Below are positions 1 to 64,000 of a DNA stretch of 64,000 nucleotides, in pieces. The notes beneath the pieces were generated by a model that had not been told where the DNA came from, did no database searches, and saw only the letters and a program-made list of their open reading frames with translations. The translations under genes were made by a program, and so were the position numbers. Numbering within the stretch: the first letter of the stretch is position 1; every line of letters starts with the position of its first letter. Source of the stretch: Turneriella sp. (lineage in GTDB: Bacteria; Spirochaetota; Leptospiria; Turneriellales; Turneriellaceae); the NCBI GenBank assembly GCA_965279515.1, contig CBDIID010000003.1, forward strand, positions 2,304,001 to 2,368,000, written 5' to 3'.

Positions 1-1379
1 GTTCTACACCAGGGCGTCTGCTTTGGTACAAACGCAACGACTTTGCCCTTTCAATAGATCAGCAGGCAACCTTTGATTGGAATGTGCATTCTGCAACGAA
101 CGTGGGGATTTTTGGCGAGTACGCTAAAGTCTCAAACTGGAATACCAATGACACTTCGCTTAGTAAGTGGAATGGGACCGCTTTTACTCAACGTTACCTA
201 GACGAACGTAAAGGCAGCTTTGACGGCAATGGCAAGGTAACGGATGAAGGTGTCGGCCCCGAGGATAAAGATGAGGTCTACTTTAAACAATATAACTTCG
301 CTGCTTACGCGCAACATAGCGAAACCTTTTTTCAACAGTTGAAATTTACGATCGGTGGCCGCGGGGATCTATTCGTGTTAAAAGGACAAGAAGGTCCTCA
401 ACCGATCGGCGTAGCCGCAACTTCAACTTGTGCAAGCTGTGACACAAGTACGGTTTATTCCGATGCGCAGGCCGGGGCCGCGGGAGCGCAACTTAAGCGA
501 AGTGGAATCTATTATAATATAAGTGACGTCAATGTAAATGTCTTCTCACTAAATCCCCGAATCGGCATAGTCTGGAACCCCAATCAGACGCATACAGTGA
601 AACTACTCCATGGCTGGGCTTTCCGAAACCCAACAGTGCGCGAACGATTCTCCCTATCCAGCAGCCGGATTCCGATAGGTGCAGATTTGAAACCGGAACA
701 AATCAAGACAACTGAACTGGGTTACGCAATAAAGCCGCTGAAATTCCTGCGGGCCGAAATCGATGGCTTCTGGTCTGAAGTACAGGACCTCATTCAACTT
801 TCGGATTCCAAATTCGGAAAATCCGGCTCGAGTTCGGCGATGACGCAGTTTCAGAACATCGGCTCCGCCCGGCTTTTGGGTTTTGAAATCAAAACCGATA
901 TCGCCCTCATACAGACGAAGCCCCTGAGCATGCTATTATTCCTTAACTATTCGTTCCAAAACAACCGCTATCTCGATGTCAGTAGCGCGGGTGCAACATC
1001 ACTCAGCCATGAGAACGATCGTCCGGGAGATACGCAAAATTCTTATCAGATGCCGAGGGTATCGCAGCATAAGGCGAATATTGGTATCACCTTATATATT
1101 CAGCGCTATTTCTCTATCTCCCCCATCTTTCATTATGTGGGAGCCCGCCCGAACGTGATTACCAGTCCGGTAAATTATATACCCGCTTATGGCTTGGTTA
1201 ACCTCAGCCTCGGCTACCATAATCCAAAGAACGATTGGGATGCTTCAATTTATATTTTTAATCTTTTAGATCAGGACATCAACGACCCTGGAACGCGGGA
1301 TGCCAGCGGTGTCTATTACTCCGCCATGCGTCCCGAGGCGCGCCTCACAATCTGGGCAAAACTTACCTACAAAATATGA
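1..1379 (+). CDS. TonB-dependent outer-membrane receptor, C-terminal beta-barrel (5' part outside window)
   Basis: Motifs NPRIGIVWNP..HTVKLLHGWAFRNPT, LKPEQIKTTELGY, NIGSARLLGFE, YIFNLLD; ends in amphipathic beta-strand WAKLTYKI. Confidence 0.85.
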   Translation, partial: STPGRLLWYKRNDFALSIDQQATFDWNVHSATNVGIFGEYAKVSNWNTNDTSLSKWNGTAFTQRYLDERKGSFDGNGKVTDEGVGPEDKDEVYFKQYNFAAYAQHSETFFQQLKFTIGGRGDLFVLKGQEGPQPIGVAATSTCASCDTSTVYSDAQAGAAGAQLKRSGIYYNISDVNVNVFSLNPRIGIVWNPNQTHTVKLLHGWAFRNPTVRERFSLSSSRIPIGADLKPEQIKTTELGYAIKPLKFLRAEIDGFWSEVQDLIQLSDSKFGKSGSSSAMTQFQNIGSARLLGFEIKTDIALIQTKPLSMLLFLNYSFQNNRYLDVSSAGATSLSHENDRPGDTQNSYQMPRVSQHKANIGITLYIQRYFSISPIFHYVGARPNVITSPVNYIPAYGLVNLSLGYHNPKNDWDASIYIFNLLDQDINDPGTRDASGVYYSAMRPEARLTIWAKLTYKI

Positions 1380-2728
1380 GAATAATCCATCGACGCACAG
1401 CAGTTGTCATTTGCGTGGGACTCTGTTTGTTTTCCATCCGGGTCAGCCATGCCGAAAAAGATAAGCAGGTCTTCATCGTTTACGAAAAAGGTTCCCGCTT
1501 CCAGGAAATCACGCTCGATGGCATACAAAGCCGGCTAACCAATACAAAAGCCGTCATTCTGGGTGACGACTCACCCCTGAAGAATTGCGACGACGGCAAT
1601 ACCGCGGCGGTGATCGCCATTGGTAAACCCTCACTGGACAAGTCCCTGGAGAGCTGCAAAACGACCCCGGTGATTTTTTCCCTGGTTTCGGCACCACGAT
1701 TCAGCGATTACCGCTCGCACCATAACATAACCGGCGTCAGTTTCGACCTTTCGTTCAGATTATTCCTCGCGGAATTCCAGAAGGTCATGAAACCGGGTTC
1801 CCGCATCGGCTTCATCTACAGCTCACCGCAGAACGAGTTCCTAACAACGGAAATTGACTATGTGGAAGGCGACTTTAATTTCACGGGCGTGCGCGTGAAG
1901 ATTGAGAACCGCGAACAGATTGGCGCAAAAATCAAACAACTCATCGAAGAAGAAAAGGTAAAAGCCATCTGGGTCTTACCCGACCCGCTCTACAATCAGG
2001 CGATCTTCCGCAAACTCGCCGATCTCTGCAGCGAGAAGGGAGTCCTGCTCGTCACAAATTTCGAAGTCCTGGTCACGGAAGCGGGCGCAGCCATCGCGCT
2101 CGCGCCCAGCTATTTCGATACCGGCGTACAGACCGCCGAAATGGCGCAGAAGGTCATCAGCGGCACAAATCCATCGGACATTGCCTACCAGAGACCGCGG
2201 CAATCCGGTGTTTACCTGAACCTCAAGCTTTTCCAGGAATTAAAGATCGACCTGCCGGATGATCTGCGCTTCAAGGAAAAAGTGACGACCCTGCTCAACG
2301 ACGCGCAAGAACTACAAAAAGACGGCAGCACCGGCAGCGCGCTGGCGAAATTCCGCGAAGTTCTGAAATATGACAAAAAAAACGCGACGGCGACGTACTT
2401 TGTAAACTCCATTGAAGCAAAAAGCAACCTGAGCGCTGCGTATGGGCGTATTCAAAGCGGCAACCGGCGCGGCGCAATACCGCTGCTGATCGCCGCAGGG
2501 CGTTTTTTGCCCGAGGCGCGCAGTCGTCTCGCTTCATTGCGCGCCGAAATGCGCGGCGAGGTCGGCGGCATCTTCGAACAAGGCGTGGCGCAGTTCAAAA
2601 ATAAAAAATACCGGGAATGCATTAATACGATGAACCTCGTGCTGATGATCGACCCGGGAAACCGTGAAGCCGAAATATATAAGGAGAAGTCCGGAAAACG
2701 CGCGAAAGCCGTTTCGGCAATACACTGA
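1376..2728 (+). CDS. Periplasmic ABC-type substrate-binding-fold protein with C-terminal TPR-like repeats
   Basis: Signal peptide; VIAIG, PVIFSLVS.P, NITGVS, RIGFIYS, AIWVLPD, GVQTAEMAQKVISG..PSDI resemble the ABC_sub_bind family; helical TPR-like tail; ATGA overlap with receptor. Confidence 0.75.
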   Translation: MRIIHRRTAVVICVGLCLFSIRVSHAEKDKQVFIVYEKGSRFQEITLDGIQSRLTNTKAVILGDDSPLKNCDDGNTAAVIAIGKPSLDKSLESCKTTPVIFSLVSAPRFSDYRSHHNITGVSFDLSFRLFLAEFQKVMKPGSRIGFIYSSPQNEFLTTEIDYVEGDFNFTGVRVKIENREQIGAKIKQLIEEEKVKAIWVLPDPLYNQAIFRKLADLCSEKGVLLVTNFEVLVTEAGAAIALAPSYFDTGVQTAEMAQKVISGTNPSDIAYQRPRQSGVYLNLKLFQELKIDLPDDLRFKEKVTTLLNDAQELQKDGSTGSALAKFREVLKYDKKNATATYFVNSIEAKSNLSAAYGRIQSGNRRGAIPLLIAAGRFLPEARSRLASLRAEMRGEVGGIFEQGVAQFKNKKYRECINTMNLVLMIDPGNREAEIYKEKSGKRAKAVSAIH

Positions 2729-2729
2729 T

Positions 2730-4853
2730 ATGAACAGAATATCCATCAAGCTCGCATTGACAGTCCTGATCGTGGCGGTCGTCGCCGCGATTCCGCTGTC
2801 GATGTATATACTGCTGAAACAAGAAAAAGAAAAGATCGAATCGACGATTGCGATCGGCCGGGGTAATACAAAGCTGCTCGGTAAAACCATGCTCGATGTT
2901 TTTCTCAAATCGGGTGGTGAACCAAATTCAATGCGCATCGATGCCGAAGAGGCGATGAACACGTACCGTGACCAGTTTGAATTGGGGCTTGTGTTCGGAC
3001 AGACGCTGATGCTCAGCAAACAACACCGCGGCCTGATCATGGCATCTTTGGATAAAAACGCCGTCGATAAGGTTAAGAAAGCCGAAGCAGGGAAGGAAAA
3101 ACCAGCCGCGACCAGCCGGAAGGAAGATGAAATCAGCAACTTCCTGAAATATGAAGAGAACCACTCCGGCCCCTGTTTTAACAACCCGGCGGAAAAATGT
3201 TATAATTTTTCATACGTGGCAAAATATGAAAAGACGCCGGTCATTCTTTCTGTCATGTCGATTTCAGAAAAACATGTCCTGGACCCTATCCACCGCCTGC
3301 GGTTGCTGATCTACATCAGCGCCGGGGTTGCCGTCGTGCTCGCCCTCATCCTGGGCGTGGGGGTTTCACGCTTCATCACTGGCCCGATTACCGCGCTGGT
3401 CGAAGGCGTGCACCGGTATACGAAGGGTGATCTTGATTATAAGGTGGATATCCGCGTCAAAGACGAGCTCAAGACCCTCGGCACGGCCTTCAACGACATG
3501 GCCGACCAGATCGCCACGAAAATCCGGGAGATCGAAGACCACCGCGACAACCTCGAAGTGAAAGTGGAGGAGAGAACCTCGGAACTGCGCACGGCCCTCA
3601 CCGAAGTTTCGAAACTCAAGGAACAACAGGATGCAGACTATTACCTGACAACTTTTCTTTTCAAACCGCTGTGCATTAACCGCAATTCGTCGGAATACGT
3701 TACAACTGAATTTTTTCTCAAGCAAAAAAAGGAATTTTCATTCCGCGATAAAAAAGGAGAGATCGGCGGCGACATCTGCATCACGGCCAACCTGTTGTTC
3801 CGCGAAGCCGACGGCAAGGTCAACCGCTACCTGTTCGCCACCAATGCCGACGCGATGGGCAAATCGATCCAGGGTGCAGGCGGCGCCATCGTCTATGGCA
3901 CGGCGATCAATACCATCATCGCTTCGTCCACTGCCAACAACCGCGTGCTCGAGACTTCGCCGCGCGAATGGCTGATGCGTATGTACCGCGAACTCCACAA
4001 TATTTTCCTGTCTTTCGACGGCTCCATGCTCGTTTCAGGTGTCTTTATGCTGCTCAATGAGCATAACGGCAATGCATACTACATCAATGCCGAACATCCG
4101 TGGACGATTTTGTTCCGCGACAACAAGCCCGAGTTTATCGAGCAGGATCTCATGCTGCGCAAACTCGGCGCCGATATTCCGGGGCATACGCTGACGGTGA
4201 AAGAATTCTCATTCCGTGTCGGCGATGTCTTGTTTCTTGCATCTGACGGTCGCGACGACATTGTTCTCAAAGAAGCCGAGAACGGCCAGAACCGCATTAT
4301 CAATGAAGATGAAAAAGCCATTCTGGATATCATTCTGCAGGGTAGCGGCAGCCTGCAGAAGACCGTCGAAACCCTGCAGAGCTCGGGCGGATTCTCCGAC
4401 GATTTATCGATGATTCGTATCGAGGTTTTGGGTTTCAACCCGGAACCCATTGAGCGGCAACGCATCACGGAAAATGCCCGCAAGTCCGTAAAAGAACGCC
4501 TGTCCGAAATCAAACTCCTCATCCAGAGAAAAGATTTCGCGGGCGCCGCGACCGCGCTGCAATCGACTTCATCGGAACTCAATATCGAAAATGTTCCGCA
4601 GTATTACATCCTGCTCAGCCGCATACAGCTGAACGACGGACAACTGCACCTGGCACGCGAGAGCCTTGAAAAGGCGCTGCGGCTCGGGCATGAAGCGGCG
4701 CCGACTTATAAATCACTGGGCAATGTATTCTATAAGCTCAAGATGAAAAAAGAAGCTGTCGAGGCATGGGAAAAAGCCATGCTCTTAAACCCCGAAGACA
4801 GATCGTTGCGTAACTTGCTCGACGAAGTACAAGCTCAAGCCGTTACGGGCTAA
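2730..4853 (+). CDS. Membrane sensor: HAMP + SpoIIE/PP2C phosphatase + TPR
   Basis: Two TM segments, HAMP (PITALVEGV..DELKTLGTAFNDM), PP2C motifs IGGD, DAMGKSIQGA, NAEHP, SDG, DDLS; start reset to ATG 2730 just after upstream stop. Confidence 0.9.
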   Translation: MNRISIKLALTVLIVAVVAAIPLSMYILLKQEKEKIESTIAIGRGNTKLLGKTMLDVFLKSGGEPNSMRIDAEEAMNTYRDQFELGLVFGQTLMLSKQHRGLIMASLDKNAVDKVKKAEAGKEKPAATSRKEDEISNFLKYEENHSGPCFNNPAEKCYNFSYVAKYEKTPVILSVMSISEKHVLDPIHRLRLLIYISAGVAVVLALILGVGVSRFITGPITALVEGVHRYTKGDLDYKVDIRVKDELKTLGTAFNDMADQIATKIREIEDHRDNLEVKVEERTSELRTALTEVSKLKEQQDADYYLTTFLFKPLCINRNSSEYVTTEFFLKQKKEFSFRDKKGEIGGDICITANLLFREADGKVNRYLFATNADAMGKSIQGAGGAIVYGTAINTIIASSTANNRVLETSPREWLMRMYRELHNIFLSFDGSMLVSGVFMLLNEHNGNAYYINAEHPWTILFRDNKPEFIEQDLMLRKLGADIPGHTLTVKEFSFRVGDVLFLASDGRDDIVLKEAENGQNRIINEDEKAILDIILQGSGSLQKTVETLQSSGGFSDDLSMIRIEVLGFNPEPIERQRITENARKSVKERLSEIKLLIQRKDFAGAATALQSTSSELNIENVPQYYILLSRIQLNDGQLHLARESLEKALRLGHEAAPTYKSLGNVFYKLKMKKEAVEAWEKAMLLNPEDRSLRNLLDEVQAQAVTG

Positions 4854-5629
4854 TGCACGTATTCATCACAGGGGCCGCGACCGGTATCGGCGAGGCGACC
4901 ATCGACCGCTGGCTTGAAAAAGAGCCCGCGTCTTCGTTTACCATTGCCGACAAGAATGAAGTGGCACTCGCCGCGGTCTGTAAAAAACTTGGAGGCCGTG
5001 GCATCAAGGTTCACGGCATTCAGGCCGATCTGACGCAGCTCGAAAAAATTCCCGCGGTCGTCAAAGAATCGCTCGATAAAATGGGCCCGATCGACGTGCT
5101 CATCAACAATGCGGGCATCATGCTGGTTGAAGATTTCTCACAGATGACCTGGGAAAAAGGCAAGCTGATGCTCGACATCAACCTGACGGCGCCGCTGCGG
5201 CTCATCTATGAGATTCTGCCGCATATGATAAAGCGGCAGTCAGGCGGCATCATCAATATCGCAAGTATGGCGGGCAAGGCGCTGTTGCCGGGCTGTACCT
5301 GGTATGGCGCCTCGAAGGCCGGTATTGGCCATGCCTCAGAGATACTCTATAGTGAGGTGAAACCTCAGGGCATACACGTGCTGACGGTTTACCCCGGCCC
5401 CATTGCCACCGAGCTTGAAAAGGGCGCGCGGCAGGGCTATGAAGACAGCTGGATCACGCAGATGATGCCGGTAGGCGACCGTTACAAGCTCGCTGAGAAG
5501 ATCGTGGGCGCTTATTTCAGAAAGGATGCCGTCCTCGCCTACCCTGAAATCTATGATACCGCGCGGCACTTTCACTCCCTCGCTGGTTGGTTCGTGCGTA
5601 TTTTCGGACCGAAGACACGCGCGGCGTAG
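4853..5629 (+). CDS. Short-chain dehydrogenase/reductase
   Basis: TGAATGIG, NNAG, YGASK. Confidence 0.92.
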   Translation: MHVFITGAATGIGEATIDRWLEKEPASSFTIADKNEVALAAVCKKLGGRGIKVHGIQADLTQLEKIPAVVKESLDKMGPIDVLINNAGIMLVEDFSQMTWEKGKLMLDINLTAPLRLIYEILPHMIKRQSGGIINIASMAGKALLPGCTWYGASKAGIGHASEILYSEVKPQGIHVLTVYPGPIATELEKGARQGYEDSWITQMMPVGDRYKLAEKIVGAYFRKDAVLAYPEIYDTARHFHSLAGWFVRIFGPKTRAA

Positions 5630-5648
5630 AATTAGCTTGTTTCGCCGA

Positions 5649-5793
5649 GGTTGCCGAAAAGCGTGAAAACCGGAAGCCTCGCCGTTTGCTAAGGCAAACG
5701 GCTGCTAAAGCGCTACGCGACTTGGTTGCCAAGTCGCTCCGCTGCTTCCGGTTTTCAGTGCCTGCAAATTCGGCGGCTCGCTTTTCGGCAACC
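5649..5793. repeat. Multi-stem palindromic intergenic element (MITE/REP-like), family A
   Basis: Perfect 15-bp terminal IR GGTTGCCGAAAAGCG, nested 14-bp IR TGAAAACCGGAAGC, two 9-bp hairpins; shares motifs with 46580-46689. Confidence 0.75.
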
Positions 5794-5860
5794 CTGCTTA
5801 TGTCTCATCGCACACTGCTTTTTTCTCATGTAACTACTGCGAGTCCACCGAGAATAAAGG

Positions 5861-6094
5861 GTGGATCTGAGCATACGCGTCTATGAGAAAGAGGGGGAAT
5901 TTGTCGCCTCTTGCCCCGAGCTCGACGTGTATACCTATGGCAACGATGCCGAAGAGGCGCGCCGCCGTCTGCGCCATGTTATCGCCTTTTACGCTTCAAC
6001 CGCACAGGATTTAGGCTACAAGATCGACGCTTCGGAATTACTCTCGAACCTGCAAAAACCGGCGCTGCCGCGCGGCGAATCTTTTTTGAACTAG
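5861..6094 (+). CDS. HicB-like antitoxin-fold small protein (no adjacent hicA)
   Basis: FVASCPELDVYTYGNDAEEARRRL matches the HicB N-terminal pattern. Confidence 0.7.
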   Translation: MDLSIRVYEKEGEFVASCPELDVYTYGNDAEEARRRLRHVIAFYASTAQDLGYKIDASELLSNLQKPALPRGESFLN

Positions 6095-7206
6095 GCCTGC
6101 TCGCGCCGCAGCGCGCTGAGCAGCATCCCACACATAATCAGGTAAACCAAGAGGGATGTACCCCCGTTGGATACCAGCGGCAGGTTAATGCCCTTGGTAG
6201 GCAAAAGCCCCATCGTCACGCCGCTGTTGATAATGACCTGAATGATCAGACACAGCAAGAAGCCCGTCGCCATGAGGCGCATGAAATCATCTTTGAGGCG
6301 TGAGGCGAGAATAATGCCGTAGATCGAAATTAAAAAATACGTGCCGATCAGTAAAATCACACCCAGCGCACCCAAGTCTTCGGCAACGATCGCCAGAATG
6401 AAGTCGGTGTGGCGTTCTTGCAGGTGGTGGCGCACCAGCTCTTCGCCCAGACCTTTTCCCGTGAGGCCACCCGCGAGAAAGGCTTTCATTGAAGCCACAA
6501 GCTGAAAGCCGGCGTCGTAACGCGCCTCCCAGGGATCGAGAAAGGCCTTGATACGCGTCAGACGGAATGGTGTTTTAACAATGATATAGGAAACCGCGGC
6601 AACAACGGCAACCAGCGCCATGAGCTGCATCGACAGCGGATACCGCGTAAAAAAAAGCAGGGCACTGCCAACGAGTACGAGATGGATTGCAGTACCCAGA
6701 TCTTGTTCGATGGCGATGAGAAAGGCCGGCACCGCGATGACGAGCAGCGTCATGAGGCTCAGCCTTAAATCCACCTCTTTCGCCTGCGAATAGATGCGGG
6801 CGAGCACCAGCACCAATGCAACCTTGGCAAAGTCTGACGGCTGAATCGAGAGGCCGGCGATAACGATCCAGCGGTTGGCGCCACCCGCGCGCCGGCCGAT
6901 GCCGGGTACAAATACCAGGATGAGCAGAATCACCGCAATGCCGTAGATCGGCCACACGAGATGGCGGTAACGGTCGGGGTCGATCTGCGTCATCGCCAGC
7001 ATACCGAGAAAACCCAGGAAGGCCGCGAAGGCCTGTTTTTTCAGAAAGAAATACGGATCGCTGAACTGCTCGCGCGCCATGAACGACGACGAGGCCAGCA
7101 GAATGTTGAGCCCGAATGCCACAAGCGCAATGATGAGACCGAAAAGAAAAAGATCGGTCGGGTTGACCTGAATACCGTGGCGCGATGAATCCGAAACCTT
7201 GGCCAT
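6091..7206 (-). CDS. ftsW: SEDS peptidoglycan glycosyltransferase FtsW
   Basis: GANRWI, SIQPSDFAK, DLGT, HTDFILAIVAEDLG, LLPTKGINLPLVSNGGTS. Confidence 0.88.
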   Translation of the reverse strand: MAKVSDSSRHGIQVNPTDLFLFGLIIALVAFGLNILLASSSFMAREQFSDPYFFLKKQAFAAFLGFLGMLAMTQIDPDRYRHLVWPIYGIAVILLILVFVPGIGRRAGGANRWIVIAGLSIQPSDFAKVALVLVLARIYSQAKEVDLRLSLMTLLVIAVPAFLIAIEQDLGTAIHLVLVGSALLFFTRYPLSMQLMALVAVVAAVSYIIVKTPFRLTRIKAFLDPWEARYDAGFQLVASMKAFLAGGLTGKGLGEELVRHHLQERHTDFILAIVAEDLGALGVILLIGTYFLISIYGIILASRLKDDFMRLMATGFLLCLIIQVIINSGVTMGLLPTKGINLPLVSNGGTSLLVYLIMCGMLLSALRREQA

Positions 7207-8310
7207 TTACGCCTGAACTCCCGAGGCAAGCGATTCACCGGCGCGCATTTTAGCTTCGCGTTCGGCGAGAATCAGTGCGCCGATGATGCCGTCGAGTTTG
7301 CCGTCCATCACCTGGTCCAGGTTGTGCGAAGTGAAATTGATGCGGTGGTCGGTGACGCGGTTCTGAGGAAAGTTATAGGTGCGAATCTTCTCGCTGCGAT
7401 CGCCCGAACCGACTTGCGCCTTTTTCTCGGTGGCATATTTTTCTGCCGCTTCAGAGCGCTGCTTTTCGACGAGCTTTGACATGAGGGCCTTCATAGCCTT
7501 CGCGCGGTTCTTGATCTGCGATTTTTCTTCCTGGCAGCCGACGACGATGCCGCTGGGCAAGTGTGTGATGCGCACCGCAGACTCGGTCTTATTGACGTGC
7601 TGGCCGCCGGCGCCTGACGAACGGAAGACGTCGATGCGCAGGTCATTCGGGTTGATAGTGATTTCGTCTTCGTCGGCTTCGGGGATCACGGAGACGGTAA
7701 CCGCAGAGGTATGGATGCGCCCGTTGGCCTCGGTGGCCGGTATACGCTGCACGCGGTGTGTGCCCGCCTCGAGATGCAGCATATCATAGGCACTCGTGCC
7801 GCTGACGTAGATGATGGCTTCTTTCAGGCCGCCGACGCCGGTTTCGCTGAGATCCTGTATTTCATACTTCACGCCCTCGGCGTCGAGATAGCGCGTGTAC
7901 ATACGGAACAGGTCGCGCACAAAGAGGCCCGCCTCATCGCCACCCGTACCCGCGCGTATTTCGAGATAGATATTCTTACCCGAGTCGGCATCCTTCGGAA
8001 TCAGCTCGACCTGCAACTCTTCGGAAAGCTTTGCAAAACGCTCTCTGAGATCGGAAAGTTCGGCGGCGAGGATGGATTTCATTTCCGCGTCTTTTTCAGC
8101 CAGCCAGCCGGTCTCGCACTCCGCGGTCTGGGTTTTCAGCGACAGCCAGGTCTCGGCGAGTTCCGCGGTTTTCATGAGCCGCGCGCGTTCGCGCGAAAGC
8201 TCTGTCAGGCGCTTGTTATCGGCGGCGACCTGCGGGTCGGCCATGCGCTCTTCAATCGCACGGAAGCTCGAGACAATCGCGCGCAGGTTGTTTTCGTTTA
8301 ATTCTGCCAT
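7207..8310 (-). CDS. prfA: Peptide chain release factor 1
   Basis: EIRAGTGGDEA, PxT motif (RIPATE), GGQHVNKT; start taken at ATG 8310 downstream of the tRNA. Confidence 0.97.
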   Translation of the reverse strand: MAELNENNLRAIVSSFRAIEERMADPQVAADNKRLTELSRERARLMKTAELAETWLSLKTQTAECETGWLAEKDAEMKSILAAELSDLRERFAKLSEELQVELIPKDADSGKNIYLEIRAGTGGDEAGLFVRDLFRMYTRYLDAEGVKYEIQDLSETGVGGLKEAIIYVSGTSAYDMLHLEAGTHRVQRIPATEANGRIHTSAVTVSVIPEADEDEITINPNDLRIDVFRSSGAGGQHVNKTESAVRITHLPSGIVVGCQEEKSQIKNRAKAMKALMSKLVEKQRSEAAEKYATEKKAQVGSGDRSEKIRTYNFPQNRVTDHRINFTSHNLDQVMDGKLDGIIGALILAEREAKMRAGESLASGVQA

Positions 8311-8319
8311 AACGGTATT

Positions 8320-8392
8320 TGCTCCCACCCGGAGTCGAACTGGGGTCTTCGCCTTAGGAGGGCGCTGCTCTATCCATCTGAGCTATAGGAGC
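8320..8392 (-). tRNA. tRNA-Arg (anticodon CCT), no encoded CCA
   Basis: Reverse complement GCTCCTATAGCTCAGATGGATAGAGCAGCGCCCTCCTAAGGCG...GTTCGACTCCGGGTGGGAGCA folds as a cloverleaf; loop CTCCTAA. Confidence 0.92.
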
Positions 8393-8401
8393 CGTAGGCT
8401 G

Positions 8402-9091
8402 CTATAGCTCTCCTTGAGCGCTATAGGAGCGTGCACTCAAAACGGATAAAAGAGAGCCGCGGACAATCATATATTGAATCACTGAAGCTAAGGCTTTTCC
8501 GCGGTGACTGTCGCTTATCTTCTCTGCAACATCCGTTTCACCCCATGTGGGCCCACCCAAGACCGGGCAGAAAATCGGGTCGTAACCGAAACCCTTAGTA
8601 CCTCTTGCCTGTTCGGCGACATAGCCATCCTTGCGGCCAAAAAAGAAAGTGGGATCTCCCCCGGCGTCGATGAGCACCATACAGGCGACAAATCGGGCCC
8701 GACGCTTTTCCGGGGGCATGCCCTCTAACGCCGTCAGAATTTTTGCACAGCGCGTTTTGTCGTCCGGCGCAAAACGCGCCGAATAGACGCCCGGGGCGCC
8801 CGCCAATGCCTCGACCTCAAAACCCGAATCTTCGGCCAATACCCACGGATGGATTTGGGCCGACGCCGGCACGGAATGCGTCTTTGCGTCGGCCAGCGGC
8901 ATAAGAGCCTTCGCCTTAATCAGTGCATTGGCGGAATACGTCGTACCCGTTTCTTCGGCGCTGTAGGCGGCGCGTTTTTCCGCACTGAGATCTGCGACCG
9001 ACAGCACCTCGGTTTCAGGCAAAGCCGCGGAAATAATCGCGCGCATTTCGCGGATCTTACCGGCATTCTCGGTGGCGATATAGATTCTCAT
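8402..9091 (-). CDS. rdgB: Non-canonical purine NTP pyrophosphatase (RdgB/HAM1)
   Basis: ATENAGKIRE, EDSG, GAPGVYSARFA, GFGYDPIF, SHRGKA. Confidence 0.93.
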   Translation of the reverse strand: MRIYIATENAGKIREMRAIISAALPETEVLSVADLSAEKRAAYSAEETGTTYSANALIKAKALMPLADAKTHSVPASAQIHPWVLAEDSGFEVEALAGAPGVYSARFAPDDKTRCAKILTALEGMPPEKRRARFVACMVLIDAGGDPTFFFGRKDGYVAEQARGTKGFGYDPIFCPVLGGPTWGETDVAEKISDSHRGKALASVIQYMIVRGSLLSVLSARSYSAQGEL

Positions 9092-9825
9092 GGCTCGCCA
9101 CCGATGCGCATACTGTATACCGAACCGTCGCGCAGCATTTTATCCGCCGCGCGCGCGCCCGGGAAAAGTTTTTCGAGATATGCCCAGTAACTTTTCGAAT
9201 GGTTCTTATGTTTTGTGTGTGCGAGCTCGTGGCAGATGACATAGTCGATCAGCCGTTGCGGTGCAAACAACAGGCGGCCATTCAGCATGATGCGGTCATC
9301 GTGCGTGCAATAGCCGAGCCGCGATTTCTGCACGCGCACAAAGAATTCTTTGACGCGAATGCCATGCAGTTCGGCCCAATAGCGCGCGCGCTCCAAGAGC
9401 GCCGGCGTGCCGAACTTGACCATCTGCGCCAGCAGGTATTTCTCAAGATGAGTATAGAGCTTTTCCGTGTTTTCGGGTAAAAAGAATTCCGGCGCGAGAT
9501 GAAACGTGGATTTTCTTTCTTTATTCTTGCGATCAACCCGGTACTGGGGGTACTTCAGCGCCGGGTCAGCCAGTACGGTGAGCGCATAATGCGCCGTCTG
9601 AATCTGCGCCCCTTCGGGAACGGTACGCCCACCGCTTTGACGGTCGGCGCGCTGCCTCACCTTTTCCATCCATGCGCGGCGCGAAGTGAGAAATTCGCGG
9701 ATCCAGCCTTCGGGCGAGCCGTCGGGAACAGAGAGCACAAAACGACCTTGCGGCGTATACTTCAGCAGCGCGGTGCGCCGCCGCGTACGCGAATAAATCA
9801 CATCGACGTCGAGATCAGTCGTCAT
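9088..9825 (-). CDS. YgjP/DUF45-like zinc metallohydrolase
   Basis: QKSRLGYC, IDYVICHELAH..HKNHS..YW; start reset to ATG 9825. Confidence 0.85.
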   Translation of the reverse strand: MTTDLDVDVIYSRTRRRTALLKYTPQGRFVLSVPDGSPEGWIREFLTSRRAWMEKVRQRADRQSGGRTVPEGAQIQTAHYALTVLADPALKYPQYRVDRKNKERKSTFHLAPEFFLPENTEKLYTHLEKYLLAQMVKFGTPALLERARYWAELHGIRVKEFFVRVQKSRLGYCTHDDRIMLNGRLLFAPQRLIDYVICHELAHTKHKNHSKSYWAYLEKLFPGARAADKMLRDGSVYSMRIGGEP

Positions 9826-10648
9826 GCGCCAAAATAAATATGCGGTCGAGAAAATCCTTATCCTGGATCTTCTTGCCAAGAATATGCTGTATATAACGCC
9901 GGGTATAACGCTTCGAAAAATGCGTCAGCACAATTCTATCATTCTGGAAAAGTTCTTTATGCGCGATGATTTCGTCGAGATGAATATGCCCCCACTCCCT
10001 CGCGCGCGCCACCGGCCGCTTGTCGTCGATGTACGTGCATTCGATAAAAAGCACGGTCGCCTGCCGCGCCTCTTCGTTGTCGCTGAGAAACTCGATCGTC
10101 GTATCACCCGAAAAAGCAAATACAGGAATATCGCGGTCTTCGAAGATGTCATCGCCGCGGTCCTTCATGCGTTTGATCTCGCGCCCCGGCGTATTCAAAA
10201 ATTCATCTTTGAGTTTGCGGCTCTTGCGCAGTACAGCGTAGCCGCGGCAGGGAACGCGGTGGTGCGACTTCAACGCTAAGACGCGTAAATCTTTTCGCAG
10301 CGTGACTTCGTCGCCGGGAACCATCCCATGGAGCTTGATCTCGTATTCGAAACCTTCTATTTTCTGCCACAGTTTCAGAATCTGCGTCAGCGGTTCGACA
10401 ATTTCAACCGGGCAATGGATGTCGGGTGGCGGCAAATGCTTGAGGCTACGCTGGCTGATATAATAGGGTAAACCCGCCGAATGGTCTAGGTGGCCATGCG
10501 TCAGAAAGATGCGCGGAATTTCGACCAGCGCATCGGGACAGCGGCCTGTATCGAAGGCAACCTGGAAGTTGGAGAGTATATAACAGGTCTCGATGCCGCC
10601 ACGGCCGATCGCATCGACCTTGATATCCTTGTGGTTGAATTCAATCAC
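9815..10648 (-). CDS. rnz: Ribonuclease Z-like metallo-beta-lactamase (short form)
   Basis: THGHLDH, KLKDEF flexible arm, AFSGDT, IECTY, GHIH, HFSKRY. Confidence 0.8.
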   Translation of the reverse strand: MIEFNHKDIKVDAIGRGGIETCYILSNFQVAFDTGRCPDALVEIPRIFLTHGHLDHSAGLPYYISQRSLKHLPPPDIHCPVEIVEPLTQILKLWQKIEGFEYEIKLHGMVPGDEVTLRKDLRVLALKSHHRVPCRGYAVLRKSRKLKDEFLNTPGREIKRMKDRGDDIFEDRDIPVFAFSGDTTIEFLSDNEEARQATVLFIECTYIDDKRPVARAREWGHIHLDEIIAHKELFQNDRIVLTHFSKRYTRRYIQHILGKKIQDKDFLDRIFILAHDD

Positions 10649-10673
10649 TTCGGCCGCGCCCAGTGACCGGTGC

Positions 10674-11450
10674 TCATAGAGGCGCCAGGAACGGTAGATT
10701 CACCTGGAGATTCCGCTTGTGGATGTGGATGGCTACCTTGCACTCGAGTTTTTCCGGCTTGGTGAAAATTTCCTGCACGATTTCGTAACGGAATTTCTTC
10801 TTCTGCATCGCGGTATCGAGATTTTTCGCGATCTCTGCCGATTCGGCCACGTAATAATCGCGCGGCGGAAAATAGCGGGCGTCAAGCGACGTTAGGGCCA
10901 GTCCCTCGCGTGGTATCGTCGCCCCGTGCAGCAACTTCATCTGCATCGCTTCGGAAATCAGCCAGCGGTAGAGACCTAAAATACGCGCATTGAGGCAGGC
11001 ATTGTCAAATAACACGCGTTTGATTTCCATCGGCGCACGAATCTTCTCGTCGATGAGCGCCAGGTTGATCTCTTGCGGGTTGAGCTGATTGGCTTCAGCC
11101 ACGAGAATATCACCCAGCGGAAAACCGGTCGTCGGTTTACGCTGTTTGAGAAGATTCTGCTGTTGCTGATTAAATTCGGTAAACGCTTCGTGATCGAAAG
11201 CCTCGCTGATGCTGCTTGGGAGCAGCGTGGTTTTCAGGTCAAACGGCTTGGCAAGGTCGAGCGCACGGCCATAACTGACAATCTGGTAGGTCGCGGGATC
11301 GAGAAAACCTTCTTGCAGGCGGTCGACGGGCGACAGGTAGGTAATCTGCGCTGGTTTTTGAAAACAGGCTGTGGCAAGCAGAAATACGCTACCGATACCG
11401 GCCTGGCGGAGAGCAGAAATTACATGGATTCGACGCTGCGCATGATACAT
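10674..11450 (-). CDS. Hypothetical lipoprotein
   Basis: Long ORF with hydrophobic stretch ending LLATAC; start uncertain. Confidence 0.55.
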   Translation of the reverse strand: MYHAQRRIHVISALRQAGIGSVFLLATACFQKPAQITYLSPVDRLQEGFLDPATYQIVSYGRALDLAKPFDLKTTLLPSSISEAFDHEAFTEFNQQQQNLLKQRKPTTGFPLGDILVAEANQLNPQEINLALIDEKIRAPMEIKRVLFDNACLNARILGLYRWLISEAMQMKLLHGATIPREGLALTSLDARYFPPRDYYVAESAEIAKNLDTAMQKKKFRYEIVQEIFTKPEKLECKVAIHIHKRNLQVNLPFLAPL

Positions 11451-11574
11451 GCGACATAACTCCGCACGGGCTTCGCTCAGGCTGACAAGCCGAAAATCCA
11501 AAGCGGCTTTTTGCTTGACCCAAAAACTTTTCTGTCGACTCTGCACTCTCTAAATTTTATCTGAAGGGGATCTT

Positions 11575-13512
11575 ATGGAATACGTCAAGCTCAATGTCAA
11601 AACTTTTGTCGACGCGGTCGAACAATCATTCAAAAAAAATGGCAGCCGTCTGGCTGTGCGCTACCGGCAGGGGGGTGAAGAGTTTAAAACGCTGACTTAC
11701 TCCGAACTTGAAAAAAGCGTGCGCCTTGTCGCTGCGGGCCTGGCCGCAATCGGCCTCAAACCCAAAGACCATGTCGGCCTGATTGCCGATGTCAGCCACT
11801 ACTGGATCACGGCAAACCTCGCTATCCAGCTGAATGGTGCGGCGGATGTACCCCGCGGTACAGACTCTACGGGCCCTGAAATCGCTTTTATTCTCGACCA
11901 CTCCGGTTCCAGCATCGTTTTTGTGCATAACGCCGAGCAAGTCAAGAAGATCGAAGCGGGTCTCAAAAAATTTAAACACAAAGTGAAAAAATATATCGTC
12001 CTCAACGACGAAAAAACCGCGAAAGGCTCAAACGTCATGACACTTTCTGACCTGAAAGCCGAAGGTGAAAAGCTCATGAAAAAGGGCGGCAAGGCCGTTG
12101 CCGACTTTGAATCGCGCGCGGGTAAAGTTACCCCCACCGATCTTTCGGGTATTATTTACACATCGGGAACAACCGGTGAACCCAAGGGTGTCATGCTCAG
12201 CCACGGCAACTTTGCTTCGCAGATGCGCGTCATCCCCGAGATTCTTAAAATCGGCCCGTCTGACAGTGGCCTGACGCTGCTGCCGCCATGGCACGTTTTC
12301 GGGCGCATCACCGAAATGATGTTCTTCGCCATCGGTGCATCCGTCACATACACCGACATCAAACACATCGGCGAAGACATGCGCTCGATCAAACCAACCT
12401 ATGTACCGGCCGTGCCGCGCATCTGGGAAGGTGTTTACAACAAGATCATCGGCAATGTCAAGAAGCAGGGCAAAGAACCGATCTTCAATAAGTTCAAGGC
12501 AGCTGCGCTGAAGTATAACCACTTCACATCGATGCTCACCAACAAGGAGAAGCGTCCGCTGAAACGTTCGTTCGTCTCTTCGCTGATCGCACGCCTCGTC
12601 GGCCTTTTGGGAGCGATTGTCTGGTTTATCCCGAAAAAACTCGGTGATATTCTCGTCTTCAAGAAAGTGCTCGCAGCGACCGGCGGTCGCCTCAAAGCCT
12701 CGCTCTCCGGCGGCGGAGCCCTGCCGTCGTATATCGACGATTTCTTCCGCGCGATTGGTGTACGCATTCTCGAAGGTTATGGTCTGACAGAAACGTCACC
12801 TGTGCTTTCGGTGCGCCAACCCGACCGCGTGATTCCCGGTACCGTGGGCCCGTTGATTGCCGGTACAGAGTATAAGCTCATCGATCTCGAAGGCCGCGAT
12901 GTCACGAAGATTCCAGGTGCGAAAGGGACGATCCATGTGCGTGGCCCACAGGTCATGCAAGGCTATTACAAGAACCCGAAAAAAACCGCAGATGTACTCA
13001 CCCCCGATGGCTGGTTTAACACCGGCGACCTCGTCGTCATGAACCATTCGGGTGAAGTTTCCATCGTCGGCCGCAGCAAGGATACCCTGGTTCTCGTTGG
13101 TGGTGAAAACGTCGAACCGACACCGATTGAAGAGAAACTGAAAGAAAGCTCGTTCGTCGACCATGTCATGCTGGTATCGCGTGCCTTCGGCGAAGACCAG
13201 AAGGTGCTGGGCGCCCTGATTGTGCCCAATGCGGAAAATCTCGCTGACTGGTGCAAAAAGAACGGTGTCAGCGGTGATCTGGCTACGTGGGTGAGAGAGC
13301 CGAAGGTGCATGCAATGTACCGGTCCGAGATCAACAAGTACATCAATGCTGAGAACGGCTTTAAGAACTTTGAGAAAATTGGCGCTTTCGCCCTGCTGAA
13401 AAAACCTTTCGAACCTGGCGATGAACTAAACAACACACTCAAAGTACGCCGCCACATTGTCTCGGAGAAATACGACAAGTTGATCGACGAGATGTACGAC
13501 GCGGCGAAGTGA
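11575..13512 (+). CDS. fadD: Long-chain fatty acid--CoA ligase
   Basis: YTSGTTGEPKG, GYGLTET, GWFNTGD, GENVEP; RBS GAAGGGG. Confidence 0.92.
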   Translation: MEYVKLNVKTFVDAVEQSFKKNGSRLAVRYRQGGEEFKTLTYSELEKSVRLVAAGLAAIGLKPKDHVGLIADVSHYWITANLAIQLNGAADVPRGTDSTGPEIAFILDHSGSSIVFVHNAEQVKKIEAGLKKFKHKVKKYIVLNDEKTAKGSNVMTLSDLKAEGEKLMKKGGKAVADFESRAGKVTPTDLSGIIYTSGTTGEPKGVMLSHGNFASQMRVIPEILKIGPSDSGLTLLPPWHVFGRITEMMFFAIGASVTYTDIKHIGEDMRSIKPTYVPAVPRIWEGVYNKIIGNVKKQGKEPIFNKFKAAALKYNHFTSMLTNKEKRPLKRSFVSSLIARLVGLLGAIVWFIPKKLGDILVFKKVLAATGGRLKASLSGGGALPSYIDDFFRAIGVRILEGYGLTETSPVLSVRQPDRVIPGTVGPLIAGTEYKLIDLEGRDVTKIPGAKGTIHVRGPQVMQGYYKNPKKTADVLTPDGWFNTGDLVVMNHSGEVSIVGRSKDTLVLVGGENVEPTPIEEKLKESSFVDHVMLVSRAFGEDQKVLGALIVPNAENLADWCKKNGVSGDLATWVREPKVHAMYRSEINKYINAENGFKNFEKIGAFALLKKPFEPGDELNNTLKVRRHIVSEKYDKLIDEMYDAAK

Positions 13513-13520
13513 CGCCGATA

Positions 13521-13613
13521 CCCGCATCCCCTACCCTTCTCCCGGAGGGAGAAGAGAGAAAAAAGTGTCTTACTCCCCCTCTCCCCCTGGGAGAGGGGGT
13601 TGGGGGGTGAGGG
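13521..13613. repeat. CCCTCTCCC/GGGAGAGGG double-hairpin palindromic element, family B
   Basis: Two hairpins (CTTCTCCC-GGA-GGGAGAAG; CCCCCTCTCCC-CCT-GGGAGAGGGGG) with imperfect terminal IRs; similar to 32370-32467. Confidence 0.8.
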
Positions 13614-13616
13614 CCC

Positions 13617-15491
13617 ATGCTAACCTCCATCATCATCGATCGCGTTGGTAATACCAATGTTTTCAACGTCGTCCAGGAAAGTGGAGTCGGCAACCCTGCC
13701 CTCAAAGCCAATGAACGCCTGCAGTCAGTTATCGACGATGACCTCATCGGCGAATATCTCGAGGAGCTGGGGCGGATCGCCAACATTTCACGTTCGCTCT
13801 CTTCGTTGCCACGCGGCAGCGAAGAGCACCAGGCGCTGATCTTCCAGCACCTGAACCTTAGCCACAAGCTGCGCGAAATCGGCGAAGCGCTTTTTAAGCA
13901 GTTTTTTCCAGCGCCGCTGCAGGAATTTATCCGCGATTCGCAGCAGAGCTACCTGTACTTTCACGTCGACGCTGCCCTCGCCTCGTTGCCACTGGAAATT
14001 CTACACGACGGCTCGGCCTTTCTCTGGGAAAAATTCTATGTCGGCAAGGCCATCAAAGGACAGGATATCTCACTCAGCGACTTCCATCCGCGCGAGATCA
14101 TCAACATGCTCATCATCGCCGACCCGCGCGAAGATTTAGACTGGGCGCGGCGCGAGGGCGAGATGCTGTTCGAACACTTGGGCGCTTTCGTCAGCCCCAA
14201 AAAGATCAACCTGACACTCATCGGTGGCAAAACCGTAACCAAGCTCAACATTCTGAACGCCATTCTCGATAAAGACATCATCCACTACGCAGGCCACCTG
14301 CACTACAGCGGCAACCCCGATGAAAACGGCTGGTTGCTGTCAGACGGCAAGATTCTGTATGCGCGCGAATTTAAGATGAGCGGCGCGCAACCCAAACTGA
14401 TTTTTTGCAATTCATGCCTCAGCGCCCGCGCCGACCAGCATGTCGCCGATGCCTCGTGGTATGCGCATTTTGCTGCGGCGTTCATCCGCGCGGGGCGCAC
14501 GAGTTATGTCGGCACCAACTGGGAACTACCCGACCGGCAACCGACACTCGAGTTTACCACACAGTTCTACGACCACATCTTCCAGGGGAAATCGCTCGGC
14601 GAATCTTTGCAGCAAAGCCGCTCACATGCGCGTGAACATTTCTCGCTGAACGACCTGACCTGGGCATCGTACCTGCTGATGGGCAACCCGATGCAAACGG
14701 TCTTCCGCGCTGATTCGCTTCTGCCCGACGTCACGCGCAACATGCTCGAGGCCGAAGATGTCATCGCGCATTACCCCTACCCGATCGCCGAGGCATTCGA
14801 GAAGTTTCATAAAATCTTTGTTGCTAAAAGTGAAAAGGGCCAAAGCGGCGGCGAAGAGAGTCTCAAAGCGCTGTTCTATCTCTTTTCACAATGCCTGTTT
14901 TTCCTCACGGGATTGGTGCTCTCGAATTACCGGATCTTTAACTTTCCGAAGCCGATCGCGTTTCCGTTTCCCAATGTCGACAAATCACTCGCCGCACTGT
15001 TTTCGGCGCTCGGTGCGATACGCGCCATCAAGGCGCACCCGCTGGCTGTGAACCTGCTGGAAACGCTCTATGTCCATAAGGAAAACCTCGAAAAGATCGC
15101 CAACCTGCGCAAAAAATATCGTGGTGGCGCCGTCAAAGAGGCGGATTTTGAAACCTACACCATCACCGTACAATACCTCATGGAAGCGCTGCTCATCGAT
15201 CTCGACTTTTTGCGCCACTACGGCTTCTACCTGATCGTTGAACCCGGCCACCGCCAGCTGAGCTTCCACGGCGTTGAAACCCACCACACCCACCGCGATA
15301 TCATTCTACCAACGCAGGCCAATGCCATGACCTATACCGAGCTGCTCGAAAAAACCTCATACCTCGTCGGCCGCTGCGTATTTTATTCTCCGGTGAAAAA
15401 AACATTTCTCGATCTCTCGCCCTTTATGCGCATCAGCGCCGACGACGACGGCTCGTACGAATTTACTTTTACAAAGACGAAAGCAACGTAG
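13617..15491 (+). CDS. CHAT (caspase-like) domain protein
   Basis: LPLEILHDG, IIHYAGH, IFCNSC (His-Cys dyad), YVGTNWE, WASYLLMG. Confidence 0.88.
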   Translation: MLTSIIIDRVGNTNVFNVVQESGVGNPALKANERLQSVIDDDLIGEYLEELGRIANISRSLSSLPRGSEEHQALIFQHLNLSHKLREIGEALFKQFFPAPLQEFIRDSQQSYLYFHVDAALASLPLEILHDGSAFLWEKFYVGKAIKGQDISLSDFHPREIINMLIIADPREDLDWARREGEMLFEHLGAFVSPKKINLTLIGGKTVTKLNILNAILDKDIIHYAGHLHYSGNPDENGWLLSDGKILYAREFKMSGAQPKLIFCNSCLSARADQHVADASWYAHFAAAFIRAGRTSYVGTNWELPDRQPTLEFTTQFYDHIFQGKSLGESLQQSRSHAREHFSLNDLTWASYLLMGNPMQTVFRADSLLPDVTRNMLEAEDVIAHYPYPIAEAFEKFHKIFVAKSEKGQSGGEESLKALFYLFSQCLFFLTGLVLSNYRIFNFPKPIAFPFPNVDKSLAALFSALGAIRAIKAHPLAVNLLETLYVHKENLEKIANLRKKYRGGAVKEADFETYTITVQYLMEALLIDLDFLRHYGFYLIVEPGHRQLSFHGVETHHTHRDIILPTQANAMTYTELLEKTSYLVGRCVFYSPVKKTFLDLSPFMRISADDDGSYEFTFTKTKAT

Positions 15492-16047
15492 CGAGATTTT
15501 CGCCCGCTTTCCGGAAATTCTCTTTCCACTCGCGACGGCCATCGGGGCCGATGACATTCGTCGCGCACAAGAGTGCGGTGAAGGGTATACCCAGCTTACG
15601 GCAATACAAGGCAAGCGACGCAGCCTCCATATTCTCGAGAATGGGGCGCGGGTATTCGCGGGGGATATACCCCGTATTCTGCGCAAATTTTTCCGCATCG
15701 AGGCTGATGCCGTGGTTCTGCAAAACAGTCGCGCGCCGCAGCCCGGCAAAATTCACAACCTCGGCGGTCTGAACTTTCCGCGGTAAAAACTCCGGCAGTT
15801 CTTCATGGGCTACAGAGGGCAAGGCAAAATGCTGGCACTGAAAAGCCTGGAAAACATCTTCTCTCCCGGTCGAGCCGCAGGTACCGGCAAGTAAAACGCC
15901 GGCTGGTTTCTGCGCAGCCGCGAGCCGAGCAAATTCGGCCAAAGAATCAAACTGGCCGACACCCAGCGCATGGGGGGTAAATCCCCCTTTGGAAAAATCA
16001 TCAAACCCGGGAATTTCTTTCGCGTGAGCGACTACGAGCCAGCGCAT
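15469..16047 (-). CDS. Nucleoside phosphorylase/hydrolase family (PNP_UDP_1-like)
   Basis: LGVG, LAGTCGS, ENMEAASLA, ATNVIG. Confidence 0.75.
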   Translation of the reverse strand: MRWLVVAHAKEIPGFDDFSKGGFTPHALGVGQFDSLAEFARLAAAQKPAGVLLAGTCGSTGREDVFQAFQCQHFALPSVAHEELPEFLPRKVQTAEVVNFAGLRRATVLQNHGISLDAEKFAQNTGYIPREYPRPILENMEAASLALYCRKLGIPFTALLCATNVIGPDGRREWKENFRKAGENLATLLSSL

Positions 16048-16049
16048 GC

Positions 16050-16718
16050 TTAGCGTTTTTCGTCGTGCAGGTACTTTTCGATGATAACGTGGACGAGGTA
16101 GATCACGGGAGTTACCGCGATGGCGATCACGAGTTTATAAAGATAGTTATTCGTCGCCACCTTAAAAAATTCGGCATGCGTCCATTTACCCGGAATCACA
16201 AAGGCGATGTAGAGCACGACGAAAGTATCGATGAGCTGGCTGATCACCGTGCTGCCCGTCGCACGCAGCCAGAGGTGTGAGCCGCCTGTCCGCATTTTCA
16301 GCTGGTGGAAAATAAAAAAATCGAGAAACTGCCCGATGCCGAAGGCCACCAGTGACCCGATGATGATGCTCTGCGAGGTACCGAAGACGGTATTGAAGTT
16401 ATCGTCGCTGATCGCCGAAAACGAAGCCGCCCGCGTCATACCCATAAAGTAGAGAGCGACAAACACATAAGAGATCAGCAGCATGGTCAGCAGCGTGAGG
16501 CGGCGCACACCGGCGATCCCATAATATTCATTGATGAGGTCGGTCATGACAAAGACGACCGGCCAGACCAGCACGCCCACCGACAAATTGGCGGTGGTCA
16601 GGCCAAAGAAGCTGAAAGTGAAAATTTTGCCGCCGACCATCTCGGCTAGAATCGCATTGGTGACAAAAAAACCCGCGAGTACGATATAGAGCCGTTCTTT
16701 TTTCTGTGTATTTTCCAT
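16050..16718 (-). CDS. Queuosine precursor transporter (YhhQ/VUT family)
   Basis: TDLINEYYG, LWLRATGSTVISQLIDTFV; start reset to ATG 16718. Confidence 0.9.
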   Translation of the reverse strand: MENTQKKERLYIVLAGFFVTNAILAEMVGGKIFTFSFFGLTTANLSVGVLVWPVVFVMTDLINEYYGIAGVRRLTLLTMLLISYVFVALYFMGMTRAASFSAISDDNFNTVFGTSQSIIIGSLVAFGIGQFLDFFIFHQLKMRTGGSHLWLRATGSTVISQLIDTFVVLYIAFVIPGKWTHAEFFKVATNNYLYKLVIAIAVTPVIYLVHVIIEKYLHDEKR

Positions 16719-16782
16719 GGTAAGCGCCGTGCGCTCGTAGTTATGAAATTGACACACCCGTCAAAGAAAAAAACCATGCGCC

Positions 16783-17856
16783 ATGGAAAATACCCCGGCT
16801 CCTCTGGATAAAAAGGAGCGACGCAAATTACTGATCGGTAAACTGGTACACCTCAGCATTGTCATGGCGGTTGCCACCGTCCTGGGTGTTTTTGCCATAA
16901 AGATCATTTTATCTCATTATAAGCTCGAGCATAAGCCTATGGAGCTCGGGGGCGATGCCAAGGGTTTCCGCACGCAGTCGCGTACCGGCACTTATATGAA
17001 GCTCTCAAACCTGCACTTTCGCCTCACAGACGAGATCAACATGCAGGTCAAGGAGCTGATCGGCGAAGCTATCCCCAAGGGTAAGTCGCGGATTATCAAT
17101 TTCGACGATGTGAATTCGTTCAGCATCAACATTCTCTCCGGTGAAGCGTTTGTGCGCACCGAAATCATGGAATATATCTTCAATAACCTGGTCTTCAATT
17201 ACGACGGTTCGCCGCTGAAGAACATGAAGATGGAATTTTTCGACGACGACGAAGACGGCAAAAAGGTGAAAAAACTGCGCCTCTCGGGCGACATGAAACT
17301 CGTCATGTGGATCAGCTTCGAAATGGTCGGTAAAATGTACCTCGACCGCGAAAAGACGCTCATGATTATCGAAGCGGAACGCATCAAGTCACTGGGAAAT
17401 CCCTACACTAAAGCATTGCTCGACGCTGTCGGGCTCAACATGGAAAAACTGCTGCCGATACCGTCAGGCCGCGGCCTGACGATGGTCGGTAACAAGATTA
17501 TTGTCGAACCGTTCAAGATTTTTCCGCCGCCGCAGATCAGTGGTTTCATCAGCGACATGCGCGTACAGAACGATGGCTTACAGCTGTTCTTCTCGAGTAA
17601 CGTAAAGGTGAACTTTCCGCCCCTGCCGGTGCGCGACGTGAAGAACTATCTCTACCTCTACCAGGGCGATGTCAAATTCGGCAAGCTCATGATGGTCGAT
17701 GCGCGCCTGCAGATGGTTGACATGACGCAGAAAAATGATTTTGATTTTTACCTGAAAAAATACCAGATTCCACTCTCCGTGGGCCACTCTAAAATTATGG
17801 CCGACGGCTCGGTTGTCGCGTTTATTCCAGACTACCGCGACGTGCTCAAAAAATAG
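16783..17856 (+). CDS. Hypothetical membrane-anchored protein
   Basis: 357-aa ORF with one N-terminal TM helix and a beta-rich remainder. Confidence 0.7.
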   Translation: MENTPAPLDKKERRKLLIGKLVHLSIVMAVATVLGVFAIKIILSHYKLEHKPMELGGDAKGFRTQSRTGTYMKLSNLHFRLTDEINMQVKELIGEAIPKGKSRIINFDDVNSFSINILSGEAFVRTEIMEYIFNNLVFNYDGSPLKNMKMEFFDDDEDGKKVKKLRLSGDMKLVMWISFEMVGKMYLDREKTLMIIEAERIKSLGNPYTKALLDAVGLNMEKLLPIPSGRGLTMVGNKIIVEPFKIFPPPQISGFISDMRVQNDGLQLFFSSNVKVNFPPLPVRDVKNYLYLYQGDVKFGKLMMVDARLQMVDMTQKNDFDFYLKKYQIPLSVGHSKIMADGSVVAFIPDYRDVLKK

Positions 17857-17857
17857 C

Positions 17858-18283
17858 ATGCGCGGCGCGGCGGGCCTTATTATGGTTTTAATGGCGCTCG
17901 GGTGCAAAAGAAAATTCGAGATTCTGCCCGCAGACGCAAAGCAGGTGACGCGCAGCGACAAAACCGAAAGTGCAGGCGAAGGCCAGGCGGATGTCGCCCT
18001 GCGCGAATATAAATTCACCCATAAAGACCAGATCTTCCTCTGTGAATCGCGCGAGTTTGAAAACAGCACGGCGGCGCTCAATGCCGCGAAAAAAACTATC
18101 GCCGAACGGCCACAGGAAGAGCAGAAAACCGATAAAGCGCATTTTGCTCTGAGTGGCCGCTCGCTGTGGCTGAGAGCCGACAAACAACTTGTTTGGTGTA
18201 TGCTTTCCAGCGGCAAGGGTGATATCGCAGCAATGCAGCCGGTCAAAGAACTTTTCCTGAAAAAATTCCGCGAGGTTTCCTGA
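17858..18283 (+). CDS. Hypothetical lipoprotein
   Basis: ATG right after upstream stop; lipobox MALGC. Confidence 0.6.
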   Translation: MRGAAGLIMVLMALGCKRKFEILPADAKQVTRSDKTESAGEGQADVALREYKFTHKDQIFLCESREFENSTAALNAAKKTIAERPQEEQKTDKAHFALSGRSLWLRADKQLVWCMLSSGKGDIAAMQPVKELFLKKFREVS

Positions 18284-19215
18284 TGAAGCACTCCCTTCTA
18301 CCGGTTATCCTGTGTTTTTTCCTTACCTGCTCTGACGCATACGACGGCGAGACCGGAAAACAGCGCGGCTTATTCTCCCCCTCCGAAGAGTTCAATGCTT
18401 ACTGGAATTCGGGCACGGCCGAACTCACGCGCTATGATTTAAAACAGGCTCGCTATGGCAGCATGCACGACGGCGAAATGATCGTCGTCGTCGTCAGTGA
18501 ACCGTTCCGCACAGATAAACAGGTCAAGTCTGAACTGACACCGGGCACAAATGACACCCCCGTTCTCAAGGCACAACTGATGCGCCGTTTTGCGACAGGC
18601 ATCTACGACTATGAGCTGACCACGACCAGCTTCAAGCCCCTCGAAACAGGTTTGCTTCGCCGCGCCCCCAAGGTCACCGGGTCCGCCGTCGACTGGTGCG
18701 GTCACGCCTGGATGCAGCTCAACCTGAAAAGCGGCGCCTACCAGGCACAGGTGCGCTCTTATTTCGAGGCCGAAGCAGATGAAGATTTCAAAGTGGGCGA
18801 CGCGATTTCCGAAGACGAAATCTGGCAGCGTATACGTATGCATCCCAAATTTCTGCCGACCGGCGATACCCAGATGATCCCCTCGCTCATGTCGGCGCGG
18901 CTCAGGCACCGCCGCCTCAAGATCGAAACGGCCCAGGCTGAAACGCAGGCCTATGGCAAGCTCAGGCAGACGGAGTTCACGCTCCGTTATGCGACCGGTT
19001 CTCCCGAAGAACGGCAGGTCTCGTGGATTTTCGAAGATGCCTTCCCCCACCGTATTCTTGAATACCGCGAGACATACTGGGACGGCTTCGAAAAGAAACA
19101 AAAGCTGACTACCGTTGCCCGGCTCAAAAAGACCATCCGCAGCGCCTACTGGCGCGAACATAATCCGGAACATAAAAAACTAAGAAAAGAATTTGGCGTA
19201 AAGGGGTTTGATTGA
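18283..19215 (+). CDS. Conserved hypothetical lipoprotein
   Basis: Signal FFLTC; YW..G.AELTRY.L.QARYG, DWCG; coupled to neighbours. Confidence 0.7.
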   Translation: MKHSLLPVILCFFLTCSDAYDGETGKQRGLFSPSEEFNAYWNSGTAELTRYDLKQARYGSMHDGEMIVVVVSEPFRTDKQVKSELTPGTNDTPVLKAQLMRRFATGIYDYELTTTSFKPLETGLLRRAPKVTGSAVDWCGHAWMQLNLKSGAYQAQVRSYFEAEADEDFKVGDAISEDEIWQRIRMHPKFLPTGDTQMIPSLMSARLRHRRLKIETAQAETQAYGKLRQTEFTLRYATGSPEERQVSWIFEDAFPHRILEYRETYWDGFEKKQKLTTVARLKKTIRSAYWREHNPEHKKLRKEFGVKGFD

Positions 19216-20063
19216 TGCGAGTATTTATTGTAGGCGCGGGTGCCGTCTCAGGCGGCGCGGCGATGAAAGCGGCGAAAGAGTTGGGTGCCGAGATTATCAC
19301 GACCACGAGCCGCAGCGAAGATATTAAAGGCGCCGATCACACAATCTACGGCATCGACCTGGAAAAAGCGGATGCGGTCGAGAAGATGCTGGGCGATGCA
19401 AAACTTACCGCCAAACCCGTCGACTATGTCATTTACATTCCCGCGCGCGGCCAGGTGGGCATGGACGTGAGCGAATCCAAAGCCGAAATGGTGCCGCCGA
19501 GCCTTGAATACTCCGTCATTCCCTACCTGAAGCTGTCGAAGGCTTTAAACCCCAAACGCACGATCGCGCTATCGGGTTTCATGGCGCTGCCGGCGCTGAT
19601 GAAAATCTATGGGGCGATGACCTTCACAAAAATTGCGATGGAAGAGCTTGCTGTGCGCAACCCCGACAAGCTGCAGATCATCCGCATCGGCATGTTTTAT
19701 TCTAATTCAGTTAGGGGAATTGCCCTGCTCGCGCAACGGCGTTTTACCCGTGAAAAAGATTTTCAGCCCGATTGGCGCGCTGAATGGAAAGCGTCGGGCA
19801 TGAAATTCACCGAGTTCTTTTACGACAAAAACTATCGTTCCGAAGAAGAGACCTACCGGGAGCATTCGGGCGGGGTTGCTTTTCGGCCCACGATACCCGA
19901 TGACATCACCACCGGGTTCCGTATGGCACTCCAGGGTGAAAAAGCCCCGATCATCAATGTCCTGGGGCCCTGGCTGTGGACAGAAGACAAGATGCCGGTA
20001 TTGCCTGAAGCGGTAACTTCACGCGTTAACCTGATTCCACCCAGTATCTATCAAATCATATAA
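19212..20063 (+). CDS. Divergent SDR, enoyl-reductase-like
   Basis: N-terminal Rossmann GAGAVSGG; YGAMTFTK fits YxxMxxxK. Confidence 0.6.
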   Translation: MMRVFIVGAGAVSGGAAMKAAKELGAEIITTTSRSEDIKGADHTIYGIDLEKADAVEKMLGDAKLTAKPVDYVIYIPARGQVGMDVSESKAEMVPPSLEYSVIPYLKLSKALNPKRTIALSGFMALPALMKIYGAMTFTKIAMEELAVRNPDKLQIIRIGMFYSNSVRGIALLAQRRFTREKDFQPDWRAEWKASGMKFTEFFYDKNYRSEEETYREHSGGVAFRPTIPDDITTGFRMALQGEKAPIINVLGPWLWTEDKMPVLPEAVTSRVNLIPPSIYQII

Positions 20064-20098
20064 GCTTGACAGCGGGCTCAAAACCGCTATCTGGCTTC

Positions 20099-20794
20099 AT
20101 GAAATTAGCAACAGCTTTAATCCCCCTATTCATTCTCGCCGCGTGTGGTAAAGAACCGGTCGTCACCGATGGCATAATCACCCTCGTCAAAGGCAGCGCC
20201 GTCATTGAGCACATAGACAGCGACGGCTCTAAAAAAACCAAGCCTGCCCGTCCGGGTGAAAAAGTTTTTGTCAAAGACACGATCGTGACCGCTGCGGGTG
20301 CCAACGTTATTTTTAATGTCAGCGGCGCACAGATGGAAATCCAGCAAAACTCGCGCTTTGTTTACGAACGCGGCGGTGAAGAAAAAATCATGTACCTGCA
20401 GAATGGTAATGCATGGACATCGGTAACAAAAATGGGCGATAAGGGTAACTTTTCCCTGCGCACGCCGACGACAGTTGCGGGTGTGCGGGGTACGAAATTT
20501 TTCACCTTTATCGAAGGCGGCATGACGGGCACATGCCACTGCGAGGGAAAAATCTCTTATAAAAACACCCTGACCGGAAAAGAAGAAGTGAATGACGGCG
20601 ATTACCTGATGTTCTACCAGGGGCAGAAATCGGTCAAAGTGACGCTCGAAGATATTAAAAAACTGGGCATCCCTGCAAACCACAATCATTCCGAACTCGA
20701 TAACGGCTCGATGGGCAAGAAAAACACCCTGACGCCAGAGCAATATGCCAAGATGCAAAACCTGGTAGTACAGCGCTTCGCCGCGCAGAAATAA
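20099..20794 (+). CDS. FecR-domain lipoprotein
   Basis: Lipobox LAAC; FSLRTPTTVAGVRGTKF; start reset to ATG 20099. Confidence 0.82.
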   Translation: MKLATALIPLFILAACGKEPVVTDGIITLVKGSAVIEHIDSDGSKKTKPARPGEKVFVKDTIVTAAGANVIFNVSGAQMEIQQNSRFVYERGGEEKIMYLQNGNAWTSVTKMGDKGNFSLRTPTTVAGVRGTKFFTFIEGGMTGTCHCEGKISYKNTLTGKEEVNDGDYLMFYQGQKSVKVTLEDIKKLGIPANHNHSELDNGSMGKKNTLTPEQYAKMQNLVVQRFAAQK

Positions 20795-20803
20795 GAGAGC
20801 CGC

Positions 20804-22186
20804 ATGCAACGCGAGGTCACGCTTGAATCGCTCGAAGGTCTGCTGAAGCCCCTGACCGAACGTTACGAGTTTGCGCGCGCCCTCTATATCGAAACCTCTG
20901 GGCTTACGGTTTCGAGTAATCTCAACCAGACATTTGTCGAACCGCTTTCGGCGCAGCGCGGTATTGTTATCAGCGTTCTCGAACGCGGACTCATTTACGA
21001 AGGTTCTTCGGTTGTACACAGCGTCGCCGACGTCAAGAAGACCATCCGCGAACTCGAAAAAACGGTGGCGGCAAGCAAACAACAGGGCTCGCTGAGGCTG
21101 CTTCCCGAGGAACCCCTGCACCTGACGCAGGGGGCACCCCTCGCCGATAACCTCAGCGAAAACGACAAAGCTGCTTTTGCGGCGAAGATGGCGCGTGAGA
21201 TCAAGGCTAAAAAGAGCCTTGTGGCCATGGCCTCTGCCCGCTACAAACAGACGAACACGCGCGAAATCTATGTCAGCGGCAAAAAATCCCTCGAGCAGTA
21301 CCTGCCGCGCTTCGAAGCAATCTATTCGGCCGTGCTCAAAGACGATGCCACGAATTCCACGGCGCAGATCTACGACGGTTTCAGCCAAAGAGGCTCATGG
21401 GACCTCATGGGTGCGAATCTTTCTCTCATCGACGGCATGCTGATCGACGGCGAGAAAATCCTCGGGGCGCCCCGCCTTACCCCGGGCCAATATGAATGTG
21501 TTTTCTCCCCTTCGCTTTCAGGCATGCTGGCGCACGAGGCCTTCGGCCACGGCACCGAAGCCGACACCATGCAAAAGGGTCGCGCACGCGGCACCGAATA
21601 TCTTGGCAAACATGTGGCTTCCGAAAAGGTGCGGCTCTATGATTCACCCCTGCTGGCAAATGCCGCCGCGAGTTACCATTTTGATCATGAGGGATTACCC
21701 GCCTCGGAAACACGCATCGTCGAAAACGGCATTCTGACCCAACCGATGACAGACCATGCCAGTGCCTCGCGCATGAATTACCGCCGCTCGCCCAACGGCC
21801 GCCGCGAAAGTTTCGACCATAAGATTTATTCGCGCATGACAAATACGTACTTCATGCCAGGCGACGACAGCCTCGATGCAATGATCTCTTCGATCGACGA
21901 GGGGTTCTTCGTCGATCGCGCCACAAACGGCATGGAAGATCCGAAAAGCTGGGGTATTCAGCTCGAAGCACTCGTTGCGCGCCGTATACGCAAAGGCAAG
22001 CTCACCGAAGATTATTTCTCGCCGGTTATTGTGACCGGTTATGTTCCGGAAATCTTACAATCGATATCGATGGTATCACCCCACCTGCACATCAACGGCC
22101 TCGGCATGTGCGGCAAGGGTTATAAGGAATGGGTCAAGGTCACCGACGGCGGTCCTTACCTGAAGCTTAAAGCTCGTCTGGCTTAG
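20804..22186 (+). CDS. tldD: TldD metalloprotease
   Basis: HEAFGHGTEAD, NGRRES, RMTNTY, GMCGKG. Confidence 0.88.
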   Translation: MQREVTLESLEGLLKPLTERYEFARALYIETSGLTVSSNLNQTFVEPLSAQRGIVISVLERGLIYEGSSVVHSVADVKKTIRELEKTVAASKQQGSLRLLPEEPLHLTQGAPLADNLSENDKAAFAAKMAREIKAKKSLVAMASARYKQTNTREIYVSGKKSLEQYLPRFEAIYSAVLKDDATNSTAQIYDGFSQRGSWDLMGANLSLIDGMLIDGEKILGAPRLTPGQYECVFSPSLSGMLAHEAFGHGTEADTMQKGRARGTEYLGKHVASEKVRLYDSPLLANAAASYHFDHEGLPASETRIVENGILTQPMTDHASASRMNYRRSPNGRRESFDHKIYSRMTNTYFMPGDDSLDAMISSIDEGFFVDRATNGMEDPKSWGIQLEALVARRIRKGKLTEDYFSPVIVTGYVPEILQSISMVSPHLHINGLGMCGKGYKEWVKVTDGGPYLKLKARLA

Positions 22187-23489
22187 GCGCCTGTTTACGG
22201 CCACCACGCTCCATCCAGTCGAGGGCGCCTTTTTTCATATCCCCTTCTTTTGGTAAAAACTGGCTCAATCGGCACTTGCCATACTTACCGGGGTTAATCA
22301 TCACACCAGGCCGCCCGGGAAACCGCGTAGCGTTCACAATCGCCAGTGGAAATTGGTGGTCGTAATGCTCACATGTTGTAATTCCCTGGTGGCACATGAC
22401 CTGGGTACAACGGGGCGTCGGATACGCAATCGCCGATGGCTTGTGGGGACAACGGTTTTCAACCCGGCCGATTTCAAATCCATAATGCAGCGTAGCGTAG
22501 AGATCTTCCCAGAGTTTAGCGGTAATGTCCTGAAAACTCGAATGGAATCGACCCTGGCCAAAAGCCCTGCCCAGGCTGTAAAATAACAGCTCTGCCACCG
22601 ACATGGATTCATCTTTTTTATATTGAGATCTCAATTGTCCAAAGATATATTCTGCAAGCACGACAGATTCCTGGGCAATTTCGCCCGGGTCTAAAACGCG
22701 GAATTTTTCGGGGTCGAAGGGGTTTGTATCACGGTGGTGATTTTCGATGATCCCAGCGATGACCGGGTTCATATCAGGCAGCGTCTCGCGAACAAATTGC
22801 CCGCTCTTTGCCGCGTGTCCACTGGAGATAGCCTGCTCGATATCTTTACTGAGAAAATCGGCATCATCGGCGAGACTGATATCGTGGAATAATCCTGCAA
22901 AAACCGCGTTGCGAATGAACTCACGGGCGTTTTTATCCGGGGCCGCCCGGAGAAACTGCTCCGCAAAGCCGCCGGCCACGAGCGCAACTTCACCGAGGTG
23001 AGGGAGTATCGGATCCTCCTGCTGATCGAGCTTCAGGAACAGCGGCAGGATTTCTTTTCTTTCAACGATGTGGAGGACCATGCCCCGGATATTCACTTGC
23101 GATGCATCGACGAGCGCCTGCGCCACATGGAACCGGCCGGTTTCGAGACATTTAAAAAGCGAACGACCAATTTTATCCCTCAGTGCCGTACGTAATGCTT
23201 TCGTTCCGGCAATGGTGATATTCTCGTTGAGATTCGATTGACTGAAAAATTTCCAGAGATTCTTTATCAGTGTCGCCCTGACGTGGCTCGCCTTCGGTAC
23301 CAGCATGGCGCCACTGGCATCGAGAATAGGGCCGGCGAGCTCCACCGGCGCAGCTTCACCCACATATTCCACAAATTTCAGAAGCTCCCGGAATGAGGTA
23401 AAGGGAAATCCCGCAAGGGGGGCTGCCTCGGGAGGTTCAACACCTTCAGCTTCCGGCTTTTCGAGTTCGGCGTTGTCGCTTTCAACCAT
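22167..23489 (-). CDS. HD-domain protein with Cys-rich C-terminus
   Basis: GLFHDIS, GHAAKSG, IIENHH; start reset to ATG 23489. Confidence 0.65.
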   Translation of the reverse strand: MVESDNAELEKPEAEGVEPPEAAPLAGFPFTSFRELLKFVEYVGEAAPVELAGPILDASGAMLVPKASHVRATLIKNLWKFFSQSNLNENITIAGTKALRTALRDKIGRSLFKCLETGRFHVAQALVDASQVNIRGMVLHIVERKEILPLFLKLDQQEDPILPHLGEVALVAGGFAEQFLRAAPDKNAREFIRNAVFAGLFHDISLADDADFLSKDIEQAISSGHAAKSGQFVRETLPDMNPVIAGIIENHHRDTNPFDPEKFRVLDPGEIAQESVVLAEYIFGQLRSQYKKDESMSVAELLFYSLGRAFGQGRFHSSFQDITAKLWEDLYATLHYGFEIGRVENRCPHKPSAIAYPTPRCTQVMCHQGITTCEHYDHQFPLAIVNATRFPGRPGVMINPGKYGKCRLSQFLPKEGDMKKGALDWMERGGRKQAPKPDEL

Positions 23490-23490
23490 G

Positions 23491-24528
23491 TCAGGAGGCA
23501 AGTTTCCCCGCAAGCATACCACAGGCCCCGTCAATATCTTTCGCGGGTGATTTGCGGTTTACGGCAACAACACCGCGTTCGACCAGCGCCCGCCAGAAAT
23601 CGTAAATCTTCTCATCGGGCGGGCGGTGCATGCCATTAAACTCCGTATTCATCGGAATCAGGTTTACCTTGGCATTTAAGGCCTTCGCCCAACGCGCGAG
23701 TTCCTTCGCATCGTCAGGGAAAATATTAATACCGTCAATCATGATGTATTCGAACATGAGCTGTCCCTGCTGCAGCTCATGCCGTTTTTCCCTGAGATAT
23801 TCGAGGACATCGAGGAAAGGGTATTTCTCTTCAATATCCATGATCTGTTTTCTTTTATCGGCAAAAACTGAGTGCAGAGATAAGGCCAGCCGGTAGGGCT
23901 GTTTCTCCTCAACAAAGCGCTTGATGCCGGGGAGAACCCCCGAGGTACTCAGGGTAATCCGCCGGCGCGAGATATTCATGCCGTGCTGGTGCCCAATCAG
24001 CCCCGCCGCGCGAATCGCATTGTCATAGTTATAGAAGGGCTCGCCCATGCCCATAAACACGATATTCGTGATACGGCGATCATAGAGCTGCTGCATGCCA
24101 TAGACCTGTGTCAGAATTTCCCCTGCTGACAGGTTGCCCTTAAAGGCAATTTTACCCGTGGCGCAGAAACTGCAATCGAGAGAACAACCCGACTGTACCG
24201 AAATGCAGATCGACTGCCGGTTTTCATAAGGCAGCCAGACGCTCTCTACCTGTCTTTTCCCGAATTCGAACAGGTATTTCGCCGTCTGGTCCGAGGGGGA
24301 TGTCGTTTCGTTCAGAATCTTGAAATCGGGAAAGGCGAATTTCTCCGTCAGGTAGTCCTGGAACTCGGCCCTGAGGTTGCTCATCTGCCGCACGTCGAAG
24401 ACCTGCTTCAGGTGCAGCCACTGGAAGACCTGTTGCGCGCGGAATTTTTTATGGCCGTCGGCGACCAGCACCGCGGCGAGTTCCTCTTCGGTCAGAGAGA
24501 GTATTTCGGGCTTTTTTTCGATACCCAA
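23491..24528 (-). CDS. rlmN: 23S rRNA/tRNA m2A radical SAM methyltransferase
   Basis: CISVQSGCSLDCSFCATG, FMGMGEP, DIDGACGML. Confidence 0.95.
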   Translation of the reverse strand: MGIEKKPEILSLTEEELAAVLVADGHKKFRAQQVFQWLHLKQVFDVRQMSNLRAEFQDYLTEKFAFPDFKILNETTSPSDQTAKYLFEFGKRQVESVWLPYENRQSICISVQSGCSLDCSFCATGKIAFKGNLSAGEILTQVYGMQQLYDRRITNIVFMGMGEPFYNYDNAIRAAGLIGHQHGMNISRRRITLSTSGVLPGIKRFVEEKQPYRLALSLHSVFADKRKQIMDIEEKYPFLDVLEYLREKRHELQQGQLMFEYIMIDGINIFPDDAKELARWAKALNAKVNLIPMNTEFNGMHRPPDEKIYDFWRALVERGVVAVNRKSPAKDIDGACGMLAGKLAS

Positions 24529-24590
24529 ATGTATGCATCCCCGATTGCGGCGTCAAACTTAATGCAAACCCGTCGAAGATTGAAGAGACC

Positions 24591-25736
<1,146 letters not shown>

Positions 25737-26741
25737 TTATGCCTGTTTGCGCTTCCCATAATCCAGAATCTTCTGGATCAGCTGGTCATAGGATATGCCG
25801 AGCTTCTGCGCTGCGTAGGCGATCTCGTCGTCATTCGAAATGTTCGGGTTGGGATTTACCTCGATGACATAGATCTCGTTTTTATCGGTGAGCCTCAGGT
25901 CAAGCCGTGCAAAACCTGACAATCCCAATGCCCGAAACGCAGTTTTGGAAATCTCTTCGATCTCGGCTTCGACCTTTTCGTCGATATTTTTTGCAAAGGT
26001 ATTCTTGATCCCCCACTTCTTGCGGAACTCCGTATTCCATTTGGCGCGGAAAGTCGCAAACTTCGGCTTATCTTCGGGGAAGTTCGTGAACAGCATCTCA
26101 CGCAGTGGCAACGCTGTGAGCTTTTCCAGACCCAGAACACCCGCATAGATCTCGCGACCTTCGATATATTCCTCGGCCAGCGCGTCAGCCTCGTAGGTAT
26201 CGTGCAGTATCTTCACCCGTTCAATGCAGGCTTTTTCGTCTTCGACAAAAGACGCCTGCGAAATACCATCCGAACCTTCGAGCCCCAGCGGCTTTACAAT
26301 CACCGGAAATCTCAGGTCTTTAATGCTGCGGTTGGTCTTGCCGCGTCGGAACACCACCGACTCGGGAATCTTGATGTCGAACTCGCGCAACAGCTGCTTC
26401 GTGTATGACTTATTGCGGCAGATGGTGAGCGCCGTCGCGGAACAGCCCGTATAGGGAATGCCGAGGAGGTCAAAGAGACCCGCGAGTGCACCCTCGTACT
26501 GCCGGTCCTGTTTAAAGGTTTCGAGCAGGTTAAATACGATGTCGGGTTTTTTCCGGCGGATCGTGGTGATGAGCGGCATGATGTCGTCGAACACGCCCTG
26601 CAAAACCACGTCGTGACCCAGACGCTGTATCGCCTCGACAACGTTGCGTATCGGCCGCCAGTCTTCGGCGTGCAGCGCCGACTTGTAATCGCCGTCTTTC
26701 GGCAGCGCGAGGGGATAGTCAAAGGCAACTAGAACTTTCAT
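25737..26741 (-). CDS. D-Ala-D-Ala-ligase-like ATP-grasp ligase (non-canonical)
   Basis: PDIVFNLLE, GIPYTG, FPVIVKP, EEYIEGRE, ARLDLR, IEVNPNP. Confidence 0.85.
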   Translation of the reverse strand: MKVLVAFDYPLALPKDGDYKSALHAEDWRPIRNVVEAIQRLGHDVVLQGVFDDIMPLITTIRRKKPDIVFNLLETFKQDRQYEGALAGLFDLLGIPYTGCSATALTICRNKSYTKQLLREFDIKIPESVVFRRGKTNRSIKDLRFPVIVKPLGLEGSDGISQASFVEDEKACIERVKILHDTYEADALAEEYIEGREIYAGVLGLEKLTALPLREMLFTNFPEDKPKFATFRAKWNTEFRKKWGIKNTFAKNIDEKVEAEIEEISKTAFRALGLSGFARLDLRLTDKNEIYVIEVNPNPNISNDDEIAYAAQKLGISYDQLIQKILDYGKRKQA

Positions 26742-27757
26742 TTTCCCGGTTTATAACGGCTCGTATAGCGGTAGTTGCTGACAAGCGAAGTCAGGTATGC
26801 CGTGAACTGGATCAACGTTTCGGCGGCGATGGCTGGGTCGGTTTCCAGCTTCAGCGTTTCACAACGCTTTTTCAAGCGGCTTAATAGGTTCTTAATCATC
26901 ACCTTCTTCTCGCCCGTACTGCGCCCAACATAGTTTTCGAGCTGGCGCCGGTGGCTGGTAAGAAAACGCGCGGCTGAATTCTTCTTCTTGAATTCACGCA
27001 CCGGAAAAATCAGTTTCAGGTCTGCGTCAAAGAAATCCGCTTCGTGCTCAATGTAAAGCTTGCGTTTCTGCCGGTAGTGGTTATCGAGCCTTTTCTTCAG
27101 CGATTCGATCCGAAAAAAGAATTCCGAGCGCGGCACGCGTACAGTCTTAGCGCCAATCGAGGGCACAAGTCCCTCGATATACTCGAGCTTGTGCAGAGCC
27201 GGCCAGTCGGCGTAGAGCTCGCGCCAGTTCTCCTCGGGGTTGAGCCAGACCGCAAAGGTCTCGGCGAAATCTTCTTCGGGATGGCTCTGCGCGTAAAAAT
27301 CTTTGAGATTGCGTACATACGATTTGCTATAAGGCCGGTACTTATAGTAGTCGCTGAATGCCTTGCGCGGATGCCCAAAAACTTCGCGCCAGGTCTTGCG
27401 TTTAGTCAGCTGGAACGCATGCACAAAGGCGTGGCCGCATTCATGCCGCAAAAGCCGCATCGCCTCTGCCCGGTCTTCGCCCTCGGCTTCGCCGATCATC
27501 TTCTTTTCGAGCTGTATGAGACGGGGGTGCGTCAGGTAAAAGGGCAATGCAATCGCCGCGACACCATCCGGAGAAAACCACTCATCGCCGAGATAACAGG
27601 GCGGCCTGAAAGAGAGCCCCCGCGCCGAGAGCTCCGCATAAAGCTTTTCAATGATCTCCTGCAGCCAGGTATTTTCAATACGTATCGGCAGATGCGAAAG
27701 TTTTAGCTGCAATAGCTGCTTTTCATCGATGCTGTTGAGATCGATCGCATTTGGCAC
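26738..27757 (-). CDS. Putative zinc-binding metallopeptidase
   Basis: LRHECGHA (HExxH) and YAQSHPEEDFAETFAVWL; ATGA overlap with ligase. Confidence 0.8.
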   Translation of the reverse strand: MPNAIDLNSIDEKQLLQLKLSHLPIRIENTWLQEIIEKLYAELSARGLSFRPPCYLGDEWFSPDGVAAIALPFYLTHPRLIQLEKKMIGEAEGEDRAEAMRLLRHECGHAFVHAFQLTKRKTWREVFGHPRKAFSDYYKYRPYSKSYVRNLKDFYAQSHPEEDFAETFAVWLNPEENWRELYADWPALHKLEYIEGLVPSIGAKTVRVPRSEFFFRIESLKKRLDNHYRQKRKLYIEHEADFFDADLKLIFPVREFKKKNSAARFLTSHRRQLENYVGRSTGEKKVMIKNLLSRLKKRCETLKLETDPAIAAETLIQFTAYLTSLVSNYRYTSRYKPGK

Positions 27758-27861
27758 GGCAGCGTCTCATTCAGGTCCAGATGCTCTGTGCCAACCATTT
27801 TACGTCGCAAAACAAGGATCAATTGGATCGACGCCTGAATGCTCGATGCAGAACCTTACCC

Positions 27862-28668
27862 ATGACCCCTTCAGTAAAACTCCATGACGGCCACTCCATC
27901 CCCTGCCTCGGTTTCGGGGTCTGGAAGGCGTCTTCGGGGGATTGTTACAATGCGGTGAGAACCGCGCTTGATGCCGGCTACCGCCACATCGACACGGCGC
28001 GCATCTATGGCAACGAAGAGGACGTCGGCCGCGCTATCAAGGACAGCGGAATTCCCCGCAGCGAAATTTTCGTCACTACAAAACTCTGGAACTCCGATCA
28101 GGCAAAGGCAGCGATGGCCTTCGACGACAGCCTCGCGCGCCTGGGCCTCGATTATGTGGATCTATACCTCGTACACTTCCCGGTCACGAAGACGCGCCTG
28201 GCCGCGTATGCCGAGCTGGAAAAAATCCATGCTTCAGGCAAGGCGCGCTCGATCGGTGTCAGCAATAATATGCCCGCCCACCTCGATGAACTGTTGAAGG
28301 TCGCTAAGATAAAGCCGGTGGTGAACCAGATCGAACTGCACCCCTGGCTGGCGCAGAAAGAATTGAAAGCTTATTGCGAATCGCGCGAGATCAGAATTCA
28401 GGCCTACAGCCCGCTCGCGCACGGCCAGAAAACCGGGGATGTCTCGCTGCAGCCCGTCGCTGCCAAACACGGCAAAAGTATTGCCCAGGTGTTGCTGCGC
28501 TGGTCGGTACAAAAGGGCAATATTGTTCTCGTGAAGTCGGTGTCGCCGCAGCGCATTCTGGAAAATTTTTCTATCTTTGACTTTGAGCTCGATACCGCCG
28601 ACCTCAATCTGATCGACGGTCTCGATGAAAATCTCAGGACCTGCTGGGATCCGTCAGGTACGCCTTAG
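27862..28668 (+). CDS. Aldo/keto reductase
   Basis: GYRHIDTA.IYGNE, FVTTKLWN, SIGVSN, NQIELHP; start reset to ATG 27862. Confidence 0.93.
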   Translation: MTPSVKLHDGHSIPCLGFGVWKASSGDCYNAVRTALDAGYRHIDTARIYGNEEDVGRAIKDSGIPRSEIFVTTKLWNSDQAKAAMAFDDSLARLGLDYVDLYLVHFPVTKTRLAAYAELEKIHASGKARSIGVSNNMPAHLDELLKVAKIKPVVNQIELHPWLAQKELKAYCESREIRIQAYSPLAHGQKTGDVSLQPVAAKHGKSIAQVLLRWSVQKGNIVLVKSVSPQRILENFSIFDFELDTADLNLIDGLDENLRTCWDPSGTP

Positions 28669-30008
28669 GCCGTTCTGAATTTCTGCCAGACGAAAAAGCT
28701 CACCGCACCGACGGCGGTAATACCGATCGCCCACAGCGACTGCTCGGTGCTGTAAATCAGCGATGAAATCATCATAAAGGCCGAAGCCACAAGATACAGC
28801 ACCGGAAAAAGCGGGAACAGCGGCGAGCGGTAAGGCCGGTTCGCGATCACTCCCATATGTTTAATGTAGTGTGCATAGAGCAGACCAAATACGGTCAGCC
28901 ACGGGAAAAAGCTGAGCGCAAAACCCATGAAGATGAGCAGTTTCAGAGTTCCACCGAAACCAAACGAGATGATATAGACGACGCTGATTGCGGTCTGCAA
29001 CAGAATCGCAAACGCGGGTGTGCCGAGCTTCGGCTGCACTTGCGCAAGCTTTTTGAAAAGCAGGCCCTGGTCTGCCATCGCATAATAGACACGCGGCCCG
29101 ATCATCACTTCTGCTGAAACCGATGAAACCAGGAAAAAGGCGATGAGGAACGACAAGGCCGCCCCGCCGACTTTACCCAGGAGCGCGGTGAAAGCGTTGA
29201 GGGCGAGATCCGTCGTCTCACGGTTGAGTCCCGCAAACTTTAAGAAGTTATAGTTGAGAATGACATAGACCGCGCAGGTGATGAGCGTACCGATCACCAT
29301 CGCGCGCGGCAGGTTCTTAATCGGGTCTTTGACTTCGGCACCGAGGTAGGACGCCGCGTTCCAGCCGCTGTATGCAAACATGACGGTGAGAACGAGACTT
29401 CCCCACTTCCAGAACTCCGGTTGCGCGGTGGCCGGCATCACCGCCGGCGCCCCACCCGGAGCGACGACAAAAAACAGCGCAATCGCCACAACAAAGATCA
29501 GGAGTGTTTTTGCGGCCGTGAGAAAATTCTGCAGACCTTCGCCGAGCTTCACACGGCCGATATGGAAGCCTGCAAGAATGACCGGGATAAACGCCGCAAC
29601 AAGCCGCAGCTTGAAATCCGACATCTGGACTTCGCTGCCCCGCATCTGCGTCAAACCCCGCACAACCAGGTCGACAATAACGAGGGATGTGAAAGCAATC
29701 GGCGCAGAAAAGCCGACGGTCAGTGAAATGAAACCCGTGAGAAAGGCGGGTAGCTTACCGAAGATGCGGTTAAGATAAGCAAACTCACCGCCCGCTTCGG
29801 GATAGGCTGCCGCAAGTTCGGCATAGCTCAGTGCTCCCGAAAGTGCCACCAGGCCCCCAATGGCCCAGAGCGCCACGATCACCATCGGTGTGAGGTGAAT
29901 ATCAAACAACAGCTCATTGCTCGTACGAAAAACGCCTGAACCAATCATCGAGCCGATGACCGTAAATGCCGCCGTCAAAAACCCCAGCTGCCGTGTTAAA
30001 CCTGCCAT
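28665..30008 (-). CDS. APC-family amino acid permease
   Basis: GSMIGSGVF, SYAELAAAYPEAGGEFAYL, FAYSGWN, EVKDPIKNLPRA. Confidence 0.92.
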   Translation of the reverse strand: MAGLTRQLGFLTAAFTVIGSMIGSGVFRTSNELLFDIHLTPMVIVALWAIGGLVALSGALSYAELAAAYPEAGGEFAYLNRIFGKLPAFLTGFISLTVGFSAPIAFTSLVIVDLVVRGLTQMRGSEVQMSDFKLRLVAAFIPVILAGFHIGRVKLGEGLQNFLTAAKTLLIFVVAIALFFVVAPGGAPAVMPATAQPEFWKWGSLVLTVMFAYSGWNAASYLGAEVKDPIKNLPRAMVIGTLITCAVYVILNYNFLKFAGLNRETTDLALNAFTALLGKVGGAALSFLIAFFLVSSVSAEVMIGPRVYYAMADQGLLFKKLAQVQPKLGTPAFAILLQTAISVVYIISFGFGGTLKLLIFMGFALSFFPWLTVFGLLYAHYIKHMGVIANRPYRSPLFPLFPVLYLVASAFMMISSLIYSTEQSLWAIGITAVGAVSFFVWQKFRTA

Positions 30009-31214
30009 TTAGGCCTCCTTCCGGTGTGCCACCATCAAATTCGAACGCGGTGGATTTCTCAGTGAACCATAACCAAAATGAAAAGGTAAATCGGGCGGAT
30101 TTCTCTCTTTATAGAGCCCGGTGAGTTCGGGCTGCACCGGGTTCGCCGGCACTATGCCGCGCAGGGGTTTCGGCCCGGTAAAATGCCCATAGATGGCGAC
30201 ATCCCAGTTATCACGCAGATCAATATAACGAAAGCCCGAATCGTCCTGTACAAGTACGTCCGGAATCTTCATGAAGAACTCCTTTACGGGCATAAAAGAC
30301 GGATTGTGCATCAGGTAGATCGCCGCCTTCATGAGCATCATGCTGCCGCGTTTTTGCTGTAAAAACTTCGCCAGCGGATAATTCGCGGCCACGCTTTGGC
30401 GATCGAGATACTGCTCGATATATGTCAGCGAGCGCACACGCTTATCGCCTTCGACGCGAAACCAGATGCGCACGCCGCGCGGTTTGAAATCCAAATTCGG
30501 ATCATCTAAGACGACGGGATTGCCGTCGCCTGAAAGATAAATCTTCTCCATGTCGACGATGCGCCAGCCAAGACCTGAAGCAAACGCCAACAACACGGGG
30601 GCAATCCCCGGAATTTGATCATTACCGATAATGTTGATGCGCATGTGCGCCGAGAAAAAATAATTGCGGTCGGCGATGTTGTTGATCACCGAGCGCGTGT
30701 TTTTGAGCCCGCGGTAATACTGCGCCGTCTGTTTTTCGGGCTGCGGAATATCACCCGCCTTTTCGAGCGCGACCATGATATATTCGCTGGCCTGCGGACA
30801 GATAGTGTAGAGATTGATGATGTCGGCGCCGCTTAAGGGATAAATCGCCGGCCGGTCTTCGCGGCAGACGATGCCGTTAGGATTGCGATTGAGCGTCGAC
30901 TCGCGCCATTCGCTGACCGGGCCGATGTTGTGCGTGCGCACCTTGTTCCAGAAGATTGCCATCTTCTCGCGGTGCTCGGCATATTCCGGCCCTTTCGTGT
31001 AGGGGACCAGTTTCGAATCGGCAGGAATCTCAAAGCCGCCGAGATAACGCGCCATGTCGTCGAAATAATAGCCGCTGCGGCCATCCTGCATGGCGCCCGC
31101 AGCGCGGCCGCTTTTCTCATCGACGACCGGGCCGCTCTGGCAGAAGCAAAGAAACAGGGCGAGTAACCCCCACCCCTTATGAGCGGAGAGTGCCAGGGGG
31201 TGGGGTTCTTTCAA
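30009..31214 (-). CDS. Hypothetical lipoprotein, tandem paralog 2
   Basis: Lipobox-like FLCFC; IYPLSGAD, QDDSG, LPFHFGYG shared with 31211-32479; TTG start overlaps upstream stop. Confidence 0.75.
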   Translation of the reverse strand: MKEPHPLALSAHKGWGLLALFLCFCQSGPVVDEKSGRAAGAMQDGRSGYYFDDMARYLGGFEIPADSKLVPYTKGPEYAEHREKMAIFWNKVRTHNIGPVSEWRESTLNRNPNGIVCREDRPAIYPLSGADIINLYTICPQASEYIMVALEKAGDIPQPEKQTAQYYRGLKNTRSVINNIADRNYFFSAHMRINIIGNDQIPGIAPVLLAFASGLGWRIVDMEKIYLSGDGNPVVLDDPNLDFKPRGVRIWFRVEGDKRVRSLTYIEQYLDRQSVAANYPLAKFLQQKRGSMMLMKAAIYLMHNPSFMPVKEFFMKIPDVLVQDDSGFRYIDLRDNWDVAIYGHFTGPKPLRGIVPANPVQPELTGLYKERNPPDLPFHFGYGSLRNPPRSNLMVAHRKEA

Positions 31215-32479
31215 CCCTGTCTCCGATGCGCGACGATCAGGTTTGAGCGCGGCGGGCGCCGCAGCGAGCCGTAGCCGAAATGGAATGGCAGGTCCGGCGG
31301 ATTTCTCTCGATATAGAGTGCAGTGAGTTCCGGTTGGGGAGCATATCTGCGGAAGAAGGCGTCACCGAGGGGGACAGGCGCGCGGTAATAACCGTAAAGA
31401 CTGACTTCGAAACCAGCAGTCAGATCGAGATAACGGAAGCCCGAATCGTCCTGGACGACATAATCTGAAACTTCGATAAACATATCACGCACGGTCGCCA
31501 TCGCGGGATTGTGCATCACGTATGAAGCGGCTTTGAACAGGATCAATCCGCCTTTTCTTTGCTGAAAAAACTTATTCAGGGGATGCGTCTTTTCGGCGCT
31601 CTGCGCATTCAGATATTGTTCGATGTAAGTCAGTGAGCGCAGGCGCTTATCGCCCTCGACGCGAAACCAGATGCGCACGCCCCGCGGTTTTTGCTCGCTG
31701 GTCACCTGGTCGATGACGGGCTTGCCATCCTCATCGAGATGGAATTTTTCCATGTCGACGATGCGCCAGCCGAGCCCCGAGGCGAAGGCCAGCAGCACGG
31801 GGGCAATCCCCGGTATTTCGGCATTGTTGACGAGGTTGCGCCGCATTTGCACAGAAGAGAAATAGTTGCGTTCTGCGATGTTGCCGATCACCGCGCGCAT
31901 ATCGCGCAGATTTTTGTAATACTGCGCTGTCTGTTTTTCGGGACGCGGAATATCACCCGCCTTCTCGAGTGCGACCATGACGTACTCGGTCGCATGCGGG
32001 CAAATCGTGTAGAGGTTGATAAGGTCAGCGCCGCTCATGGGATAAATCGCCGGGCGGTCTTCGCGGCAGACGATACCGTTAGGGTTACGGTAGAGCGTTG
32101 ACTCGCGCCATTCGCTCACCGGTGTGATGCTGTGCGTGCGCGTTTTTTCCCAAAACACGGCCATGCGATTGCGGTGCTCGGCATACTCGGGGCCTTGCGT
32201 GAACGGAGCCAGTTTTGAATCAGACGGAATGTCGAAACCGCCGAGATAGCGCGCCATATCATCGAAATAATAACCGCTGGGACCATCCATCTTCGCGCCA
32301 CCCGCGCGGCCTGTCTTCTCGTCGACAACTTTGCCGCTCTGGCAAAAGGCAAGGAACAAAACCAGAAAACCCCACCCCGGCCTACGGCCACCCCTCCCCA
32401 CTAACGTGGAGAGGGGACTCAGTATTCCCCCTCTCCATGTCAATGGGGAGGGGGCTAGGGGGTGGGGCGTATTATTCAT
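31211..32479 (-). CDS. Hypothetical lipoprotein, tandem paralog 1
   Basis: FLAFC; highly similar to paralog 2 along its length. Confidence 0.75.
   Translation of the reverse strand: MNNTPHPLAPSPLTWRGGILSPLSTLVGRGGRRPGWGFLVLFLAFCQSGKVVDEKTGRAGGAKMDGPSGYYFDDMARYLGGFDIPSDSKLAPFTQGPEYAEHRNRMAVFWEKTRTHSITPVSEWRESTLYRNPNGIVCREDRPAIYPMSGADLINLYTICPHATEYVMVALEKAGDIPRPEKQTAQYYKNLRDMRAVIGNIAERNYFSSVQMRRNLVNNAEIPGIAPVLLAFASGLGWRIVDMEKFHLDEDGKPVIDQVTSEQKPRGVRIWFRVEGDKRLRSLTYIEQYLNAQSAEKTHPLNKFFQQRKGGLILFKAASYVMHNPAMATVRDMFIEVSDYVVQDDSGFRYLDLTAGFEVSLYGYYRAPVPLGDAFFRRYAPQPELTALYIERNPPDLPFHFGYGSLRRPPRSNLIVAHRRQG
32370..32467. repeat. Family B palindromic element inside the signal-peptide coding region
   Basis: CCCCACCCC...CCCCTCCCCAC-TAAC-GTGGAGAGGGG...CCCCCTCTCCAT-GTCA-ATGGGGAGGGGG...GGGGTGGGG; 38-bp remnant at 31168-31205. 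Confidence 0.8.
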
Positions 32480-32480
32480 A

Positions 32481-33599
32481 TTAATTCTTCTTCAACTGCC
32501 TCAGGTAAGCGTCGATGAACGGGCCGAAATCGCCGTCCATCACGTTCTGCACCTGCGCGGTCTCGTGACCCGTACGCGCGTCTTTCACCATGCTATAGGG
32601 ATGGAATACATAACTGCGGATCTGGTTGCCCCACGAAATATCTTTGCGCTCACCCGAACGCGATTCGATCTCGGCCTCTTTTTCGGCGCGCGCAAGTTCA
32701 TAGAGGCGCGCCTTGAGCATCTTCATACAGGTTAGACGGTTCTGAATCTGGCTGCGCTGTGTCTGCGAAGAAACCACGACACCCGTCGGCAGGTGTGTCA
32801 TGCGCACGGCCGACTCGGTCTTGTTGACGTGCTGGCCGCCGGCGCCTGAGGCACGGTAGACGTCGATGCGCAGGTCTTTATCCAGAATTTCAATATTCAC
32901 TTCATCGGAAATTTCCGGCGAAACGTGAACGGCGGCAAATGAAGTATGGCGGCGCTTGTTGGAGTCAAAGGGAGAAATACGCACAAGCCGATGGATGCCG
33001 TTTTCGGCCTTCAGGTAGCCATAGGCATTGGGGCCCTTGATATAGAGCGTGACGTTTTTAATCCCCGCTTCTTCGCCTTCCTGGTAGTCGACGAGCTCGA
33101 CCTCAAAGCCCTGCTTCTCGCCATAGCGCGAATACGCGCGGAAGAGCATGTCGGCCCAGTCCTGCGATTCAGTGCCGCCGGCGCCGGGATGGATATTGAG
33201 GAAGGCATTGTTCATGTCGTCGGGGCCGTTCAGCAGGCTCTCGAGGTCGAGTTTGTCGAACTCGACGCGTGCGGCGTTGAGGCGGTTTATGAGTTCACCC
33301 GAGAGATTCTCGGCGTTTTCCATTTCGGCGATCTCGGCGTATTCAAAGGCATCGGCCATTTCGGCCTTGAGCGCATTCCATGCGCTGATCTTCTTGTCGA
33401 GAATCGAAATACGGGTTTGCAGATCGCGCACATAGCCGACCTTGCTATCGTCAGCGAAGAGCCTGGGATCTTCCATCTTCTGCCGCAGGTCGGCAAGCTC
33501 AGATTCGACGTCTTCGAGGTGCAGCTCTTTATAACGCGCCTCGATGCGGTCTTTGAGCGTCGAAAGCTCGCCTTTTACCTCTTTTAGGGACAGCGCCAC
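32481..33599 (-). CDS. prfB: Peptide chain release factor 2 (continuous ORF)
   Basis: [14 protein letters not shown] motif (RISPFDS), [17 protein letters not shown]; probable GTG start 33599. Confidence 0.96.
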
Positions 33600-33637
33600 G
33601 GGGTGAAATTGCCCTTTAAGACAGGGCGAAAAGCCCT

Positions 33638-34000
33638 TTACCGGTACGGAATCCGCACCGAGGGGTGGCCGGCATCGAAGTCGCGGGTGTTGCGCGTCAC
33701 GAGCTGGCATTCGTTGTGCAGGGCGGTTGCCCAGATCAGGGCATCGGGTATGCGCAGTTTGTGCTTCTGCCTAAGCCTCACCGTGAAATCCGCAATTTCT
33801 GTCGAAATATCGCAGAGTTCAAAATGCCTCAAAAACTTGCGGAGCTCCCCTTCATCAGTTTTATCTTTTGCACCGACGAGAATCTCGATATGTGTAACGA
33901 GGCTAATCAGCCGCTTGTCGTAGAGCTCCAACTCCTTTTTCGCACGTTTATCCTGTTTCAGAAAATCGATCAGGATATTCGTATCAAACACGGCTTTCAA
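33638..34000 (-). CDS. vapC: VapC PIN-domain toxin
   Basis: FDTNILID, EILVG, PDALIWATA, LVTRNTRDF. Confidence 0.93.
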   Translation of the reverse strand: MKAVFDTNILIDFLKQDKRAKKELELYDKRLISLVTHIEILVGAKDKTDEGELRKFLRHFELCDISTEIADFTVRLRQKHKLRIPDALIWATALHNECQLVTRNTRDFDAGHPSVRIPYR

Positions 34001-34012
34001 AACAACACCCCG

Positions 34013-34231
34013 CTACCACTCGTCGCGCAGCTTGTCGACATAAGCGAGGGTCTCGATCTTTCGACCCTTCCAGTAGCCAAAGTGTGCGGTCATCGGCGCG
34101 GCTGGCAGCATATGCGCAGCGTAGTAGTCGATAGCACGGCGTATCGCTTCGGCGCGTGAAATACCGTCGCGAGCGCAGAGTTCTTTGAGGATATCCACCT
34201 GCGCGGGTTCAATTTCGAGGAGCGCCTTCAT
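34013..34231 (-). CDS. vapB: VapB-type ribbon-helix-helix antitoxin
   Basis: GISRAEAIRRAID, FGYWK, YVDKLRDEW; directly upstream of vapC. Confidence 0.88.
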   Translation of the reverse strand: MKALLEIEPAQVDILKELCARDGISRAEAIRRAIDYYAAHMLPAAPMTAHFGYWKGRKIETLAYVDKLRDEW

Positions 34232-34262
34232 GTATATAGTATATATATATCTAATATATATG
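34232..34262. promoter_or_regulatory. (TA)-rich promoter/operator of vapBC
   Basis: GTATATAGTATATATATATCTAATATATATG abuts the vapB ATG; no SD. Confidence 0.5.
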
Positions 34263-34328
34263 GCCACATTTTGGATCTTTTATCATGGTATAACGTTGCC
34301 CGGTTATCTCTTTCTGAAAGCATGCAAT

Positions 34329-35102
34329 ATGCCCCTCGTCGAAGGCAAACTGATCGGTAAATACCGTCGGCTATTGATACCTTTCACGGGCCTTAAGACG
34401 GAGGCAGCGATTATTGCACCGAGGCTCAGACCAAACACAGGCGCGGTTTCCGAAGCCGAACTCGCGACGCAGTTCATCCGCATATTTTCGGAACACCGTA
34501 CCGGCAAAAGGTGGCCGCAAATTCCGGGCATGCCTGGCATGATCGCAGCCATTCTAAGCGACTGGCTTTCCGGTAAGGTCCACTTACGCCTGGCACAAAA
34601 CCCCGTCTCTGCTGAGGCGATGCTGCACGCACAGGCCGAAGGCTGGCGTTATGTGACGATAAGTTTTGCCGCCGCCCTTGCCGGCGAGCCGATCGAAGGC
34701 GACCGCGATGCGTTCGAGTTTGCGCTGCACGACCTCGGCCATGCCTATGCATTCTTTAAGGCGGATTACCAGCCGCAAGGGCAGGTGGCGTTTTTTAAGG
34801 AATTACTCACCGACCTCGATACCCTCGCGCCCTATGCCGAAAGCGATGTGAAATTTTCCGGCGATCTTGAATATTGTATGGCAGACATGAATTCGCACCC
34901 GCAGCATTTGGCTGAATACCTGCGCGGCGTGATCGTCGAAATGTTTCTGCGGCGGCGTGCGCAGACCGGCGAGAGCGAGCAGCACAACGAGGCAGAGCTC
35001 GATGTCCTGCTCACCCGGCTTTCTTGCCTGAAAGGCCTGCAGGCGAGAACAGAATCAGCGCGGCGGAACTTCCCTCACCTCGACCGCACCGCCATGGTCT
35101 AA
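34329..35102 (+). CDS. Hypothetical protein with HDxxH motif
   Basis: RDAFEFALHDLGHA, ADMNSHP; start reset to ATG 34329. Confidence 0.65.
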   Translation: MPLVEGKLIGKYRRLLIPFTGLKTEAAIIAPRLRPNTGAVSEAELATQFIRIFSEHRTGKRWPQIPGMPGMIAAILSDWLSGKVHLRLAQNPVSAEAMLHAQAEGWRYVTISFAAALAGEPIEGDRDAFEFALHDLGHAYAFFKADYQPQGQVAFFKELLTDLDTLAPYAESDVKFSGDLEYCMADMNSHPQHLAEYLRGVIVEMFLRRRAQTGESEQHNEAELDVLLTRLSCLKGLQARTESARRNFPHLDRTAMV

Positions 35103-35140
35103 GACCGGGAATCGCAGAAAATCTTGACGGTATTGCCTTT

Positions 35141-35159
35141 ATACCTATTTTGTAGGTAT
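35141..35159. promoter_or_regulatory. Palindromic operator over the antitoxin start
   Basis: ATACCTA-TTTTG-TAGGTAT overlaps the ATG; TTGACG and TTGCCT hexamers upstream. Confidence 0.65.
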
Positions 35160-35385
35160 GAAAGTCAAGACATCTGTGACACTCGAAAAGGGAGTTCTCA
35201 AGGAAATCTCAGCCTTGCGCGGCGAAAAAAGCCGGTCTGAGTTTATCGAAGGTGCAGTCACAGAGCAAATAAAACGGATGCGCAAGCAGGCACGGGATCG
35301 ACGCGAGATTGATCTTATCAATAAGAATGCTACGACTTTGAACAAAGAAGCCGACGATGCACTTTCATACCAGATAGGCCTATGA
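35158..35385 (+). CDS. RHH antitoxin (MazE-type partner)
   Basis: KVKTSVTL..SRSEFIE; ATGA overlap with toxin. Confidence 0.85.
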   Translation: MKVKTSVTLEKGVLKEISALRGEKSRSEFIEGAVTEQIKRMRKQARDRREIDLINKNATTLNKEADDALSYQIGL

Positions 35386-35711
35386 CACGCGGCGAAATCT
35401 ACCGCGTCAAAAAACCAGGCGGCAACGATCCTAAAAAATTCAGATTATTTGCCATCGTTTCGCGCGAAGCCCTGATTCAATCCAAATTCAGCACCGTGAT
35501 CTGTGCACCGATCTATTCTAATTTTACAGGCCTCGTAACCCAAGTACCCTTATCGGCAACAGATGGCATGCTTAAGGATTGTGCAATCCACTGCGACGAG
35601 CTCATGAGCTTGCCAAAAACTCTGCTGACGCAGTTCGTTGCGACACTTAATTCTGGTAAGATCGAAGAGCTGGATCATGCATTGGCTATCGCATTAGCCA
35701 TTGATCCATAG
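35382..35711 (+). CDS. mazF: MazF/PemK endoribonuclease toxin
   Basis: MTRGEIYRV, KKFR.FAIVSR, TVICAPI, IHCDELMSLPK. Confidence 0.9.
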   Translation: MTRGEIYRVKKPGGNDPKKFRLFAIVSREALIQSKFSTVICAPIYSNFTGLVTQVPLSATDGMLKDCAIHCDELMSLPKTLLTQFVATLNSGKIEELDHALAIALAIDP

Positions 35712-35719
35712 ATACGCCC

Positions 35720-36835
35720 ATGTCAGCATTCGATTTCTTTCTGCAACAAAGCATCTTCTTCGGCGGGGTGCTGTGTTTTGTCATCGTCGCGCGCAACTTT
35801 GCCGGCAGCAATGTTTCGCAGCGCACCTGGTGCGATGGTATTGTGTTTTTCTCTGGCGGCATACTGCTGCTCTATGCCTGGTTCAGCATGGTCGATATCT
35901 ATTTCGGCTACCGCCTGCTGAACCACCTCTACGTGCCCTTCATCTATTTTATGGGACCGGGTACATACCTGGGCTTTGTACTGACCGTCGACGCCGGGTT
36001 TGTACTGTCGCGCCGGCACGCGCTCTTTTTCGTTCCCGGCGCCCTGCTACTTGTGGCCATGCCCGTCGCCGCAGCAATCTATCCCCCTTTGGTCGCCCAT
36101 AAACCGTTGTCGTACTTCATGGGCCAGGGAGCGCAGGTGCTCGACTACGTATTCGTGGCGGGCTTTCTGCAAAACATCTTTTATTATGGACCGATCTTCA
36201 GACGCACCTCGCTGCTCTTTAACCTGCAGGCTTTGAAGACCCAACTCAGCGCGCGCATTCTCGTGGGTCTCTACGTCGTCACCACGGGCCTGACGGCGCT
36301 ACTGATCGCGGCTTTTCTCATGCGTAACATTTTCTGGCTCTATCTCGCCGCCGCGCTCACTGCTTTTCTCGCCACGGCGGTGCATATCTTCCGCCGCTTC
36401 AGCCCCGAGCTCTTCGAGCAAATTCAAGTCGCTATCGAAAAGAACAAAGTTTCGCGCCTGGAGGGCATCGATCTCAAAGCGCTGCATTTCGAACTCATCG
36501 AACTCATGACGAGCGAGAAGATCTATATGGACGAGCACCTCACGCTCGCCAAGCTCGCCGAAGAGCTCGATATCAAACCCCACCAGCTCTCGGAATTTCT
36601 CAATAAACACATGAAGATGAACTTCAACCGCTTCATCAATCACCTGCGCATTGAAAAGGCCGTGAAGCTGTTGCTCGAAAACCCCGAGGCGAATATTTTA
36701 GACGTGGCCTTCGAGTGCGGCTTCAATTCCAAGGCGGCGTTCAACGCCGCATTCAGTAACATCAAGGGCCTGCCGCCTGGGCGTTATATAGCTAATAAAA
36801 GGGAAGAAATGGCCCTGCAAAGTCCAGAATCATAA
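35720..36835 (+). CDS. Membrane-bound AraC-family regulator
   Basis: Several N-terminal TM helices; LTLAKLAEEL..HQLSEFLN, VAFECGFNSKAAFNAAF. Confidence 0.92.
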   Translation: MSAFDFFLQQSIFFGGVLCFVIVARNFAGSNVSQRTWCDGIVFFSGGILLLYAWFSMVDIYFGYRLLNHLYVPFIYFMGPGTYLGFVLTVDAGFVLSRRHALFFVPGALLLVAMPVAAAIYPPLVAHKPLSYFMGQGAQVLDYVFVAGFLQNIFYYGPIFRRTSLLFNLQALKTQLSARILVGLYVVTTGLTALLIAAFLMRNIFWLYLAAALTAFLATAVHIFRRFSPELFEQIQVAIEKNKVSRLEGIDLKALHFELIELMTSEKIYMDEHLTLAKLAEELDIKPHQLSEFLNKHMKMNFNRFINHLRIEKAVKLLLENPEANILDVAFECGFNSKAAFNAAFSNIKGLPPGRYIANKREEMALQSPES

Positions 36836-36875
36836 TTCAAGACCTTTACCTGCGTCCCAAATCATAATCCAAGGC
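36822..36875 (+). promoter_or_regulatory. Tandem 22-bp direct repeats, probable AraC-type binding sites
   Basis: GTCCAGAATCATAATTCAAGAC and GTCCCAAATCATAATCCAAGGC, 32 bp apart. Confidence 0.6.
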
Positions 36876-36980
36876 GACGAACGCCTTTTTTTCAGATAGA
36901 TTGCGCACTGTTGATCCCCGCAAATAACACAGCGGGGGTTTTTAGGGAAATAAATTTGTGGGGGAGATTAGGGACAGACA

Positions 36981-38672
36981 GTGAAAAAAACTACCAATCT
37001 ATTGGGGATACTTACAGCGGCTGTGATTATGTCGCATTGCGGTACAAGCGGCGGCACTGGTTCAGAACCGGGTCCGACATCAGAAATTTCGGGGACAACC
37101 AAAGCGGCGATCAACATCGATCAGGTCGTACAGGACGCGTTCAACGCGCTGTCTGACGGCAGTTTCACCTTTAAAGCGGCGATCAGCATCACATCAGCCG
37201 ACGGCACCAAGATCGACGGCAATGTCATGGTACCCACAGGCGGCAATAGCGCGACGCGCTACCCGGCGATTGTGTTCGTCAACAGCTGGGCGCTAGACAA
37301 GATCGAATACCTCGCGCAGGCGGCGCAGTTCGCGAAAAAAGGCTATGTCGTGCTTACGTACAGCACACGCGGATTCGGCAATTCAGGCGGTGTCATCAAT
37401 GTCGCCGGCCCCAAAGATATGGAAGATCTGCGCGCGGCGCTCGATTGGCTGAAAACCAATACTCCGACCGACGCGGCCAATATTGGTATGGCGGGGATAT
37501 CCTATGGCGCTGGCATCTCTCTTCTGGGGCTCGCGCAAATGCCCGAGGTCAAGACCGCAGCGGCCATGAGCGGCTGGGGCAATCTCGAACAATCACTGTG
37601 GGCGGGAGAATCGCCGCAGCAGGTTTGGGGCACGATTCTGATCGCATCAGGTTACCTGATCGGTCACATGGACCCGATAATTTTGCAGATGTACCAGAAC
37701 CTCGTGAATTATAACAACGTCGGTGCCACGCAGGCCTGGGCTGCACCGCGCTCACCGGCGAACTATGCAGCACAGATCAATGCGGCGGGCAAACCCGTTT
37801 ACCTGAGCAATAATTTCCAGGACCTGCTCTTTAACCCGAACCAGATTCTGGATTTTTATGAGAGTCTCACCGTGCCCAAACGCATGGACCTCAACCAGGG
37901 TATTCACGCTTCAGCCGAAGCGACAGGACTTTTTGGCCTGCCAAACTTTACCTGGACACAGGTGCATGCCTGGTTCGACCATTACCTGAAAGGCGCGGCG
38001 AATGGTGTGACAAGCGGCCCGAAACTGACGATGGAATCAAAGTTCACCGGAACACGTACATCGTACAACTCGTGGCCTGCGTCGAACACGGTGAAGAAGA
38101 CCTGGTACCTGAAACCGCGTGGCCTCTTTAATGAAGGTTCGCTCTCGACTTCGACGAACACGTCTTCGACAACGAATGATTTTCTGTCGGGTCTCGATAC
38201 GACAGCCACGAGTGGCATCCCGCTCATTGCGCAACTTCTGGAGGCGCATGTCGATGTGCCGGTGACAAACTGGGTCAACAGCATTAGCCGCATCAACGGC
38301 GCGTGGTTTGAATCGGGAAATTTAAGCAGCACGCTGAAGATCCGCGGGCGCGTGAAGTTTAACGCACGGGTGATACCCTCGTCGTCGAAGGCGCAGCTTG
38401 TCGCCTATCTCTACGATACCGACGGCCTCAACTGGGGTAAGGTGATTACCTTCGGCAGCACGACATTCCATACCGCGACGCCGAATGTCGCGCAGAACAT
38501 GACAATCAACCTGAACGTTTCAGCGTACGAGGTTCCCGCGGGACACTCGTTGGTGCTGGCCGTCGACACCGAAGATCTGCAGTATGCGAAGCCGACCAAT
38601 TCGATCTACCAGGTGAAGCTGGGCTTCTCGTCGTCGCAGCAGCAGACGCTCGAAATCGACACGCTGCCGTAA
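36981..38672 (+). CDS. CocE/NonD (peptidase S15) alpha/beta hydrolase lipoprotein
   Basis: Signal ending IMSHC; RGFGNSGG, GISYGAG nucleophile, WFDHYLKG. Confidence 0.88.
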   Translation: MKKTTNLLGILTAAVIMSHCGTSGGTGSEPGPTSEISGTTKAAINIDQVVQDAFNALSDGSFTFKAAISITSADGTKIDGNVMVPTGGNSATRYPAIVFVNSWALDKIEYLAQAAQFAKKGYVVLTYSTRGFGNSGGVINVAGPKDMEDLRAALDWLKTNTPTDAANIGMAGISYGAGISLLGLAQMPEVKTAAAMSGWGNLEQSLWAGESPQQVWGTILIASGYLIGHMDPIILQMYQNLVNYNNVGATQAWAAPRSPANYAAQINAAGKPVYLSNNFQDLLFNPNQILDFYESLTVPKRMDLNQGIHASAEATGLFGLPNFTWTQVHAWFDHYLKGAANGVTSGPKLTMESKFTGTRTSYNSWPASNTVKKTWYLKPRGLFNEGSLSTSTNTSSTTNDFLSGLDTTATSGIPLIAQLLEAHVDVPVTNWVNSISRINGAWFESGNLSSTLKIRGRVKFNARVIPSSSKAQLVAYLYDTDGLNWGKVITFGSTTFHTATPNVAQNMTINLNVSAYEVPAGHSLVLAVDTEDLQYAKPTNSIYQVKLGFSSSQQQTLEIDTLP

Positions 38673-38673
38673 G

Positions 38674-39261
38674 TCAGCTTTGTGCAGGGTCAGGCATCCA
38701 CTTGGGTTCTGACCTCGGCCGAAAATCCCGCATCTGTTGCAATAGTAGATGCGGGTCATCACTGCTCAATACGATGTCCCGGTGCCCTGGGCGGATAAAC
38801 CCCTCGGCGACACCCTGTTCGACCAGATCGAGCAAACTGTCGTAATAAGCGGCAATATTCAGAATGCCTGCAGGCTTCGCATGAAGCCCCAGCTGCGACC
38901 AGGTCACTATTTCGAAAAATTCTTCAAACGTACCAAAGCCGCCAGGCAAGGCGATAAAACCGTCCGAAAGTTCGGCCATGAGTGCCTTACGCTCATGCAT
39001 CGAAGGCACAACACGCAGGTCGCCGAGGCCCTTGTGCGCGACTTCTTTAGCCACGAGGTGTTCGGGAATGACACCGATTACCTCGCCGCCTGCCGTAATC
39101 GCCGCATCGGCAACCGCGCCCATGAGCCCCACTGAGGCGCCGCCATAGACAAGGCCGATTTTTTCAGCGGCCAAGAGCCGGCCGAGCAACTGCGCCACCT
39201 GTCTATATTCGGGTTTTGTTCCCGGGCTCGAGCCGCAGAAAACACAAATACGTTTTATCAT
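38674..39261 (-). CDS. LOG-family nucleotide phosphoribohydrolase (TIGR00730-like)
   Basis: CVFCGS, VYGGASVGLMG, MHERK, PGGFGTFEE. Confidence 0.93.
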   Translation of the reverse strand: MIKRICVFCGSSPGTKPEYRQVAQLLGRLLAAEKIGLVYGGASVGLMGAVADAAITAGGEVIGVIPEHLVAKEVAHKGLGDLRVVPSMHERKALMAELSDGFIALPGGFGTFEEFFEIVTWSQLGLHAKPAGILNIAAYYDSLLDLVEQGVAEGFIRPGHRDIVLSSDDPHLLLQQMRDFRPRSEPKWMPDPAQS

Positions 39262-39893
39262 AACTTTCGCTCCGCACCCACCGGCAAATCGCTGATGCGC
39301 CGCATCTCGTCGCTGTGCAAGAGGTTCGGATCGCCGAGGTATGCGAGTAGCATACCCAAACTGTCCGAACCCCAGAACAGGTTGCCGTCCGCCACAAATG
39401 TCGGCACACCAAAAACACCGGCGGCGATTGCGGCCTCACCATTGCGAATCAGCTGCTCTTTGACAACTTTGTTTTCAACTAAAGCGTCGATATCGGCGAC
39501 TCCGAGATCTTTGCCGAGTTTTTTCAGCGCAGCCGGGTCTGCAACGTCGCCGCCCCTGCCCCAGATAAAATCGAAAATCTTTTGTATCGCATCATGGTTT
39601 GAGCCGAGCGCAACGGCAAGGCGCAATAGCTTCACGGGGTTAAAAGGATGCGCGGGTGGAAATTGCAGGGGAATACCCAGTTGTGCTGCCTGCCATTGTA
39701 TGAACCGGTAAGTAAATTTCCGCTTTTCAGGAATTTCCGCCGGGCCTTTATGCGCCCAATGCTTGAGCAGCCCGGCAAAGAGCACAGGTTTAAATTCAAT
39801 TTCAATCCCCGACGGCAGCTGATCAAGTTGTTTGAACAACAGATACGCAAAGGGCGAGATAAAATCAAAATAGAGCGTCGCGTGGCGTTTCAT
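39258..39893 (-). CDS. 2-hydroxychromene-2-carboxylate isomerase / kappa-GST (DsbA-like)
   Basis: YFDFISPFAY, HPFNP, GVFGVPTF, LFWGSD. Confidence 0.9.
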   Translation of the reverse strand: MKRHATLYFDFISPFAYLLFKQLDQLPSGIEIEFKPVLFAGLLKHWAHKGPAEIPEKRKFTYRFIQWQAAQLGIPLQFPPAHPFNPVKLLRLAVALGSNHDAIQKIFDFIWGRGGDVADPAALKKLGKDLGVADIDALVENKVVKEQLIRNGEAAIAAGVFGVPTFVADGNLFWGSDSLGMLLAYLGDPNLLHSDEMRRISDLPVGAERKL

Positions 39894-40750
39894 AATTGTA
39901 CGCTTCCCCCGATGCAGGTGACGGAGTTGCCCCCGATCCAGATATCAGAGCCGTCTTGCCTGACATGCACCCGCCCTGCGCGGCCGAGCATCGTGCCCTG
40001 GCTGGCAATGTATTCGTGCGGTGCTAAACCCGCACCGATCAGCCACTGCGCAACACCGGCGTTCAGCGAACCCGTTACCGGGTCTTCGGCCATACCTGAC
40101 TTCACGGGAAAAAATGCGCGGAGCTCAAACTGTGCCTCGCCGTCTGCATGTGAACCGACCACACCCACCTTGCCGCGCGGGCCGACGACGCCGACATCAA
40201 GCCCTGCAAGAATCTGTGCATCGGGTTTTAAAGCCAACACCTGATCGGCCGAGGCAAGCATGACACCGCGCCAGTTGGGTCCGTTATCGCACCAGGAATG
40301 GTGAATGATATCTTTGCGGGCGACACCGAGGCCGCGCGCAATGAGTTCGACATCGGCTTCAGGCAGTGGTCCGCTCTTCTTCAAGGGCGGTGCGGCAAAG
40401 GCGAGGCGATTTCCATCGCGGCGGATCTTTACAAGCCCGACGCCGCATTCCTGTACAATAAATTTAGCTTTAGGTTTGCCGCCCGCCTCGAGCCAGGCAT
40501 GGCATGTGCCGAGTGTCGGGTGTCCCGCGAACGGCAGTTCGCGGCCGGGGCAAAAGATGCGCACCTTGTAGTCGGCGGATGGATCTTCGGGCGGCAAAAG
40601 AAACGTCGCTTCTGAAAGATTGGTCCAGTCTGTGAAAACTTGCATTTCCGCCGGGGTTAATCCCACCCCATCTAAAACCACCGCCAAAGGATTGCCGCGG
40701 TAGGCTACTTGCGTAAAGACATCGATTTGTTTAAAGGGTCGGTTGGTCAT
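39890..40750 (-). CDS. PhzF-family isomerase
   Basis: QIDVFT..GNPLAVV, NLSEATF, ELPFAGHPTLG, EDPVTGS. Confidence 0.93.
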   Translation of the reverse strand: MTNRPFKQIDVFTQVAYRGNPLAVVLDGVGLTPAEMQVFTDWTNLSEATFLLPPEDPSADYKVRIFCPGRELPFAGHPTLGTCHAWLEAGGKPKAKFIVQECGVGLVKIRRDGNRLAFAAPPLKKSGPLPEADVELIARGLGVARKDIIHHSWCDNGPNWRGVMLASADQVLALKPDAQILAGLDVGVVGPRGKVGVVGSHADGEAQFELRAFFPVKSGMAEDPVTGSLNAGVAQWLIGAGLAPHEYIASQGTMLGRAGRVHVRQDGSDIWIGGNSVTCIGGSVQL

Positions 40751-40824
40751 GACCTACAGGCCGCAGCTGCCCGACACGCCGGCAATTCGATTGCCAGGCG
40801 CGCCCCAACCAGCGAAGCGCAACC

Positions 40825-40995
40825 ATGAAACTGAGTCAGGGACAGGACAAGCAGAGTTTTTCCGCAACGGAAATGAACTTCGGTGAATTGAAAACCATCC
40901 GCGATGCATTGAAGGCTTTCGCCAAAGGCGGATCGGCGCAGGCGGCGAAGCTGGCCGCCGAGATTGAGACGGCGCTGGATAGCATGCAGGTCTAG
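40825..40995 (+). CDS. Small 56-aa hypothetical protein (absent from ORF track)
   Basis: MKLSQGQDKQSFSATEMNFGELKTIRDALKAFAKGGSAQAAKLAAEIETALDSMQV; host-like codons; fills the gap. Confidence 0.6.
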   Translation: MKLSQGQDKQSFSATEMNFGELKTIRDALKAFAKGGSAQAAKLAAEIETALDSMQV

Positions 40996-41018
40996 CGGCG
41001 TTTGCCGCCAAACCTGCT
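40987..41018. terminator. Hairpin between convergent genes
   Basis: GCAGGT..GCGGC-GTTT-GCCGC..ACCTGC. Confidence 0.4.
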
Positions 41019-41026
41019 ATCGGTGC

Positions 41027-42181
41027 TTAAGCCGACTTCTTTTTCCACAGCGGCTGCTCGTGCGTCAGCGCGGGCTTGCCGATGAACTGGCGGCGGTTAA
41101 ACGACGCCTTGTTTTTGTGTGCCACGATCTGGTAACAGGTCGCATGCCCTTCGGCGGCGATCTGTGTTGACCACGCGAGGAAGGCATCCCACAGGCGGAA
41201 CCAATACGCGTTATAGGCTTTGAGGACATTCTGCTTGTTCTTCAGCCAGTTTTGGTGCCACTGGTTGAGGGTGTTTGAGTAGTGGATGCCCACGGTCTCA
41301 ACACTGCGCACTTCGAAGCCCGCATTCTCAAGCTTCTTGATATACCATTTCAGGGGCATACTCGCGTCTGCGCCGGGGAAGATGTATTTGTTCATGAAGA
41401 GGCCCCAGACAAGGCTTTCCATGTTCCACAGACCTGATTTGAGACCCGCTACCTGCTGGTAGTAGATACCGTCGTCGTCGAGCAGGTTGTAGATCTGTTT
41501 CATGAACTTATTGAAGTTCTTCACACCCACGTGCTCGGCCATCTCAACGCAGGTAATCTTGTCGAATTTCTGCTTCGGAATGTCGCGGTAGTCGATTTTC
41601 AAAACGTCGACTTTACCTTCGAGCTTTTGTTTCTTGATCTGGTTGCTGATGTACTGGTAACCTTGCTCAGCAATCGTAACGCCGGTCACTTTCGCGCCGT
41701 ATTTTTTGGCTGAATTGTAGAGAAGAGTACCCCAGCCGCAACCGATGTCGAGCATCTTGTCGCCTTTTTTGAGGTTAATCTTCTCAGCGATGAGGTCGAT
41801 TTTGTTCTGCTGTGCCTGCTCAAGCGTTTCTTTTCCGGTTTTGTAGATACCGCTGGTGTAAACCATGTATGGCCCGAGGAACCAGTTGAAGAAGTCATTA
41901 CCGATATCATAGTGATCTTGCGCGATGCGTGTATCTTGCGCCTTCGAGTGGATGAGCACCTGCGGCAAAAACTTTGTCAGGAAGAAGCTGTAATGAGAAG
42001 AAACAAATTTAAATTCGAAAATTTCTTTCTTATGCTTCAGCAGTTCTGCAAAGTTATCAACTTTGAGATCAATGTCACCCGCGATGTAGTCTTCGACAAC
42101 GCGAATGATGGGAACTTTCTTTTTGGAGTAACGGCCCTTTAAACTTTTTTTATTGACCGTAACGAAATCAGCTATTTTCAT
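41027..42181 (-). CDS. CFA-synthase-family SAM lipid methyltransferase, sphingolipid C9-methyltransferase-like
   Basis: HYDIGNDFF, MVYTSG, LDIGCGWG, VEMAEHVG, WGLFMNKYIFPGADAS. Confidence 0.85.
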   Translation of the reverse strand: MKIADFVTVNKKSLKGRYSKKKVPIIRVVEDYIAGDIDLKVDNFAELLKHKKEIFEFKFVSSHYSFFLTKFLPQVLIHSKAQDTRIAQDHYDIGNDFFNWFLGPYMVYTSGIYKTGKETLEQAQQNKIDLIAEKINLKKGDKMLDIGCGWGTLLYNSAKKYGAKVTGVTIAEQGYQYISNQIKKQKLEGKVDVLKIDYRDIPKQKFDKITCVEMAEHVGVKNFNKFMKQIYNLLDDDGIYYQQVAGLKSGLWNMESLVWGLFMNKYIFPGADASMPLKWYIKKLENAGFEVRSVETVGIHYSNTLNQWHQNWLKNKQNVLKAYNAYWFRLWDAFLAWSTQIAAEGHATCYQIVAHKNKASFNRRQFIGKPALTHEQPLWKKKSA

Positions 42182-42352
42182 TTAACATGAACGGTCGGTC
42201 AGACACACCGACAAGTAATTAACTTTGTTAGTTTAACCAGGCGGTTAAGAATGCGATTAATAAACGAGTACTCGATTGTTATTCATGTCGGCAATATAAA
42301 TACGCGTACGGAGAATCGAGGCCGCGGAATATGACGGACTGGCGGGAATGTT

Positions 42353-42433
42353 AAACGCAGAGTACGCGAAGTTGCGCAAAGGAATCAAAGATAGCAAATC
42401 TCAACTCTGCGTTCCTTTACGCCCTTTGCGGTT
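42353..42433. repeat. CGCAGAG/CGCAAAG inverted mini-repeat, family C
   Basis: AAACGCAGAG TACGCGAAG TTGCGCAAAG ... CTCTGCGTTC CTTTACGCC CTTTGCGGTT. Confidence 0.65.
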
Positions 42434-42510
42434 CATAAAAATGGCAATTTCCCCCGCTCAACATATCCCGACCCTCTCTGAAACCGCAGGATCGTTTTCC
42501 GCTTTACGTA

Positions 42511-42556
42511 ACGAACGGCGTTAGATATATGGCTACAGATAACTAACGCCGATAGA
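42511..42556. promoter_or_regulatory. Paired TetR-type operator candidates
   Basis: ACGAACGGCGTTAGA and ACTAACGCCGATAGA in inverted orientation upstream of desaturase-tetR. Confidence 0.55.
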
Positions 42557-42587
42557 TATAAATAAGGCGGAGGTTAGGGAGAAACTT

Positions 42588-43382
42588 ATGGCAACTATCC
42601 TGATTTTCTTCGGAGCACACTGGTTTTGCTCCGCATTCGCGCAGACATTCTTTCTGCACCGCTATGCATCGCATAGCATGTTCACCATGTCGAAGGGCTG
42701 GGAAAAGTTCTGGCACCTGTTCACGATTATTGCACAGGGCCCATCGTTCCTTAACCCCCGCGGCTATGCGATCCTGCACCGCATGCACCACCAGTTTAGC
42801 GATACCGAGAAAGACCCGCACAGCCCCCACCATGCGAAAAACTTTTTTGATATGATGCTGAAAACCAAGCACACTTACGACGACTACGCTTATGGCCGCG
42901 TCGAAGCACCTAAGGTTTTTGCGGAAAACACACCTTCCTGGCCGCTCATCGATAACCTCGGGCAATCGTGGGTATTCCGCATCGCCGCGGGCTCACTCTA
43001 TGCTTTCTTTTACATGGCTTTTGTACCCGAAGGCATGTGGTACCTTTACCTGCTGCTACCCGCGCACTGGCTGATGGGGCCCATCCATGGCGCCATGGTA
43101 AACTGGGGCGGGCACAAATACGGCTACGTCAACTACACCAAAACCAAAGACGAGTCGAAAAACACGCTCCCGATTGACTTTCTCATCGGCGGCGAGCTCT
43201 ACCAGAACAACCACCACGCCTTCGGCACGAACCCCAACTTCGCGAAACGCTGGTTCGAGCTCGACACGACCTACCAGATTATGCGCGTCATGAACCTCTT
43301 GCACATCATCCGCTTCAAAAAGACCGCCGAGCCTAAAACTATGGCTCAGCGTTCAGTTTCGACCGAAACTGCGGCGGCTTGA
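42588..43382 (+). CDS. Acyl-CoA/acyl-lipid delta-9-type desaturase
   Basis: His boxes HRYASH, HRMHH, QNNHH; DPHSP. Confidence 0.92.
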
Positions 43383-43408
43383 TTTATCCTTTGCGCGTGA
43401 GTCATCAA

Positions 43409-43440
43409 GTGGGATTAATCCCTGTGGCGATTAATCCCAC
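43409..43440. promoter_or_regulatory. Perfect 12-bp inverted repeat over the tetR start region
   Basis: GTGGGATTAATC-CCTGTGGC-GATTAATCCCAC. Confidence 0.5.
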
Positions 43441-44218
43441 CGAACGCGCGCTGCGCATCAAAGCGCTGCGCGATAAAAAGTCCGCCGAGCGGGCTTTAAA
43501 AGTGCGCGAGCGCAGCGAACGCATTCGTCTCGCGCGCATCGGCTCAGGCGGAGGCAAAAAAGGCACGCCAAAACACCCGCGCCGTGCGCGCGGTTCCTTA
43601 AGCCGCGACGAAATCATTGAAGCCGCAACGGCGATCGTCAACGAGCATGGCGTCGAAGCGATGAGCATGCGCCGGGTCGCTGAGCGCCTGGGTTGTTCGG
43701 TTGCCAGCCCCTATGCGCATTTTGAGAACCAGGAAGAGATCATGCGCATTCTTGTGATGAACGGCGAGAAGCGCCTCACGCAAGATTTACGCCAGGCACA
43801 GGCAAGTTCGCAGGATGTTTACAAGCAGCTTGACGCCATCGCGCATGGCTACTGGAGCTTTGCCTCGAGAAACCGCGAACTGCACAGGCTGATGTTCAGC
43901 GCTTCGGGTGGTAAACTCTACCGCAGGTCTTTTCCGACTCTGCCAACATCGTACCGTGTGTTCCTCGAAACCATACGCCGCGGCATCGGCTCAGGCTCTA
44001 TCCCCTATTCGCGCCGGGCTTATCCCGGAATCGCACGCACGATGTGGTCGTGGATGTACGGCCTCATTGTGCTCGACCTCAACGGCATGATACGGCATCC
44101 GCAGGGTGCGGACCCGGTCAGAGAAGGCATTGAATTATTCACCAAGCTGCTGAAAAGCGGCGAGTCGCCCAAATTTGACCGCCGCGTTCGCCCGGCCAAT
44201 TTTGAGCAGCCGCAGTAA
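43424..44218 (+). CDS. TetR-family regulator with basic N-terminal extension
   Basis: LSRDEIIEAA..MSMRRVAERLGCSVASPYAHF; start uncertain. Confidence 0.88.
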   Translation: MAINPTERALRIKALRDKKSAERALKVRERSERIRLARIGSGGGKKGTPKHPRRARGSLSRDEIIEAATAIVNEHGVEAMSMRRVAERLGCSVASPYAHFENQEEIMRILVMNGEKRLTQDLRQAQASSQDVYKQLDAIAHGYWSFASRNRELHRLMFSASGGKLYRRSFPTLPTSYRVFLETIRRGIGSGSIPYSRRAYPGIARTMWSWMYGLIVLDLNGMIRHPQGADPVREGIELFTKLLKSGESPKFDRRVRPANFEQPQ

Positions 44219-44226
44219 TCTAACAG

Positions 44227-45000
44227 TTATTTGAATTGCGGGCGTCGGCCGGCCACAGCGGCGGCGATGCCTTCCTGCGCATCGGCAGTCTGAATGCTGG
44301 CGCGCGTTTCGGCGATATCTTCAGCGAGCACCGCTGCGGCCTGTGTGCGCATGGTATGGCGCATCGCCTGCTTGATCGAACGCATGCCCGAGGCAGATGC
44401 GCCGGCGATACGGCGGGCCAGCTTCTGGGCAGCAGCTTCGAGGCTTGCCGCCGGATGCAGTTCGTCGATAAGCCCGATCTCCTTCGCGGCTGCACTTTTC
44501 CACGGTGTTCCGTCCATGACATGTTTCAGCGCCTTGTCATAACCGATGGTATTCTCGAGTAAGCGGCAGACAAAGAGCGGCACACGAATACCGATCTTGA
44601 TTTCAGGCAGGCCAATGCGAGCACCGTCTTCGACCATCAGCCGGTAGTCTGACGCCAATGCCAGCATCGCGCCATACCCCATGGCATGGCCATTCACTTC
44701 AGCCACGACCGGCGCGGGAAAAAAATAGACCTTGTGCAGGATCGCGTAGAAGAGTGTGAGAAACTGCTCGAGCGCAGCGCCATCGGTAATCTGCTGCAGG
44801 CGTTCGAGATTCAGGCCCTGTGAAAAAACTCCAACGGTGCCGCTGCGCAGAACGAGCGCGCGCACACCGGTATTCACGGTAAGTTCGCCCAGCTTCTGGT
44901 CGAATTCCTGGAAACTCTCCAGGTCAAACTGGTTTGCCTCGTTGGTGCGGATTACCAGCGTCCATACGCCCTTGTCTCCGCTGATCATGATTTTTTCCAT
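44227..45000 (-). CDS. Enoyl-CoA hydratase/isomerase
   Basis: FSQGLNL, VNGHAMGYG, GLPEIKIG, GLIDE; RBS AGGAGG. Confidence 0.92.
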   Translation of the reverse strand: MEKIMISGDKGVWTLVIRTNEANQFDLESFQEFDQKLGELTVNTGVRALVLRSGTVGVFSQGLNLERLQQITDGAALEQFLTLFYAILHKVYFFPAPVVAEVNGHAMGYGAMLALASDYRLMVEDGARIGLPEIKIGIRVPLFVCRLLENTIGYDKALKHVMDGTPWKSAAAKEIGLIDELHPAASLEAAAQKLARRIAGASASGMRSIKQAMRHTMRTQAAAVLAEDIAETRASIQTADAQEGIAAAVAGRRPQFK

Positions 45001-45010
45001 ACGCCCTCCT

Positions 45011-45036
45011 TGTATAATTTTATATAAAACTATACA
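45011..45036. promoter_or_regulatory. Palindromic MarR-type operator
   Basis: TGTATAATTTTATATAAAACTATACA near-perfect palindrome; ATATAAAACTAT repeated at 45042. Confidence 0.65.
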
Positions 45037-45095
45037 GTGGGATATAAAACTATTTACCTTGACGGCGTCAACATTATTGAAACAGCGTATCCGCT

Positions 45096-45530
45096 GTGCA
45101 CGGTTCGCAGCGCCCCGTTATCAAATACCTCGTGCGTTCCGGTGAGCTTGCGGTAAAAAATCTTGAAGTCGGCATGTCAAAACAGCCGCTGCGCGGTTTG
45201 GCGGCTTCGCACCTTGAAATTATTACCTATCTGCTGCGCAAGGGCCCTGCGACGATGCAGTCCTTGTCGCGCGCCCTCGAACGCGACAAATCTACGGTGA
45301 CGGTTCTTGTGCGCAAGCTCTCTCAGATGGGTTTTGTCGCCAAAAAAGGCGTGGCGGGCGACGGCCGCGTGACGATGGTTTCACTGACGGCAAAAGGTTT
45401 GGCCCTCAGAACACCTGTGCTGCGCGTGTTCGTAAAAACGGAACAGGCCTTGGGAAAAAACCTTTCCGCAGAAGAACGGGCAAACCTGTTTGTTCTGCTT
45501 GAAAAAGTCTACTCGGGGCTGAAGGACTAA
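45096..45530 (+). CDS. MarR-family regulator
   Basis: DKSTVTVLVRKL..GFV..DGRVTMVSLTAKG. Confidence 0.88.
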   Translation: MHGSQRPVIKYLVRSGELAVKNLEVGMSKQPLRGLAASHLEIITYLLRKGPATMQSLSRALERDKSTVTVLVRKLSQMGFVAKKGVAGDGRVTMVSLTAKGLALRTPVLRVFVKTEQALGKNLSAEERANLFVLLEKVYSGLKD

Positions 45531-46357
45531 AACCGGTAAAAGGCGCGGGTGTTCGCGGTGCAGGCTGCGGCGATAACCTCGACACTCTCCCCGCGCAATA
45601 CCGAAAGGAAATCCAACGTGTGCTTCACATAACCCGGCTGGTTAATTTTGCCGCGGTGCGGAATCGGCGCCAGAAACGGCGCGTCAGTTTCAATCAGCAT
45701 GCGGTCGAGCGGGCAGGCTTTTGCCGCTTCTTGTAACGCCGCTGCGTTCTTGAAGGTGACAATGCCCGAAAAAGAAATATAACAACCCATCGCCAGGAAT
45801 TCTTCCATCTCGGGTTTTGTGCCGGTAAAACAATGAATCAAAGTCGGAATACCTTCGGCTTCGGCTTTCAGCACCGCCACGGTGTCGGCATGCGCGTCAC
45901 GGGTGTGCAGCGCAATGCCGCGGTTCACGCGCCGGGCCGCACGCACGAAGTCAATGAACACCTTCTTCTGGATATCCGCCTGATCGGCGTAATAATGGTA
46001 GTCGAGGCCAATCTCGCCCACCGCAACAAATTTCGGGTCGTCTTTATTCTCTTCGATGAACCTCAGGCCAAAATCGGAATCTTCTGTCGTCGGCGAAGAC
46101 GACATCGTGTCGGCCGCCGACCCAGCGCGTCCATGCGCATTGGTACTCGCTTCGCCGGGGTGGTGGCCGATCGTGTAATAGACGTCGATGAGCTGCGAGG
46201 TATGCGCCAGCGTGCGCGCCCAGAGCATCGCCGCCTTGTCGGCACCGATCTCGACGAGCGCACCCACGCCGTTCTCGGCGAGAGTGCGCGTGACTTCTTC
46301 AACTCCCAGACCCCGCTCTATCACCATGTCCAAGTGGCAGTGAGAGTCTATTAAATT
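45527..46357 (-). CDS. tatD: TatD-family nuclease (start unresolved; frame stays open through tRNA-Leu)
   Basis: IDSHCHLD, GEIGLDY, LHTRDA, HCFTG, ETDAPFLAP. Confidence 0.9.
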   Translation of the reverse strand, partial: NLIDSHCHLDMVIERGLGVEEVTRTLAENGVGALVEIGADKAAMLWARTLAHTSQLIDVYYTIGHHPGEASTNAHGRAGSAADTMSSSPTTEDSDFGLRFIEENKDDPKFVAVGEIGLDYHYYADQADIQKKVFIDFVRAARRVNRGIALHTRDAHADTVAVLKAEAEGIPTLIHCFTGTKPEMEEFLAMGCYISFSGIVTFKNAAALQEAAKACPLDRMLIETDAPFLAPIPHRGKINQPGYVKHTLDFLSVLRGESVEVIAAACTANTRAFYRF

Positions 46358-46441
46358 TACCCGTGGCCGGAGTTGAACCGGCACGGCATTGCTGCCCCAG
46401 GATTTTAAGTCCTGTATGTCTACCAATTCCATCACACGGGC
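46358..46441 (-). tRNA. tRNA-Leu (anticodon TAA), no encoded CCA
   Basis: GCCCGTGTGATGGAATTGGTAGACATACAGGACTTAAAATCCTG..long variable arm..GGTTCAACTCCGGCCACGGGTA. Confidence 0.95.
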
Positions 46442-46453
46442 TCTTTTTAAAAA

Positions 46454-46497
46454 GGCAAAAACAACACACCCCCGTGAGGGGGTGTGTTGTTTTTGCC
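46454..46497. repeat. Perfect 20-bp hairpin in tRNA spacer
   Basis: GGCAAAAACAACACACCCCC-GTGA-GGGGGTGTGTTGTTTTTGCC. Confidence 0.85.
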
Positions 46498-46503
46498 AGA
46501 TTG

Positions 46504-46574
46504 AGGTGTCGCCCGGATTTGAACCGGGGGTGGAGCTTTTGCAGAGCTCTGCCTTACCACTTGGCTACGACACC
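46504..46574 (-). tRNA. tRNA-Cys (anticodon GCA), no encoded CCA
   Basis: GGTGTCGTAGCCAAGTGGTAAGGCAGAGCTCTGCAAAAGCTC..GGTTCAAATCCGGGCGACACCT. Confidence 0.95.
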
Positions 46575-46579
46575 GATTT

Positions 46580-46689
46580 GGTTGGCGTGAAAACCGAGAT
46601 CGCCGAAGCGACAGCAGCGAAGCGCTTTAGCAGCAACTTCGCCCCGCGAATTTGCGAGGCTGGAGCTTCGGCTCGGTTTTCCGCCAACC
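46580..46689. repeat. Family A palindromic element, second copy
   Basis: Terminal IR GGTTGGCG-TGAAAACCGAG / CTCGGTTTTC-CGCCAACC; AGCGCTTTAGCAGC is the reverse complement of 5701-5714. Confidence 0.7.
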
Positions 46690-46790
46690 GATATTGTGCG
46701 GAAAATACTACGAAAAACACAGGTCGTCAAGGATTAAGGGGGTTGCAAAGCCGTAAACACCTCGCAATACGGCCGTGGCCGGCACTTCGA

Positions 46791-48290
46791 ATGAACTGGT
46801 TCATGAATCGATCACTTTCGCCACCGTTAATCCAGGTCTTGTTATTATCATGTCTGGGCATAGCCTTTCTTTCTGCCTGGCCCCAATTTAACGCCCTAAG
46901 CGCCATCGCACCGCCAGGCCATCCGGTGAGTGCCGCCTTCCGGCTTGTCTCGCAGCTACTGCTGTTTGCCCCGGTGGCGCTGTTGCAACTCATTCCCGAA
47001 CGCCGGAGTATTCAGAGCCCTCGGTGGACATCGTGGATTAACGCGTTGCTGCTTTCCGGAATCATGCTCTATGCATATCTGCCGGCGCCCTTCTTCGATT
47101 ATGTGTGGGATGTTTTTCTCATCGAGAGTATTTTTGTTTTCCTGATTTCACGCATCTGCCTGGTAATTGAAGGCCGCGAAGATTTATTTCCCTGGCCAAT
47201 GCGGGTGTTGCTTTTTAAACTCATGCTGTGTATGGGGATAGTTAAATTTCTGCACGGCATGCCCGAATGGCGCTCCGGTCTGGCGTTAAAGTATTTCTGG
47301 CAAAACCAGCCAATGCCCGGGCACATGGCGTGGTGTCTGGCGCAGTTACCTGATTTCATGCAGCAAATTATGGCGGCGTTTGTTTTTCTGGTCGAGGTAC
47401 CGGGGCCATTTCTGATCTTCGGGGGCGGCAAATCCAGACGGCTGTTTTTTTTCCTGAACCTGATGCTCCAGTTTGGTATCTTCATTTCGGGTAACTATGG
47501 ATTTTTTAATATCCTTACCGTGGTGCTCAGTATTTCTCTATGGGATATGCCAAAGCTAGATGCATTGCAGCATGGTCGTTCTTCCTTACCACCTTTGCAT
47601 CCGTTGTTGAGGAAAATAGTTTTATGCGCCTGCAGCGTTATCCTCGCCGGCTGGTGTTTCACATCACTATGGTATCTGTACCGGTGCGTCTTTCCGGGAC
47701 CAAAATATTTGCACGAGACAAGTTGGATTTTTCTGGGCAATGAAGAGCAGCGCGCCGTACCGGCTCCGATTCGAACCGCACTTAAAGTCTATGCCGCCGC
47801 GAAGATCAGCAATCCCTATGCCCTGTTTGGCATGATACCCAAGTACCGGCTGGAAATCGGCCTGGAAGGCAGCGCGGACGGAGTCGAATGGAAAAAATAC
47901 CAGTTTAAAATCAAACCCGACAAGGCGCAGACCGCACCAATTTGGTACGCTCCGCACCACTGGCGGCTCGATCACCAGATGTATTATGAATCCTTCCGTA
48001 TCCGCGACCCCGCCCTGCATGAAAAATATAGCTACTTTCTGGGCGTGCGGTGGATGCCCCACTTTCTTCATGGGCTGCTCACCCAAAAGCCCGGTATCTC
48101 CCGATTGTTGGAAAACAATCCCTTTCCGGAGCACCCCCCGCTGCGCTTGCGTTTTACCTATACGTTTTACGAGTTTAATAACCGGGACGAATTTCTCGCG
48201 ACACAAAAATACTGGAAAACGACTCCCGCGCGCAGCGGCAAATTTTTTGAAGGCATTCTCGACCTGGGGAATATCCACCAATTACCGTGA
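46791..48290 (+). CDS. Lipase maturation factor (LMF1) family membrane protein
   Basis: LLFKLMLCMGIVK, QNQPMP, ISGNYGFFNILT, SNPYALFG, EGSADG..WK.Y.FK.KP, APHHWRLDHQM. Confidence 0.88.
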   Translation: MNWFMNRSLSPPLIQVLLLSCLGIAFLSAWPQFNALSAIAPPGHPVSAAFRLVSQLLLFAPVALLQLIPERRSIQSPRWTSWINALLLSGIMLYAYLPAPFFDYVWDVFLIESIFVFLISRICLVIEGREDLFPWPMRVLLFKLMLCMGIVKFLHGMPEWRSGLALKYFWQNQPMPGHMAWCLAQLPDFMQQIMAAFVFLVEVPGPFLIFGGGKSRRLFFFLNLMLQFGIFISGNYGFFNILTVVLSISLWDMPKLDALQHGRSSLPPLHPLLRKIVLCACSVILAGWCFTSLWYLYRCVFPGPKYLHETSWIFLGNEEQRAVPAPIRTALKVYAAAKISNPYALFGMIPKYRLEIGLEGSADGVEWKKYQFKIKPDKAQTAPIWYAPHHWRLDHQMYYESFRIRDPALHEKYSYFLGVRWMPHFLHGLLTQKPGISRLLENNPFPEHPPLRLRFTYTFYEFNNRDEFLATQKYWKTTPARSGKFFEGILDLGNIHQLP

Positions 48291-48318
48291 GTTTCAAACC
48301 GGCAGACGGCAAAATTCT

Positions 48319-50868
48319 TCATTTTTCGAGCCTGTTCAGATTCGCCAGAATCAGCAGCAAACGCTTATCTTTTTCAATTTCCAGGGGAAACTTTCTCAAG
48401 TGGCTTATTGCAGCCGCTGGTTTTCTCTCCTGTAAATGGCGCACAACCTGCCGCACAATCATCAAATAATGGTTTTCCGGCAGAGAAGATGTCGCCACGG
48501 CCCGTTCCGTATTCTCATCGAGACCGAACAACCAGGCAATCGTTAACGGAGACGCATTCGCCTTATAAGCTTTTACCAGCGCGGGCAATGCCGTTTTCAT
48601 ATCGGATGCGGTTTCGACCGTGAATATATTCTGAAACTCAATTTTGCCCAGATCCGGCCCCGGAGGGCCAAAACGGGCCGAAACGGCATTCGTCACAGAA
48701 GCCTTTTGGGTTGCGGCGAACCGCTGTAAGAACGGAGCATAGTGTGCAAGTGGTCGGGTATAGTCCTCCTCGATGTAGGCGTGGTTATCGGTCAGCAGCC
48801 GATGCGGAAAATATTCTGTTGCTAAATCAGCCTTCGTGGACACTAGGAGTGAAAATAGCTGTTCCGGCGATGACAGCGCCGTGTCGCGGTAAAACCGCGT
48901 CGTTGCCAGGATCTTGAATTTCTCCTGAAGATTTTGTTTTTGCCCGCCCTGCGCCGCGTAGCCAACCAGAATCAGGTTTGTTTCGGTGCCTGCATAGAGA
49001 TCGCATTCCTGAAAAACAGCACAAAATGTTTTTAGAATCTGCATCGCCGCCGGGCGTGAAATGGAATGGATCGGCACCCAATAGGTAAATGCGCCACCGG
49101 GTCTCAGACGTGATTTAACCAGCTCATAATAATCTGTGGTATACAGATATGAGACGTTGGAATTTGCGGGTGGAGGAGGCTCTCCGGTGATCAAATCATA
49201 ATTTTCGGTCGTTTTGTGCAGAAAATCCCTGGCGCCACCCAGGCTGAAATGAAGCCGGTTATCCCGAAGTGGATCGATACTATTCTCGCGATGGTGAATA
49301 ATCTCCGTAAGCGGTAAAATGTCGCGCGTAACGTCGATGACATCCAACCGCTTGAGTTCTTTGAATTCCAGAAGGGCCTGCGCCGTTAATCCCGTGCCGT
49401 AACCTATATTCAATGCGCGCTCTCCGTTCTCGGCGTATAGCCAGGCGAGATACGACATTAACTTCATGTAGCGCCGGCTCGAAGGCATCGTGCCGGACAT
49501 TGAGTGTGCGTTACTGATCAGACGATGGTAAAGCGGGGTTGCGCCCAGCAGCTTGTCTGTCAACACCCAGAGATCGCGGTTCGTCTCCGAAATGCGCCGT
49601 ATTTTTTCGTGAGGAACCAACTTCGATATATTGCGTGTGATCTGATCATAATACCATTGCGAATCACGCGCCCGGATAAATAAAACTAACATTACAACTA
49701 TGAAAACTAAAATGAAAATGGATTTCAGCGTCCTTTTCCCGATTCTAACCGCTGAGCGCCAAACGCAAAACGCAAGAACCCCGACATAACAGCCGATGAA
49801 AATCTGAAAGGAGATCGTGGTTTTTAGCCATGGCAGCAATAACAGGCCAAATAGAGCGGCCCCGATACAGGCCCCCCAGGAATTTTCAATCAGAACGCGC
49901 CGCGTCGTTGAAAAAGTGTCTGGTCCCGTTAAGAACGCAAAATTGTAGAGGCATGAACCTACTCCGGAAATCCCCAAAAGCAAGAGTACGATAAAGATTT
50001 CGCGCGGCAAAAAAGCCACAGCGGATAGCTTTTGCGCCGTAATGCAAAACACGAGAGCGCCAGCCGCAACGCCAGACGTTACCAGATGATATTTTCCCGC
50101 TAAAAGAGCGGATTTTAGTTTTGAAATACCATAACTGACCGCCGCACCCACGATCATGCTCAGCGCGGTAATTTCAGCACTGATATCCGCCGTATCACGC
50201 AGGTAGATCTGCAAAAGCCGGTAGACGATAGAAATACCACCAAAGAGCAGGAACCCGCCGGCAAAGGCATAACCCCAGGAAAAATTCCGTTCCCCGCCAG
50301 GGGAAGAAATATCTTCGGCACGACTATTTTCGCCCGCCGGCTGGCTCTTGAAGAGCAGTAAAGCTGCGATCATAAATCCGATCGCCGAGAGGGCCACCGT
50401 CAATACGCTCAATGACCAGGCTTTGAAAAAAACTCTTTCGCCTAGAAGCAAGCCCATGGCAGAGCCGCAATAGATCAAGGCATTCAGTCTGGGCGCTGTG
50501 AGGCGTTGGGTAACCGGTAATCTCAGCGACGTCTCAAACAGCAGGGAATATTCCATGCCTGATAAAAAAAAGAAAAGGACAGCCAGCGGAAGAATCCCGT
50601 GATTTGCGAATACTAGAATTATGCAGATGCAAAATTTCAGAACCAATACTAAACCAAACGCACGGCTGGTCCGCATTTGTTCAGGCAAAAAAGGTGTCAA
50701 TGTCATCGCGATCGCAAAAGAAAAAAACTGAGCAACGAGCGTGACCGCAAAGCTCGTAAAATCTATGGGAAATACCAGCCCCAGTTTTCGCAAAATCACC
50801 TGGACATGAACCAAATGAATGAATTGCAGTAAAAAGCTGATAATCCCTATTTGAAATCGACTTTGCAT
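48319..50868 (-). CDS. Polytopic membrane protein fused to spermidine-synthase-like SAM-binding domain
   Basis: Many TM helices, then LNIGYGTGLT, GARDFL, YDLITGEPPPP, LYTTDYY..LRPGG. Confidence 0.82.
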   Translation of the reverse strand: MQSRFQIGIISFLLQFIHLVHVQVILRKLGLVFPIDFTSFAVTLVAQFFSFAIAMTLTPFLPEQMRTSRAFGLVLVLKFCICIILVFANHGILPLAVLFFFLSGMEYSLLFETSLRLPVTQRLTAPRLNALIYCGSAMGLLLGERVFFKAWSLSVLTVALSAIGFMIAALLLFKSQPAGENSRAEDISSPGGERNFSWGYAFAGGFLLFGGISIVYRLLQIYLRDTADISAEITALSMIVGAAVSYGISKLKSALLAGKYHLVTSGVAAGALVFCITAQKLSAVAFLPREIFIVLLLLGISGVGSCLYNFAFLTGPDTFSTTRRVLIENSWGACIGAALFGLLLLPWLKTTISFQIFIGCYVGVLAFCVWRSAVRIGKRTLKSIFILVFIVVMLVLFIRARDSQWYYDQITRNISKLVPHEKIRRISETNRDLWVLTDKLLGATPLYHRLISNAHSMSGTMPSSRRYMKLMSYLAWLYAENGERALNIGYGTGLTAQALLEFKELKRLDVIDVTRDILPLTEIIHHRENSIDPLRDNRLHFSLGGARDFLHKTTENYDLITGEPPPPANSNVSYLYTTDYYELVKSRLRPGGAFTYWVPIHSISRPAAMQILKTFCAVFQECDLYAGTETNLILVGYAAQGGQKQNLQEKFKILATTRFYRDTALSSPEQLFSLLVSTKADLATEYFPHRLLTDNHAYIEEDYTRPLAHYAPFLQRFAATQKASVTNAVSARFGPPGPDLGKIEFQNIFTVETASDMKTALPALVKAYKANASPLTIAWLFGLDENTERAVATSSLPENHYLMIVRQVVRHLQERKPAAAISHLRKFPLEIEKDKRLLLILANLNRLEK

Positions 50869-51001
50869 TCGGTATGCACCGCGATACCGGTATTGCGGAA
50901 CGAGCTTTCAGGTAAATCTTTTTGATCGTGGATTTACCGGTTTTTCGGCATATATATTGAAACTTTCCTTGTCTTTGTGAACTGCAGATATTTCGGGGTC
51001 A

Positions 51002-51586
51002 ATGCGGTATGCTTTCCTTTTGCTTCTGGTGGCTTTTGGGTTCTGCAAAAAGCCGGCAACAGACAAGAACAACAAGCAAGAGCTTCTGAAGACCGAGCTC
51101 CGCAAATTTTTTAGCGTCCCTGTAGACGCGAAATCACCATTAAATGGCATTTTTCGTGTCGATAAAGACAGCCTCATTACCACGACCGAGCAAAAGTACC
51201 TGAACAACTACAAAGCACAACCGGACGAATCATCACTGGAAGTCGTTCGGGGCCGGATGAAGAACACAACGATTTTTTACCGCATCTCTGCGGGAGGTGC
51301 GATCGCCATGGCAACAATTGCTCCCGGAAGCATCGGCGTCAGCGAAGGGTTTATAACAAAACAACCAAAGAAAAATCAGCAAATTACCTGGCTGGGCAAA
51401 CTCAAGAACCGCAAAGGGGAAATTCAGATACGCATTATTCACCCGACGCTGACGCCTATCAATAATTTTGAATACATCGAAGGCGACGTGACGCTCAAAG
51501 CGTCGCGCGAGCGGCGATCCCCCGACGAATTAACCTCGGCCTGTATGGAGACAATTCTGCAAAATACAGGGTTGGCGGAATATTGA
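51002..51586 (+). CDS. Hypothetical lipoprotein
   Basis: MRYAFLLLLVAFGFC signal. Confidence 0.7.
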   Translation: MRYAFLLLLVAFGFCKKPATDKNNKQELLKTELRKFFSVPVDAKSPLNGIFRVDKDSLITTTEQKYLNNYKAQPDESSLEVVRGRMKNTTIFYRISAGGAIAMATIAPGSIGVSEGFITKQPKKNQQITWLGKLKNRKGEIQIRIIHPTLTPINNFEYIEGDVTLKASRERRSPDELTSACMETILQNTGLAEY

Positions 51587-51615
51587 AAGAATCTGAAATC
51601 TTCCGGATGTTTTAG

Positions 51616-53115
51616 ATGCGCCCACTTCTTTCGCTAATTCAGGCGCAGGAACGTCGTAATTATAATCCGTACACGTTCTTTCTGTTCTGTATCTTCACGG
51701 GTTTAATGCGGGGTATACTGGAGATTTTCCTGCATAACATCCAGATTCGAAATACCGAAGTCGTCGGCTTTATTCCGTTCTATATCTCCCTCGGCTTACT
51801 GCTGCGCGAAATACTGGCACTCCTGGGAGGGATCAGTAGGGAAAAAGTTGAAAAATCCCTGATCATGGGAATTTTCCTGGGGTTATTCCCGCCGATATTC
51901 GATCTTTTTCTGCCAGCCCCGGCGCCGGTATTCTACGGCTACTATTTTCTCTGGGATTTCCGGAATATCCCGTGGCTCGGTTATAATCCTTACTTCAATT
52001 TTCCGGCCGGGGAATGCGTCACGATCTGGCTGAGCATCTTATTCTGCGCCCTCTACGTCCATGCCCAAACAGGAAAGATTTTCCGGGCCCTGATGGCTTT
52101 GGCTGCTGCATATCTCATTTTTATTTTTTGCGGCAGCTTGTTTCCTATGCTACTCTTCAGAGTTTCGCAAGGCCTTGCCGCGACAGTCGAAGCTGTGCGT
52201 GCGATAGACTTTGTCAGGCTACAGATGTTCTTACTCCGCCTGTCATTCTGGCAAGCGATACTCGCTCTCGCATTACTCCTGGTTTCGCGGAAAACGCTGC
52301 TCGTGCATACGCTACGCCGCTTGCCGCATGGCCTGCCGTTTATTTGCCTCGCTATTCTTGGCGGAACTTTGGTGAAGGCCTCTACGGAATTTCTAATCAG
52401 CGCAACCTCTGCATTGCTCGCGGTGATTATTCTCGCGATCTGGCAAAACGATCATTTTGATTTCCGCGATGACGGCAACACAGAGCCGCCGGTTGCAAAG
52501 CATGAGTTGCAATCCTGGACGATTGTCACCCTGATCACGCTGCTGTTTCTGTTTTTTCAAAATCAACGCAGCAGCATCTTGCTTTTTGTCGCGCTGGTTG
52601 CATCGACGCTCTACAACTACCCCTTCTACCGGGGCCGAAATCATTTTCCCGCCAATCTGAAAATCGAGGGCATTTGGGGTGTATCGGCATTTCTCGCAGG
52701 TGCCTTGCTCGATCCGGTTGCGGCCCAGGACTTCAGGGTGAAAATAACGGCGCTGCTGATCTTCGGCGGTTGGTCAAGTGTCAGCGTCTGGAAAGACCTT
52801 AAAGACATAGAGAGCGATAAACGCGCGGGGGTCGCAACGGTGTTCACATTGCTGGAAAAACGTGGGTTCCCGCGCACCAAAATCGTCATAGGCGTGAGGT
52901 CGGTGGTAACATTTTTTTTCCTACTGCTTCCGCTGATTGCGTTCGTGACTATCAATGCAACGGCCGGGGCGATTCTCATGGCGACCGCATGCTTACCCGT
53001 CGCGTGCTTATGGCTCGGCGAGGGGAAAAAAGCTTTTCAATGGGGTCTCGTAGCCGTCGCGTTGAATATTCTCGCCGCTGTCGCGCTCGTGCATTTAGGA
53101 ATCTGGAGGGCCTGA
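51616..53115 (+). CDS. UbiA-family prenyltransferase with extra N-terminal membrane domain (paralog A)
   Basis: NDHFDFRDD, YNYPFYRGR, KDLKDIESDKRAGVATV. Confidence 0.78.
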   Translation: MRPLLSLIQAQERRNYNPYTFFLFCIFTGLMRGILEIFLHNIQIRNTEVVGFIPFYISLGLLLREILALLGGISREKVEKSLIMGIFLGLFPPIFDLFLPAPAPVFYGYYFLWDFRNIPWLGYNPYFNFPAGECVTIWLSILFCALYVHAQTGKIFRALMALAAAYLIFIFCGSLFPMLLFRVSQGLAATVEAVRAIDFVRLQMFLLRLSFWQAILALALLLVSRKTLLVHTLRRLPHGLPFICLAILGGTLVKASTEFLISATSALLAVIILAIWQNDHFDFRDDGNTEPPVAKHELQSWTIVTLITLLFLFFQNQRSSILLFVALVASTLYNYPFYRGRNHFPANLKIEGIWGVSAFLAGALLDPVAAQDFRVKITALLIFGGWSSVSVWKDLKDIESDKRAGVATVFTLLEKRGFPRTKIVIGVRSVVTFFFLLLPLIAFVTINATAGAILMATACLPVACLWLGEGKKAFQWGLVAVALNILAAVALVHLGIWRA

Positions 53116-54635
53116 TGATCCGCCCGACAAAAATTCTCTTCGCTTTTTCCTTCATATACCTCATTTCATGCAAAAAGCCCGACACGCAGGATACGTTTGC
53201 CGGACAGGCCTTGGATACCAGCGACAAAGCGTTGGCAGAAGGCCGGGCTCTATCTCAAAAATATTGCACGCAATGCCATATTTTACCCGAGCCTAACCTA
53301 CTCAATCAGGAATCCAACAACTACACCCTGAGCTATATGGGGTTGCTGATGGGATTCGATTCATCGGCAAATTTAATCGAGCCGCTCGAGAAGGCACATT
53401 TTCAGAACCGGTTTCGTCTGCTCAAGGCAACACAAAGAATTCCACAAAAACCAGCCGTTTCCCGGGAAGAATTCCATGCGCTGAGAAATTTTTTCTTAGC
53501 GAAATCACTCATTGATCCATCACCACCCGTTTCCGTCAGCAAAATTTCCGGCACTGTGCCAAACCTGAAGTTTGACGATAAAGTTGTAACGCTGCTCAAG
53601 CGCATCCCCGGTACCGAAAGGATGGCTATCGGTGGTGGAATGACGAACAGCCTTCAGATTTTCGATTCCACTTGGAATATTTTATTGGAAACGTCATTCA
53701 CCAGCCCGCCAGTCGACGTCGTTTATGAGGACAAAACGTATTATGTCGTGACCCTGGGCGACCTGCTGGGCGGCTTAAATAGCCTGAAGAAGGCTGAGCT
53801 CTGGGCTGTCTCCAGTGCTTCGAAGAAGAAATTGCTGAGCGGATTGACGCGCTCCACGCAGGTGTTGCTCCATGACATGAACGGAGATGGGCGCAAGGAT
53901 TTCCTGATCTCTTCTTTCGGCAACCAAGAGGACGGGGAATTAGCGTGGTATGATTTTGAAACCGGAAAGCAAAGAAAACACACGATTACTGAAAATGCAT
54001 CGGTTGTGCGTACTGCTATCCTCTCGAAGCCAGGAAAACATCCGGTGCAGATTGCGGTTTTGAAGGCCGGCGCCCGCGAGCAGTTGATGCTCTACACCAT
54101 AGACCGCCAGAAAACAGAATCAAGGATTCTGGATCAATACCCCCCAAGTTACGGTTCTGTCTGGCTTGAGGCCGCAGACTTGGACGCAGATGGCAACGAC
54201 GAATTACTTGTGCTTAGCGGCGATAATGCAGATTGCGGTCCGCACAATGCCATAAAACCCTACCAGGGTCTGCGCGTTTACAGCATGACCGCGGATGCAG
54301 CCACGCTCAGAGATTTTTATCCCATTCAAGGCGCACTGAGCATGAGCATCAGGCCCCCTTCTTCTGGCCAACCTGTTCAAATTCTGGTATTAGCGTACTA
54401 CGCTGATCTGCGGGCACCTCGTGATGTGGTCATCTTGACCGCCGATGCTACCGGAAAATTCCACGAAAAATCGTATTTTATGAATTCAAGACCGACCGTG
54501 GGTCTATGGCTGAATGCTGCGAATTCGCTTCTCATCGGCAGCGGCAATATTCCGCTGCGTCAGCGCGTGCAGGGATCAACCCAGTTCAGGCAATTCAACG
54601 GACCAGCGCTACAGGAATTCACTATACGCGACTAA
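53115..54635 (+). CDS. Lipoprotein with heme c motif and FG-GAP/VCBS repeats
   Basis: YLISC lipobox; CTQCH; DMNGDGRKD, DLDADGNDE; start reset to ATG 53115. Confidence 0.8.
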   Translation: MIRPTKILFAFSFIYLISCKKPDTQDTFAGQALDTSDKALAEGRALSQKYCTQCHILPEPNLLNQESNNYTLSYMGLLMGFDSSANLIEPLEKAHFQNRFRLLKATQRIPQKPAVSREEFHALRNFFLAKSLIDPSPPVSVSKISGTVPNLKFDDKVVTLLKRIPGTERMAIGGGMTNSLQIFDSTWNILLETSFTSPPVDVVYEDKTYYVVTLGDLLGGLNSLKKAELWAVSSASKKKLLSGLTRSTQVLLHDMNGDGRKDFLISSFGNQEDGELAWYDFETGKQRKHTITENASVVRTAILSKPGKHPVQIAVLKAGAREQLMLYTIDRQKTESRILDQYPPSYGSVWLEAADLDADGNDELLVLSGDNADCGPHNAIKPYQGLRVYSMTADAATLRDFYPIQGALSMSIRPPSSGQPVQILVLAYYADLRAPRDVVILTADATGKFHEKSYFMNSRPTVGLWLNAANSLLIGSGNIPLRQRVQGSTQFRQFNGPALQEFTIRD

Positions 54636-54656
54636 CCTGCGTCGAAAATACGGAGC

Positions 54657-55499
54657 GTGCTCAGCCCCGTTCTGAAGAACATCGCGATCCTGATCACCTA
54701 CGCATGGTTATCTTTATCCTGCAAGGAAGAGAAAATAAATGTCGATCAGAAGCTCGCCGCGACGCGGGAGTATTATGATTCCCCTGGCGTCATCGGCGCT
54801 TTCATGGATCCGGCGGCCTTCGGTCAATACCGGTGGCATGCGACATTTAAGATAAAGACTTTAGAAGGTCAGATACTGGATGAAACTGAATATCTGACCC
54901 GCAATGCGAAATTATCCACAGAGACGCGCATTCTGGATTGGGGCTGCGGAATGGGCTGGTTAGCCGTGCGCCTGGCACAGCAATGCCGGTGCCGGGTGAC
55001 CGGGCTCAACATTTCTGCCGTTCAACTGGAACAGGCAAGAAAATGGGCGCAACAGAATCACGTCGCGCAGTGGGTGAAATTCGACCTGTACGACGGCAAA
55101 AAGCTGCCTTACGAAGACTCGGCTTTTGACGTGATTTTCTCGCAAGAAGCCCTCGTAAACGCTCCCGATAAAGATCTTACCTACCGCGAAATTTTTCGGG
55201 TGTTAAAACCCGGCGGAGAATTTTCTGTTCAGGATTGGTACGCAGACGCAGCAAATAAGCATTGGGCAGATCTCGTTAAACCTATCGACGAAGAGCATAA
55301 ATCTTCACTGGCGACGATGCAAGATACCGCACAAACGCTGAAGCGAATCGGTTTTGAGAGCGTTCAAAATGAGGATATCCGCGAGCTCGCCCCCGGTTCA
55401 CTAGCGCGGGCTTTTCCCAACCAGGTATTCGCGGCTGCTCTGAAAAGCGGGGCTTTTACCGTCGCCTTTACATCCGCAAGAAAACCGCGGCTGCCTTAA
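54657..55499 (+). CDS. Class I SAM methyltransferase with lipoprotein-like signal
   Basis: LSLSC; ILDWGCGMG, VTGLNIS..Q, LPYEDSAFDVIFSQE, RVLKPGG. Confidence 0.85.
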   Translation: MLSPVLKNIAILITYAWLSLSCKEEKINVDQKLAATREYYDSPGVIGAFMDPAAFGQYRWHATFKIKTLEGQILDETEYLTRNAKLSTETRILDWGCGMGWLAVRLAQQCRCRVTGLNISAVQLEQARKWAQQNHVAQWVKFDLYDGKKLPYEDSAFDVIFSQEALVNAPDKDLTYREIFRVLKPGGEFSVQDWYADAANKHWADLVKPIDEEHKSSLATMQDTAQTLKRIGFESVQNEDIRELAPGSLARAFPNQVFAAALKSGAFTVAFTSARKPRLP

Positions 55500-55500
55500 A

Positions 55501-57000
55501 TCAATAACCCGCCGCATAGGCGAACGCAATGAAGTAGCTGGAAATCGCTATCGAAAAATAACGGAAAATCCGCAGACGGGGTGCCCAGTACAATACTGCC
55601 CAAAGCGGCAGAACAGAAAAACCCGCAAAGAGCAGGCCATGTAGAATCGTCTTTCTCGCCAGTAAGAAAAAAACGGGCAAAACGACAATAATCGCAATTT
55701 GAAGTTTGTAAAATCGAACGGCAGTCGAGAGACTTTTAGTTTTCTTCTGCAAAAATGAAATCAGCGTTTTTCGCCCGTCCCGGCGGTCGTTGAGAATATC
55801 TTTTAGATCTTTGAGCGACGATAAATACGCCCAACCAAAAAAAATGAGCACCGTCAGCACTAATGTCGATACCTGAAAGGGATTTATCTTCAAACAAACC
55901 AATGCGCTCCACAGAGCACAGACACCCCAACCGCCTTCGATTTTCTGGCCGCCGAGCGTATAATAACGCATCCGGGTTTCGGGCAGGTTGTAAAGCAGCG
56001 TCAAGACCAGAAAAATCAACTGCGGAAAAAACAGCAAACTGCCTATCCCGTAAAGATAACCGACAAGGATAAACATCAGGACCATAAAAAACCGCACGCT
56101 GTCGGCATACTGCATCCCCATAGTTGAGACGGTGACTAAAGCAGATTTAGCAACCGTTTTCGTATCGTAGAGATCGTTTTGCATGCAGGCAAACAGGAAA
56201 TTAAGCATTACCAGCCCGGGAATGCAAAGCGTCAGTACGCCGTAATTACCCGTAAAGATGAAGGGCGCCGTTGCGATAGCACCGAACGGCATGTAGTGTA
56301 GCACCCTTCTCTGGAGCGCCCTGCGGAAATTTGAATCCGTGATGAGCCATAGCAGAATAATGACAGCAAAATGGGCAAATACATGGTAGCGCGTAGAGGC
56401 GTTGCGCGCGTTGAGCCGCAGCGCGGCATCCAGATTCAGGCCTGCATCGGCTTGGGTGAAAAAATCCGTTAAGCTTTTGGGCAACACAACCAAAAAGAAC
56501 AAGAAGACTCCGTATGCCGCAACACCCGCGGCCAAAATTCTGAGCGGGTTCCGCGTTTCACGGAGGGTGAATACCAGCGTGAGCATGATAATCAACCAGA
56601 CCGCGACCGCTTCGCCGAGCGGAAATCCGCGCATCGGCGCATAGAAAAATGGTGAGAAATAGCTGAAATCCTCATATAAATAATAAGAGTAAGGCAGTAA
56701 CGGCGTGGCCTGAATCCAGAAATTTACCAGATCCACTACGGGCGGCAATAGCCCAACCAACAACCCTAGCCGGGCAAAATTCAAACTTGATCTGCGGGAA
56801 ATTCCCGAAAGCCTGTACAATATCAGATGAAAGCTCAAACCGACGGCCACGTAGTAAAGTGAGTACGCAAAGGGGAGCACACCGTTTAACTTGGCCACTC
56901 CTAAACTGGCCTCCAGAAACCAACGGCCGAAGCCGACAACAACAGCAATGAGAATCAGGGCCGAATAACTGGATTTGCGATGCTGCTGTCGAGTGATCAT
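55501..57000 (-). CDS. UbiA-family prenyltransferase with extra N-terminal membrane domain (paralog B)
   Basis: NDLYD, YNLPETRMR, KIEGGWG, KDLKDILNDRRDGRKTL; same 499-aa length and GL.PP..D / FP.GE motifs as paralog A. Confidence 0.75.
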   Translation of the reverse strand: MITRQQHRKSSYSALILIAVVVGFGRWFLEASLGVAKLNGVLPFAYSLYYVAVGLSFHLILYRLSGISRRSSLNFARLGLLVGLLPPVVDLVNFWIQATPLLPYSYYLYEDFSYFSPFFYAPMRGFPLGEAVAVWLIIMLTLVFTLRETRNPLRILAAGVAAYGVFLFFLVVLPKSLTDFFTQADAGLNLDAALRLNARNASTRYHVFAHFAVIILLWLITDSNFRRALQRRVLHYMPFGAIATAPFIFTGNYGVLTLCIPGLVMLNFLFACMQNDLYDTKTVAKSALVTVSTMGMQYADSVRFFMVLMFILVGYLYGIGSLLFFPQLIFLVLTLLYNLPETRMRYYTLGGQKIEGGWGVCALWSALVCLKINPFQVSTLVLTVLIFFGWAYLSSLKDLKDILNDRRDGRKTLISFLQKKTKSLSTAVRFYKLQIAIIVVLPVFFLLARKTILHGLLFAGFSVLPLWAVLYWAPRLRIFRYFSIAISSYFIAFAYAAGY

Positions 57001-57017
57001 GTTTTCCGCGATCTGTT

Positions 57018-57497
57018 CTATTTCAGTTCGGTGCCGAAAACTGTCAGCACCTTAACCCATGCCAGCATTAATTCCTGGTACGCAGCCCTGGTTTTTTCTT
57101 TTTCCGGATAGGTCTTCATCGCCGTGCGGATATTCGCGGCCAGCTTGTTAACGATCTGAAAAAGCGGCTGGAGATCAGCTCCCAATTGCCTGCCCAAAAG
57201 ATTGGGATTTTCCGCATATTTTTTACTGACCGCCGGATATTTTTTTGCCATCGCCTTGATACCCGTATACAGATCGAGCGTGATATTCGTATTTTCCTGG
57301 ATCAGCTTCAGTAAATCATAATCTTTTTTACTCTGGGTATACTGCGCCAGTTCATCCTTACTTGCCGCGTATTTTGCGTAGGTGCTTTGAATTAATTTGC
57401 GACCTTCTGCAACGACCAGATCTTCTTCGCGCCGGCCATCGGCACATTCAGAAGCAAAAAACGTAATTGCGGCAAACAGGAAAAAGCGAGAACGCAT
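57018..57497 (-). CDS. Hypothetical helical lipoprotein
   Basis: MRSRFFLFAAITFFASEC; downstream of the giant gene. Confidence 0.65.
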   Translation of the reverse strand: MRSRFFLFAAITFFASECADGRREEDLVVAEGRKLIQSTYAKYAASKDELAQYTQSKKDYDLLKLIQENTNITLDLYTGIKAMAKKYPAVSKKYAENPNLLGRQLGADLQPLFQIVNKLAANIRTAMKTYPEKEKTRAAYQELMLAWVKVLTVFGTELK

Positions 57498-57543
57498 ACA
57501 ACGACTGACTTTTCAGACAAAATCAGTCGTCATGCGCTTTTTG

Positions 57544-60500
57544 TTACGGATAGTTCGCTTCGGAGTACCCGCCTGGGAAAAGTAAACTGCCGGTACCTTT
57601 GCGGCCGGATCCTGTACTGGAATTACAGCTCGAGGTAGTCCCGCCGCCGCCTGCACCTGGTGCCACGTCAGGGGTGATATTGCAGTTATAACGCACCGGT
57701 GGCGCATTGAGCGGAACTTTGCAATAATCGTAATTCTTGTTATTGCGCCATTTTGTTCCCACTGCGTCAGAGCACGCTTCGTCGGTTTTTGTCGAAAGAT
57801 CGGAACAATATGTGCCCCACTGCTCGACAGAACCGGCAGGTTTCAGGCATGAATTTTCGTTATTATCCGTGCTGTTTCCGGATGGGTGTGCACAGGTGCC
57901 CTGCGTACCCGGCCCGCCAATAGCAGGGCTCTGCGTCGCGACACCGTACTGGTTCGTGGCAATGTTCGGCGGAAAACCAAACTCACCCGTACCTAAACCC
58001 AACATCCACGAGAGAATGCCCGTCGCAGTACCGTTTATGATATCCCAAACACCTTGAATTCCCGGGCTCGCGGTATTGCCTAAGACGCTCAGGCCATTCC
58101 AGACGATACCGTCTGTGTCATGGTATTCGACAACCGGCCATACTTCCGCACCTGTTTCTTCCGCCAAATAAGCCAAACACGCCTCGGTGCTCCGGGCTGA
58201 GGCAGTACCCCACCAAGGTGCCTGGTAACGGTGCCGGTACGTGCCGGCCCCAAACTGGGTATCTGTCAGATCGACCCAATCGGTTTTGCTGAAATTATGC
58301 ATTGTTCCATCCGAGCTGGGTTGTGGCGCGGTGTCGTAGTCTTCGGGTAATTGTTGCGGGTTCGTCAAGGAACCAACACTATTGCTCGGCACGCCGAAAC
58401 CGCAAACCATCGCCGCAATGGCCGTGCGCCAGCCAAACTTCACAATCAAACCCTCGAGCGCCTTGCCTGTGCCTGTGTTCAGCAACTCACCCAATCGGTT
58501 AGGTCCGATCCCGGTGAAATAGTGACAAGTGCCGGTGCGCTGGTATTTGCTGCGTACCGTGCCCTGGCTAAATGCCGTGCCCGCATCAGGTATGCCCGTA
58601 CCTTTATGGATAAGGCCCACAAACGCTTCTACGGCGAGATCCTCATCGGGTTCAAGGTTATTCACAAGATATGTGAGCGAGCGGTACACCGCATTGATAT
58701 GCGTTGTATTTACGAGTGCCTTTGTGACATCACCCGGTTGGTTATTCACGATGCCGATCACCGAGTTAATCCGCCGTGTGGCGTTGACCATGCGGATGGT
58801 CTTCTGCGGATTTGTAACTCCACCAACGATGATGGCCAGAGGCGAAGCGTCGTTGATTCCCAACATCAGATTCGATAAACGGTGCCTGCGATCGTAGTTA
58901 TATGAGATGTCTGATTTATTGTAAGCAAAGCTGACGTCAGCATCACAGGTATAATACTGAGCGGCGTTATTCCACGTCGAGCCTGCAGCAACACAATCCT
59001 GTTGGTTGGTGTGTGTCGCAACAGTACAGTTCGCGCCCGAGGTGACGGTAGAATCGTAATCGGCGCGCAGACCGCAATATTGTACGTCGTTGACGACGGT
59101 CTTCATGTTCATCTGCTCTGCGATCGTACGCGGCTGGCCCAGTGTCTGGTTCCACGCTAACTGGTTGATAGTATCCCAGATAATGGAAATGTCGCCAACG
59201 TTTTTCGTACCAGTGCCCTTTTTCGTCGATGCGCCGACATTGTTCAACAGGGTAAGCATTTTACCGTAGTGAATGCCGCCCGACATATTCCCTTCGGTCC
59301 ACACAGCGCCGCCAGCCGTGCATGTCGAATAGGTTTGGTAAGTCACATTCGTACACGACCCTGCACCATTAATGACGGCGATGAGTAGGTCGATGTTGGT
59401 TACACCGTTTAGGAGATCGCTCATATAGTTGATGCGGCCGATGGCATTCACGAAACCATAGCCAGTGCCGTCGGTGCGTGTTCCATAAGAGAAAGTCGGG
59501 GTAGAGGAGGAAATAAAGTTCAGGTTCGCCACTCGATTCACGACTGCGATCACGTTCGAAATTGCGTCTGTCTGGTTGATGAGAACAATAAGGCGCCCGA
59601 GGGCATCCGTGGTATTCGTATCGCAACCTGGGTCTGTACACCCTGACCCCGAAGGTGCGGTTCCGTACAGGGCGCCAGCATATGATCCTATCGCGCCGGT
59701 GCCATACGTTAGGTTACCCTGAATATCGACGAGTGTATCAATACGCGTGATGTTGGTGTTCGGATCATTCAGCAGCAAAATCATTAAATCCACGCTCGTC
59801 ATTTCGGAGAGCAGCCGCGACAGGTACTTAATGCGGTTCACGTTTCTGAGCAGGTAGCTCACCCGGGTGATCATATAGTTCAGATTCACTTCGTTGACCA
59901 TGCGAGCGGTATTGAGGCCGGCGTTGCCACCCGTCATCGCCTTGATAAACGTCGTCAACCGACCGAAATCTTCGAGCGTGCTGTTCGAAAGTTCGTTAGT
60001 ATACGGTGATCCGCTATTCATTGTCCGCATATCATAGAGCACATCTACCATACGCTGAACACCTGTCGCTCCTGTAGGGTAAGAGCCATTCGTTCCGGGA
60101 CCGGTAGTCGGGTTCAGGTTACTGACGATTTCCGCAACGGTATTCGATCCCGCGGCAGTGGTCGCAATATCGTTCACCAGACGAACCAGGTGATTCGCTA
60201 TACAAAAATCCGTCGCGGTGCCGGTCGAGCAGGTTGCGCCATTGGCAAGCTTCACTGCGTTGACGCGGTTAAAGAATTGTGCCAACTTTGCGCCGCCGCC
60301 GGGATTTGGAGAGTTAAAGAACGTTTCATCGCCCGCCAAAGCAGTATGAGTACCCGAGTTTGCTGCGGTTGTATTCACAAGGGACGAGCAAGTCAAATCG
60401 TTGCTCAGGCGGAACGTATTGACCGTAAGCGGACAGACATAGTAGACTTGCCCTGAGTTAATGCCGCTCGGTAGCTTTATCGTAGACGTAAAGGAAATGC

Positions 60501-62985
60501 GGGCATTTTGAATTAAGCCGTGGGCCGCCCAGGTAACAACGGCCGGCGAGGCTACGGAAATTGTCACAGTTGACGACGTCGTATCATACACGTTCGCCGT
60601 TAATTTGAGTTTATTCAGAATTTCCGCGACGCGGATAGTATTAGTAACCCCGTTTAATAGCGCTGCAACATCGCCAACCGGCGCCCCGGCCGGTGAATCC
60701 GCGAGAACACGCAACATATTGCTTGTCCCGGCGGGATTCAGGGTTTTCAGGATATCAGCCGTGCGCACGCCCGCAGCCCCCGTCAAACCATTGATGAGAT
60801 CGGGTACATTAGACGGCGTCTGTACGAAATCCATCATTGCTACAAGTTGATCTGTCGATGCCTGGCTATTCATGTTATTCAGAATGTCATACATGATCTG
60901 CAGATTGGAGATCGTATTCACAGTTGTGGCGAGCCGCGGCACGGTCGCAATGCTGGCCGGGTACTCGACACGATTCACTGTGTGTATGAGTGTATCAAGG
61001 CCGTTGTCCCAGGTGGGAGTACAGGTGATCGGGGAGGCTGCCCAGCAACCGGCCGGGGTCGTAGTTGCCGTTGCATTACTCAGAATATCCGCAACGTTGG
61101 TAATGCTCGAAGCAATGTACAGATTGTTCATCATGATATAGGTTTTTTCGGCAGCGGTGCGTGCTGCTCCTTTATCTCCCGGTAATGTAACCGTATCGAG
61201 ATAGAAAACACCTGTACTATTTAATGCACGTTGTACATCCCAGCGTAACCGACGTACCCCGGTTGCCAGCGCCTGGGTGCGCAAGGTAAAAGATCCCGAG
61301 ACACCTGTAAAGGTTTGCACCTGCACATCATCAACATAGAAGCGCACCGTATCGTAAGCGCCCAAAGCTTCACGCGTATAAAATGTCATGTTGCCGGCCG
61401 TCGTGATGTTTGCTATCATTTCGGCCGATTGTGTTTGAGTAAAGACTGTCGCAGCGGTGCCGTCGTTGCGTAGGGAGCAGGCACCGCTATGCACTGTTGT
61501 ACCACCCGAGCGCCAGCTTTTGCCCCACCACGGCGTACCTGCAGTGGTTTGATTGTTTGAGAAAGCCCAATTCATACGGTTATCGAATTCACCGTTAACA
61601 CAGCCCGTGCCTATGTTGGTATCAAAAGTAGAATCATTTGTGAAAACACCGGTCGTATCCAGATTATTCACCATATAGGCGAGGCGTAACGTGCCATTTG
61701 TGCCAAAGGAATCGGCATCGGTACCTATGTAGAGCTTGTTGATGGTTGCAACCATCGAGTCGACGCCGTCAAAAACGTTACCGCCATCACCCGGATATGC
61801 CGTCGGCAAACCGAGCCCAACGGGTAAGGCCACGGTAGGCCATGGCGGTCTTTTGCCGTCGTTTGTCAGGCCGTTCACGATCGTGTACATGTTAGGCACG
61901 TTCGAAATATTATTTACAATAACTGGTATTTTGGAGGCTTTTGTTCTCCATGTTGCAGACGCAGCCAAACACGCGCTGCCATTGGTATGGGCGGGATTCG
62001 AACAAACCCGGTCGAGTTCGTTGATCATGCGTGACATATTTTCAATACCGTCGGCGGTCCAGGTTGCGCCGCCAGCCACGCAGGATGTCCGCGTTTCATA
62101 GATAGGATTCGAGCAATTTGAATTCGACCACACACCCGGGTTTAACGGGCGCAGCGATGCATCGAAAGGCGCTTCGCACGCTGCTTTAGTGAGGTGCCAA
62201 GGACGCGAGCAATAGACATTTCCGGAAAGACCTGCCATAACTGCGGTGATGTTTGAGAGACTGGTCGTACCGTTGATGATAACCGCGATATCCCGCAAAT
62301 CTTTGGAACTGTTCACAAGCCGAATCAACTTTGCGGTTCCGGCCGCAGAAAAAACTCCACTCGGAGCGGCCAGATCGTTGATGAGTGTCGGCATTACACT
62401 TAACGCTTCATTCAACAGCGAAATCAGTAACGCAAGACGCGCTACATTATTGTTATAGGTGACCCCGTTGGGATCGCTGAAAGAAGGCGAAGCTGCTGTC
62501 GTATCGGTAACACCATGGACAATGTTTTTAACCCCTTCCATGCCAGCATTTGTCACCTGGTTGATCATGTTAGTCATTTTCGCAATGGTATCTGTTCCCC
62601 ACGAACCGGGCTGCTGGCAGGCATCATCCAGCTTATTAAGAAGATCCAGCACTTCAATGGCTGTCAGCTTAACGGAGTTAGGCCCATTGGACATGAGAGC
62701 TGTTAGTTTTCCCGTACCGCTGATGCCATTAATCAGCTGCGTCATATTTGAAACGCCAATACCGTATGTGAGGAGATTCAGGTTATCTTGTCCGATTCCC
62801 GCTACCAGAGCATCGTAGCGGTCGGCACCTAAGGCAGCACGCATTTGGTCTGACGTGTAGGTCTGCCCTGATTCGGCCTCTTTATTTTTGGCAAACTGAG
62901 TCTGCGTCCGCTTTGGCGCGCAGGTTGCCGTAAAGGCAACAAGCCCGATTCCAATCAGTATTTTCCAACTTTTTGCGCTCTTCAT
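57544..62985 (-). CDS. Giant (1813 aa) surface lipoprotein with Cys-Trp repeats
   Basis: RBS GAGGG; signal ending AFTATC; Asn/Thr/Gly-rich; repeated C-x10-C-x6-W modules. Confidence 0.85.
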   Translation of the reverse strand: MKSAKSWKILIGIGLVAFTATCAPKRTQTQFAKNKEAESGQTYTSDQMRAALGADRYDALVAGIGQDNLNLLTYGIGVSNMTQLINGISGTGKLTALMSNGPNSVKLTAIEVLDLLNKLDDACQQPGSWGTDTIAKMTNMINQVTNAGMEGVKNIVHGVTDTTAASPSFSDPNGVTYNNNVARLALLISLLNEALSVMPTLINDLAAPSGVFSAAGTAKLIRLVNSSKDLRDIAVIINGTTSLSNITAVMAGLSGNVYCSRPWHLTKAACEAPFDASLRPLNPGVWSNSNCSNPIYETRTSCVAGGATWTADGIENMSRMINELDRVCSNPAHTNGSACLAASATWRTKASKIPVIVNNISNVPNMYTIVNGLTNDGKRPPWPTVALPVGLGLPTAYPGDGGNVFDGVDSMVATINKLYIGTDADSFGTNGTLRLAYMVNNLDTTGVFTNDSTFDTNIGTGCVNGEFDNRMNWAFSNNQTTAGTPWWGKSWRSGGTTVHSGACSLRNDGTAATVFTQTQSAEMIANITTAGNMTFYTREALGAYDTVRFYVDDVQVQTFTGVSGSFTLRTQALATGVRRLRWDVQRALNSTGVFYLDTVTLPGDKGAARTAAEKTYIMMNNLYIASSITNVADILSNATATTTPAGCWAASPITCTPTWDNGLDTLIHTVNRVEYPASIATVPRLATTVNTISNLQIMYDILNNMNSQASTDQLVAMMDFVQTPSNVPDLINGLTGAAGVRTADILKTLNPAGTSNMLRVLADSPAGAPVGDVAALLNGVTNTIRVAEILNKLKLTANVYDTTSSTVTISVASPAVVTWAAHGLIQNARISFTSTIKLPSGINSGQVYYVCPLTVNTFRLSNDLTCSSLVNTTAANSGTHTALAGDETFFNSPNPGGGAKLAQFFNRVNAVKLANGATCSTGTATDFCIANHLVRLVNDIATTAAGSNTVAEIVSNLNPTTGPGTNGSYPTGATGVQRMVDVLYDMRTMNSGSPYTNELSNSTLEDFGRLTTFIKAMTGGNAGLNTARMVNEVNLNYMITRVSYLLRNVNRIKYLSRLLSEMTSVDLMILLLNDPNTNITRIDTLVDIQGNLTYGTGAIGSYAGALYGTAPSGSGCTDPGCDTNTTDALGRLIVLINQTDAISNVIAVVNRVANLNFISSSTPTFSYGTRTDGTGYGFVNAIGRINYMSDLLNGVTNIDLLIAVINGAGSCTNVTYQTYSTCTAGGAVWTEGNMSGGIHYGKMLTLLNNVGASTKKGTGTKNVGDISIIWDTINQLAWNQTLGQPRTIAEQMNMKTVVNDVQYCGLRADYDSTVTSGANCTVATHTNQQDCVAAGSTWNNAAQYYTCDADVSFAYNKSDISYNYDRRHRLSNLMLGINDASPLAIIVGGVTNPQKTIRMVNATRRINSVIGIVNNQPGDVTKALVNTTHINAVYRSLTYLVNNLEPDEDLAVEAFVGLIHKGTGIPDAGTAFSQGTVRSKYQRTGTCHYFTGIGPNRLGELLNTGTGKALEGLIVKFGWRTAIAAMVCGFGVPSNSVGSLTNPQQLPEDYDTAPQPSSDGTMHNFSKTDWVDLTDTQFGAGTYRHRYQAPWWGTASARSTEACLAYLAEETGAEVWPVVEYHDTDGIVWNGLSVLGNTASPGIQGVWDIINGTATGILSWMLGLGTGEFGFPPNIATNQYGVATQSPAIGGPGTQGTCAHPSGNSTDNNENSCLKPAGSVEQWGTYCSDLSTKTDEACSDAVGTKWRNNKNYDYCKVPLNAPPVRYNCNITPDVAPGAGGGGTTSSCNSSTGSGRKGTGSLLFPGGYSEANYP

Positions 62986-63133
62986 GTTCCCTCTGTCTAT
63001 TAGACGAACATCAGGGCGGATTTACTCCGCATTGATGCCAATCCATCATGATAATATGTTCACTATCGTAGTTTCGGGGCCAAAAAACCCGAAAAGGTGA
63101 ACAAGTGTTTTGTGCGGTGCGATAAATGGAGAA

Positions 63134-63150
63134 ATGTGATTATGTCACAT
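63134..63150. promoter_or_regulatory. Inverted repeat in divergent promoter
   Basis: ATGTGA-TTATG-TCACAT. Confidence 0.45.
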
Positions 63151-63211
63151 CTTTTAACGGATGCCAGCCTTGTTTTGCTTGACGCAGTCATCAAAATCAG
63201 CTGGATAAAGC

Positions 63212-64000
63212 ATGGCCTTGGCCGATATCCGAAATATTGACGCGCAAGAGATGAAGCGCCGCTTGCTGCAGGTGCGCGAGATGGCGATCGGCATTGCCTC
63301 GCGCATCCGCTACAGCCGTACCTGGTGGTACTCCGGCGCCGCCGTCATTCTCGGCCTGTCCCTTGCGCGCGTCGGGCACTCCGTCGTGCTCTACGCAATC
63401 AGCAAATCGACACCGCTACCGCCACCACGCGCCGCGGCACAGCAGACCAACAGCAGCGACCAGATCTTTTCAGACCCGACGATTACCGTCGGCGGTGCGC
63501 TTTTTCAAAAAGCCGGAGAAACCCCGGTGGCTGGCGCGGCGGCCGTTGTCGAGCAACCCGCGAAGCCGTTCAAGCTGACGGCGACACTCGAAGGCCCGCC
63601 CGATGTCGCACGCGCACTGATCGAGACGCAGGGTGAAAGCATCCGTGAATATTGCGCGGCGTCTGCCGGCTGCCGCAAGAAAGAAAAAGAATGCGAGTGC
63701 TCGGTGCAGAATGCCACCATCATTTCGATTGCGCAGGAACACATCTGGATCAAGATGAACCAGAGCAGATATAAACTGAAAATCGGGCAATCCACCACCG
63801 ACCTCGCGGCGCAGGCTGCTGCGGCCCCTGCCGCGGCGGGAGTACCTGCAGTCGCAACGGGTGGCAACCAGGTTATTTCAAAAGTGATTTCGCGCGAAGA
63901 GGTGAACAAGAATATTCTCGGTAACCCCGCGAAGATTTACGAGGGTGCGCAGTTCGGCCCGCATCTTGTGAACGGAAAAATCGAAGGTTATAAGATCGCG
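63212..64000 (+). CDS. gspC: Type II secretion protein C (runs off window)
   Basis: Manual translation: TM helix, PFKLTATLEG..ARALIE, ISREEVNK..GAQFGPHLVNGKIEGYKI (start of PDZ-like domain). Confidence 0.7.
   Translation, partial: MALADIRNIDAQEMKRRLLQVREMAIGIASRIRYSRTWWYSGAAVILGLSLARVGHSVVLYAISKSTPLPPPRAAAQQTNSSDQIFSDPTITVGGALFQKAGETPVAGAAAVVEQPAKPFKLTATLEGPPDVARALIETQGESIREYCAASAGCRKKEKECECSVQNATIISIAQEHIWIKMNQSRYKLKIGQSTTDLAAQAAAAPAAAGVPAVATGGNQVISKVISREEVNKNILGNPAKIYEGAQFGPHLVNGKIEGYKIA

Follow-up and report, generated by a model that had tools for sequence, protein, structure and literature searches.

The nine genes A to I, which lie between a tRNA-Cys gene and a gspC-like gene in a Turneriella genome, form a recurrent set and no chance neighbourhood, since all nine recur, differently arranged, on a metagenome contig of 12 kb (L043), and more than 12 other loci have some of them. 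The set is layered: the giant lipoprotein I, the small lipoprotein C and probably the small protein H make up its core, enzymes of the D/G type are a frequent addition, and A, B, E and F are rarer ones. We tentatively propose, at less than even confidence, that these linked genes constitute a lipid-linked, isoprenoid-based envelope module of Turneriella-like Leptospirae which serves the giant lipoprotein; the linkage is observed, whereas the chemistry and the target are what we infer. As the earlier note on this DNA had supposed, no description of such a pathway was found in the titles and abstract openings of the literature searched, and none of the papers searched mentions 'UbiA' together with 'lipase maturation factor'.

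Layout and composition of the locus

The window is the whole stretch of DNA analysed here, 64,000 nucleotides long (G000:C3:2304001-2368000), from a 4.9-Mb genome in three contigs. Its features of interest are the following.

tRNA-Cys gene, 46503-46574: boundary of the nine-ORF block
A, 46791-48290, + strand: LMF1-like polytopic membrane protein, 499 aa
B, 48319-50868, - strand: polytopic N-terminal half followed by a spermidine-synthase-like domain and an unassigned C-terminal part, 849 aa
C, 51002-51586, + strand: small lipoprotein of 194 aa, its fold predicted as a calycin-like β-barrel of eight strands
D, 51616-53115, + strand: two-domain UbiA-superfamily enzyme, with a six-helix domain (about residues 1-225) and a nine-helix UbiA domain (about residues 226-495)
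E, 53115-54635, + strand: lipoprotein of 506 aa with an FG-GAP-type β-propeller and a single haem-c motif
F, 54657-55499, + strand: SAM-dependent class I methyltransferase of 280 aa, signal sequence of the lipoprotein type
G, 55501-57000, - strand: second D-family enzyme, paralogue of D, 499 aa
H, 57018-57497, - strand: small secreted protein or lipoprotein, helical by eye, with a 'K/E-Y-P' motif, 159 aa
I, 57544-62985, - strand: giant lipoprotein of 1813 aa that contains 5-7 CX(6-14)CX(2-9)W loops and short 'ΦxxΦΦNxΦ' repeats, about 22 in number
gspC-like ORF, 63212 onward: other boundary of the block, NCBIfam GspC_delta 28.9 bits

The earlier note had described nine contiguous genes reaching from tRNA-Cys to gspC, all of them encoding membrane proteins or lipoproteins. 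The nine ORFs are there, although the gspC-like call that closes the block is weak, its score being far under the cut-off of 150 bits. The second part of the description agrees with our reading of the sequences and with a crude hydropathy scan; the Cys that ends the signal sequence was read by eye in E, F and H, and the residues preceding it in H make an atypical lipobox. A longer ORF starting at 46389 was rejected as gene A, because it overruns tRNA genes.

Spacing suggests four candidate transcription units. The gaps within C-D-E-F are 29, -1 and 21 bases, the stop of D being overlapped by the start of E, and those within I-H-G are 46 and 17 bases; A and B would each be transcribed alone. 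Promoter-like sites in a scan stood at shuffle level (19 versus 17.3 in shuffled sequence) and terminator-like sites somewhat above it (35 versus 22.5), and none of the latter was used. The GC content of the region is 0.505 against a genome mean of 0.5305 (sd 0.020), which places it at the 9th percentile of 2,426 equal-length genome windows, and GC3 is 0.51-0.61 in its genes, whereas the two genes measured in the flanks have 0.68 and 0.70. The lower GC first seen by eye is real, but the bias is modest. The suggestion that the adjacent type II secretion system might export the giant protein gains no support, gsp adjacency being seen in the window alone and a gspC query giving no tblastn match at E≤1e-4 to 1e-5 in the loci of 22 relatives (L011-L032).

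Recurrence of the gene set and of its giant lipoprotein

The earlier note had called for a search of other genomes for the same neighbourhood, and homologues do co-occur elsewhere. The main arrangements are these.

L043: I-H-G-F-C-B-D-E-A, all nine in another order
L045: I, FAD_binding_4, D', E', H' (H-like), A, C, D
L041: A-B-C-D
L044: D'-A-C-D
G008: TatD-D-C-A-D' and D''-E
G012: MauG-like, D, Uma2, H-like, B, A
G004: B-A-C-D, polyprenyl synthase, TatD
G016: A-C-D on one contig; I, MauG-like, FAD_binding_4, D, H-like on another
G013 and G018: I-C-D-H-like
G006: I and D adjacent
L033: D-E-C
L035: C-D
L037: D-E

All nine genes are found together twice, in the window and on L043, with differing gene orders that have giant-H-G in common. 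The giant gene and a D-family gene lie within a few kb on one contig in the window, G013, G018, G016 and G006, while a D-family gene is no more than two genes away from A in eight loci (G008, G004, G016, G012, L041, L043, L044 and L045). The D family is present in 12 of 40 relatives (E≤1e-10), and 11 of these also match the giant protein, the only exception (G014) being a genome that is 54% complete. About two thirds of the genomes bearing I carry one to three copies of the D/G type, often beside I or C, and A, B, E and F accompany D in a smaller subset. We give these counts as such and attach no statistics to them, since genomes that share ancestry cannot be counted as independent.

The giant protein has 34 Cys residues, and its lipobox Cys22 is invariant in the six sequences aligned. 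It was detected in 17 of the 40 relatives, covering 12 of the 13 that belong to the genus and 15 of the 19 in the family; two of the 17 matches, those in G010 and G022, are weak. A further 34 clusters were found in the protein collection, all of them named 'hypothetical protein' or 'Lipoprotein'; searches for I gave no match in Pfam, NCBIfam or, by profile, among PDB sequences, and no usable match in the ESM Atlas. I travels with the lipoprotein C, a C-family gene coming directly after I in six genomes, and probably also with H. The signal Cys15 of C is invariant (18/18), and C is predicted from its model to be a small barrel of the ligand-binding kind, eight-stranded and calycin-like (calycins such as lipocalin, FABP and avidin have up-and-down barrels of eight to ten strands); a complex prediction of D with C scored 0.00, a value that counts neither for nor against binding. 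The H family comprises proteins of 146-160 aa sharing the K/E-Y-P motif. A single-round HMM, seeded with five proteins of the same genus and with H itself left out, recovered H at E 2.9e-4 (search set of a few hundred proteins) and the counterparts in G018, G016 and G012 at 2.5e-14 to 1.2e-4, and the orthologue on L043 matches at E 1.8e-56; the membership of H in this family is probable, not firm. An iterated version of the HMM drifted into MauG-like proteins and was discarded. C and H, like D, G and I, have no match in Pfam or NCBIfam.

Nonetheless, the giant protein is not always accompanied by these enzymes. Searches for the D family gave no match in G002, G007 and G011 (each 99% complete) or in G005 (92%), four genomes where a C-family gene and an H-like gene come immediately after I; D is thus not required for I. 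Of the idea of a system dedicated to the giant protein, the recurrent linked set stands, but the obligatory character of its enzymes does not. In D-less genomes the slot that extends up to a TatD-like gene holds genes for GT2, GNAT, methyltransferase and B12-radical-SAM proteins and unassigned ORFs of 523-531 aa, and that of G007 also contains a plain 276-aa UbiA protein, a PMT_2 (GT-C) protein and two Asp/Asn β-hydroxylases. The D set therefore appears as one of several alternative cassettes. Gtr/Arn-type cassettes for periplasmic glycosylation consist of a GT2 polyprenyl-phosphate sugar synthase and a GT-C transferase; in G002, G007, G011, G005 and G013 the slot that comes after giant-C-H contains GT2 genes, and PMT_2 was seen in G007, whereas the nine genes of the window include neither GT2 nor GT-C and have UbiA-type enzymes there. 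By analogy, the slot content suggests a place for lipid-linked envelope-modification genes, which could equally serve the modification of LPS or of lipids, and an envelope lipid as the target is an equally open alternative to the giant protein as the substrate.

Such variability might also mean that the genes do not make up one system and that unrelated envelope-modification genes simply collect in the slot bounded by the TatD-like and giant genes, with the giant, C and H as one unit and D, C, E, A and B as a separate lipid pathway nearby. This we consider unlikely. The content of the slot does vary widely among species of one genus, the somewhat GC-poor region adjoins two tRNA genes, LMF1 is patchy, and clusters of A, B, C and D genes sit on contigs devoid of the giant gene (G008:C5, G004:C29, G016:C109 and L041). 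However, several of these contigs are short pieces of fragmented assemblies, C-family genes are common to both presumed units (beside the giant gene in the six genomes mentioned and beside D in many), the adjacency of giant and D genes occurs in three genera as well as on L043 and L045 with differing gene orders, and nearly all D-positive relatives match the giant protein.

A family of two-domain UbiA-type enzymes

An exhaustive profile search recovered 1,282 representative clusters of the D family at E≤1e-3, 498 at E≤1e-10 and 182 at E≤1e-30, mostly of 480-520 aa and matched over their full length. D and G themselves have no Pfam match at E≤0.01, PF01040 included, but PF01040 is matched by 50 of 80 aligned members of the family at E≤1e-3 (best 2e-17), and single relatives of D reach 35.2 to 61.9 bits for a cut-off of 34.2. 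Among PDB sequences, a profile of these 80 sequences matched DGGGP synthase (E 1.9e-11) and chlorophyll a synthase (E 3.7e-7), while the chain of the Rv3806c-type phosphoribosyltransferase (PRTase) gave no match even at E≤10; a first profile of 16 sequences had returned only chance-level rows. Fold searches with the whole model of D, whose matches were all taken up by the UbiA half, recovered a predicted nine-helix UbiA fold, and structure 8j8j, used for comparison with the Rv3806c system, was among the matches. The two Asp-rich motifs of the UbiA superfamily, NDxxDxxxD and the DxxxD within KDxxDxxxD, read NDHFDFRDD (278-286) and KDLKDIESD (393-401) in D, where N278, D394, K396, D397 and D401 are invariant in the 80 sequences. 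G is 24% identical to D and scores 387 bits on the D-family HMM; its first motif, NDLYDTKTV, lacks the last Asp and its second, KDLKDILND, is intact. The designation of D and G as twin UbiA proteins is consequently well founded at the superfamily level, through the family profile, the DGGGP synthase match and the fold, but goes no further than the superfamily.

The nearest solved relatives of the UbiA domain of D and G are the DGGGP and chlorophyll synthases (UbiA superfamily, PF01040). Unlike these, D and G lie under Pfam detection, sit with lipoproteins and an LMF1-like protein, and possess a conserved N-terminal domain of about 225 residues made of six additional helices, for which there is no Pfam model: the non-UbiA Pfam matches among the 80 family members amount to two isolated ones, and the ESM Atlas gave only unnamed clusters (0.81 and 0.76). 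In this domain R32, Y56 and E133 are invariant in the 80-sequence alignment, and E36, P92, P93, D96, Y107, Y109 and W138 are nearly so. When the 15 modelled helices are alternated from a cytoplasmic N-terminus, both Asp-rich motifs would fall inside, which is the side they occupy in known UbiA enzymes, and the conserved residues of the N-terminal domain would fall in the outer half of the membrane. The locus thereby defines a sizeable uncharacterised family of two-domain UbiA-type enzymes, whose charged invariant N-domain residues probably face the periplasm according to this helix count, and it places the family in a concrete genetic setting, alongside an LMF1 homologue, a giant lipoprotein of the surface and the two small lipoproteins that go with it.

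The sequences around and within D relatives provide clues that appear to be split between prenyl transfer and lipid-linked sugar chemistry. On the first side, a polyprenyl-diphosphate synthase gene adjoins D in G004 and L038, and squalene-cyclase-like prenyl-binding domains are fused to two of the 15 long family members scanned and encoded in an adjacent gene once. Prenyl transfer is ranked first on account of sequence kinship, namely the profile matches to DGGGP and chlorophyll synthases. On the second side, proteins with a FAD_binding_4 domain are encoded next to D-family genes in G016, G008, L040 and L045 and fused to D-like proteins in four of the same 15 long members, their weak NCBIfam matches include DprE1 and sugar-lactone oxidases, and an SDR gene lies near D in G018. 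These partners recall the decaprenyl-phospho-arabinose pathway (Rv3806c/DprE1/DprE2), which resembles the present family in its UbiA-fold membrane enzyme, in the pairing or fusion of D relatives with a VAO-type FAD_binding_4 oxidoreductase and in a presumed envelope modification. D and G would then be phosphoribosyltransferases of the Rv3806c type that load polyprenyl phosphate with a sugar phosphate, the oxidoreductases would remodel a lipid-linked sugar, and the outcome would be periplasmic glycosylation of the giant lipoprotein or of LPS. We doubt this as well, even though GT2 and, in G007, PMT_2 genes fill the same slot in D-less relatives. The family profile matches prenyltransferases and not the PRTase chain, the FAD proteins score only 30-40 bits with the DprE1 model, whose cut-off is 500, none of the nine genes in the window encodes a FAD_binding_4 protein, an SDR or a glycosyltransferase, and the polyprenyl-diphosphate synthase and squalene-cyclase-like partners suit prenyl transfer better.

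Accessory proteins and the proposed pathway

Protein A matches both domains of the eukaryotic lipase maturation factor 1 (PF06762, PF25179) above their cut-offs, with 101 bits for LMF1 (cut-off 27) and 90.1 bits for LMF1_C (cut-off 34.2). Unlike the eukaryotic factor, A is bacterial and encoded in an envelope gene cluster, and no lipase was recognised among its neighbours. Its homologues occur in five of the 40 relatives, all five D-positive, and a search for PF06762 in a sample of 300 other genomes from across the phylum gave no match, which makes A one of the few bacterial LMF1 homologues there. A possible kinship of LMF1 with vitamin-K carboxylase/HTTM proteins was set aside, the A profile matching nothing relevant among PDB sequences (nothing at E≤10 except one chance row, E 0.38), and no joint mention of LMF1 with vitamin-K carboxylase/HTTM was found in the titles and abstract openings searched.

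In B the spermidine-synthase-like domain spans about residues 465-630, and the C-terminal part has no assignment. The membrane spermidine-synthase-like character given to B is retained for the Pfam family domain (Spermine_synth, 33.5 bits for a cut-off of 22.9), but not as an equivalog-level match to a polyamine aminopropyltransferase, B being under all NCBIfam equivalog cut-offs (73.7 versus 472, 49.8 versus 260 and 35.1 versus 249.6) and also under that of MFS_SpdSyn (21.4 versus 40). Full-length orthologues are present in three of the 40 relatives; B adjoins A in G012, G004 and L041, and is also found on L043. The domains first recognised in the two remaining proteins are confirmed. E, described as a haem c/FG-GAP lipoprotein, has one CxxCH motif (CTQCH at residue 51, conserved in six of six aligned family members), which would attach the haem, an FG-GAP_3 match of 32.1 bits and a lipoprotein signal read by eye. 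It adjoins a D-family gene in the window and in G008, L033, L037, L043, L045, G006, G023 and G022; the family occurs in 14 of the 40 relatives, also away from D, and a paralogue of E lies elsewhere in the same genome in an unrelated context. F, the presumed exported methyltransferase, is of class I (Methyltransf_31, 88.6 bits, and related models), every NCBIfam match, including those to UbiE/MenG at about 1e-14 to 1e-15, being far under its cut-off. A lipoprotein-type signal was read by eye in F, and its orthologue on L043 (E 3.9e-105) likewise has a hydrophobic leader ending in Cys.

Least probable of all, and very doubtful, is a redox-cofactor system resembling DsbB or VKOR with quinones, in which D, G and F would make a prenylated, methylated quinone-like cofactor for A and E to use in forming disulfides or cross-links in the 34-Cys giant protein: the restriction of A to D-positive genomes and its closeness to D, the redox role reported for eukaryotic LMF1, the UbiE/MenG quinone methyltransferases among the weak matches of F, the conserved CxxCH of E, the paired Cys followed by Trp in the giant protein and the MauG/MbnH-like di-haem enzymes encoded beside the giant gene or D (G004, G016, G012) fit it, but the sequence of the UbiA domain resembles O-prenylating enzymes more than ring prenyltransferases of the MenA or UbiA type, F bears an export signal whereas quinone methylation is cytoplasmic, the cluster has no ring-precursor genes, the A profile lacks a PDB-sequence match, and A is missing from most giant-bearing genomes.

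We return to the isoprenoid-based module, which we favour. In the proposed pathway, D and G would use their C-terminal UbiA domain, whose Asp-rich motifs would face the cytoplasm, to load a polar acceptor with the isoprenoid chain of a prenyl diphosphate. Their six-helix N-terminal domain, of which the invariant Arg32, Glu36, Tyr56, Asp96 and Glu133 are placed in the outer leaflet, would take charge of the resulting amphiphile on the periplasmic side, and the product would pass to the calycin-like lipoprotein C. E (through its putative haem c), F (as a methyltransferase) and B would tailor the product, which may be bound by the giant lipoprotein, anchor it or decorate it covalently, and the LMF1-like protein A may assist the maturation of the Cys-rich giant protein. 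The profile matches to the two synthases, the invariant residues of the Asp-rich motifs, the polyprenyl-diphosphate synthase neighbours, the squalene-cyclase-like fusions, the recurrent linkage, the helix-count topology and the predicted barrel of C are in favour of such a pathway. Against it count the four I-C-H genomes in which the D family was not found, the missing Pfam UbiA match of D and G, the first-motif Asp that G is short of, the FAD_binding_4 partners of the lactone-oxidase/DprE1 kind, which point rather to lipid-linked sugar chemistry, and the position of F, a SAM-dependent enzyme outside the cytoplasm with no obvious SAM supply.

A bolder version appears improbable to us: D and G would couple prenyl transfer at the cytoplasmic face to a periplasm-facing transferase domain that lipidates the exported giant protein covalently, with C as the carrier and the LMF1 homologue as the maturation factor. 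If a covalent isoprenoid were indeed borne by the giant protein, it would represent a new kind of bacterial protein lipidation, and the locus would offer a tractable bacterial model for the action of LMF1 proteins. The chemistry of the module is now testable, from its product and the ligand of the barrel lipoprotein to the role of a bacterial LMF1. The replacement of this enzyme set by glycosyltransferase cassettes in relatives also bears on the envelope diversity of free-living Leptospirae.

Start of the LMF1-like gene and features of genes F and B

The LMF1-like gene (A) of the nine-gene locus most likely starts at window position 46791, because a longer open reading frame (46389-48290) crosses both genes of a tRNA pair. 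The features at this place are:

46358-46574, minus strand, tRNA-Leu(taa) and tRNA-Cys(gca)
46454-46497, terminator-like hairpin of 20 pairs between the two tRNA genes

The class I SAM methyltransferase F (window 54657-55499) has a hydrophobic leader with a Cys at its end, as does its orthologue on L043, the metagenome contig carrying all nine genes. If F is exported, the source of SAM for this SAM-dependent enzyme is not obvious. In the adjoining B, a polytopic domain is joined to a SAM/dcSAM-type fold.

The D family and its slot in other genomes

In the relatives in which the D family was not found (L011 of G002, L013/L014 of G007, L015/L016 of G011 and L021 of G005), the slot following the giant-C-H genes holds up to three paralogous ORFs of 523-531 aa without assignment, which have the motif YHPNHPLGH in common and some of which form a direct pair with a GT2 gene. 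These slots also contain genes of the B12-radical-SAM, GNAT and methyltransferase types, and that of G007 has Asp/Asn β-hydroxylase and PMT_2 genes as well.

Six D-like proteins are natural fusions (P0059, P0063, P0099, P0104, P0093 and P0153), the partner being FAD_binding_4 in four and a squalene-cyclase-like domain in two; in P0039 and a 922-aa ORF of L039, about 390 additional residues separate the N-domain from the UbiA domain. Outside Leptospirae, in unclassified bacterial MAGs (L038, L039) and a proteobacterial MAG (L040), D-like genes adjoin those of exported proteins that are large, at 1051-1624 aa, and contain 11-30 Cys. Their other neighbours encode proteins with an Lcl_C domain, a 398-aa lipoprotein rich in Cys and a protein of the cytochrome c/DUF5777 kind.

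Di-haem neighbours in other genomes and related ORFs within the Turneriella genome

MauG/MbnH-like di-haem enzymes adjoin the giant gene or a D-family gene in three genomes:

L023 10983-12551, MauG/MbnH-like di-haem enzyme of G016
L028 649-2031, MauG/MbnH-like di-haem enzyme of G012
L024 12306-13454, MauG/MbnH-like di-haem enzyme of G004

A cross-linking role for these enzymes is conceivable, since the giant protein carries Cys...Cys...Trp loops.

Elsewhere in the Turneriella genome, at G000:C3:3861228-3862046 (L047 6214-10717), a 626-aa ORF shares its N-terminal ~250 residues with the giant protein (29% identity). The next ORF after it has 923 aa, and no Pfam match was obtained for either of the two. 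A paralogue of E (38% identity; G000:C3:4098207-4099682, L046) is surrounded by aminotransferase, TonB-like and ABC genes, and the haem-c/β-propeller family therefore extends beyond the nine-gene cluster.
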